NCBI GenBank assembly: GCA_951406725.2
Contig: OX597817.1
Span: 125,860,001 to 125,924,000 of the forward strand
Source of the DNA: Octopus vulgaris
Taxonomy: Eukaryota
DNA: 64,000 bases
Direction of reading: 5' to 3'
In this document: positions 1 to 64,000 of the stretch, in pieces
Position numbering within the stretch: position 1 is the stretch's first letter
Layout of the letters: each line of letters opens with the position of its first letter
Notes under the pieces: model-generated
The model's database searches: none
What the model saw: only the letters and a program-made list of their open reading frames with translations
Told to the model about the DNA's origin: nothing
Translations under genes and position numbers: made by a program

Positions 1-302
1 AAGAACAAGAATAAAGAAAAAAAAAACGAAAAAAAATAGATGCGTACGAAAGTGACCTGAAATACGACCTTTGTATACCCATGAAATAGTAAGTCTCATT
101 AATGTCAGCTTCATAGAATATTCATAATTTGATTCTGATCCACAATCTGCATTAAAATAGATATCCCATCCAGATAAAAACAAAAGTTTTGTCTTGCTTC
201 TAGGATATTTTGCTTCGTTGTAAGATACCTTAGATTTCATGGCTAGGGAAAAAATCTTATTTTCAAAATTTGTTGCTTCTATGTTTGGACAAGTATTGCT
301 CG

Positions 303-1381
303 TTATTTGAGTGCAATGTACTTGATGTTTATTTGTTTTCTACCATAGAATCTTGGATGCTGACGTTGAGAGCGATACGCTGAGATAGGTGGAAACATGT
401 TTAAGTTGTTCTTAAACCATCCATTGTACTGATAACAGGAGTTGGAATTCGCATGCCCGAATCTAGAATGAATCATTGCAAGCAAGTACAGGTGGAGTCC
501 AAGTTATATCTTGATATCGCTAGTGATAACAATACTCAAGATATATAACAGACTGGAATCGTAGGCACGTCTCTTGTAATTTCGATCAATTGGATCTTGT
601 CCTCCTTCTTGTATAGAAGTTTACGGCTGCAGCGAAATCCATTTTTGGACTCTCTTCTATCGAAGGCATTTTAACAAAAATGCTTCCGTAACGACGGTGA
701 AAATATTGTCAATTTCCCCAAACGGGGACACAATTTATTTTTTAAACAATAACTAAAGTCCCTTCTCCGAAAGGGGGAGGGTTACGGTTTACAATTATTT
801 AACAAATGCAACACAACAACGTTTCCCTGACGTGGAACCAACAAATAGTCAAACAGTAATAATAATAACAACAAACCTTTTTAATTTATCCCCATTTATG
901 TGAAACCACTTATTTAAGTTCAAGCCATTGATGCAATTTTATACGAGTTGCTAATACATGCACACACACATATTAAGGGTGAAAAATTGAATATTAATTT
1001 GATTAATATGAATTGAAAACCAGTGGTGTAGCATATAAGACCATAGCGGAATGGCAAAATGGATGACCACTGTTAATGGTTTATCCCTGTTATATAATAC
1101 ATTCACTTTAATAGTTTCAGTATTAAAGTGAATGTCTGCATTACAATAGAGAGATGTTTTTGTTTCACTTTTTAACACGTAATACTGAAATAGTGGAGAA
1201 GATATGATATTGCTGTGAGGTCACCCTAGGGAAAAAGTTATAATTTTTTGCCGATGACACTTCCCGGACCTTAAATAAGGCATGTGTAAAATGTGAATGA
1301 AATTGGTTGTGTAGTTCTCAAGTTATAGGGAAACAAACAGACAGACAGACATACATATATTCTCAGTTTTATATATATAGA
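303..1381 (-). mobile_element. Helitron, 5' portion with decayed RepHel N-terminus
   Basis: Minus strand begins TCTATATATATAAAA...GTCTGTCTGTCTGTTTGTTTCC...AACTACACAACCAATTTCAT, a typical Helitron 5' end. Downstream decayed frames read MPS..RRRTRSN*SKLQETCL and AYRSQRQHPRFYG..KYIALK*, resembling RepHel N-terminal motifs. No 3' end was found. Confidence 0.55.
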
Positions 1382-1386
1382 AATAA

Positions 1387-1512
1387 TGTGTATGTGTGTG
1401 TCTTTGTGTCTGTGTTTGTTCCCACTCCCGAGAACCAGTGTTGGTGTTTTTACATGCCTCTAAATTAGCGTTTCGGCAAAAGAGCCAATAGAATAATTAC
1501 TAGTCTTAAAAA
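1387..1512 (+). mobile_element. CORE-type tRNA SINE, 3' fragment (octopus OR-like family)
   Basis: GTGTCTGTGTTTGTTCCC...GTTGGTGT...TTAGCGTTTCGGCAAAAGAGCCAATAGAATAATTACTAG matches the copies at 4634, 11955 and 50005. Confidence 0.7.
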
Positions 1513-3554
1513 AATTCATTCCGGCTTTAACTCTGTAGTTTAGTTTATTAAGCTTATCAACGCATATCGGATATATTTATAGTTGCTGTTATGTTACAAT
1601 GATATACGGCATTGAGCTGACAGATTCATTAATATGGTGAGAAAATGGTTTAGCTATGAATAAGAAACATATGAAAGATATAATCCTAAAAAAAACCTGT
1701 TTCGTACAATGTGCTTTCATATTAATGCGTCAATCTCCTAACATGTGCAGCTTAGCTTACGAGTACTATAGACTAATGTAAAGTAAAATTCAATTAATCT
1801 AATAACAAGAGATACCATTGTAGAAGTAAACAGCCGAGACTCTTGCTGTAATTGCAAAATATTTGTACAGCAAATGTTTTGAATTACCGAATATCTGATG
1901 CTCAGACTAAATTTTTCACTTCATTTTTGTATTTCTCTCACAAACCCAGCTATAGAATAGAGTATGCATGCTGAAAAACCTATGCAATATCATGAATACT
2001 GAGACACTTATTTATGCACTAAAAAAAATAATAATGTTCAACACACATTTTCTCCCAACATGCTGCTCCACTTGACTAAGATAGTTTACATGCAAAAGCA
2101 AATAACTAAAGTATTGAATAGACTTGCTTCCTTCTATATCAATTTTCTTTTTATCATTTAGCTCTTCAAGTAATATCAAAAGAAATGTCAATAAAAGAGG
2201 AACGGTGGTGTCTTGATTTACAATTTCTAGTCACTTATGTGTGTTTTATTGGTTAAATGAAATGAAGTATAGACTGGCTGCTTGTGATCATATAATTTAC
2301 AGATTCTCAGTAAATTTCAGCTCCAGTTCATTATCTCTCTTCATGGTTCGATGGATCCGCTTGGTAGAAACCAGTTGCAAATATTTTCTTCTCTTTAAAT
2401 GAAGATGTTGCTATAGCTGTTAAGGTAGTTCTAGGAATGATTAGTTCCAATGATTAAACAATACGTATTTCTGCTGAACATAGAGAAGAGTGTGGTTAAA
2501 ACACTAAGTATAATAGACCCAGCGGTTCTATGGTTCTATGGTGTAATGCAAAGCAGATGCTTTAACAAATAATGTAAAAGTACAGAAAAAAAAAAAGATA
2601 TAGAAAGTATTTTCAAATGAAGCTTGATGTATCTTTTGGTCACCCATTGTGAATTATTAACGATCTGATGATACGTCCTTAATGCCATGCAAGAGTATTT
2701 TATTTATAAAGGAAAATATTATATACAAATCTGACGTACACATCTTTTTGAATATATATAAAGAGGGTAAGGAGTCAGAAAAACAACAAGCTATGCATAA
2801 AAATTTGCAGAGTATAATCACCAACATATTTTACGGTCTTGCTTCGCTTAATTAAGGCGATCTACGTTAAAATGCATTTCACTAGCTTTTGAGTCTTCCT
2901 TGTTGATGCTTTTGCTGTTGCTGAGGCCGAGACGTGAGGAGATTAATAATGAAAGCATTACACTTTAGTAGTTGCAGTTTAGCTTATTCTGGAGCCCTAA
3001 TTTAATACTACTGAAGACATTCTACCCCTGATCAACTCGTTTTTGTCGTTATTGCTAGGCCCACTGTATGATAACAAGAGATCTGCTACTAGTAATCCTC
3101 TAATCAGCAGGACACCTAGCAAGGCAGCCAACAGATCCGGTAACAACACCCAGAGTGCTTGGTGAGCAGTTTAATCATTTAATATCTTGCAGATTGGATA
3201 ACAGTACCTATTTAAGTGACTTATTAATTCAGAAGCATTAACAACCATTCAATGATAACCAGGTCTTCCATGGTATCAGATCATCATATATTTGCAGGCT
3301 GGCTTGTACAATTAATGTACAATTTTAGCCCGTAACTACCTACCGTACACTCTACACCACTGCGTGAGAGTGCCATCTGTAACTACCGTGATGTTAACAA
3401 CTACCTCAGTTGGAAGTGTATGTTCAATATATCACATCGATTGCCTCACGGTTACGAACGATAACATTCTCTCTATTCTGCTCCGAGCAGTAGCAAAAGA
3501 TTGACCTGAACGCAAAGAAATACATGTTTATCTGGTTTGTAGATAGAAGCAAGA

Positions 3555-3770
3555 GTGACCGAGCTAAGAGACAAACAGAATCCTGGCAATAGAGTTGGAA
3601 AGAGACAACACCATTGATAAAAAGACTTTATAAAAGTAAGGGATCAGAAAATAAGATGGTATCGGGAATATGATGTATAAACACTTTGATATTAAGAAAT
3701 TAAGAGAGAATTCACGATTGTCTTTATCAGAAAAGGTATGGCTAAACTGGACCAAGAACACTAACTACTC
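3555..3770 (+). pseudogene. Possible RTE-clade LINE AP-endonuclease N-terminal remnant
   Basis: Frameshifted reading ..RQT.ILAIELERDN.ID..EDGIG..FDIKK..SE. resembles the start of an RTE APE domain. Heavily decayed. Confidence 0.3.
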
Positions 3771-4633
3771 CTAATAACTAGATTGGAAAGCTTCTTTCGA
3801 GATGTGATCAACACACTTTTCATCTTACCTATATTCTTGAAATTAGCAATTTCCATGTTGTAAAAGAAGAGTTATAACGAACTCGGCAAATGACTATGTG
3901 TAGTATGCCCCAAAGAGTCAAGTTGATGTTAATGGATAATGACAAAGACCTTGTTTGTCAAGGAGCATCGACTTTCTAACTATATATACAAACTCCCACA
4001 AGTATGCATCCACGCACGCGGCCGCACGCACACACACACCAAACACATTGTTATTGAAGAGGGGATGGCAACTCTTATGATAAACAATCAAATGTGAAAT
4101 TTCGCTTCAGTTTGTGCTTCAAAGAGATTTTCATCATTATCAACACAATATATAAAAATCAGAAGGAAAACTGGAAGTGTTTTACAAAGCCGTCTCATTT
4201 TTTTCTCAACATTGTTGTTCCGGTATTTCATTTCACTTGAATACAATCTATTCTCTGAGGTACATAAATGCGTTTCACTTAAAAATATCAGTGAAATCAT
4301 CAGAGGTTTGTAACAGAATCATTGAATTTTGCTACAATTGTACATTAATATTGCAGAAATTTACTGAATACTTCTTGGTTCCGAACAATTCTTACTTTAA
4401 AACAAGGGAATTCCTGCTACACTGTGAACATATTGAAAACATAAGCAAACTCAATGCTTCTACCAGGTCATGTTAGAATTACAGGATGCTGATAATGTCT
4501 ATGAAGGCTAGAACTATGTCTGTACACATATATGATACATCATACATACATCCATACATAGATACACACACACACACATACAGAAGGAGAGAGAGACAGA
4601 CAGACAGACAGAGAGAGAGAGATGGATGGATAG

Positions 4634-4926
4634 ATATTCTTTTATTCTTTTATTTCTTTCAGTCATTTGACTGCGGCCATGTTGGAGCACCGCCATTGGT
4701 CGAGCAAATCGACCCCAGGACTTATTCTTTGTAAGCCTAGTACTTATTCTATCGGTCTCTCTTGCCGAACAGCTTGGTGACGAGGACGTAAACACACCAG
4801 CATAGGTTATCAAGCGATGTTGGGTGGGGGACAAACACATACATAGTAGAAGACACTTGCCCAAGGTTCCACGCTGTGGGACTAAACCCGGAACCATGTG
4901 GTTGGTAAGCAAGCTACTTACCACAC
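4634..4926 (-). mobile_element. CORE-type tRNA SINE (OR-like), near full length with an internal deletion
   Basis: Minus strand: A box GTGTGGTAAG, B box GGGTTTAGTCCC, CORE-like CCTTGGGCAAGTGTCTT, and 3' GGCGGTGCTCCAACATGGCCGCAGTCAAATGACTGAAAG followed by an (AATAAAAG) tail. Confidence 0.9.
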
Positions 4927-5870
4927 GACTATAGATAGATGTTTGTTTTTACGTCGAGTTGTATGCAAGACAATAAAACAGTAAACTAAAGAATTGCTCA
5001 ATATTTTTGTAGAGAATATATTTATTATATTTATTATATTTTTGTAAGAGCGGGGACAGCAGCTTCGAAGATTCGACCTACTAGCCTTTATGGGACAGTA
5101 CTACGCTTGGGTTCATTTGATATTACCTCCAATAATATCTTTCCATCACTACCCACCCTCCAAACATATTTTCGACCAATGAGCCGAATATGTACCAGTC
5201 TTACAAAAATATATTAGAGTTTTATTTTTAAAAAATTGTATATACAGAAATAGCGAAGGACAAGAATCGATTTCAGTATTTCTCTAGTGTTTATTTACTA
5301 ACCTCCATAATAATAGAAATCATAGTCGACTTTGGAAAAATATAAACATAGGGTGCACCGAGATCGAACAATTACTGCAAGGTATTTTTACATTGTATTA
5401 GCTCTCCTTACTAAATTAAACGCATAATATACTTATGTTTCTCTGTGTTCGAAAGTCTCTGAAGTTTAATTTGCCTTCTCTTATTCCCAGGTTAATGAAC
5501 AATACTGAATCGTATCCTGTAATAAAAACTGCAGTGGAAAATTAGTTATTTCTAAGCAATTACGAGCTGCCGCCCATTATTGTGGTCACCACAAATACCA
5601 AACTAACATAAAAGCGCAAACATTTAATCTAGATGGAATCATGATTGTGAGATTAATAATTTTGCTTTATAGCGTACCCACATACATCTTCCTACATCAC
5701 ACAGCAATATAATTATAAATATACACACTCACAAACGCATAGTTACATATGCACATTCGTCTAATTCCACGGCAAGAAATATTGGGTTAGTGTATTCTAC
5801 AAGTTTCACAGGCCAGCCAGTACAACATGGAGGAATTTGTTTGATGGAAACTATGTGAAAACCTGTTATA

Positions 5871-6162
5871 TCTATTATATAACAGCCGTTCTGTCTGTCT
5901 GTCTGTCTGTCTGTTTTCTAGGATCTCGGGAATCCTCCATCTGATTGCGCTCAAATTTGATATGTAGATACCGACGGTATCAGGGCGTGTATAAGTTTTG
6001 AAAATATTACAAAAATCGATTGCAGGTGAGAATGCGATCGATAAAGCCGTGGGAACGTGCATTTGTACGCGCAAGTATATCAGCTGATGCGATCGATACT
6101 ACGCATACGCGAGAAAAATGCACGTGCAATTTGCGCAAATAAAGCCGGCTGGCTTGAACTAA
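5871..6162 (+). mobile_element. Short non-autonomous Helitron (~292 bp)
   Basis: A|TCTATTATATAA start, (GTCT)n, subterminal hairpin AAGCC-GGCT-GGCTT (6142-6155) and CTAA|T end, consistent with insertion between A and T without a TSD. Confidence 0.6.
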
Positions 6163-6449
6163 TGCCACAAAAAGCAGCATATTTAAGAGACCAAAAAAGT
6201 AAGATGCACAACTTGGCATGAAGGAAAGAAAGACTGTTTGGTTTCTCAAGAAGTTTTTTTTTTGCCTTAACTTCATTTAACAAAACCAAAAATTTTATCG
6301 AAATAAAGGCATGCTTAATTATTTTTTAATGAAAAGAAAACACTGATTGCTTTTTATTCAGCCGATATGATTCAGCTGTGTATGTATGTGTGTGCGTATG
6401 CATGTACATATGTAGTCTGTGTATGCGGGCATTTTTATGTGCGTGAGTT

Positions 6450-6651
6450 TGTGTGCGTCTTTTACTTATATCTCATAGCTTCACAACTGGTATCGGTGTG
6501 TTTACGCCCCATCATCTGGCGGTTCGGCCAATGAGCCGATAGAATAAGTACCAGACTTACAAATAGATATTAGGGAGTAGTTTTTCGACTAAACCTTTTA
6601 ATGATGTGCCAGAGTATGTCAATAGTAGTATGACTTAAACATCTAAAAGAT
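6450..6651 (+). mobile_element. CORE-type SINE, decayed 3' part
   Basis: GGTGTGTTTACGCCCC...GCGGTTCGGCCAATGAGCCGATAGAATAAGTACCAG is similar to the 4634 copy. Confidence 0.7.
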
Positions 6652-8416
6652 TCAATGATTTTTTTTTAGATGAGATGTGGAGTGCCACATTGCACCTCAA
6701 TAATACATTTCAGAGTGTAATGTCGATTTCAAGAAACTTAAAGGTGTTCCGTCTATAGATCACCTCAGTCATTCGACCGGCGAACTACGCGATTAGAAGT
6801 CTATTCGATGAGACAAGCAACTTCAATGTGACCAGTTCTAGTAGCTCCATTATCACCACTACCGAAATCATGAACAACAACATAACGTCTATTATAACTA
6901 TATTTACTAAAGAAGTGCGTTCGACGTTTCAAGCATTGATTTGTTTAATAATTTTGGAAAATTATTTAAAAATAAAATTGTATTTGTTGCTCATTTTAAA
7001 TATGATTACTTGATTCGAATTCTTTTATTCAACTTTTGAATTTCAAATAGTTTAGTAACCGCAAAATATGGAACATATCCAAATACAATTTCCATAAAAT
7101 GATATAAAATGTAATTACATTTAAAAAAAAATAAACAGGATTTTATGTTAAACTACAATAATACGTCTGGGAAGTCAATTTGTTTGATGCGAACGATTTG
7201 TAAATTATAAATTTTGCAATATTAGGAATTGCTTTGTTTGTCTTTACGACGTACAGCATACCCACATACATACAAACACACGATTATGTTTTACATAATC
7301 GTAAAAATGCATACAGACACTCACACACATACTAACATATACACAATTGTCGAATACCAAAGCTTAACACTAAAACTAGTTTCTTGATTTATACTAAAAT
7401 TGAGGAATTTGGAATAATAATATCAAAATATGGAGTCGGATTAATAATGACATATTTCTTTATTTGTTTTATTCTGTTTTCTGTTTCCGAGTTCTTCCTT
7501 CGACATTTCACGCAAAAGATCAGCTTGCCTTGTGAAATGTTACTAGCCCCATTTGTCAAGGCGTTTTCATTCTAGGGACAGGGATGCTGTTTATAGTGTG
7601 TCAAAGAACAACAATGTGGATTCGAGAAACAAAAACTAGCATGAGAAGAAATAACCTCAGTATGCGTCTGGCACATTATCAACCTTCACGAGAAAAAAAA
7701 AAGGTTGAACTCAACAGGATTTCAGTCAGAGAATAGGATTAAATGTCATAAGTCATTCTATTCTTTGTTTTATGTTTTCTGAGTCGTCTATCTCACTTTT
7801 TTAAAAATGGCGTGATTTAAAATATGTTTTTTGCTACGGAAGCAATTAAAAAACAACGCAGACACTTCATCAGTTTTCATGCTTTCTATTTTAATATTAC
7901 TTTAGATGAGAGGAGGAGGTGGTGTAAACGCTTGCAGACTAATGGGAGCCATAATTTGATCAGTTGATGTTCAAATTTCACGTTGATAATATAACAATTC
8001 TAGAAAAAAGCTTAAACAAAGCCAGAACTATTCTAATAGCGTGCAGATGGGAAATAAACCCAACTTAAAACGGCATCAAATACTTTGAGAGACGTTGTTG
8101 TTATGGTATTAGCGTTCTTGTTGTTTGAGGTCATCTTAGTATTTTGTTGTACTTGCTGATCTGATCGAGCGGACAAAACAATGAACATCGGTAATCGGCC
8201 GACGACTATATGCAATCAACAGAAGTATTATTGCGACTATACGTAAAAATTATACGTATAGATAAAAAACACATATGCCTCCTCAAACATATAATGGTTT
8301 ATCATATGATTTGTTGGGTGACAGTTAAGGTGTTGCCTCATTAATCTCACCGCAGTAGTTTTAATACATCAATTATTAAATAACTCTGTATGTGTCATTC
8401 GTGGTGTATATATACC

Positions 8417-8648
8417 TATTTCTTTACTACCCACAAGGGGCCAAACACAGAGGGGACAAACAAGGACAGACAAACGGATTAAGTCGATTATATCGACCCC
8501 AGTGCGTAACTTGTACTTAATTTATCGACCCCGAAAGGATGAAAGGCAAAGTCGACCTCGGCGGAATTTGAACTCAGAACGTAACGGCAGACGATTAACG
8601 ACTACGCATTTCGCCCGGCGTTCTAACGCTTCTGCCAGCTCGCCGCCT
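8417..8648 (-). mobile_element. Full-length tRNA-derived SINE (Meta-domain-like core) with 16-bp TSD
   Basis: Minus strand GGCGGCGAGCTGGCAGAA..., B box GAGTTCAAATTCC, core GTCGACTTTGCCTTTCATCCTTTCGGGGTCGATAAATTAAGTAC. Perfect TSD GTGGTGTATATATACC at 8401-8416 and 8649-8664. Confidence 0.95.
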
Positions 8649-9196
8649 GTGGTGTATATATACCGTTGATAAACATGATGGTGGGGAGTTTGGTCGGAGA
8701 CAAAATCTCATCATAAACATGCTGCATTAAATAACAATATATATCTGAGTGAAACGAAAGATCATTAACGAAAACGCCAAATATTGTTCAACTCTCTAGA
8801 ACCATGCGAATGATCGTCACTCACTAGTCCCAGGACAAAACGAATTCAGTTACATTCGACATACTAAACAATGAATAAAGACTTAGTGTAAGCAAGCCTG
8901 AATAAAGACTCGGTTGATACAACTGAAATAGAATTAAATTAAAATAGTAACTATGTATTTATCGCACTAAGCGTATATACAGTGTTAAAAGGCATGACCC
9001 TGCAGAGTTTCATTCGAACAAAAATATCTTCATAGGTGTGCCATGTTATGCATATATTGGGGTGAGAAGAAAGACCGCCCAGGTGTGGACACATGAGATC
9101 GCCAGTTGTATTGCGGCCATCTTGAGCTATGTCAATGAGCTTACGCAGCAATTTGCCATATTAGTGAAAGCATTATTCACTCTTTCCTATATACCA

Positions 9197-9218
9197 GACA
9201 CACACACAAACGCACACG

Positions 9219-9281
<63 letters not shown>

Positions 9282-9282
9282 A
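9197..9282 (+). repeat. (CA)n microsatellite
   Basis: Read directly from the sequence. Confidence 0.95.
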
Positions 9283-10062
9283 AATTTAAACCTGGCTGGA
9301 GTGTTATATATTTTAAGTATGATATATAGATAGTTTAGTTAATTTAATGTTGTATCGGTTACGTACACCTTAGTTTTATAACGGCTTTAATTTTTGTAGC
9401 ATAGGATTATTTCTTGATGAGATAGCCGGTGAGAAAAGTTGTTTCAGACAGGCATGTGCCATGATTTTATATCAAGAAATAAATCATTTATTGTGTCCTT
9501 AAAAAACGACAAAAATTTGACTGTGGTTCGTACGGGTATGTCAAATACCCAAACGCAGTGCATATGTCTTTTTGTGTCGATGCTGTGTACATCGTCAGTG
9601 TGTAGTATTTATAAAAGAATTCTTTATGTCGTGCAAAGAATTAAAACACCATGCATTATTGATGACAGAATAGATTACCATCAATTTTAAGTTTCCAGAC
9701 GGAAAACAAAAATGGAGAAGAAAAAGAAAAATAGCTGAAACAATGGCCACAAATACACGAAACATGTGTAAATTCGGAAAAAGCTATAAAATCTTAGTTT
9801 AGTTATTATGTTTTTAGACAAATGAATAGCGAAATCTGTAATTTAGCCTAGATTTAATTGTCTGTTAATATTCATTTGACTATATTGTTGTTAATGTTTC
9901 TAGTAATCTATCATTTTTGCTGGCATCTCCGAATTTGAAAACAATGAACACGAGAAACCTCTTATAAATGGAATCAATTGGCTATTTGTTTTCTTGTTTG
10001 TTACTTCAGACATATTGTTTCTACTACCACTCACAACATTTTCTTTATTGATCTAGTACGTG

Positions 10063-10119
<57 letters not shown>

Positions 10120-10194
10120 GTATGTGTGTAAGTATATGTATAGGTGTATGTATATATATATATGTAAATAGGTGTGTACATGTAAATATATATT

Positions 10195-10232
<38 letters not shown>

Positions 10233-10236
<4 letters not shown>

Positions 10237-10455
10237 TATGTTATAATCTAGAACAAACAGTAAATGATATCATTATAATACGCGGAGTTTCGAATGTCGG
10301 ACCGAAGAGCTATGATAAAGTCTCGTCAGCTATTAACGCGTCTGTTGTCACTACTAGCCGACGAGAGTGCATTGTAGCTCTTCCCTCCGACATTCAAAAC
10401 ACCGAGTACTATAATGACATAATGTTTCTGTTTGTTCTAAATTATAACATATATA
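10233..10455. mobile_element. Foldback element (~100-bp arms) with a hammerhead motif in each arm, next to (TA)n
   Basis: 10233-10332 is a diverged inverted copy of 10355-10455. Minus-strand arm: TAG-CTGACGA-GA...TC-GAAA-CTCCGCG-TA-TTA. Plus-strand arm: TAG-CCGACGA-GAGTG...CATTC-AAAA-CACCGAG-TA-CTA. Confidence 0.75.
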
Positions 10456-10884
10456 AATAATCCTCTATTAATCTAATATCGAGGTCTCATTCTTTTGTTG
10501 TTACTTTTTATTTCATATATATCTATCTATAAGGTGCAGTGTGCCGAATGGTCAAGAAGTTTGTTTTGCAATAATGAGGTCCCGACTATGATCGGACTGA
10601 GGGGAATTTTCGTCTATCACTTTCTATAGTCTCACGCCATCCCATACATTGCGAGTAAGGTAGGTCTGACGGAGAAAATACGGAAACGTGTTAGCTGGAT
10701 TTTACATACAACCCAAATGACTCAGCCTTTTCAAACTCTGTTTTCCGTTGATTGTAAAATCTCAGTTGCTTATATCTTAATTCTGGATCAGGTAATTCAT
10801 TTAATGGAACAACTGAATCCTCCTTGTGGAATGCTGGAGATCCACTGCCAATCTTTAGCTATTTCTGTGTTTGTGTGCGCCTGT

Positions 10885-10902
10885 GTCTCTCTCTCTATCT
10901 AA

Positions 10903-10961
<59 letters not shown>
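10885..10961 (+). repeat. (CT)n/(CTAT)n microsatellite
   Basis: Read directly from the sequence. Confidence 0.95.
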
Positions 10962-10962
<1 letters not shown>

Positions 10963-11954
10963 GTTGTAAGAAAGTCCCTAAGAAGGCGAGACGCCACTTA
11001 GTATAAGGGACTATGAAAAAAGAAATATTAAAACGAAAGGAATTAATTTAGTTTAGACTCGAAAGAGCTTAAGGCAGCAGAAGGGGAAAACAATGAGATG
11101 ATAGAGTTTCTAATCTCGCACTTCGAAGAAAGAAGCTATGACCGTGGAAATGTTTCCTAATTTGTGGAAGCACGACAGTATTCGGATGAAGATACTGGGA
11201 GTTTTGAGAGAGGCGAAATTGCAAAAAATGATCTTCGACAAAGGTTCATCACAACACTTTCTTTGGCTATACCAATGAAAAAAGCTAAGACAGATGACGT
11301 CATGTCGATGTGACAAACGTTGCAGACGTGAAGCAAGAGAAGTCTAATAAGTGTCTCTCTTCTGAACCCGGCCGTGTATATCCAAGTAACATGATGTTGC
11401 ACTTGCCCAAGTAGGACGAAAATGACGAATTGTTGATTGCAATAATACAAAAGGAATGTTCCAAGTACAGATCATGATCACTCAACCTTTTCCGAGGATT
11501 CATTACCATTTTTTTTATTGAAAACTGTGCATACTATTGCTTTTTTCGTAGAAGCAATAGGGTCATGTTTTATTTTTCTTAGTGGTTAACCCTTTCCGCC
11601 TGGGATTTAGGTGACCGAACTCGGGAGTAACGTCCTACCGAGATAGTAGTGGTGCTATAAGCCAATGTAGCTCTATCTTTGTAGCTATTTCTGTAGTAGA
11701 CATCGATGTTCCTACTTCTATAGGCTAAACAATAGTTTCGAGAAGACTTAGCTCAATCATACCGCTCAGTTCCGCTGGAATAGAGAACTGATTTGGTTTG
11801 TCACGCCATTTTAACTTTTTTTCCTATATGAATAATGCCGACTGAAAGTTACTTACTTTCTTTCTCTTCTTCTCTCCCTCAGTCTCTCTCTCTCTCTCTC
11901 TTTTTCTCTGTATATATGTTTGTATGTATCTATATCTATGCACATGTATTCATT

Positions 11955-12145
11955 TAATTATTCTTTTACTTGTTTCAGTCATGTGACTGCGGCCATGCTG
12001 GGGTACCGTCTGTAGTCGAACATATCTTATTCTTTGTAAACCTAGTACTTATTCTATAGTTCTTTTTGTCGAACCACAACTTTACGGGGATGTAAACACA
12101 CCAACACCAGCTATGAAGCTGTAATGGGGGTGCAAAGACATACAC
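11955..12145 (-). mobile_element. CORE-type SINE, 3' half
   Basis: TTTCAGTCATGTGACTGCGGCCATGCTGG...CCTAGTACTTATTCTAT...ACGGGGATGTAAACACACCAACACC matches the 4634 copy. Confidence 0.85.
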
Positions 12146-12162
12146 ATATACATATATGCATA

Positions 12163-12234
<72 letters not shown>

Positions 12235-12335
12235 ATAGATGGCAATATTATACATAAATGCCACTCCCTAGGAGGGACTCTTAAAGTCATAACTACCAAA
12301 TATAACACATTTTATTTATGATATATTTTGGATTC

Positions 12336-12399
12336 GCTTCACTGAAGAGCAAGGGACGCGTATAACGTGTTAATTGCGAAATCACAGGTGATATGGAGC
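12336..12399 (+). ncRNA. Type I hammerhead ribozyme, apparently intact
   Basis: Stem I GCTTCA/TGGAGC; core CTGAAGA (12342-12348); stem II GCAA...TTGC; GAAA (12378-12381); stem III ATCAC/GTGAT; AUA cleavage triplet with the predicted cut after 12393. Confidence 0.85.
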
Positions 12400-12809
12400 T
12401 AAATTCTGTTTTTAAATGACTCGCTTTGAGAATTGCATTCGGTACAATGTGTTTATATTTGGTAGTTATAACTTTAAGAGTCCCTCCTAGCGTGTGGCAT
12501 TTATGTGTAATAATGCCCTCTATACAATATAATTAAATATTTTCAAAGAAAAAAATTTACAGTTTTTTTCTCTTATGAGGTTTTTTCACGCTAACTACTC
12601 GATAATTTCTTGTTAAAATTTCTCATTAAGATTTTATCCTATTTTAAAAATTTGTTCCGAAAAAGCACGTTGTCTACCGAAATGCAACTCAAAAGAGCCC
12701 GCCATTTACATAAATGTATGATTTGTAAGCATTTCCTTATGCTACGTTGACGGTGACGGTTGTCCACATGGTATGATGCTTTTGTTTATTTATGATATAT
12801 TTTGGATTA

Positions 12810-12873
12810 GCTACACTGAAGAGCAAGGGACGCGTATAACGTGTTAATTGCGAAATCACAGGTGATATAGAGC
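12810..12873 (+). ncRNA. Type I hammerhead ribozyme, second tandem copy (stem I partly mismatched)
   Basis: Core, stem II and stem III are identical to copy 1. Stem I GCTACA/TAGAGC has two mismatches. Predicted cut after 12867. Confidence 0.7.
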
Positions 12874-13210
12874 AAAATTCTGTTTTTAAATGACTCGGTT
12901 TGAGAATTGCATTCGGTACAGTCTGTTTATATTTGGTAGTTATGACTTTAAGAGTCCCTCCTAGCGTGTGGCATTTATGTGTAATAATGCCCTCTATACA
13001 ATATAATTAAATATTTTCAAAGAAAAAAAATTACAGTTTTTTCTCTTATGAGGTTTCTCACGCTAATTTCTTGTTAAGATTTCTTATTAAGATTTTATCC
13101 TATTCTTAAAATTTATATATATATATATGTATATGGACAGTTATTTCCACAGAGGAGAGAAGTTCAATTTAGTGGTACTAAAATGAATTACTCACTGTAT
13201 TATATACATA

Positions 13211-13658
13211 GAAATAGATAGGTTTAAGAAACTAAATCACCCTCAAACATCATTGAATGAGCTTATCCACAATATGCGCATATAGGACTAAATATTAAAA
13301 TAATCAAAATTAATACCTTCAATTCTTATTACAAATCATATACTTTACATTATCTAGACTACACGCGTTTCATGATAACATATTCCTCGATATTGCTGAA
13401 ATATAATTTCTCTATACAATGCAATACCAATCATCAGGTCTATCTTATATGAACTTATTTTGCTATTTATATCATATATCATGACATGATCAACTAAGAT
13501 AATTTAACTAGAAGTTGTTGCTAATTTGGAATAAGAATTGTAGGTATTAATTTTGATAATTATACTATTTAGTCCTATATGTACATAATGTGGATAATGT
13601 CATTTAATGATGATTGAGCTGCTTGAGGGTGATTTTGTCTTTTAAACCTATCTATTCA
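13211..13658. mobile_element. Inverted-repeat element (~125-bp arms) with an internal hammerhead, flanked by TA runs
   Basis: GAAATAGATAGGTTTAAG...TTCTTATTACAAAT (13211-13336) is an inverted copy of 13524-13658. Confidence 0.8.
13355..13442 (-). ncRNA. Type I hammerhead motif with a long stem II
   Basis: Minus strand TAGAC-CTGATGA-(59 nt containing TATTGC/GCAATA)-GAAA-CGCGTGT-A-GTCTA. Stem I is perfect and stem III is near-palindromic, but the stem II closing pair is not canonical. Confidence 0.6.
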
Positions 13659-14039
13659 TATATATATATATATATATATATATACGTTTACATGATGGGT
13701 TTCTAACTGACAGTCTATAGAGTACTCACCACAAATGATAAACGCATATTAGTATTACTTTTTCCAGTGCTATGTGCCGATATCCCTATGCCAAAACACT
13801 CTTTCATCATGTTAGATAATAATATTTCTGTTGGTTGGAAACCAAAATACCGATGTAGATATTTCCTGACCTTCTACGTATTATAGAACTCTAAGCAAAA
13901 GAAGCAAAAGAGTCCATGATGTTAAAGGTATTACAAAATCACAATCAAATACCTGCAGATGAACTGATCTAGAAGTCTGAAATTCTAATACATAAAAAGC
14001 AATACAAACAGGTACTGACTATCTAGATATGTCATTTCA

Positions 14040-14277
14040 TTTAGAGATGCATATATACATACATACACACATATATATATATATATAATTATGTGTGTGA
14101 ATGTGTGTGCCTGTGTGTGTACGCATGTATATGCGTCTGGTTACAAACTTATGCATATGATTATACATACAAATAAGCAGCTGTCTATCTATCCATCTCT
14201 CTCTCTCTCTCTCTCTCTCTCGATATATATATACATATGTTATATTATATATATGCATATATATATGTATATATATG

Positions 14278-14341
<64 letters not shown>

Positions 14342-14360
14342 TATATATATGTTTATAAGG
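14040..14360 (+). repeat. Compound (TA)/(TG)/(CT) microsatellite tract
   Basis: Read directly from the sequence; it explains the IY-repeat ORFs. Confidence 0.9.
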
Positions 14361-15065
14361 GACACGCATACACATATACATGTTCATTCAGATATATTTT
14401 ACTAAGATGTTTCTATTTTTAGTTCAACTTCAATCAGGCGAGTTAGTTAATATTTTACAAAATCTTTCAGCCTCCATCACTAATTTAGATTCTAACGAAC
14501 TCTTCATTCGATTCTATGTTTTTCTGTGGACTGCTTTGTGATAACGACATGTCTGAAATTCCTCTGCAACTCTACTGCAATAAACGGTGAATGAAATGTT
14601 ACTTCATTACAAGAGAACTTTTCTAATTAAAACCTGAAATGTTTATTTCATTAATTACTAAAGCTACAGATAACTCTCATTCGAATAAGAAACATTTCTT
14701 AGTTTTGTTTTAGATATTTGTTCTCGTAGCTTATTTTCTTTATTTTTAAAGCAGAGACTTAGATTGATTTGAAGATCTGTAAAGTACAACAATATCAACA
14801 TACTAAATCGATTGTAAACTCTCAGTCGTGTCTGCAATTCCCATTAGATTCCTGGTTGAGATATTGCATATTTTCATTGTATACTTACAACTATTTACCC
14901 ATAAGTAATATCTTGTATGCAAAGAGAGATATAGAGAGAGTTAGAGAGAGTGAGAGAGAGAGAGAGAGACAGTCAGACAGAGACAAAGCGTCACAGAGAG
15001 AGTGTTTGTTTGTGATGTGTGCGTTTGTGAGAGTGGGATAGAGAGTGAGAGTGATAGAGAGAGGG

Positions 15066-15100
<35 letters not shown>

Positions 15101-17094
15101 GAGAGTTATTGGAGAAAGAACGTTTACCTTACGATGGATTTTTTTAGATATATTTTAGTCAGATGATATTTTCGCTGTCATTTCTTCTTCTATAATACAT
15201 GACCGGGTAGGTTTACGATCCAAAGTATTCCAGTTGTGATCTTTGTATCTTTTTCTTAGGCCACGTGAACCTAGTATTTCACTAACCAATCTACCTCACT
15301 ACTATTAAGTATGTAGGGAATGATTTTAGAGGAGACTTATTTCCTATTTCTGTCTCATGGAGTTTCCGCGAAAAACTTCGCTGAATTTTGTCACTATCAA
15401 TAGCAGTTGTTTGATGTTTATTTTACTTAAATGTGTCGGTGCTGAGCTAAACTATTAGTAAAGACGTTCCATTCATGACCATCTTCTCTTAGTGTATATA
15501 TACAAATTTTCTGTCCAAAATCGCCATCTGCTTCATTCACACTGGTGTGATTTGAAGGATTTCCATTACTAATTCTTGCAGGTCAAACGGAGACACAAAG
15601 TTACTTTTGTTGATTCGAATTCAGTTATGGTGATTGTTGTTTTTTTTTACCAACGTGTAACAGTCATCACACCTATGAATATCCCATGTCTTTGGGCTGT
15701 GAGATATGTAAAGTGTCTATTCTACTTTTTACAATTTTAGGGAATATGGTTGTTGATTCTATTAAAATCAATAACTTCATTACTTGCTCATTAAACATTA
15801 TGCTGGATTTCATATAAGAACATATGGAAATGGATGTATACAATATCTGACACTTTATGCAGTCCACGGCTATTTCTGCCAATGCATTGATGCAAAAGCG
15901 ATTTGCATCAGGATTAAAAACATGCATTGAATAATAATTAGCTTAACTTGGGCATTTCTGGTCTTCATCGATGTTACTTGCTCTAGACACCTGACATGAT
16001 GACAAGGTCTTCGGTTGGATGGAGAAAAAATGATTCAATTGATTATGCCAGAGGTGCTATACAGTAATAAAAACAATGATCTTAGAAGCCAAAAAGTAAG
16101 AAGAAGTCACTTGCAAACTTCCTATATAAAAAATTATAGGGTTAATAAACATATTTATTTCATACTTAGTGCTAAGTGTTTTTCAGTTCACTCTTAATAT
16201 CAAAACAGAAGCAAAAAGAGGAAATAAAAACCAACTGAGAGAAAAAGCAATATTTTAATACAGCGAAAAAGTTTAAAAATTGAAAAGATAAAAATACGAA
16301 TACATTTCAAAGAGGGAAAATAGCTCAACGTTTAGTCAACATTTGATAACTTTAATTTCTCTAAGCCCTTATTAATTAGAATTGATTATTACTGCCTCAC
16401 AAGTGATACTTATTGTATCAATATGATTCCTTATCAAGTAACTCCACCTAATTTAATTGTCAGCCAAATTTCCTCAAATCACAGGCTACTCTCTAGAATG
16501 TAACGAATATAAGTATCTTGTGTAACGTAACTCCGGATAAAGTATATCATTAGCAAGGTTATCAGAACTTCAATACAATTTATTAAATATCTACATATTG
16601 AGTGATGACCTGAGGATAATCACTAACTCTATGCCTGGCTCTTAGCTAAACTCCTATCAAGAGATTTCAACTTAAAACTACTAGAGGTAAAGATAAGTAT
16701 TTGAATTTATTGAATTTGATTTTAGAATGAAGTATGAACTCAAGAGACATCAACATCATAGCATGAAGTTTTTATTTTGGCATATTACTATTCTTTCTTA
16801 AGGCTAGAGTTCCATGAGAGATCATAACGATATACTTAAAACCCAGCACTTTATTAGCACTTTTTGAATTCTGATTTAGAGTAGATGAAATGCAACGCGT
16901 ACACTTGTTAATTATTAATTAATATTTAAAAAGCACATATTAAAAGAAAACACAAAGTTAACAACTCGTTCACTTTTAATGCTATAAGTAAATGAATTTA
17001 ACATAGGCGTTGCTTAGGATGTTTGGACTTTCAAAGATAAACGAGAGTCATAGAGTCGGCTGCAGTAGCTGAAGTTGTGTATGAATTGCACGGT

Positions 17095-17121
17095 GTCTAT
17101 TTATCTATCAATTTCCCTATG

Positions 17122-17152
<31 letters not shown>

Positions 17153-17153
17153 A

Positions 17154-17196
<43 letters not shown>

Positions 17197-17235
17197 TTAT
17201 CTCTCTCTCTCTATCTATATCTATCTATATATATA

Positions 17236-17266
<31 letters not shown>
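17095..17266 (+). repeat. (CTAT)n/(TA)n microsatellite
   Basis: Read directly from the sequence. Confidence 0.95.
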
Positions 17267-17269
<3 letters not shown>

Positions 17270-17634
17270 TATAGATGTATAAGCAAAAGAGTAATGATTT
17301 CATTTGGCAATAATAACGAATAATAACACTGATAATTATATTGTCAGATTGTCAGGATGAAAAATTCGCTCACTGTAAAAATTAGCAATAAAAAAATCAA
17401 AAGAAATATATCTCTCACAGAAAACATTTAGATATCGAAAATCATAGCAACGTACCAATACACAATAAACAATCTACAATTATATACGTACATAAGAAAC
17501 ATTCATCCACACATCACACTGCAACAAACATGTATGCATACATAAATATACGTATATCCATAGATTCACACATAGATTTTTACAAATACATATATGTATA
17601 CACACTAGATTTTTACAAATACATATATGCAATA

Positions 17635-17713
<79 letters not shown>

Positions 17714-18440
17714 TGTGTATGTGTGTGAGCGTGTGCTAATATGTATATCTGTATGTGTTTGCACAAACACATACATATATATATATATATATAGAAAGCC
17801 ATCTTTCAAAATGTATTTATCTATTTACAATTCATCTCAGTGTGTTCGTGCGCGTGTGTAGACACTACTTAAGCATATACAGAGATGTCTATATACATAC
17901 ATATCTGCCATTACATACACAAATGTCCATATATATTCCTAATCATAAATGAATTATTAGTTCTACATATAATATAATTAATAACATTCCTAACATAGAC
18001 TGACTTAAATTTCGGGTAGGGGTGAGTGTATTAGCCGATTATATCAATCTCAGAGATTAGCTAGTATCTATTTTATGGGTCTAAGAGTGACGAATTCAAC
18101 TCAGCTGATTTTAAACGGAGAACGTATACATCTAGAGCAAGTACTTCAAGTACCTTCAGCTTTTTAGTCCCAAACTGTAACGGTTCTGTTACTTCACTGA
18201 TATTTTTGTGGAATAACTATAAGCGCAATGATAGCTAAGATTTTATCCTAATATTGCACCACATTTTGGTTTGCTGTGTTACAATGAACTGTACCGAAAC
18301 TTGCTAATATGATACTAAGAATAAATGGTGGTATAATATTTTCAATCTAATTTTGACATTAAAACGTAATACGTTAGTACGTACAAACGTACGTCTTGCT
18401 TCTCCCTCTCTCTCTCTGTATATTTATATATATATATATA

Positions 18441-18584
18441 TAGTTACTCCAAACATGAACAAAGAGAAAACACAATAACGCGAGGACGTGGAACAAGTAT
18501 AGTGTTATTGGACGCTCAGGAAAGGAAAGGAAGAAGGAAGATTTAATGTTTCGAGCGGAGCACATCGTCAGAAACATAGAAAAA

Positions 18585-18586
<2 letters not shown>
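18441..18586 (-). mobile_element. Short Penelope-like terminal-repeat remnant with a minimal hammerhead, inside (TA)n
   Basis: Minus strand 18575-18541: GTTT-CTGACGA-T-GTGC-TCC-GCTC-GAAA-CA-TT-AAAT. TA repeats lie on both sides. Confidence 0.65.
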
Positions 18587-18649
<63 letters not shown>

Positions 18650-18653
<4 letters not shown>

Positions 18654-19174
18654 AAAGAAGGAAAATGCATACAATTTACGTAGTTTTAATATTTTTTTTA
18701 AATGCAGATTATTGTGATAATCGACCGGTTTCGCGTTTTAATAATCACGACATTGAAATCCTTGTGATTTCGTATTTTCTTCAGGTGGTTTGAGTCCATG
18801 CTTTTGGACTAAAACTTCTTAAGAAAATACGAAAGCACAATAATTTCAATGTCACGGTTCGTGAAACGCGAAACCGGTCGAAAACCATAATACATTAATC
18901 CCTCGCCATATCGCAGTTCACCTATCACGATTTATTTTTTAAGCTTATGTTAATTCATCCATGGTGATGTTTTACATTTATAATAAAATAAATACATGGA
19001 AAATGTAAAAACAAAATTATAAAAAAAAATTCAGTACTGTTTCTGCTTCGCGGATTTTCAACTATCACGTGGGGATTTGGAACGTAACACCTGCGATAGT
19101 CGCGTGATTACAGTACTCTATCATTTAAAATATATTAAAACTATGTAAACTGTGTGCATTTTCCTTCTTTTATA
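18650..19174. mobile_element. Foldback element with a decayed hammerhead, interrupted by a Tigger-like MITE
   Basis: Outer arms 18650-18704 / 19122-19174 and inner arms 18721-18781 / 18821-18881. The left arm on the minus strand reads CTGAAGA...GAAACCGGTC. Confidence 0.8.
18893..19113. mobile_element. Tigger/pogo-like MITE with TA TSD
   Basis: TA|CATTAATCCCTCGCCATATCGC ... GCGATAGTCGCGTGATTACAG|TA; imperfect TIRs of the CAGTAATCCCTCG type. Confidence 0.75.
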
Positions 19175-19209
19175 ACACACGCACGCACACACACACACAT
19201 ATACATATA

Positions 19210-19465
19210 GGAGGAGCACTCCGCCGGTCACGACACGGAGGGTCCCAGCTGATACGATCAACGCAACAGCTTCCTCATGAAATTAACGTGCAAGTGGCTG
19301 AGCACTCCACAGACACGTGTCCCCTTAACGTAGTTCTCAGAGAGATTCAGCGTGACACAGAATGTGAGGAGGTCGGCCCTTTGAAATACAAGTACTAATC
19401 ATTTTTGCCAGCTGAGTGGACAGGAACAAGGTGAAATAAAATGTCTTGCTCAAAGACACAACGCA
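19210..19465 (-). mobile_element. SINE of a third family, 5'-truncated (CORE-like segment)
   Basis: Minus strand GCGTTGTGTCTTTGAGCAAGACATTTTATTTCACCTTGTTCCTGTCCACTCAGCTGGCAAAAATGA..., a CORE-like motif. No tRNA head is retained. Confidence 0.7.
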
Positions 19466-21194
19466 TGTATACACATACATGTGTATATTCAAATATGCAC
19501 GTCAAACGGACACGCACTCACATACGTATATATATTTCTATGTATATATGTGTGTATATATATATTTATAAATATGTATGTGTGTGTAAATGTAGATATG
19601 AATATGTATTTATACATTTACCTATTGATATACGTACAAACATTCCTGTACGTTCATATGTATATTGGTATGTGTATGTGTGCTGATACAGATACAGAGG
19701 TTCACACACATTCCCCAACTAACATATAAAATGACAGGGTGTATTGATCGAATCTTGTTAGATCAGTTAGTCTGAATTCTCCATAGCTTACACATTTAGA
19801 AATTCATACATACCAAGATAGAAATTAAACCTGACATTTGTAAATGTTATTTAGCATTAAAGTGATAAGATGCTTGAATTTAAACCAGTTTTCTATTTCT
19901 GTTGAGTGATTTTCATATTATTCTCAAGAACCGGGTCGCCTATTCGACATTATAATTAATTCATTAGATTCTACTAATTTAAAAGGCAAAGAAGACAATG
20001 ATCTGCAAAAAGTGGTACTTGAGAATCTACAAAATCTATCATTTAAATGAAATCTCTTCGAATTGTATTCTCTATTTTCTTTCTTTTTTGTCATTATTTA
20101 CTTAACTATGGAATAAACAATGCGTTATTTATACAACTATGAGAGGTAAATTGATAGAAACTTATTGCGTGTGGCCCCAAAATACGTTGTATAGTTTTAA
20201 AGATTTATGTTCTAAGTTCAAATCCTCCTACGACCAGCCTTGCTGCTTATTATTCCAAAGTTGATAAAACGGGTAATTTAAACAAAACGTCCCCCAGAAA
20301 AAGGTTATAAATTTAATGATATTGTAACTAAATTACAAACAATTAGTTACCCAGTTGTACACTCACATATAAATATATACACACGTACATACATACAACA
20401 GGATACATACCAGCCCGTCTGGAGCAAAGTAAGCCTGAACATGAGATCTTGGGGAGATAATGTAAATCCTTAATTCATATGTTATAAATGATCACAATAT
20501 GTGAGGTTATAAACATCTGAATGACCTTTTTAAGATTTAAAGGATTATGGTTAAAACAAGATACTTTTCTTCGCAACCTGGCTAGAAAGTAGATGGCCGC
20601 TCAAACATACAGACATACATGTTAGCTAGTCTATTTTGTCTCATGTCTTCTCTCCTGTTGATATATGAACATTTAATGTGGTTTTAGAGTCAAGTTTTGA
20701 CCGCTATTTCCAGCGTGGTGGTTTCTCTTAGATACACTAAATTATAAGTTTAATAATAATTATTACCTTTGAAGGTTTTTATTCCCATACTGACCACCTC
20801 ATAACATCGGCATTTAAATAACGAGCTTATCCTTATTTATATAAATACATTCATATGTGTATATATTCGAAGTTGCAGTGGGAAAGGAGTGCTTTGGTCT
20901 TCCAATCAGTTTGTTAGATGATGGGTGAGTGGCAAGTATGGCTGAACGAATGAAACCGTACTGTACATACAGTAAGTGTCACTCAGCATACACACAAAGA
21001 CCAGAGATGAAGTGGGGTTCATCAATTAGATCTTAATGGCTCTCTCTTAAAAAAAACCTTTTCGGGGCTAGAATGCATAGAATCAACTCATTTCTTATAA
21101 TCTTAGGTCATTTAATGTAATTCTAAACTGTTCTATATACTGTCCGTTTTATGAACACTACATAAACTATATGAGCATAGCCAAATAAAGAAAT

Positions 21195-21325
21195 ACAAGT
21201 GTGTGAAAAATTAGAATATTCAATGGAGGTTAATAATCATGAGGCTTACAACACTCAGACTGCAAAAAGTAGCCCTGGTTGAAACAGTCCTCATCTTGCT
21301 CGAGGTACTATTGATTCGATAGTGC
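21195..21325 (+). pseudogene. R4/Dong LINE extreme 3' coding remnant
   Basis: Reads ..RLQKVALVETVLILLEVL.., similar to VQKIVLTGTSHVLRRAL in the 56533 copy. Confidence 0.4.
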
Positions 21326-24300
21326 AGCTCCTTGTGTACGGTTTGTTCATTGCAATGTACAGTGATATAATCTTGGAGGCTAGAGTAAATTCTTTCCTAT
21401 TGAAATCATTCAGTATCATGCACTTTGTCCGACAATGTTATCTTGTTTGGTTTAATGCTGACGTTTGAGACGCTACTGTGGATACTAGAGATATTGAGGT
21501 GCATATCACGTTAGCTCCTAGTCGGAAGATCTTCGTCAGCACTCAGTTGTGAAATCAGTGACATATTGTCGGACATCAGACATATGGAACTGATCAGCCC
21601 TGCTTTTAGTGATTTTAAGTTGATGACAGGAGCAATAATGAAGCAAGAAATGTTAGTGGCCTGTTATAAAGGCTCCTAGTGATGCTGAGACATTACTTGA
21701 GGCTAAGACTTCTCCAGCAAATTCATGAAGGTTAGTAGATGTGGTTACCGTTTATCTTGTTTTTCCATGTCTCGCTTTTTTTGGTTGAGTCTTAGACTGA
21801 CGTAGAGTACTTGGAAACACAGATTAATTCCATTCGCTTACATCTGTTTAGTAGTAGGGTAATGGTGTTGTAGGAAATATCATTTTAAAGTCCTATATGT
21901 GGTTAGTGACGCAAAAAAAACCCTCCAAAAGAACCGTTATTCTCCTGGAAACCCAGGGTATCAGGGATAATCAATTGGCTTGCCTGTTGCAGAATATTTG
22001 AATCCGGGCTCCCATTGATAACTCTGAAATTTCAAACGGACTGCCTGGACGTTGGAATTTTCTGAATATAGTTCTATGTACACGTTAACACGTGGCATAG
22101 CCGTTTCATCAAATGAACATGACATAGCATGTGGGAATCCTGGGTATTTACCTTGATGACATAATCATTCCCACGATATTCCCCAGTGTTTCTGTCTATC
22201 AAGTTTAAGTCATAATGGACTGGAGAAATAGCGTTATGCTGACTGAAATGTCTTAAATGCCAGGCTTTTGTAAAGAGCTAGGTACCTCTTGATTGCGAAG
22301 TGAACATATTAACCATTCAGCTATGCTCGACGCATGCATATATTACACGTACATACATATATGTATATGTCTTCAAACACACACACACACACACAGAGTT
22401 ACATACAAAGAGAAAGAGAGAGAGAGAGAATGAGAGCGCCACGAATTGATTATTTCTAACCTCTAATCATATTGAAGCTGTCATGATACTAAATAGCTAC
22501 TATTGTTCATTGGCTATTAATATGTCATAGATAAAATCTTTGACAACACTATTGTTTTAATTCTTCTGAATATTTATTCAACAAGACAGACAGAGAGCCA
22601 GCCATTAAAGAACATTAAAATTGTATATTACCAAAATAACTTCATTATATTATTTTTATTTAATTCCGCTTCCTTGTTAACGTTGGTTACTAATTTAGTA
22701 ATATAGGGATGTGTTGTCATATTTCAGGAAAATATTTGGCCATTTCGAAATCAAACTCTCTCATAACTAAATGATGTCTACTATTTTAAACAACAGTAAC
22801 AATTCAGCTTATTCAGCTAAATACTTAGATATTTTTGATTATTTCCTTGTAGGGATAGGTACCTTCAATGTTTTCCTAGAACCGTAGAAATTCTATTTCT
22901 TCTTCCTGTTTTGATGCATGCATTTATTGATCTGTATAACATTGTTTATTTAAAAAAATAGTCGATTCACTTCATTTTGTTTGCATAGGTCATGTCATGT
23001 TGCTTAAAGAATAACGCCAAATTATTTTTCATTATGATAAAAACTTATTGCTGCTTCGGTTTAGACCCATAGTTTAGTGTGCAAAAATACGTAATACTCG
23101 AACGCACATTCCAAGAGGTAGAGTAATAATATAGATGTTTGCTGATTCTTACGAAAAATTTACAGATCTGAAATCTTTAAGCAATTAATCCTTTTTTTTC
23201 CCATTTTTTCACACATTTTCTGAAGGACAGTCTTGGCCTTGAGTCACTCATGTTTGTCTAATATAAAATCAGAGATGGTTGTTAATTTTTAGTATCGGTT
23301 CCGGTTCTGAAACATTTGAGAATGCGTATACTCGATCATATGGAACCTAGTATTTCATGCTCATTTGCCTGACCCCCGAAAGATAAAAGGCAATGGCCTT
23401 CTTGGAGAATTCTTTTTAAAAAATGAAGCTGATTACATGGAGGTAACTATCAATGTAGTGTAAGTACTTTCGCCTTTCTAATATCAGCAGTCATACCTTC
23501 TTCAACTAACACACTCACCAAAACAAGAAATAAATAAAAAGCATATAATTTAGTGGCAGATCCTTAGACATAAAACAGGTAGGATGGTCATGCTAGAACG
23601 CATTTCCTACTAAACGCTTGTTATTGCTTTGGTAAATGAGAGTAAGGGGTGAGATGAAACACTTATGGAAAGACGTGGGAATGATTTGGCAGATTAATAA
23701 AAGAGCCAACTAAAACAGTAATTAAAATACGATTTATGATGTTTAAAAGGCGATTTGCCTTGATACGGGCTTGCAATTGCCTCCCTACTGTTTCTCTTCA
23801 ATCCCTCAATATTTTGGCTACCACTGAAGAGTTCAAAATTCTCCGTTAGTAGTTCTTTGCGCATTGTGAGGACTAAGGAGCCAGGTTTCATGGTTATGTC
23901 GCTTCTAATTTGAGCCAAGTACACTCGGGGTACTTTATTAATAGTCCACCTATACGATATTTTTGTTTTCTCCTACAAACATTTCTCCGACTATTTGTAA
24001 TCCGCACGTTTCATACTTACATTAGCTTTTATTAATAAGTGCGACGATACCCTAAAACGTTTGGTGTTATTGGTTTTACATACTTTATATGTCAATTACT
24101 TTCACATTTTTCAGTTTTTGGTAACTTGTCAACTAGCTAAAAAACACAATATACATTTCCAAATATCGAAAATTACACAACACTACACAAAACAAATAAA
24201 ACACTAGCACGATAAAAGTTTCATCTCAGAATGGATACTAACCATAAATAGAAAACAATAATGAACATTTGATACAAAAAAAATATTTCAAACGGTTTCA

Positions 24301-24599
24301 CAAGCATCGTCAACGATAGTGGTAACAATAACAGTAACAATACTCGAAAAGTCATACTCAGACAATGTTGAGAAAGGAAATAGTGGAAGTGTGACGCATT
24401 TTGTATTGCCTTTTTGGTTACACAGTATGAGAGATTTCATTTGAAAATTTTCCAGAAAATGCTTTAGCTTTGAGAATTGTATAAAACCGAGCGAAAAAGA
24501 AAATAACATATCTATAATGTAAGAATGAGGAGGAGCTTTCCGGTTCCCAACAAGTAGCATCTCGTAGGTACCTTACCAGAAATATCGGAAGATGTTCTC

Positions 24600-25720
24600 T
24601 CTTTTGAGCCGAATACTGTCTACTTTATATTAACAACCGAGTATAGGCATACATCAGCACATAAACCCGAGATTAATATATGTGACATAGAAAGGCAAAA
24701 TCCTCGATGAAGCATATCAATAAGGATATTGAACAGTGTCTTTTTGACTCATTTATATCCCAGTAAAACTGATGTGTAGCGGAAATATAGCGGAATACGA
24801 AATGAGACCGAATGGAGCCAGGATAGCTTTGCATGTCTTAGTGATCACTGACAAGAAGAAAGATATACCCGAGTTGTGCCCCGTTGAAGATACCTTGACT
24901 AAATATATGTCTATGAGTGTTCAAAGCAAATAGTCTAGTTGTTATATATGCCGTAGAAAAGTCACTTCAGCGTCGTTTGTTTCGATGAACTGAAATGCTA
25001 GAGAAACAGAATCAGGAGGTATCCAACGGAGAGAAACTAATTCTGAAACATAATCTACAGGAACTACCGTCTAGAGCTGTATGAACCACATCTCAAAGAC
25101 TTGTCATCGCGTGCCAAATCATAGAAACAAGTGACCAGGTATGTGTTTGTCACCTCCGACTTAACCCCGATTTAGCAACCAGACAAGCACTACCACTTAT
25201 TTTGTCACAAGCAGTATGTTATTTAAGAGGTTTCAGAATTTAAAAAGAAAACGACATCAGAAAGTAAAAATTTAGAAAAGAATGAAGAGGTTATAAAGTA
25301 GCCTCAACGGAAAAGCTGGAAGGTCGGCCCTACTCAAGAAAACACCATAGTATTCACATTAATGCGGCAGGATAACAGATATATGGTAGATTTGTGCATC
25401 AAAGTATCTGTCGATTATAAGGGAGATATTTTCAGAAAATATTACTGCCTTTTTAAACATCCGAACCCAGAGTATCATTAAAAATTTCACCACGGGATCA
25501 TCATCTTTATTTTTTCACTGGACATGATCAGTGGCCTAGTGACTGAAGTCTTTTATGAAAGGGCAACTGCTAATCATCTATGAGCGCAAAAATTCAATAT
25601 TAAAGATTGAAACGCAAAGCGGAGCATTCAAGCTGCAGAAATCTTTGATGAGCAATGGCCGAAAGAGACATTAATATCATTGCTACACTGAAGAATTTTG
25701 AGAGACCAGCATCTTATCCT
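24600..25720 (+). pseudogene. Possible decayed LINE ORF1 (CCHC) and start of an APE domain
   Basis: Fragments SCMNHISKTCHR (~25075-25110) and *NAKRS..RDINIIA (~25607-25685), with many stops and frameshifts. Confidence 0.25.
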
Positions 25721-26121
25721 GTTGGCAATTTATCTTTCCCCAACTTAATACTATAGAACACTTGAAATAAACATTGGATCTATTAATCATCATGATTCGC
25801 TTCAGAATATTCAATTACTATTAAATTAATAACTTGTAATGAAGTGACAGAAATGTCAATTACTTTATTCTAAATCAAAAGGATCAATGAAATCGGGCTT
25901 ATCTTCGATTTTCAAAATGTTAGCTTGACGAGAAATAGATCTCCACCTGGATAGAGTTAACACGTATATTATGGTTTCCACCTTTCTGCACTGCTTATAT
26001 CAGAGTGTTATACAAATGCTATTGTTTCTATTCGAAGGGAGGAAGCATTTGTTCTGGCTCTTTACTATTTTAGTCTGAATTCCGCTGCAATCAACTTTAC
26101 ATTTCATTTATCTGAGAACTA

Positions 26122-26243
26122 CTATAAAATGAAATACCCATAAAATAAAGTACCCATAAAATAAAGTGTCTATAAATTATCTATAAATAAAATTACCTAT
26201 TTATAAAATAAAGTATTTATGAAGTAGCTACAAAATAAAGTAC
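26122..26243 (+). repeat. Degenerate ~17-20-bp minisatellite (ATAAAATAAAGTACCC)
   Basis: About six diverged units directly follow a decayed SINE core at ~26060-26120. Confidence 0.65.
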
Positions 26244-26559
26244 GACGTTGGACAAAAACTTGCAAAGTTCACCGGCAACGATACTAGTGTCAAACTGAAT
26301 CAGCATTAACGTTTCATTAGAGAGATCGGTAGTATGAGGGGGTACTTTACATGAAAATATCTATTTATCTTGAAAGAAAAAAATTGAGGAGATGTGCATA
26401 ATGGTATTACATATACTGGTAAAAGGTAAACCATAAAAGACGGTGATATCAGAAATTGTGAACTTTGTTGTTTACTGCCAAATGTCGTGACCATGAAGGC
26501 ATACAGTACAATTGGCTAGATATATGCTCTAAAAGATGAGGGCTTCGGAGCCTTAAATG

Positions 26560-26760
26560 TTAACGCAGAATAGTTAAAATGCCGGACAAATTGATAAACG
26601 ACATTTCGTCCGTTCTGAGTTCAAATGCTGCTGAAGTTGACTTTACATTTCCTCATTCAAGATCGACGAAATATGTACCAGTTGAGCACTGTAGTCGAAG
26701 AAATCGACAGTCACTCCATAAAATTGCAGGCACGTCTGCCTGCAATTGAAAGGGTTATTC
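26560..26760 (+). mobile_element. Meta-like tRNA SINE, diverged
   Basis: GCAGAATAGTTA..GCCGGAC..TTCTGAGTTCAAATGCTGCTGAAGTTGACTTTACATTTC..GTACCAGTTGAGCACTG. Confidence 0.8.
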
Positions 26761-27934
26761 CTGGGACAAGCCAATAAATGAAGCCTTATAAAAGTCATTA
26801 TCGGGACAAAAGACAGGAGGCCAACTTTCCCGCTTCCATATGAAACAATTACAATGTCAAATAAAAGATACAAGGATATATGGAAAATGTAGCCTTTTTT
26901 TATACGTAATGTCCTACAAAAGGACTTGCGAGTTACAACTGGAAAGCATTTGTTTATACAAATTCTCAATCAATGTAAATCAGGGATTAAATTATAAAAA
27001 AGAAAACAAATCAATATATATTTCGACGTGATATACAAATTATTAGAAAAATAAAATATCGATTTTGCTATTTAATTGAAATAGAAGGAATCGTTGTTCT
27101 CAATAATTTCAATATTAATGAATACAATGCATGCATGTCTGCAATTATTTCACAGGGAAAATATTTGAAAGCATTTACTATTTGTTTATTCTGAAGTTAG
27201 AAAATTCAGAGAACGAAGCATGTCTCGAGAGGTATCTATTAGAAGTATACCAAAGAATTTGGCGAAGTTTGTGTATAGAGATGACCGAATAATTACTGGG
27301 TTTTTTTTTTTACTTTTAATTAGAGAGAAAATTATTCATAGAAAATTATGAATAAAGATTGCCCACCCCTAAGGTCTAATAGATTGGTATTCAGAAGCAT
27401 AAATGAGTATACAGAGGATAAGAAGATAAATGTTTCGAGAGTTGAAAATTAATAATTTTCACATTCGTTCATCTTTAATAATCATGTTCGCGTTGTCTAT
27501 TTCATTGTGCTATTGATTCGCCTAGCGCTAAGGGGCAGATCCAGATCATTAAAACTATGCATCTCTCTCTCTCTTTCTCTCTTTGTGCCTTTCTGCCTGT
27601 TTCTCTCACACTCTCTCACTCTCTCTCTCTCTCCCTTACACATGTACAGATACGCAGCCATATACAGGCATATATATATGCACAGATGCATATAAACACG
27701 GTAAAATCAATCAGAAACAACACTTGAGTGTGGGTGAATATATCATATATGCCATCTGCATACAGTCATATATTTACATATATGATATATTATTCAGGTG
27801 TAGAGATGTTTTTGTGATTAAGATGTTCGATTCTAAGTCACTGCTTTCGGTTCGATCAAACGTTACACCTTACTCATAGTCATACAAACACACATAGATA
27901 CTCACTTACAAACACACATATATATATACTCCTT

Positions 27935-27971
<37 letters not shown>

Positions 27972-28021
27972 AAGCATCAGCAAATTAGGCAAGTTAATGG
28001 ACAAAAAATATTAAATACATT

Positions 28022-28354
28022 GCAGCGAGGAAAGTGTTTATAAGCCATTTAAGAAACTCACAAAACCGTTAGATTAACTTTAACATTTAAATTTAATTTG
28101 TCAATATTTTCGTCGCTTTCAGACTGCGACCTGTTCACTGACAAAATTCCGTGCAGTACGGAATTTTGTCAGTGAACAGGTCGCGGTCTCAAAGTGACGA
28201 AAATATTTTTACAAATTAAATTTAAATGTTAAAGTTAATCTAACAGTTTTGTGTGTTTCTTAAATGGCTTATAAACACCTTCCACGCTGCAATTGTTTTC
28301 GTTCCAGCACAGGATCTTAGATCAGCTCACTTGCTATGCAAGTACATCTCCGTA
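28022..28354. mobile_element. Young palindromic insertion (~135-bp arms plus ~60-bp 3' extension) with 12-bp TSD and paired variant hammerheads
   Basis: Near-perfect hairpin centred at ~28155. TSD ATTAAATACATT at 28010-28021 and 28355-28366. The opposite arm of the host element has only one copy of this site. Confidence 0.9.
28165..28215 (+). ncRNA. Variant type I hammerhead (G3-C8 core GUGAACA)
   Basis: TTTGTCA-GTGAACA-G-GTCGC-loop-GTGAC-GAAA-ATATT-T-TTACAAA. A mirror copy lies on the minus strand at 28097-28145. Confidence 0.65.
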
Positions 28355-30690
28355 ATTAAATACATTTAAAACAAAAAATGTACATAAATTTACATATAAA
28401 AAATGTCCGATTTACACAGAATAGAAATACTTTCAGGAATTAAATGGACTGCATAAGAGTTTTTCAATAGCTGTTTTTAGGATTTGGTGGTCCAAAATAA
28501 TGATTGTAAATTGATTCCATCATCAAATAATACCAACTTTCGTCTTCAGAAAAGAAGTTTACATTTGAGGTGTTGACAGATTTAAGATGGAATGATTTCG
28601 TGGAGAACTAAGTGTATGAGATGGAAGAGTTGGGAGATATTTAGATAAGGAGTAGTGGGAGGAGATTTTGAATTTCAGCATTAGGAGATATTAATGAGGT
28701 TAATGATAACAGTAGTGGTGGGAGCTGGGAGGGAGAGGGGATGGTGGTTTAGGTAGTATGCGAATAGTAACCTTTTTTGTTAGTTTGTATGAAGGCTATA
28801 GTGTTAAAGTTTGAGGTAAAGAATATGAGAATGACCACTGTTTGAGAGGGAGGTGGGATAGAGTAGGGTGAGTAGATTGTCAGATTAGTAGCTGATATTG
28901 GGACAAAGGAATTGGGCTGGCTGGTATTGGAGGTGGTGTTATGGTATGGGGAGTTGTATGAAATGTGTATGAAATTGAATAGAGGGTGTGAATAGGGAAG
29001 GGTAGAAGTAGATTGGTTAGTTTTAAAAGGAGTGGGTAGTGTTAAGTACTTTTGAAAGTGGGGAGAGTGGAGATGCTAAGAGGGAAGTGTGAAACAGTTG
29101 ATTTGAAGAATTCAGAAGAAATTGAAAAAGTATTAGAGAAGGAAAGTTTTTAAGTAGTAGGCTGCTAGGCTTACTTTGTCTTAGTCTAAGGTTTTTTGGG
29201 TAAGGATATTCAAAGTTATGGGATTACACAGATTTAGCAAGTGAAAGATGAGTAATACCTGTGTTTACAAGAATAAATTACAACATTGACCTATTAAGTA
29301 ATTACACAAATTTCCATACAATAAAACTCCTTTCCTATATCAACCCAATTAAATTTTCCCAATAACAACTAATATTTTGACAACCTACTCAGCCCCACTC
29401 TATCCCCCGCCACCTCCGCTCATTCCTCTCTACATGCCTTACTAATCTCCCAAAGCCACTGAACTATTTCCCTCAAATAATGGCCATTCCCATTTTCACT
29501 ACTTCAAAATTTAGCTCTATAGCCTTCATAAAAACTAACACAAATGTTGCCATTCACATACTACCTAAACCACCCTTCCCTCTTCCTCTCACCTTCCACC
29601 TTCAAATTTAGCCTCATTAATAACCCCTAACCCTGAAATTTATTTTCTCCTCTCACTACTCTCTATCTAAATACCTTCCAATTCCACCATCAAATACATT
29701 TAGTCCTCCACAAAATCATTCCATCTGTTAATCTCGTTTCTGTCAAGACCTCAAATGTTAAATTCCTGCTTAAAGACGGAGGTTAATATCCGATGATTGA
29801 ATCAATTTACAATCATTATTTTGGACCACCCCAGAAACTACTGTTGGACTTGTAAAACTCTCATACAACCACTTTTATCTGACATCATTTCTATTCTGTG
29901 TAAGTCAGACCTTTTTATATGTAAACTTGTAGGCTTTTTATATTAAACGCATTCAATATTTTCTGTATATCGACTAGCCTACTTTGCTTCTCTACTACCT
30001 ATTCAAGTCTAAATCTCTTAAATACATATACATATATGTATTTATACACACACATATATATGTATATACATGTATTGCCATATGTATATATGTGTATATA
30101 TATATATAAAATTGACATCCAAGGACCGAGGTGTAGGCGGTTAGTAAGTTTCGAGTAGCAAGTAGAAGGACAATTTTCAGGAACAATAGTGGTTTATTGG
30201 CGTAAAAGATTCCCATACCGAAGCTGAAAAATGTTAATGTATAGTTCAAAATTTAGGGAATGGAGTAGGTAAAATCCAGGTTACATATGTTTCCTAGTAT
30301 CCAGAACCTCCGAAGCAGTGAATACTGAACGAGGGGTAAGGCGCTAGCAACTCATCAGGCTACAGACCCCTTAATGAAATGAAGGTTAATTGTCGTCAAG
30401 GAACCCCAATGTAAGTCGCAGAGATTTGCCAGAAAATCGATGGGAAGACAGAGTGAGAGAACAAAAAGGAAAGCATATGTGTGAAGAAATGACATATGGT
30501 AGGGGGTAAATGTCTAAAGTCGTTAAGGAAAAGAATAAGAATAAAGAAAAGGATAGGCGGAAGAGTAAAGGAAATTTGGTAGCATTGAAGCTGGCTACGG
30601 GAAGGTCTTTGAGAATTTAGGCTTGGGTCATTTACTATGTCTACTGTGAAATAAATAAGTAAATAAATATATTTTGGAACCCTGTAAATA

Positions 30691-32080
30691 TCTATATTTA
30701 TAAAATTGAGTTTGTGTGTCTGTGTCTCTTTGTTAACCATACCCACGCCTTAGTTGCTACGTATGGTGTTACTTAAGTGGTAGAGACAACATTGCGTGCA
30801 TCATCACTTTTTTGTGCGACTACTCTCCCTATTGACACTCTTTTGTCGCACTTAATTAAGCAAAGGTCATCTTTTGTTGGGGCTCAGTTCACTACTACGT
30901 TACAAACTTCCGTTGCCAAATTTTATTCAAACATACTAACGCTAAACCACTCCATTTGGAGCACTAATTTTTTAGTTCTTGCCAAGTCCAATGTTTAAAA
31001 TTGTGCATCCAAATCCATTCTTAGACACTGTTCATTCCTAGGCGGGGATCATTGCGTTTCCGCGTTGAAAAACACTTCAAGGTTTTGAAATCCATTTACT
31101 GACTGCAATACCGTATATCCTTTGAAACTTCGACAATGAAGATACTGCGTTTTTGCTTACTGCATTCAAAGTGCTTCGAAGTCAGGGCAATATTTGAACT
31201 CAGTTAATGCAGTCAACCCATGTACCGATTTACATTGCACTAAGCTCGATACACTGTGTATGGAATCGGCAAAAAATTGCAGTATTTATACGTTGCCGTT
31301 TCATGGGACTTCCAATAGCTTCTTCCAATAATCAACTTTAGGTTAGACGCGGTGGTAAGACCGCTACTAAAACATTACTTTCGACTGCTACGGCGCCCGT
31401 GTTACCGTCAAACGTTCTATAGCGGGGGCAGGCCTCTTTCAGGCTTCTGATGTATGTCTTATCTTCCATTGCCATCTTTTCCCTGAGGAAACCCTGGGCT
31501 ACATTATATTACAGAATTACGCATTTCACATCGCAGGAAAATGCAGACCGGCGTTAACGGGTTACCGTTGACGGGTCAGCCACTTATTGCAGTTCGACCG
31601 AGACAAGATCTCCATTGCTTACCCACCCTTCTCGTGACCTCGGGCAATTGGCCATCCCCTTACGCACGTGTTCATGTGTCCCCTGCGGGTTATTTGACTT
31701 ACGTGATCGATTTTCCTGTCGCAACGGCCTGTCCATTCGCTCCTACAAGCAAGCAACCTTCTCGAAAACTTTCTTAGAAGTCCTCCTCGATAGGAGAGTG
31801 TAGTGAATCCCACATTTCAGAAACACATACAACCACTCGATTACTCTGCCTTACACCTATTTTCCTCACAAGCTTCACAAGACGCTGTTCGAGCGCCCGA
31901 GAGTGAAGACCAGCGCGCTAATCGCAGATCTTGAAATGCTGCCACAACGGCTGCCACCCGCGCTGCTGAAACGGAGGAACAGCATAGCCTGTGTCTGCTT
32001 CGAAGCGCCAAAGCGACTACTGCTACCAGGCTAATGCGACAGAATGCTTATCACTTAACTCAGCACTTTGTATAATTCAA
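30691..32080 (+). mobile_element. Helitron 5' portion with an internal 3'-end-like hairpin and decayed STPR-repeat coding sequence
   Basis: A|TCTATATTTATAAAATTGAG start; hairpin GTTAACGG-GTTA-CCGTTGAC followed by CCACTTA (~31553-31586); 23-aa periodic frame at 31890-32030. Confidence 0.7.
31890..32030 (+). pseudogene. STPR-like 23-aa repeats of a Helitron RepHel N-terminus
   Basis: RAPESEDQRANRRS*NAATTAAT / RAAETEEQHSLCLLRSAKATTAT / R, an exact 23-residue period. The TGA at 31932 is consistent with CGA decay. Confidence 0.7.
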
Positions 32081-32116
32081 TATTTAAATGGTTTCGTTTA
32101 TTCAAACAATTAGAGA

Positions 32117-32393
32117 ATTTACATTATTTACAATTGACGGATATTTGTCCTCATCTTGTTTGTTGTTAACACAGCGTTTCGGCTGAAATACCCTCCAGCC
32201 TTCATCAGGTGTCTTGGGGAAATGACGAACCTGCGTTCTCATTAATAAGTATTTTTCGATGTTGTTGTTGTTGTTCTTCTTCTTCTTCTTCTTCTTCTTA
32301 TTATTATTATCATGATTATTCAGGTCACTGACTGGAATCGAACTCGGAATGTTGGAGTTAGTAGTTCGCGCTCTTAACCACTACGCCATATGC
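32117..32393 (-). mobile_element. tRNA-headed SINE-like element with an internal microsatellite and a 3' hammerhead
   Basis: Minus strand A box TGGCGTAGTGG and B box GAGTTCGATTCC, an (AAT)(AAG)(AAC) spacer, then GACAC-CTGATGA-A-GGCTG..CAGCC-GAAA-CG-CT-GTGTT. Confidence 0.85.
32168..32213 (-). ncRNA. Minimal type I hammerhead (U16.1 mutated to C in this copy)
   Basis: Stem I GACAC/GTGTT, perfect 5-bp stem II GGCTG/CAGCC, CUGAUGA and GAAA intact. Stem III reads ACGC rather than the palindromic ACGU. Confidence 0.75.
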
Positions 32394-33886
32394 TGATCAC
32401 CGGATAGCAACTGATGGGAATATTTAACAGCGTGATATTTTTTCCTTCTCTTCCATTATCTGCTCTGGCTCGCTGATTGACATGTAATTGAAGTTTAATG
32501 ATTGGCATTCAGGAAGTCCATTGTCGACGATACGTATTACAGAAAAATCACGCATCTGTAATATGGAGCATCGAAATCAAGAAAGATCTATTTATAGAAA
32601 GATTAAAAAAGAAAGATGGATGGAAAGAAAGTAAATTTTGAAAAAGACAGGTATACAGACAGTGATTTGTTGTTATTCCTCTATGTTGCAATATCAGATC
32701 AGCTTTCATGAACTATGATTTTTATATCGTAGGGATTATCTAAGTTTCTCTGCCAAGCATATATCTAATCTTTAGGTCAGCTTCATAAGAATATTCAGTG
32801 GTATTGCTGCACTGACATACACTTAAAGAAAAATCAAATTAAAACCATTAAGCAAGCATCTTCCTCTGCCAATATGTTTTAATAGAGATTGTTTTATCAA
32901 TATTTCGCTTTTCGTCTTTTTTTTATTTCGGTGCTATCATCAAAGAATTATCGTTTTGCTAAAACGAAAAAATGCAAAATAGGCAGAAAAGGAAATAATG
33001 GTGATGAATAAATAAATGAAAGAAGAATTTTGTAAATATAATAAGTTGCGGTAAAAAAGGAAAACAAAAGTTACTGAAATTAAATAACACAAACAGGTTT
33101 AACGAATTAAAATAACTGGTGGATAAAAAAATCAACAGTAGGAAATGCAGTGAAAGAGAAAGAGACAGAATGAGAGAGGGAAAGTAATAAGCAAAGTACA
33201 AGAGAAAGGTGCGGTAGAGATTTGGGTGTGGGGATAGTGTGAGTGCATGAGTGTGTTAGAGAGAATGTGAAATATCAAAATATAATTTACTGCAAGGCTG
33301 CTTGGTCATGTTGCTGTCACTTCAATAAAAGATTTTCAAATTTAAATGCATTGTATTTGCTTAATCTAATTGGAAAATCAATTTTGATTCTTGCTTCACT
33401 CACTTCAGTTCCGAAAGGTAAAGATTATTCACTAAATTATTCCAGTAATTGCCAAATCAGCTGCAAACATAAATTCTGCAGAATGCACACATCAGAGAAA
33501 AATTTTCCCATCCAGCCATTGTGAAATAAATTCTCCGATTATTCTTGTGGTAATTATAAATTGACGTATCATTCATTAACCTCCGCAAAAAATATAAATA
33601 AGAAAGAATAACGCTGCAATATGAAGTTTATAGTTAAAGCGCCTCATAATTACTTTGTTCCTTTATTTATATATTTAAATCTTTATAATCTTTGTTTATT
33701 TTATTTCTTTTAAGCTATATTCCCCTTTAAAAAATGGTTTTCCCCGTATTTCTCAAATAAAACAATGAATGATTGTTGAATATACAAAAGCATGTTATTA
33801 CTTGGAATCTTGTTGCATGGAGGCTTGGAAATAGATAAGATTGCAGAATAGATATTTAAATAAGACAGCAATACAAAATCAAAAAG

Positions 33887-33955
33887 TAAAAAGCAAAAGA
33901 CAAGCGAAAGAAAATAAAAAAGCAAAAGACAAGCGAAAGAAAATAAAAAGCAAAA
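33887..33955 (+). repeat. 29-bp tandem duplication (~2.3 copies)
   Basis: AAAAGCAAAAGACAAGCGAAAGAAAATAA repeated. Confidence 0.85.
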
Positions 33956-34721
33956 TTAAAATAGAAATTCAATTAATTTGACATTCAATTAAATAGGAAG
34001 ATATAAATTATAAAATCAAACCTTGAATGTGAAATAAAAAAAAAATAGAGACATATTTTAAAATTAATACCTGAAATGTTACTAAGCTATATTTAATATA
34101 TTTACAGAGAGGATGTGAACAGGGATGTAGAAAGTCGGAGTTGTTCCTTTGTATGTTATTTCATTACCTCACATTTTTTAACATGAGTTCAAAACCGTGC
34201 TGCTACTAGCTTAATCTTATTTTTCAATGCAAGCATTTGAATAAGTAAATGTTATTACAGCGGTGAGGGTTTTAGCAAATGTGACCGCACTAAAACATAT
34301 TTTTCTGCCAGAAGCAGAAATCAATGTTTCCATATGAAATGCCCGGCTGCATTTAGTCACATGATTACATGCTTACTCTATCAAATTCTCTCAACGGCGT
34401 GGTTTGAACACAAAACGTAATGCACAGCAATAACTACCGGAAGGAATTTCTTCTCATACCCTACCGATACACTCATTTCTTTTCCCTGTGTTTCTGATTT
34501 AGGCACAAGTAAACAACTGCTGAAAGATTGCGACTAACTAGTACAGTGGATCGCAGTACTTCAGAACTTTGTCGATTCCAGAGAAAGGACACCAAAGATG
34601 ACGACAGCAGAATTTAAAGATGACAAAGAAAGCTCAATGCTGTACACTTTCAGAAGATTGGAACCCCAATCAGACCATCGATGACAGTTCCCAACCGGTT
34701 TGAGCAAAATTTTAAAATCTG

Positions 34722-35150
34722 CACAACACAGTTATATTCCGAAAAGTATTCGATTCCTTTCTTTAAATGTTTTTTCGGCTGCACTTTTCTCCTCAACTCA
34801 TAACAAACTAGGAATTCATCACTTCTGCTACTACTTGCGAAAGATTTCTGCCAAGTGATCTGAAGTCAATCTAGCATGCATTAGTAAACTTCTCAGATTG
34901 ACCATCGAAACCAGACGATTTTTATACCTTGTAGCTTGCCATCGCTTCCCGTAATTCCCCGATTGTTGACTGCTTTTCGCAAGACATCATTTCTCTGGTT
35001 GTATTTGATCATCAAGGAATCCTACTGAATATTTTCCGCCTTCCAACTCGCTAGCTATTGACAATAGTCGAGGAAAAATTCTGCAAGAAAACCGGACGCA
35101 TTTCCATTTCCGAAATACTTGCAATCTCGAGTTTTACGAGGTTATACAAT
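34722..35150 (-). pseudogene. Decayed mariner transposase C-terminus and right end
   Basis: Frameshifted reading ..VWFDGQSEKF....ITWQKS.. resembles the mariner C-terminal W..Q...FY..G...L..RW.K pattern, with a TIR-like end near 34730. Confidence 0.4.
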
Positions 35151-35156
35151 CAGTTG

Positions 35157-35169
35157 TTATTATTATTAA

Positions 35170-35236
<67 letters not shown>

Positions 35237-35240
35237 GTTA
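35157..35240 (+). repeat. (TTA)n microsatellite at the 3' junction of an R4/Dong element
   Basis: Read directly from the sequence. Confidence 0.95.
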
Positions 35241-38920
<3,680 letters not shown>

Positions 38921-41122
38921 CATCAGCAGCACGTTTTACTTCTCACGGCTCTCAATATTACTTGCTCTGATTAATCCTGTGGGAGCGGATAGCATCCTGT
39001 TGTCAAAGGACTAACAAGATCTATCTATCTAAATTATAAGTCTAGATACTTAGGCGTCAAGTTTTATGGAAGATACACCCAGTTACCAATATTAAAATCC
39101 TAGTTATCCTCAACAGAGCAGCTTTGGAGTCATGCATTTCCTTATGTGAATTTCAATTTCTCCGACATATTTCTCGAAGTTGGTTATTTGTGTTCCGAAC
39201 TAAAACTACAATGGATTTGGTCCAATATTCTACCAGTCCACCGTTGACATTTTCAGTGTTTGAACTCAAAGCACAAGGAGCTGAAGCCAATAAGTATTTC
39301 AATGAAGGTGATAAGACATTAATACCAGTACTAACGATTTTGCTATCCGTTTTCTTTATTCATGTTATTGTAGCTGTATTATCGACGTTGGTGAGAAATA
39401 AATAGTGTTGATGATGGTATTAATATTGATATTGATAATGTCAATGGATAACGGAGGTAGTTATTGAGGACGATGAAAATCATATTTCTGATAAGGGTAT
39501 TTATTATCACTAATGTTATTTATATTCAAATATAGATGATAGTTAAGATGACGATAATTTTAATGATGGAAAAAAATGATGGTGATGATGAGGAAGAGGG
39601 AGGAGTTTGCGTTGCTGGCGATTGAAATGATAATAACAAGAACACAACAATGATAATGCTTCCGTTGATGATAATTCTCTTTTTGGAGGTGTTTATTCTG
39701 ATAGATATGATGATTATTTTAAGGTTGAGAAAATGAGTAATGTTGAAGATCCTAAAGATGATAATGATGATGAGGGCATCACCATATTGTTTATCATCAT
39801 AGGATTAATCAGGATGTTGCTGAAGTGGTAGTGAAGGCTTTGGTGGTAAAGGTATTGTGGTTTAGGGTTTGGGATTACTCATAACAAAGGTGATGGGAAA
39901 GGCACTGGTGTTGGCGGTTGCGGTGTTGGAAATAAAGTAATTAAATTTAATTCAACATAATTTATTGTCATTGTAATTTTTATAGCGACAATGAAGTGCT
40001 TGTTATCAACATTCTGTGGATCGAATTGTGTGAAAAGATAAGATAGCCGAATAAATATTAAAATAACAATGATGATGATGATGACGATGGCAGCGGTCGC
40101 TATGGTGGTGGTGATATTTATGATGGTGGCAGTTGTCGTCGCCATGATTATGATGAGATCCAGTTCTAAAACATTCAAAGGGAACATATAGAATTGAGGG
40201 AGGAAATTGTAGTTAAGTACTTCAAACATGAAATTAATAAAAGTAAAAGAAAAAAAAATGAGAAAAAAAGAAAAAGTAAAAATCTAATGGAAGAGTAGAA
40301 GTGGTTGGTGGGAAAATATATAATGATGATTATGGTGGGGAGGGATAGATTTCTTTACATCAAAAAATGCATACAACATGTTTGGGCATATTTCTGTAGA
40401 AGTTCCCAAATATAAAAGAAAAGGATGTTAAAGGAAAACAACAATGTTTGTTTTTATTTATATTAATTTTTTTGCTGATCGAGGTTTGGAGGTGGGATAA
40501 ATTCAATATTGTCAAACACTTCAGCTATTGACATAAACACGAATTACCAAAAATCGAAGTAGAAAGTTAGAAATCACTGTAGTTATTACAAGTACATTTA
40601 CTATTTTAAACCTTTCACATGAAAAGGATATTTCATACACATACACGTATGTTTAATTATTGCTAAGCCAAACATTATGTTGATAGCTAGCTAAAATTTT
40701 ATTTAAACTTTAGTTTAAGCTTTATAAACCCTGTCGGTATTACAATTAATATTTCATTTATTTTTTGTCCACCCTGGGATTCAATTTCTATTCAAGCAGA
40801 AATTGCTAGAGCTTTCTATCACTCGTTTTAAGTTTTAAGTTTTTTTTTATTAATATTGGTTTTCGATATTTCTCTTTACGTGTTTATCAGATCCCTATTT
40901 AGCAATGCAGTATCAGAAGTAGTGAAGTTGTGTGAGGTATGTATATTTTATTTTATCATATTGATTAATTATGCATTACTTTTTACCCATTCTATTTATA
41001 AATAATGTCCAAATGTCAACAATTCTTTTGAGTTGGCATTGCTTAAAGGAGAAAGGATTTTTGTTGGTGGAAAATTATATTCAAATATTTCTACATGCAC
41101 TGTTCACAAATGTTTTTATTAG

Positions 41123-41183
<61 letters not shown>

Positions 41184-41241
41184 TAATAATAGCAATAATG
41201 ATATAACAACATCAATAATAATAATACTAATAATAATGAAA

Positions 41242-41291
<50 letters not shown>

Positions 41292-41311
41292 AATAATAAT
41301 AATAATAATAA
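41123..41311 (+). repeat. (AAT)n/(ATG)n compound microsatellite
   Basis: Read directly from the sequence; it explains the poly-N/M/I ORFs. Confidence 0.95.
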
Positions 41312-41582
41312 TTCTTAAGAACACTATGAATGGAAGTGATATGACTGAAATTAAATAGTTCTCAACTAAAATAGATCACAGGGATCTGCATTATCTGATA
41401 AATATGAATACGCCTATATACATTCTCAAACATGCATAAAGTAGTGCAGATATATAGACACACATTCACAAACATACACTCATGCATAGACTTACATATA
41501 TATAAAATATAACAGTCAACTGTGGCATACAAATATATATCTATGTGTATGTATTCATAGATACATGTATGTATATACGGAC

Positions 41583-41628
<46 letters not shown>

Positions 41629-43030
41629 ACACACAAATATATATATATATGGCTGAATTCATAGGTATATATATATATATATAAGTGTGTGTACACGTAT
41701 ACATGTGTATGTGTGTAACATCGCAAATGTTATATTCGTTTCACTTTATATACATACATATAGAGATAGCTATATAAATATATAGACACTACACAAACAC
41801 TTAGGTTGAATATCTCACATAAAATATGTCTGACTGTATGCATACGTATATGTATGAATGCATGTATGTGTGTATGTATAATGTGGTAAATATTTTCATG
41901 CTACATGTTTAGCTCTCAAATCCTTTATTTATTCAATATACATAGAAATACGACAGTTTTGACGGAAAAGTTCAACTTTGGAGTTTAATTGTATCTTCAT
42001 AGTTGATTGTGTTGATATGATGATAGGTACCAAACCAAAGTGTCAGCAGTTTGAATCTCTTAGTTGTTGATGTCCTTCTAATTACAGTTACTTCGACATT
42101 ATTTGTTCACTTCACAATTCGATATCATATTTGGTCTTTTATTAGCATCAGGTGGGAATTTTCTTCCTACAGCTAAAATCATTCAAAATTAGTCGGTGAT
42201 TACATATTATTATTATTCGTAAAATTAAACAAAAATTAAAAGGCACTGTTTTGTTTTACTGCCAGTGATGTAATCAACCACAACATTCTATACGTCGTTT
42301 AAGCAATTATGGCGATAGATACTCTCTGATAATGAGGAGGAATGGAATAGACAGTTTAGTTGGTTTCCATATCATATAGGTAGCTAGAGTTCTTGTGTTA
42401 GGAATATGTTAATAGAAAATTAGGTCTTGAGAGAATTTAAATTCTTCCAATAAAAAGGGCTGTAATTAAAAGCTATAACATTTTGCTTTTGCGTTGTGTC
42501 ATTTCTAGCCACTGAGACATTCATAAACTTTGAGTGCCGAATATAACATGCAATCAGCTATTGTGAATTTCTAAATGAGAACAAATTATTCAAGTGTATT
42601 ACATTTTAATAATAATTATCAAATGCTTTTCATTATATATTGGGATCGATTTTATGTAATGTATATCTCTTTCTGGCAGAGGGAAAAAATTCATTTGTAT
42701 TTGGAGGAAATTGTAGACATATTTCTAACACATCAAATGTCATGCACAGAAATTTTTAGAATATCTTTGGAATAGTAGTTTTAAATATTGGAAGATACAT
42801 GGTCTACAAAAACAAAAAATAATAAATCCCAAAGTTGATGAAACTACGACAATATCGAATATTCCTTAAGAAGCCAACAAATCAACACATTCCACAATGT
42901 GTTGTTTTTTTTGTCATAAGTGTAAACGACTATATGGCTTCTTTTCTATGCACTTCGTTTTTTTATGTAAGAAACATCACCACTAACTTGCTGTAGGATA
43001 TTTACCAAAGTTATTGTCTGTTGCTTATTC

Positions 43031-43134
43031 TATATCTATTCAGGAATCATACTTGTATATATATCTATACAGGAATCATACCTGTATATATCTATACAGG
43101 AATCATACCTGTATATATTTATACAGGAATCATA
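43031..43134 (+). repeat. 27-bp minisatellite (~3.5 copies) with an internal palindrome
   Basis: Unit CAGGAATCATACCTGTATATATCTATA; CCTGTATA and TATACAGG are reverse complements. Confidence 0.9.
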
Positions 43135-46100
43135 AAATGAATCCCAATTTCCTTGCTGAACAGCTTCCTACATTAGATTCGAGCTTTAAGCTAAATTTCC
43201 TATTCAGCTACATTCAATATATATTTTATACATATGCAATTTATTCATTAAATTGCTCAAGGTATTGCCAGATTGAACATCTTTTGCATACCATCAAATC
43301 TCTATCCATATGGAATTTGAATAAAGTTTAGGTGCAGTTATTTGTAATTTTGGTGAATATAAATATAAAGAAGCTAAAGAAGGAAAAAAGAGTGTAAAAA
43401 ATACAATGATATGGTTTGGGAACCCTTTCGTTTATTAAATATGTTTTCATATTAGAAATTCATTCACTAAATCATTTCAAAATATTACTCGTTGTTTCAC
43501 AAAACCAAGATAAATTTTGACATGTTGAGACAACAGCGCAACCAATGTCTTATGCCTATCGTTTAAACAAAATTAAATAAGTAGAACAAAAGCGGAGGAC
43601 AAAATAAATATATTTTTTGTTTCTGTATTCTTCATTTTAATACTTAATGACTATTAATTTTATAGGTTTAGGAATATCAATAAATTTTCATAGCTAATTA
43701 GATTAGATTTCAAAATAAATTTTGTATCTGTTTAATATTTCAGCATCAGTTAACATGAAATTAATGACCCATAAATATACATGAACGAAACCGATTCAAT
43801 GCTGAAGGATGTGTGTTTCAGAAAAGTCAAGTGTTGAGTGAAGCTGCATTAAAGCAGATAATTACATGCTGGTTGTTTTCCTAATAGTTTTACTTCCTGC
43901 TTCTGAATATTCCATCACAGCAATGTTTAGTTACCATTTGCATGATTTTCTTTAATTTTTTTTATTTTTGGTGTTTTCCTATGAAGCTATAATTTAGGCT
44001 ATAAAATACAATAGCATTAAGTAACACTACTCAGACCTTTGTAGTAGTACACTACATTTTTTCTCAGCAGCAGAAGAAAATTATGCAAAGTAACATGAAT
44101 AACACTGAAAGCTGAGGTAAGAGCAATCAACAGACTGAATCTCCTTTCTTCCTCTCTATCTTTATAGATTAATGGCTATTGAGCAGTCCCATTACTTGTA
44201 TTGCAAGTAAATAAAACTTCCTTAGCAAATGCCATTTGAACTAATGCATTATATTATCTACTCATAATGTACTATGAAACAGAGTGTAAGAAGTTGCTGA
44301 AGTCAACAAGGTGTCCAACTAACAGTAAAAGTTTAGCGGTTCATATCCTATCAATCTTTTCACCAGCGGTGTGATATATATATGAAACTTACACGCTCTA
44401 AATCTCTGAATTACTTTCCATCTAGTTGTTACTATGTCTCATATGATATTACGTTAAAACACTCGATGGTATGCAATTCAAGCAATTTTCACTTAACTAA
44501 GAAGTTGTATTTTTGATAGCTTGCAGAGGTGAGTTCATTTCTTCATTTGAATTTGTATAAAATTAAGATACTTGACTGCAGCTCACGGCATGTGTATGAA
44601 CAGGCAAGAGAATATCCTTATAATTTTTAACTGAATCATATGAGTTAGAGGTAGAAGGCCATTTCCTGTCATTATTCCATAAACCTGATAACAGGTCAAA
44701 ACACAGTTAAAGTTGCTCATACACCAGGTAGACGAGGTTTAAAAGCGAGTGAAAGATTCGGCTAAACTTGGTATGCCAAAAATAATTGTGAAAGCTCTCT
44801 CAAATAACTCTTTCGCCTTATAAGAAAAAGGAATGTTACAATGAAAATCATACTTCTTAATATGCTATCTGAATTAGAGATGTGAAGTTCGCTTAGGAAA
44901 TACATTTGATCATATCTAAGCATTCAGAGCATATATGGGGAGAAACAATGCATTGTGCATCTTAGTATTTTGTATTCACATAGACCCGTCTCTGTTTAAT
45001 GGTGCACCGTTCAAAAATAATTCTTTCTTGTAACATTAAAAAAAAGTCGTGTATACAGGTGGTGTTCAGAGAATTGTTGTGAAAACAGAGATTCTGTTCA
45101 GAGCAGTTAGCACTAAATGTCTATACGAGACGCCTTCTCAAGAAGAATACGGCATCATTGTGACTTTCGTACAGTATATATGTATATATGTGTGTGTGAG
45201 TGTATATATATTCATTAATCAAATACCATTATTTTTATTCAAACTCACAGCTGCTTGCGACACCAGTGACGTATTAATCACTGTTTATATATCTTTCTTT
45301 TACTCAAAGCCATACACATACACGCACACTCACTCACACACACATACATACACACATAAATACATACATACATACATATGTTGTTAGATAGATGGTTCTA
45401 AATTGCTGATGATCAGGTACACAAATAATATGGGATTTTTTAGCCTAAATAAATCTTGTTTTGGAACTGTAACTCATTACTTGGTTTATCTCTTTGTTAT
45501 TTTCCCATCTTATTTAGATGGTTATTTTGCTTTACATTCGTGCAAGACATAGTAATACTAATGGCGAAGAATAGAAGAATTCATTCATGTCTTTTGTGTA
45601 CTATCTCGTCTCTGAAAATAAATCTATGATAGACCAGTGTAATATGGTCGATGAAAGTTACCTAGCATCTGCTTAGTATTGTAAATACTATATACAAGCA
45701 GTAATTATCAACGATTGTTTGAATTGAGAAAACATCTTACAATAGGATATAAATGGTTTAAACAAATATGATAATATCATATATGCCATGTAACAAAATG
45801 TTAGATCAAGTAAGATTATCAAAATACTTCATAGTGGAAATATCCTCAAGAGATATTTATTATCTGGAAACAAGGAAAAGAAATACTTGAAATGATATCA
45901 GTTTATTAAAGTGCTTAAACAACAGTAACACCTGGAGAGTATTTGCATCGCTGTTTATCGTAAGGAAATGTCTGTGGCTTCCAACATCTAGGTTTAGAGA
46001 CAAAATTCACTCAAAACTGCATTGTTTATATTGTATACAATTTCCGTTCAACTACCGATCACACTGTAGTTATCTATCTTGTTTTCAGATGTTAAACTTA

Positions 46101-46212
46101 CTAACAGGGGATGTTTAGTAACTAATTACTTCGAAAGTCCGTCTTGATCAAAATTGTTCAACTTTCTATATAAAATAAATTAGACATTATCGTATTTGTT
46201 ATTGATATGCGC

Positions 46213-47067
46213 AAACCTGATTTATTCCACCTGTATAGTGAGAAAGCTCTAAAGAGCATCAAGACAATTGCAGAGCTACGATGGGGGAAAAGGAATTATA
46301 ACAATCTGAGGTACGCAGGTGATACGGCTTTGTTGGCGGACACAGAAAAGAAGCTTCAGGGACTGATTAATATCGCGTCTAAGGCGAGTGGACTGCTTGG
46401 ATTGAAGAATAACTGTCAGAAAACCTTTTAATGGTCTGTACAAAGAAGCACAGGTACCAGTATATCGCTTGATGGTGGACGGAACTGGGATAAAGTAGAA
46501 GGAGTATTATATATCTGTGAAGTTGGATAACATCAGATGGAAGGTCAGATAAAGACATCAAATGCAGAAATGGATTAGCAAAGAAGAATTTTATGGATAT
46601 GTGGAGCATATTTTGTGCAAAGAGAATTGGAATGGAAGTCAAGAAAAGACTATTGAATTGCTACATCTGCTCGGTACTGACGTATGGATGTGAGACTTGG
46701 GAGATCAGCAAATTCAAGGAGCTGCAGAAATGTAAATGTGGCTTTATTTCGTGGATAGAAAGGGTGTTGAATGTGGAAGTGCTGAAGAAGATGAAAGTGA
46801 AGAGACAGTTGATTGATACTCTAAGACAGAAACAGTGAAGAATTGTTGGTCATTTTCTCAGAGTGGATGACGGAATGGAGCGTTACATGGTGGAGACTGA
46901 GCTGGTGGGTAGGAGGGCGAGAGAAAAGCAGGGAATGAAGTTGTTTGACTGGATAAAGAAGAGATTGAACATGCAGAGCGAAAAAGACCTGGGTGATGTT
47001 GTCAGAGACAGAAATAACTGGAGGAGGAACAAGCAATGATTCGTCTAAAGTATAAATATGCCAAGAC

Positions 47068-47112
<45 letters not shown>
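46213..47112 (+). mobile_element. RTE-clade LINE 3' fragment with (GA)n tail
   Basis: PDLFHLYSE..NNLRYAGDTALLADTEKKLQ (YADD region) and CYICSVLTYGCETW..ISWIERVLNVEVL; frameshifted; ends in (GA)n. Confidence 0.92.
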
Positions 47113-47116
<4 letters not shown>

Positions 47117-48784
47117 GAAAGCACCCATGTTTAATTCGCCTCAGTCACTTTACACAAATTATTTCTATTTTAATCTTGGTATTAGAGATTCCAAAGTTTA
47201 TACATAAAGCCACAATTTTGACAGAGTAAAATATATACTATGTTCATTTGAATTTTGATGCGCACATCTTATTTTAAACGTTTAGTGAATATATTATATT
47301 TCAAATATCCTGATTTCACTGATAAATCAACCTGATGAAATTAATAAGTTGCAGTGTTTCTAAACTTCATTATTGTTTGTTTAATACCTATTTAATTAGA
47401 AACAAATTTAGATTATTTCAATTGCTTGCAGACATTATTGCTTTGGTTGCATCCTAACTGATTAATATTTATGTATTATTCAGCATCGATTTCTTTCAAT
47501 TGAGCCTTACACCAACTTTTGACTAGGAAAATGTAATAAACTAAGAAATCAATCCCCTTGCCCAATGTAACGATTTATGACTAAAGGGAGTATTGTGAGA
47601 TGTAAGGGAAATCTTAACCTATTTCTACCAAGGAAATCGGTTACATAGAGGTTATTTCATTATTTGTTGCTCTATATTGTACGATTTCTGTTGCAAGCAT
47701 CCAGACCAATTTCATTTCTTTTGATAATATCAAAATCTTAATCCGTCAGTGTTAGCGTATTGTGTAAAATTCGTGTTGTTTTTGAGCAATGAATGCCATC
47801 TAAATTTTAGCCCAGCGAGTGAATCGATGTGAATACATCTACTACTCACAGTGACTAAAATATCGACATGGACCAGCCAATCAATAACCACAAATAAACA
47901 GTGAAGCTTGTTTTTCCTGTAACAATTGATGTTTTGTTTGATGATCAATAATACTAATCGACATATTGACTGATTCGCAACGCAATGGCCAAGCATCCTT
48001 GGCGAACTAATGAGCAATCAAGCTATCTTTGTTTTTTCGATCGGAAATCAGCATCCAGACCTGTCGACTGTAAAATAATTGTTGGGGATACTTAAGATTC
48101 TACTGTGAAAGGTTTTGCTTACTGCAATTTCAAGTCTGTTTATTGAAATTCTTTGAGAGCTGACGTTATCGCCCACCGATTTTTCTCTGATCAGCTGAAT
48201 TTATTCACCGTTGCCCCCATTATATGCTGCAAAAACATCAAATTTATTTACGAACGACAAACTACAATGTCAGATTTGATTTTAGAATTCTCGGTTATTA
48301 TCTTTACTACAGAGACTAACAAGTAGCATTCATATGATGAATGCCTTTAATCAAGCGACAAAATTATTAGGACAATAAGCTGATACAAGAGATTTTCTAC
48401 TATCCGAGTCGGTTATCGAAAAGAACTCATAAATGCATAGTAATTATGTGATTTTACTCGGGGATATAAATTTCCATCATTTTTTCAGTTGCAGGAATTG
48501 TCAAGCCTCAGTACATATGTAGAATTTAAAGTCAATATTTCAGTTAAGGTAATTAAAAGAAAAATATAAATATATTCAACCATTCTAAGTATATGTATTT
48601 AAGACAAAAATGAAATTTCTAATAGAGGATGTTCTTCACTGATAAGTTCACATATTTAGATCGAGAATTACTATGATGCTTGTATAAGGAAAGTATGCAG
48701 GCAAAAAGCAATACACATTGGAATAGCTGAGCAATGAAGATATATCAGGTCCAACCATATCTCTCTCTTTCTTATCTTCATGCA

Positions 48785-48905
48785 TGACGCTCAGGAAACA
48801 GGTATTCAGGCACGTGTTAAGACAGACGAAAATAATTCTCTTCGCAACTACGACGTGTTGGTAAGAGATTTCGCTAGAATTCGGTAGTCAGTCATCAGGA
48901 AATGT
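48785..48905 (-). other. Possible decayed hammerhead-bearing remnant
   Basis: Minus strand CTGATGA-CTGACTA..TAGC-GAAA. Shares GACGCTCAGGAAA with the 18441 element. Stems I and III could not be recovered. Confidence 0.3.
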
Positions 48906-49035
48906 GAGTGTGTGTGAGACAAGCACGCTGTGTGTGTATACATATACATACGTACGATTATTTCTATATATATATATATATATATACATATATATAAATG
49001 TATATAAATATATATATATATACATACATACATAT

Positions 49036-49073
<38 letters not shown>

Positions 49074-49795
49074 GAATGCATAAAAATAGAGAGTGAGAGT
49101 GTGAAAACAAATAATTATACTAAGGTAACATATTCGAATATATGTTACATCACTATATCGGTAAACCGAAATATATTGTTAGACTGCGAACAATATTTTG
49201 ATATTGCTAATGATGTTTAGGATGTCAACAGCAGACTTGATAACATCCTAATTAGAAAATACTTCCTTCATATTAATATGATAATTTGACTCTCTCACGT
49301 ACATATACAATCACTCACTCTACATTAATAAATGCATAATGTTTAGTATATGAATATACATACATGGTTGTATGGTCTACTTGCATTTTTATACACTATA
49401 GTTATTCCAATCTATAACAGAGAATACATTTTATTCTCTCTTACCAAATTTGTTCGAATTTTGTAAACAATAGATTTAATATCTATGAAACTTTGTAAAA
49501 TAACTTAAAGTATCAGGAAAAGGCATTAACTTTCAACTTTTCAAATGTCGTTTGCATGCAGTCAAGTGATGGCTATTAGCGATATGTTAGAATTCATATG
49601 CTCATGATAGGCATAATGATATGTGTTCCGAAATTGTATAAGCTGTTTTCTTAATAAATATACTTATTATGAAGCATCATTATTTTATTATGCCGATTTG
49701 TGTACCATTATGTATGATATACACGTCATTCATATTTATTTCACAATAATCTTCTTGAAATGTAAGATTATATATATGTATATAAATACACATAC

Positions 49796-49839
<44 letters not shown>

Positions 49840-49846
49840 ATGTATG

Positions 49847-49985
<139 letters not shown>

Positions 49986-50004
49986 TAAATTTTTTAAAAG
50001 GTTT

Positions 50005-50219
50005 ACTCTTTTACACTTTTACTTGTTTCAGTCATTTGACTGTGACCATGCTGGAGCACCGCCTTTAATCGAGCAAATCAAACCCAGTACTTATGTTTTG
50101 TAAGCCTGTTACTTATTCTATCGTTCTCTTTTGCCGAACGGCTTCGTTACGGGGATGCAAACACACCAGCATCGGTTGTTAAGCGATGTTGAGGAGACAA
50201 ACACAAACACACACACACA
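50005..50219 (-). mobile_element. CORE-type SINE, 3' half
   Basis: TTTCAGTCATTTGACTGTGACCATGCTGGAGCACCGCC...CTTTTGCCGAACGG...AAACACACCAGCATCGGTTG. Confidence 0.9.
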
Positions 50220-50220
50220 C

Positions 50221-50286
<66 letters not shown>

Positions 50287-50383
50287 GAACTTTCTATCAA
50301 TATATTTGGTGAAACACAGTTGGCATCTGGATCGCTTTTTCACTATCCCTTACAGGAACATTGCTTCCTCAAATTCTGAGTGT

Positions 50384-50460
<77 letters not shown>

Positions 50461-51969
50461 GTATATATGCATGTATGTGTGTGTTTGTGTGTTGGTGTGA
50501 GTCTGTGGTTGAGCACGTGCACAGTATGGCATAATGAATGTTTAAGAACATTGCTTTTCCAAGTTCATGGTCCAGCGTTCAACGTGACATCGTAGAAAAG
50601 GACTTTAGGAAAAATACATTTTCTATACCTTACTTTGAACTATACCTTGTGAAAAAACTGCTTTATTGAAGTCGACTAAAATTCGCTTATTTCGAATGAC
50701 TCCTCTGTAGTAAAGCGTATCATTTCCTTTTACTTCAGACAAATCTGTAGGTCTGGGGTTGTGCTTTCTTCTAGTAGCTGTCACACCTTTGCATTTATTC
50801 AGCGATGTATTGGATCAGGTTATGAATATCTGTGTACGATTGTTTTCCTCTGCATGACGGCAACATTTTTTAAAACTAATAATGAAAGCTAGTTACTTAC
50901 TGTGGTGGTTTGGTTTTAATTTTTTATGAATATGTTTATCGATTCAGTATACGTAGAGTGTATGCGTTTGCACATGCACACGCCAGCATAAATATTTTTG
51001 AAATATATTAAGAGGAGAATGTAAATAAAAACAAATTATAAAGATAGATTAAGAGAAGCCTGAATTTAAGTGAAATGAAAAAGACACGAATGAGCGCAGA
51101 ACAATGAAACAAACGGATTTCCTACGATTATTTCGAATTTAACTATTAAAATATATGGAATATCCTTTAATGTAATTCTAAATGAAAAATATGCATTGAA
51201 ATGTGGTGAATTTATATTAGGAAGATAAAAGTAAGACAATTTATGGCGCCAAGCGTACAATTTAGTGTCGAGAATGTTTTGCAACTAAAAGGTACCATAT
51301 GAAAGGAATAAGAGACAATGTCTCATAAAACTTGATGAAAAGCAACATAACATAAAAATAAACTTGCGATGTATTTGAACCTGGAAATATTTTTAGGTAA
51401 TATTAGAGTTCAATATGTAAGGGTTACACAGCAAGTAAGATCGTATAGATTAAGTACGAATAGCATAATGAAAATAATTTCTTGTGGTACTCAGTGCCCG
51501 TATATCAGTTATAGAAGAAATACTTATAAAGTAATGACGAAAAATTATATAGAATAATATTCATTTTATGTATATTTAAAACATTTAAAATATGGACGTG
51601 TATCTCAAACAATATGAAACGTAACGTGAAATCTGAGTAAAGTTTTCATGCACTTAGTTATACAGTTCTGAATAAAATATTAAAGCAGTGACTATTAAAT
51701 AAGTTTTTAAAAAATCAAACAAAATCATTAGCATGATATAGTAGAAATTTTATTGGTATATGTGTCACAAAATATTGATTTAAGATTAGCAACAAGCATA
51801 TGATCTGAAAATTTCAAAGATATAGAAACAGATACCTTACAAGATATTGTAGAGAAGACAAGCTGTATATGTTTTGTATGCAGAGTTTTGAATAAATATT
51901 TATAGACTTGTTCAATAGTACATTATAGTATGTACATTTACATACGTGCATATATACATACCTGCTTAT

Positions 51970-52155
<186 letters not shown>

Positions 52156-52344
52156 CTGTTTGTGTGTGTACGTGCGCGCAGGCGTGTATGTGTATGTGAA
52201 GATTTCACTTGAGCAATACTAATAACCAGAACTGAATATGCACATGCATTAGAGAAGAGTATTAGGAGAGTTTAAAGTAAAATGTTAATAGAAAACAAGA
52301 TGAAAGGAGTCACATGATCAAATTCATTAGCTTCGGTTACAAGA

Positions 52345-53739
52345 AGCAATGCAATCAGAATTCAGTGCAACAACTTTTTATACGGACAATCTTTTTTTCA
52401 GGTGCGTCCGACCACATGCCATACATGGGTCTACATCACGATATTTTTTCCGCTTTTCCTGTAAAACTTTATTTGTCTTCCGAATTTTTTGTACTGGTTT
52501 ATGTGAAAACACTCTTTCCGTTGAATCTCTTCCATGTCACGCCTTAATTATAATATCATGTCACACTCTTCCTATAGTTTCTGCTGTGTCAAATCCAAGT
52601 TCGTTTCCAGTTTTGCCAGAATTTTCGTTCGGACTTCTGCATCCCATTTATCAGTCAATCTTGTACAAAAAGCAAACACTTGCAAGAATCTGGCGTAAGC
52701 ATATCCAGACTAAATCTCTTACACTCTTTCTTTACCATGCCTGTCTAAGTAGTGAAATTTTCCCCTTCGCTCTTTTCTGTGTTTAAATATTGCATCTAGT
52801 GAGCTTTTTACACTTAACTCTTTGCTCAAAATGTCAACTGTGACGGTGAGATTTATGTCGGACGTTTTTGTTTTTGGGTGGGGGGAATTTAAACTGACTA
52901 TACTTCTCATGCTCTGCTGTCGCTACTTTTGTTAAACCTGGTTGAGTTTTTATCTCGTCCAGCCAATCCTTGCATTCTTTTTCAAATTTACTGAAGTCTT
53001 CGAAAGTAAGCCTCGAAGGTTACTCTTTCTGCAGGGTCATATTTGAATTCGCTAATGGAATTTGCTACATGGTCAGGCGAAAATGTATTCTCCAGTTCAA
53101 TTATCATTAGTCGTCACACTCCCTGCTGTAATCCTTGTTGTTGTTTGTGTTGTTGTTTGAGTTGTTGTTGTTGCTGTTTTTGCAAGTCAGCTACCCCAGC
53201 TAACAAAGCGTTCATATTGTACGATTTTCATAAGTTTTCACAGTATTTTTGTTTCTCTTCTGTTGAGTTAATTAATTTTCCACGTGTGTCTGTTTAAACT
53301 CTCCGTGTGAATATTTTTGTGTTTCACTCCGCGTAAATTTGTTTTTCCTCGTTGTCACTCTTTTAAAGTGGTGTAATGTGTGACTGCCGTTGTACTAGTT
53401 GCTGTGTTACGCTAGTAGCCACAATACTTACCAGTCATCGGATACGATTGCATCTCTTCGTACAGGTATAGTAATACACTAACTTCTTCTATCTTATCGC
53501 TGATAGATTCACAACACACCGATTAGAACTGTCGACTCTAAACTCTTCGACCCTCTCTTGACGACTGGGTACTGGTCTATTTATTATGGTTCTGTTGTAC
53601 CACTTTTTACCGGGTGGGGTATGCAGTTTCCCAATACAACATTCTCACATGGAGTCGTGGTGCATAAATTTACTCATATAGACTCGAGTCCATATGAGAG
53701 ATTTACTATGTAAATACTGCCGTATTCTGTGCTGCAACA
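52345..53739 (-). mobile_element. Ty3/Gypsy LTR retrotransposon, 5' part (LTR, PBS, gag), truncated
   Basis: LTR TGTTGCA...CATTACA (53739-53372) with AATAAA at 53585-53580; decayed PBS TGACAACGAGG (53357-53347); gag downstream. Confidence 0.85.
52350..53215 (-). pseudogene. gag: Gypsy gag pseudogene
   Basis: MNALLAG..QQQQ..SEFKYDPAERVTFEAYFRR..FEKECKDW..AEHEKY..KCLLFVQ..DAEVRTKILAKLE..PCMACGRTHLKKDCPY (CCHC knuckle), with stops and frameshifts. Confidence 0.85.
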
Positions 53740-54091
53740 ACACAGCTACGTTAAATTCGACATAGATATTGCTTTTTGTCACCAGCAATTATTTTAAAAT
53801 CAGTCTTCTGGCTGTCTGTGATATCAGAGCCTGAAAAGACACTGATATTCTATATGTCATCCACAGTGAGATTCGGATGTTATGTTGCTTCAGGACGTGT
53901 GCCACTGAGCAGCCAAGAACAGGGTAAAATCACGGAAGCTGGCACTTCCGGTTGTTGTAGCAGACGATGTTCGTCTGTTAATGATATTGATATGTGAGCT
54001 TCTAAGCTTCACGAATTCAAATTAGAGGTTCTCGCCAGGTTAATAACGCCGTGTTCGTTGTTCTAACAAAGCATCCACGTTAAGCTGGATG

Positions 54092-54123
<32 letters not shown>

Positions 54124-54183
54124 AACAGACAGACACACACACATACACACACACAAAGAACTACACACATATACACATATGCA

Positions 54184-54376
54184 CACGATGTGTGTGCCGA
54201 AAACCTCTTGGCTATGTGTAAGATCAATTCATCATAATTTTATTCAACATATGCACCTCATATTGCAAAGACCTTTTAATTCTTCTAAGCCATGTAAAAG
54301 AGCTAGGAAACTTTGGTGTCCAAACAGGACTTTAGCGATAACCTTAATGACAGGAACTTTTGAGCACCCCCTCGTA
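54184..54376. mobile_element. Mariner-type MITE
   Basis: CACGATGTGTGTGCCGAAAACCTCTTG ... CAGGAACTTTTGAGCACCCCCTCGTA; imperfect TIRs ending CTCG|TA. Confidence 0.65.
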
Positions 54377-54547
54377 TATGCTTTTTCATTATATCTTAGT
54401 CTCCAACGTAATGTAAAATTTGTTTATGAATACAGAAAGCTGTATTATTTATCATGAGAAGACCTCATGTCCTGGCTAGGGGTGTATATAAGTACTCCTA
54501 TTTATATTTATTGATAGACGTGAATCGTTTACTTTTGCTGCCAGAGC

Positions 54548-54590
54548 TACCAGGTACGTTATTTCACTCTGTTTCAGCTCTTCAGTGGTA
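54548..54590 (-). ncRNA. Type I hammerhead motif, two core-adjacent mutations
   Basis: Minus strand TACCA-CTGAAGA-GCT-GAAACAG-AGT-GAAA-TAACGTAC-C-TGGTA. Stem I is perfect; C11.1 has changed to U and U16.1 to C. Confidence 0.6.
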
Positions 54591-54739
54591 AAATATAGTA
54601 GTGATATATCTGTCGAATCTCAGCGTCAACGATATATAGGATTTCAATTCCTTTTCGGACACTGATGTCGCAAATGGCCAGGAGTTATTAAAAAATTAAT
54701 TAACAGCAACACAAGTAGTAATAATGCAAAAAGAGAATA

Positions 54740-55070
54740 TTTATCTTCAACTTTACCTGCATCGTCATAGAGCACAAAATACAACATTATTTACATCGAG
54801 AGAATCTTTAATATTTACCTGTGGTGTATAAAAGTGCTCGTATGTATAACGTTAATAACACATAAGATATATCAGCAGGAGGGGAAACGCTCCCTGCGCC
54901 ATTGGCAAGTATCCATGGTCTGCCGCATATTAAGACAAAGGCAATTGCTACTCATGTAGTAAAGGAATGATTAAAATCAGTGATGTAGCAATTTGCCGGC
55001 AATCCAAGAGAAAAGTTTCTACGTGCGACAGAAACAGCATTAATTTAAAGCAGCAATCTTAAAAACATTC
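54740..55070 (+). pseudogene. Possible Penelope GIY-YIG endonuclease remnant
   Basis: Fragments NIIYIE..TCG..YV and REKFLRATETALI*SSNL follow the GIY-YIG ..IY..C..Y / R...E...I....LN layout, next to an inverted hammerhead. Confidence 0.3.
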
Positions 55071-56238
55071 TTAAAACAGAACAAACTTTGAAAACCTGCC
55101 TAAAGCAGTATACTTTCCGAGATAACATTCTTTGAGACGTATAGCGTTAACACGCAACAGTAGCTAATGAGAAACTGCAATCTAAGACAAAACGGGCCGC
55201 CACCAGGTATAGTCATTGAGAAATCATTGGTTTCGCATTTAGCCATCAGGCTAAACAAATACACTTAAATATACAAATTCAAAAATATATACGAAAACAT
55301 TTATTTTTGTATGTCTGTCGGTGTTTGTGTGCGTCTTTATGTTTGTGTGTGTTTGTAAGCGTCTTTATATTTGTGAGCCTGACCAAACGTTTCGGTAAAA
55401 TATGGGTCATGAAATACAAAGTATACTTAAATAATACATTTTAGTGACCATTTCCTTGATTAAATCCTTCAAGACAGCATGGCAGTTCTCCAATGATTGG
55501 AAATAATAATAAAAGAAAATAATACTACAGAAATATATAAATATATACATGCCAGTATATATTCATACGTGAGAATTATAGATTATTTTTAGTAGATGCC
55601 GATAAAAAGTTACGTACATTGAACAACTTTCTAACTGCTTTTTCCGTTTACTAATTATTTGCTTTCTCCTTCTAATTGCAGACAATGTTAGTTATTAAAA
55701 TTATGAAAGAATTTTTTTCCTCCACTCATTTCTGTTTAATTTAGTCTTCACTGCCTACTTCAAAATATTTTATCGATAGTAATATAGAAAATAACAAATA
55801 AAACGATTTGTATTAGAATATATTAGGTTAATTTCAAAGAAGATTCTTCATATTTGTACAAGAAAATTAGAACTATTAATTCATTTCAAATTACTCACAT
55901 TGAAATTAATTAAACTCATAATACGTATTATTTCTATTGTATTAGGACATTTCAATATGATATTATTTTTGTTTTGATATACGTTTTTAATGAACAAATT
56001 ACGTAGTTAAATAAATAATTCTGTAAACATTAGTTCATATTTAAATTACGAATATTTCTTTGAAATTCTTTCATATATAGCAGTGTTTTGATGGTAATTC
56101 AATTATTCATTTATCGGATTCAGACATTGTACATTCATAACAATACTAATACAAGACAAATAAAGAAATTACATACCCAAAGCTCATGAAGCTGCACTGA
56201 ATACTGCAGTGAAAATCTATAAAAGTCTACAATATGAC

Positions 56239-56452
56239 AATAATAATGATACTTTTTATTATAAGCCTGAAATATTGGGGGAGGGCAATAGTCGATACCT
56301 CGATCCCAATGTTTCACTGGAACTTAATTTAGCGACCTCGAAAGAATGAAAGGCAAAGTGGACCGCAACGGAAAATAACACAGAACGTAGTGAGGGGCGA
56401 AATGCCGCTAAGCATTAAGTCCAGCGTGCTAACAATTATGCCAGCTCGCAGC
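56239..56452 (-). mobile_element. Meta-like tRNA SINE
   Basis: Minus strand GCTGCGAGCTGGCATAATTGTTAGCACGCTGGAC...CCACTTTGCCTTTCATTCTTTCGAGGTCGCTAAATTAAG. Confidence 0.85.
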
Positions 56453-56495
56453 TTCAATAATAATGATGATGATGATGATGATGATGATGACGACG

Positions 56496-56532
<37 letters not shown>

Positions 56533-56995
56533 GACCAAAACAATAAAGTTTGCTTATTGATCGACATGAGCATCCCCTGTGATCATAATATCTCAGCGAA
56601 AGAGTTTGACAAGCTCAGAAAATATAAAGACCTACTCATTGAAATTGAGAAAATGTGGCATCTCAAGGCGGTTACAATACCAGTGATCGTAGGAGCACTA
56701 GGAATGATCAAGAAGGGAACCGAAAATTATATGAGAATGATCCCTGGCTTACCATCCCTGCAAGAAGTGCAAAAGATTGTCTTAACTGGTACATCACACG
56801 TATTGAGAAGAGCATTGTCGATGTGAGAACTGTTGCTGCTCATGTATTTTAATTTAACTTAAAAAAAAAAAAATGAACGAACTACTGAGTTTGGTTTAAT
56901 GGCCTACCAATGTATACTATGAGTTTCTTTGCTCTAGGAGTCGGGAAGACACTCGGCAAGAAATGGAAGCAAATTTGAAAGAAGAAAAAAAAAAA
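56533..56995 (+). mobile_element. R4/Dong LINE, short 5'-truncated copy with an open RLE C-terminus and 3' UTR
   Basis: DQNNKVCLLIDMSIPCD..KLRKYKDLLIEIEKMW..IPVIVGALG..VQKIVLTGTSHVLRRALSM* (stop at 56824-56826); (AAT)n on both sides. Confidence 0.95.
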
Positions 56996-57337
56996 TAATA
57001 ATAATAAACTCATCTCCGCTACTATTTGTAATTGCATTAATACCCATACCAATGGCACTTAGGAAAGTTAAGATGGGTTACAGATAGGGGAAGAAAGACC
57101 CATCACTAATCATCTGTTTATGGATGATCTGAAATTGTTTGAGAAATCTGGAAAACAAGTAGATTCCTTAACCAAAACAGTCCAGAATTCCTTAACCAAA
57201 TAGCAGCCTGCAGAGGATTGCGGTTACCATCAGGAGAGACCTTTGCTGAACCCGACGGTGGTAGATATAAATATTTAGGGATTTTGGATCTAGATGACAT
57301 TCTACAGAGAAACGAAACGCAAGTTCAGCGAGGCGTA

Positions 57338-58530
57338 CAGGGTGGGGAAGCAAAATTTACAATATTTTGAGGCACGGATTGAAAGACAGTATATGACCAG
57401 TTTGTTTATTGAAAGTCATGAGAATTTATTTGCCACAAGACAATCTACATATATTCGGGAGAAAACTTCTCCCATTCTTCTTTAATAGTACCTTTAAGAG
57501 AGATGACATTGCTGTGTGATGTTCTATTGGTAGCATGTTCTAAAGCGCCCCAAATAGCATAATCCAGAGAGTTTAGATCTGGACTAGAATGCGGCCATAA
57601 ACATGATTCCAAAAAATTGCTGAAGTTGGATTTGCAGAAAATTTGTATTTTTGTAGTTGTGTGGGCTGGATCACCATCCTGTGTTCATACATAATTACCA
57701 TCTGGGTAGTTTGCTTTAAGCCATGGCAATACCTGGAGTCTTGTAGTAAGCATTAACATTGATCTTTTCATCAGCTTTGTAGAATTTTATAGGCATTTTC
57801 TTTCCATCGGAAGCCACAACACCAAAAGCCATAACATGAGCAGGATGTTTTCTTTTGAATGTCCCCTTAACCTCAGCTGTCAATTTTGCGATAAATCTGT
57901 CATTTCCGCTGTTCAGAACAGCATCGACAATGAAGATCTTTTTATCTGGAAAGATCGTTACAATGGGGGACTTTTTCTTGAGCCATGTAATAATTTTCTT
58001 GCACCTCTCCAATGTCTTTTCCTTCATAGCTGTTGTCAGCAAGTGTTTTGGTGTTCTCGTGTAGGATTTTAACCTCAAATCATATTTTACAGCATTTCTA
58101 ATGGTCTTGTTGTTTACCTTAAGTTCAATTGCTATTTTCCTCATGGATTTGGTTGGATCCTTTAGGATTTGGGATTTGAGAGCCTTAATAAAAGCTTTGG
58201 TACGTCTTTTGTTGATTCCTCAACTTCCAGACTTCCTCGTAATAGATTTGCTCATAGCCATTCTATTCTTTACATTATATATAGTCTTTATGGACACTCC
58301 AACTATTTTTGAAATCCCCTTTAGTGTGACGAGTGCATTCAGAAAATCACACACTCTTTGACTGTTGCTTTCCTGATTACTCATAAGGGCAAAACTTTCT
58401 GAAAAGGTACGGATAATAGTGTTAGGTATGAGTATGAAATCAATATAAGCTAGGTTTCAAAACAATTGACTTAGTGCCTCCTGAGAAAAAACAACTTAAC
58501 TTTCATTGTAAATTTTGCTTCCCCACCCTG
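57338..58530 (-). mobile_element. Full-length Tc1/mariner superfamily element, DD37D (maT) family, 1193 bp
   Basis: Perfect 26-bp TIRs CAGGGTGGGGAAGCAAAATTTACAAT (57338-57363 and 58505-58530); TA TSD at 57336-57337 and 58531-58532. Confidence 0.95.
57417..58384 (-). pseudogene. DD37D transposase pseudogene
   Basis: MSNQES..HTH..IFPDKKIF..VMAFGVVASDG..TQDGDPAH..WPHSSPDLNSLDYAIW, with 37 residues between the second and third Asp. Contains internal stops and frameshifts. Confidence 0.9.
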
Positions 58531-60486
58531 TATTAAAAAATGGGTGAAGATAGTGCTGGAATCCAACGTGAATGCCAAAAATTTGATTACTGAAAATTAA
58601 GGATGTCACTGTTATTCGTGTTGAGTTAGGACTTTAGAAGTTTGTATGTATGAATTAAGCAGTGCTTGTGATGATATTGTCTATAATAGTAGAGATGAAA
58701 ATTGTTATGCTGGCAGCACTGACGTAGTTTTCTTTGGAAAAGCAATCTCTCACATTTGATTTTATCTCCTAGTATTTTTGCTTTTCTGTTGGCCTGTTTC
58801 GGATCAATCACTTTCTTTCGTATTGTTTACTTGAATATGTAATTTAGACTCCTGTACATCCTCTTTATCATATACAATATTCTGCTGTTCTAAATGGGAA
58901 GTTACATATTTTGGGATTCACTGACTTTTGGTCTTGTCCTTGGTGGAACAACTGTTGCTGTTGGTAGTATGATGCATTTTGAGGTTGATGTTTCTCCTTT
59001 TGTTTTTGCTGTCATTTCAAAATTTGGTATCCTTGTTTTTGTTGTTGCCTTGATATTTTAAACCCCAATCTCGTATGTGATAAGTTAATCATTGTTATAG
59101 TTTCTGTTGATGTTCTTGTTATGGTTAATGCTGGTATTGTTTGTGTTGACTTTGTAGTAATAGTAATAATGGATGTTTTATTTCTAGTGTAATTTTCGTT
59201 GTTTCTTGAGCAGAAACTCTTAAGGTGATTAGTATTTCTAGAGTTGTAATAGAGGTGGTTTCTACTTTCTGTGCCACCAAAAGTTCTACCTTATCTCTGT
59301 TAGACCAGGAATTGTATCTAGTAATTCGAGTTTCAACTGAATCAAAATCTGTCAACTCAAAGCAACCCAATTTTCTTTTCGTAACTTGTTTATATTTAGT
59401 AGCATTATAGGTTCTTCGAAAACAACACATTTCATCACTTACTAGAAGTCTAGTTTCGAGGTTATGTTTGAGAGTTATAGTGCAACCTCTCTTCGTCCAA
59501 GGAGATCGGCATTCATGTGAAAATTTCAGTTTTACCAGATACACAGGAATGCTTCTGTTCCAGTGGATAACCACTGAGACGTATCAAAACTGATATTTTG
59601 CCATATGTTCTTTACACCTAGTTCAGCTTGGTCAAAATGCGAACACTGCAATTTGCATATATTCGCTGATAATCATATATACAGAATTATTTCCCTTCCT
59701 GCTCGATACCACGATGTGTTGCAGTATATTGAAAGTTTATTCCTCTCTTATAGTTTGATGATGTATTTCTCCAATTTTATTAAATGTTCATGCTTATTTT
59801 CGAGGAGGATGAACTGGAGCACTTTTTAAAATCTTAGTAAAAGTAATAACTTTGTTGTGTTAGTCGTGTTACACGCGTGTTTAGTACCATCATTGTTGTC
59901 ACACTTTTTATTTCTTATTAAGGTGTATTGAAAATACACGATTTGATTCATACGTCATTGTTCATGTGGACGCTACTTTTCCTGTTGTTCCTCTTGTTGT
60001 TATGGTTGTAACTTTAACTGAATTGAATGAACTTGCTGAGATTGATACTGCTACTAATTTTAGTTACTCCTGTCCCTATTGTATCGTGTGGTAGGAAATG
60101 ACTGCGATAGGTGATTTCAGCTTCAAAATCTTCTCTCATCTTCCTCTTATGCTGCATAGTTGAGAAAGATAATGACATTTTAAAATCTTTCTTTGTTACG
60201 AAAACATTTGCTTTCTTTTTCAAAAAGGTTGAGTAATAACAAACGTTGAACAGTTCCTTACATTTCTGATCAGCTGACAAATAAGGTTAAAAATCAGTAA
60301 AATGCGACTTCTAAAAGGGAAATCATGGCACAAACTCACACTCAGCTCAACGACAGCGATAAACGACAACGATGACGATGACAACGTTTCAAACAACAAC
60401 AGCCACAACGCAAACTGCAACAACAACAATAATAATTATTATTATTACTATTATTGACATAAGCAATCATTATAATTAATATTATT

Positions 60487-60694
60487 GGCGAGCAAGCAGA
60501 ATCGTTAGCATGCCGGGTGACATGCATAGCGATATTTCGTTTGTCACCACATTCTGAGATCGAATTACGACGAGGTCGACTTTACATTTCATCCTTTCAT
60601 GTTCAAGGAATTAAGCACAAGTGAAACACTGGGGTCGATGTAAGTGACTAGTCCCCTCCCCCAAATTTCAGGCCTTGTGTCTATAATAGAAAGG

Positions 60695-60733
<39 letters not shown>

Positions 60734-60738
60734 GTTAT
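60487..60738 (+). mobile_element. Meta-like tRNA SINE with (ATT)n tail
   Basis: GGCGAGCAAGCAGAATCGTTAGCATGCCGGG...GAGGTCGACTTTACATTTCATCCTTTC...TTTCAGGCCTTGTGTCTATAATAGAAAGG followed by (ATT)n. Confidence 0.9.
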
Positions 60739-63106
60739 TTCTAATCGTTAAGCAAGGCCAAGTATTTTGTTGGGCTGCCGCACGTCTGTACGATAGACCA
60801 CAATCAATGGTATATTATTTTAGTGACCCTACTCAAACAAAATCGGCAATGGTGAAAACGATGTATATTTATTTAGCAAAATGGAGAAATGAGGCAACAA
60901 ATATAAAATGAAACAAAAGTTCAAAATAGTAGCTTCAATATTAGTGAAACGAAGACCACTAGGATCACAGTAAAGGATTAAATAAATCCTATCAGTAAAG
61001 GTTTGCAGGATAAGCCGCTTCAAATACCTACATCGTGATGCTTCGGTAAGATAAAAAATTGTTTTAGTTAAACATATAGGAACGTTACTAACATATACAT
61101 AACATACAAGGTCACACCACCTATACGGACGTCTAGGACGATTGAACTTCCTAGAATAGAATACAGGAGTACATTTTCAGCATAATCAAAATTAATGATC
61201 ATTTAGATTGCTCAGCGGAGTAAAGGATAAAGAAAATACAATAGCGTCTCAAAATCAGTTAGCCAGACCAAGAAAACATCGGGTAAACCAGAGATTAACA
61301 AATTCCCCAGTTATTGGGCTCTGGACTATAAAACTATAAATCTATAAAAATATGAACCTAAATATTAATTCTTGAACGAGAAAAAAATTCAGACATCCCC
61401 AGAAATGTAATTTACTTGTAAATCTTTTAGAGAGCCCTAATTTCATACTTTATAATACCTACAGCGCAAGAATATTACAAAAGAAGCAAAAAAGGAAGCC
61501 AGAAAATGATCAAAGATCTAAAATTATAGCATTAAAAAAACCGTTATGTATATGATAAATCCATTTTAAATTTTTCTGACGGCGAAATTCGAATGCATTT
61601 ATCTGCTGAGTTTAAGAGTTAGTAACTACGAATCAGCCTACAAACATTTTCACTAACCCCACAAATATTTTTGAAATTGCGGCACACAGAACGTATTCAC
61701 ATTCAAATACGTTCATCCAACGTAGTTCAAAACAATCTAACACTCTACATTTATTTCAGTCAAACATCAGCCCGAAGTTTTTTTGTTTTTTTTTTTTTTT
61801 TACTTACCGCGTCACTTCGTTCAAAATTTGAGACCTTCTTTTCCTGTACCGCATCTTTACACAAATGAAAGACAATAAATTTTGATGCTACAATAAACCA
61901 TCGTGGCGAAATTTGGAAAAATGATTGTCAGCATGGTTGGTCATCAATCTCTAACAAGATAAAATTCAAAAGGAGAAAATAATTGTGGTTCCAGCTTCTC
62001 TCTCGTTCAACTACATAAAATCCTCGAAACCTTCACAAGAAAAAATAGCAAACAAAGAAAAAGTATTAGAACGTGACGAAATGGATAAACAGAAAACTTC
62101 GAATGCACACCCAAAAATGTGCGTTTTGTTAAATATATGTATGTGTATGTTTATGTGTTTGTGTGTGCGTAAGTATGTGTGCGTGCGTGCGTGGTTATGC
62201 GTGTACATATATACGCACGCATATGTGCATGCATATGCCTGTGCGTACCTGTCTAAATTTGTATATATGTATACGACCAACTGTTTTTTACTTACGAATT
62301 TCATACACCCATGCGTGCGCATGTAAATATTCCAGTAGTAATGCAGAATAAAAGTATTGTTATGTTAGTTATTAATGCGTTAAAATAGAATATAATTTCC
62401 GTGACCGAGTTAACTTTTCGATTGATAAATTATTCTTTTAGGTTGTGTGCAGATTAGATAATAATATTCAGTATGTCTTTTGGCTGAATCTGTCTTCGAA
62501 TTAAAAATTTCGTAACTGATCTAGTTATCAGGCATCGTTAAAAAAGCTTGGTCGTTCTACAGAAGCATTTCACTTGAAATCTGATTAATAAGTTTGGTTC
62601 CAACTTACAAAACGTAATGACAGAATAAATTCTAAATCAAAATAAGGTCCCTGCACAATAGAAATAGCTACTAGATTAAGAGTCATCTGCGGTCACGAAG
62701 GTGAGTTATCTTCAAAATCTTAATCGTAATTAATTAAAACAGAATACAGTTAACAAGGATAGGCTGTGCATATGGTATTATAATTTTTTTTACAATTTTG
62801 GGCAAGTTTTGTTCTTATTTGATTTATTTAGTGAAGTATAATTTTTACCTGAAAACTCTGAGCAGTGATGAGAAGACTGGTATATGGGTGTCAGAAGTAA
62901 GGCTAACCACAACCCATATATACCCAGCTATATCAGCTTAAAATCGACTAAATTTCAACACTGTCTCCACCTTAATCAAGGGCAGGGTACCTAACAACCG
63001 ATGCCTGCGCTGCGTATTGGTTGACCTTATAAACGTCTGCATTTTCTGTAACCGCCCACAACCGTCTCTGTATGCTTGGATGTGCGCACGCACGCACGCT
63101 CGCACG

Positions 63107-63147
<41 letters not shown>

Positions 63148-63269
63148 TTACACCCAATTAGACTTTTACACATTAACTAGCTTCAGAAATTTGCAGCCAC
63201 GCTGGGAACCGCTGTTAGCTGTGCTACACTATCTGAAACCTCCTCTGATATTTAGCATTTAGTGAATGA

Positions 63270-64000
63270 GATAGTTTGATGTTGTTGTCCTCACCTGCGT
63301 TTCTTACTCGGAAATCTTGACAAGAGAAGATCCAGTTCTGTTTTGAAAACACATATACCTCCACCATGTCTCTGAAGTTTTTGGTAGGTTGCTGAAAGAG
63401 TTGTAGACCATTGGCACCCAAACATTTGCACTATTTTGTCCTGTATCATGATGGTGATGTTTAAATCTTTACTGCTATGTAGCAGCGCCCTCTGCTGCAG
63501 CTTGTGAAACTTACTCTCGCAAATTTTGTTACAAGTCCTTCGTTGATTTTTCTGGTATATGTTATCTTTTATCTTCCCCACCTGCGTTCTAGGGAGTAGG
63601 ATCTTCCTAGTAGCTGATATGTCGCAATGAGATCACTGTTTGTGTAGCTGGATTGCTTCGAGTTCCGTCGTTAATTAAAACACTGTGCGGTAACCAAATC
63701 TAGGAGCAGTAATCTAAGATGCTGAGAACATATGTCGTTCAGAGGACCATCATGGTTTATTGTTGTCTCTTTCCGAGTATTGTGGGGATCCATTCGGCCA
63801 GCCATCTGTATTTTATTGCTAATTTAGTATTATGCATCCGGATAGATGTATCATTACGAATGTCAATGCCCAGATCATGCACTGATTTTGATTCAAAGAT
63901 TGCATTCCAACCAGGCCCGTCCTCTATTTCTTTCTTTCCCTATAACACTAACAAACTACAATCCGATGCCATATTCCCATCCAGCAACGCTGTTGCAACT
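63270..64000 (-). mobile_element. CR1-group LINE, decayed RT C-terminal region (runs off the window)
   Basis: SVHDLGID..MMVL*TTYVLSILDYCS*IW.P..ELEAIQ..YSLERR..FKTELDLLL. Confidence 0.8.

Follow-up and report, generated by a model that had tools for sequence, protein, structure and literature searches.

A probable natural G3-C8 variant of the minimal hammerhead in a Penelope-like retrotransposon of Octopus vulgaris

A palindromic pair of hammerhead motifs

In a 64,000-nt stretch of Octopus vulgaris DNA (the window), two short copies of the pLTR of a Penelope-like retrotransposon lie head to head at 28019-28356. The minus arm (28019..28154, minus strand) covers the pLTR between a point close to the inferred transcription start and the pLTR end at about codon 10 of the ORF and has no tail, and the plus arm (28152..28356, plus strand) continues through a tail of ~60 nt to about codon 31. 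The arms overlap by 3 nt at their junction (28152..28154). The insertion is flanked by a 12-bp target-site duplication, the left copy of which (ATTAAATACATT, 28010..28021, plus strand) overlaps the element end by microhomology, while the right copy is at 28355..28366 (plus strand). The plus arm includes the first 31 codons of the RT-endonuclease ORF, Neptune-type by its layout (28264..28356, plus strand; starting MAYKHLPRC), with a stop inside this copy. Together the arms make up an inverted repeat of 275 nt (28019-28293), whose predicted folding energy is -191 kcal/mol. Two letters that differ from the family (28231 and 28236) are common to both arms, and thus both are likely to stem from one template.

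The first-pass annotation had read a full type I hammerhead topology with the core G3-U-G-A-A-C8-A on each arm, and the core was located on both, set within hammerhead-like stems. In the plus-arm motif (28165..28215), the 5' strand of stem I (TTTGTCA, 28165-28171) is followed by the core GTGAACA (28172-28178; G3 at 28172, C8 at 28177), an extra G between the core and stem II (28179), stem II (GTCGC, 28180-84, with GTGAC, 28194-98), GAA (28199-201), the palindrome AATATT (28202-07), U17 (28208), after which the cut is predicted, and the 3' strand of stem I (TTACAAA, 28209-15). In the minus-arm motif (28097..28145, minus strand), GTGAACA runs from 28138 (G3) to 28132, with C8 at 28133. The stem II pairing GTCGC/GCGAC, which had been ascribed to both arms, is present on the minus arm, but the plus arm has GTCGC/GTGAC with one G-U wobble. 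The two lesions noted earlier are real: a T at 28210, private to the plus arm where the family has G, breaks the stem I pair adjoining the cut, and 2 nt are gone at 16.1/17 from the minus-arm motif, which is predicted to be dead. Both hammerhead copies in the window are damaged, predicted to be inactive and buried in one long hairpin. The palindromic stem III had been called typical of dimerising Penelope hammerheads; this agrees with the traits of such motifs described in PMC4209133. The two arms in the window lie on opposite strands and cannot dimerise with each other in one transcript. A 14-mer of the core, allowing two mismatches, occurs twice in the window against 0.28 expected.

Next to the insertion, 28370-29944 is occupied by a long degenerate inverted repeat (arms of ~480 bp, 76-91% alike, with a spacer of ~620 nt), for which no match was found among the fetched loci or three Penelope proteins. 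A canonical C3-G8 minimal hammerhead, in which C replaces U16.1, belongs to another repeat at 32168-32213 (minus strand). Judged by eye, the ORF fragment at 35400-36814 (minus strand) resembles a non-LTR RT with a restriction-like endonuclease, and that at 57716-58219 (minus strand) a Tc1/mariner transposase; neither has a Pfam match, and none was obtained for the three window ORFs compared apart from that of the element.

The parent element

The parent of the arms was reached from longer copies, upstream of which a microsatellite-rich UTR of ~1 kb is preceded by a C-terminal endonuclease. A protein search gave a young subfamily of many near-identical copies, in which the core is identical and loop II differs. 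Among at least 120 homologues, the best one with a name is P0001, which its source labels Octopus vulgaris; a locus of this genome matches it at 100% identity, and the host is thus probably that species or one very close to it. The element is recently active in octopus. One locus, L170, is a pLTR-ORF-pLTR tandem whose hammerheads are 4,261 nt apart. The ATG of the ORF is 92 nt after G3 and the product would be ~1,070 aa long; no complete open frame was found among the fetched copies of the G3-C8 family. Pfam GIY-YIG scores above cut-off at the C-terminus (aa 887-977 of 997). RT motifs were recognised by eye, and Pfam RVT_1 gave no match in the ORF; the Cys linker CxxxCxxC between RT and endonuclease reads CQSNCAVC or CQNNCAVC. 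The link to Penelope that had been suggested is thus supported, as the motif lies within the pLTR of a Penelope-like element (PLE) with RT and GIY-YIG.

Neptune and Nematis elements are described as having a single ORF for RT, a CxxxCxxC linker and GIY-YIG at the C-terminus (PMC8557442). The octopus element resembles the Neptune clade in this single-ORF layout, in its pLTR tandem, tail (optional in the clade) and inverted 5' copy, and in its microsatellite ((TA)n) targets, although its tail is ~60 nt against 30-40 nt in the clade (PMC8557442). We call it Neptune-type by layout and traits, the protein tree having been built from unnamed relatives. A Naiad parent was ruled out, since the endonuclease is C-terminal and not N-terminal. 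A non-LTR retrozyme was also rejected: the copies are mostly dispersed or inverted and come from a coding element, rather than being head-to-tail non-coding hammerhead units. It is extremely improbable that we are dealing with a MITE or hairpin-RNA locus whose likeness to the hammerhead is due to chance. The long, stable inverted repeat and the lack of an Rfam hammerhead match would suit such a locus, but both arms are copied from the pLTR of an element with RT and GIY-YIG, most family copies are not palindromic and the homologues covary, so that chance likeness is refuted by the parent element and its homologues.

The 3-8 pair in the family and its relatives

In the 2.8-Gb genome, the exact 20-mer around the G3-C8 core is present in 6,323 copies (reversed control, 0), and a non-G3 letter at position 3 in the same context in 203. 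Among the 100 listed of these 203, position 8 is C in 91, G in five, T in two and A in two, and the C3 copies (n=17) all carry C8, with G8 in 0/17. Where motifs were reached via the endonuclease, with the anchor placed downstream of the core, 32/34 are G3-C8, one is G3-G8 and one A3-C8. In contigs holding the repeat from four runs labelled as four species, G3C or C8G changes at 2% or more were found in none (4/4 runs; table of changes by kind, 40 of 43 rows). Both G3 and C8 are thus the family state. The literal C3 and G8 of the canonical CUGAnGA pattern are not the family state, and for this reason the motif is filed as a variant and not as a canonical hammerhead. All of U4, G5, A6, A9, G12, A13, A14, A15.1-U16.1 and H17 are present as the family state (the minus arm without 16.1/17), and so are the marks of the minimal form in PLEs, namely the extra nucleotide 9/10.1, G10.1-C11.1, the palindromic stem III and the location in the pLTR. 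The 3-8 pair forms in the catalytic conformation of the hammerhead, where the chemistry at position 8 depends on the 2'-OH and not on the base, and G3-C8 is likely to keep this pair in Watson-Crick form. In the predicted fold of an intact young copy, which is open at stem I, pair probabilities are 1.0 in stem II and 0.74-0.99 in stem I; stem III is unformed in the predicted monomer, and the palindrome duplex alone contributes only -0.2 kcal/mol.

Between an old subfamily (49 copies) and the young one (21 copies), 0/42 core and stem columns differ, a conservation partly built in by the selecting pattern, which favours conserved stems. Differences are found at 5/9 loop II columns and at 12-14/48 four-fold sites of the ORF. 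The G3-G8 copies are oversampled in the old set and lower its C8 to 76%. About 4/85 columns of the remaining 5' leader differ; since the leader downstream is conserved too, conservation of the core alone is not specific.

A sister octopus family, that of P0001 (58% aa identity), has many open frames of ~1,310 codons and carries C3-G8 at the same pLTR position (53 motif copies at 30 loci; CTGATGC-G-GTCAC...GTGAC-GAAA). Among 19 metagenome loci, a hammerhead is present in seven, five found by descriptor (L226, L227, L231, L240, L243) and two by eye (L225, L228), and was not found in the other 12, many of which stop short of the 3' UTR; in a control over 50.7 kb the descriptor gave five sense and 0 antisense matches, with a shuffle mean of 0.05. 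The motif is C3-G8 in L227, L231 and L225 and U3-A8 in L226 and L228, directly after the ORF in each case, and C3-G8 in the distant relatives L240 and L243. No relative was found on viral contigs. In a 9-row alignment, positions 3 and 8 are paired in 7/7 cells with letters (CG 3, GC 3, UA 1), the three GC rows being one family and 2/9 rows being misaligned to gaps at 3-8; a two-sided change is found in 12/13 pairs of the alignment, with slid controls scoring far below this. Across the seven families compared, 3-8 is always Watson-Crick with varying letters, and U4, G5, A6 and the GAA box (G12-A13-A14) are retained.

Some relatives have further unusual letters. A9 is normally near-invariant in hammerheads; in the sister family, C9 (CUGAUGC followed by G) is present in all 53 copies (L199:57 and L200:57 in element sense; G000 C5 and C17), and stem III is non-palindromic. 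L226 also has C9. In L225 (4963-5020, by eye), C3-G8 is combined with U15.1-A16.1, the palindrome reading UAGCUA; this is another swapped core pair within the lineage.

The protein tree, with six open inner branches and four long rows, joins the G3-C8 family and the octopus C3-G8 family at 99/99. Because the G3-C8 family is nested among C3-G8 and U3-A8 relatives, G3-C8 is likely to be derived, with a single origin. The swap looks derived and compensatory, as relatives carry C3-G8 or U3-A8 at the same place in the pLTR and their stems covary; the earlier claim of a compensatory swap is thereby supported. It might instead be supposed that the ribozyme had become dead or dispensable by the time drift fixed the two substitutions in a single master element, the pairing of G3 with C8 being a coincidence later spread by a successful lineage. 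With a single origin, thousands of G3-C8 copies count as one event, and both single intermediates are inactive in published tests (PMC11167929, PMC9901934), as this explanation would allow. A dead motif, however, should have decayed elsewhere. The old and young subfamilies have diverged at roughly one in four silent sites, yet neither has lost any of the remaining core letters or either stem, which makes drift very unlikely.

The swap has engineered but, in the sources compared here, no natural precedent. The 56 rows of Fig. S3 on PLE minimal hammerheads (Cervera, PMC4209133) comprise 53 C3-G8, two U3-A8 and one U3-G8, with no G3, and differ in this from the octopus G3-C8. Shared with these hammerheads are the pLTR location, the extra nucleotide 9/10.1, G10.1-C11.1, a palindromic 15.2-16.2, the common U17 and the occurrence mostly as solo or opposite-strand copies, although the extra nucleotide is G in octopus and H, with one G example, in that consensus (PMC4209133). 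Natural U3-A8 hammerheads (Perreault 2011, PMC3088659; Schistosoma Cercyon, PMC4209133) show that compensatory changes at the 3-8 tertiary pair occur naturally in another form too. U3-A8 is reached by two transitions via a U-G wobble, whereas G3-C8 takes two transversions with inactive single steps. Position 3-8 is the pair seen in the crystal structure (PMC9901934), and engineered C3G/G8C partly restores cleavage in the Anolis Poseidon PAc Penelope hammerhead (PMC11167929), being, in a full double-mutant scan, the only rescue for that motif (PMC9901934). This is the same swap in laboratory mutants, whereas in octopus it is the natural state of a family. A G3-C8 variant is stated to be more active with G17 than with C17 (PMC3884650, data not shown there), from which U17 may serve to avoid a G3-C17 trap. 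A natural G3-C8 form was not found in the available text of the published hammerhead literature; the alignments of Lunse 2017 and figure-only supplements could hold one.

Judged by these comparisons of sequence, the G3-C8 motif is likely to be a real natural ribozyme variant. It would bring to three the Watson-Crick forms in which the 3-8 tertiary pair is found naturally, and its host element was recently active and numbers thousands of copies. The family had been proposed to be one that searches for CUGAnGA would miss. G3-C8 is indeed family-wide, but the Rfam hammerhead models, which have no match on the window or an intact family copy, also have none on the C3-G8 relative L227, and hence their failure is not due to the swap alone. 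Pattern searches based on CUGAnGA would undercount ribozymes, which bears on elements reported without hammerheads, since patterns of this type were used in PMC8557442.

Copy ends, cleavage and the life cycle of the element

The inferred start, AGATGCAGC, is reached by 1,593 copies; among 100 listed, 81 stop there and 19 run into the upstream UTR. The letter preceding the 81 stops is G in 45, C in 21, A in eight and T in seven, and the 45 G-bearing starts have no shared sequence further upstream (both by eye, among the 100 listed). Reverse transcriptases can copy a cap as G. As copies stop at the inferred start, many with an unshared extra G, the templates look capped and uncut, and we infer a capped RNA whose transcription starts at an initiator-like CTCAGAT, ~23 nt ahead of G3. 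A spliced first exon was rejected as the source of the extra G, because the 45 G starts share nothing upstream and a copied cap fits better. Before the inferred start (e.g. L170:2598-2622) there are branch point-, pyrimidine tract- and YAG-like sequences, and an intron as in Drosophila Penelope is possible. At the other side, the copies have two end points, one at ~codon 10 and the other at ~codon 31, which match the two internal priming sites and tail of the Anolis element (PMC11167929).

At the predicted cut site, 106 copies have a non-T letter before the predicted 3' product, and ~55 of 100 listed are junctions, 15 of which are explainable by stem I microhomology. A control site 20 nt downstream gave 213 copies, with junctions in 12 of 100 listed. 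The resulting estimate, ~58 junctions at the cut site vs ~25 at one control site, is about twofold, as a comparison of raw counts read by eye. In ~6% of three raw RNA runs (organism C), there is no place where many molecules begin or end, so that no pile-up is seen at the cut site; these reads come almost all from dispersed copies, with a depth of <10 on the ORF. A sequencing-run search gave no RNA run among the matches listed. Metazoan minimal PLE hammerheads are reported to cut poorly in vitro (PMC4209133), and minimal PLE hammerheads are thought to need a dimer (PMC4209133, PMC6765202) or a protein (PMC11167929); insertion in vitro did not require cleavage (PMC11167929). On balance, we consider it probable that the pLTR motif of this Neptune-type element, which has the layout of a minimal type I hammerhead, keeps its 3-8 pair as G3-C8 and cleaves slowly after U17, provided that it is dimerised or assisted by the element's protein, the damaged copies in the window being predicted inactive.

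G3-G8 is found in 16 distinct copies, 12 of them on a 2.3-Mb part of contig C16; in most, the ends are proper and the 3' flanks differ. The C16 cluster (G000, 4.84-7.15 Mb; L077, L081, L091, L094, L095, L098-L100, L107, L108, L111 and L113) suggests that a source whose core is unpaired retrotransposed locally, and, as the copies recur with different flanks, an unpaired core could still insert. The repeated insertion of this lineage may be taken, together with the apparently capped and uncut templates, the unusual letters that relatives tolerate (C9 in both the sister family and L226; U15.1-A16.1 in L225) and the poor cleavage of metazoan minimal PLE hammerheads in vitro (PMC4209133), to mean that the fold is kept for a non-catalytic job, such as binding of the element's protein, shaping of the leader for translation or reverse transcription, or overlap with the internal promoter, with negligible cleavage. 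We regard this as unlikely, since the pair of the catalytic conformation stays Watson-Crick in all seven families while its letters change, and U4, G5, A6 and the GAA box are unchanged in all of them.

If slow cleavage after U17 does occur, its place in the life cycle could be as follows. The hammerhead would sit between the cap and the start codon, so that a cut would remove the cap, which would be lost ~55 nt before the start codon. The natural partner would be the second hammerhead 4.26 kb downstream in the tandem transcript, joined via the AAUAUU palindrome. Reverse transcription probably starts internally at codon ~10 or ~31 and copies back to the cap, giving solo copies of 140-200 nt. 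On this view the short copies are reverse-transcribed from the 5' ends of RNA that was not cut, and the palindrome of the window arose from a pair of them, made on a single template and placed head to head. More speculatively, the motif may act as a timed decapping switch, the lineage being a natural mutagenesis series (C-G, U-A and G-C at 3-8, C9, U15.1-A16.1) in which G3-C8 yields a slowed, protein-dependent ribozyme, with uncut RNA translated and copied and cut RNA retired. This proposal is doubtful on present evidence, but if true it would allow the function of Penelope hammerheads to be tested directly.

One genome that holds G3-C8, C3-G8, U3-A8 and an unpaired G3-G8 lineage constitutes a natural set in which to ask whether Penelope ribozymes need to cut. 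Three forms of the 3-8 pair coexist in the octopus genome because, alongside G3-C8 and C3-G8, it contains a high-copy Penelope-like family (L048-L069 and L166 of G000) with a 781-codon frame and a U3-A8 hammerhead (UUGAUAA) with the palindrome ACAUGU.
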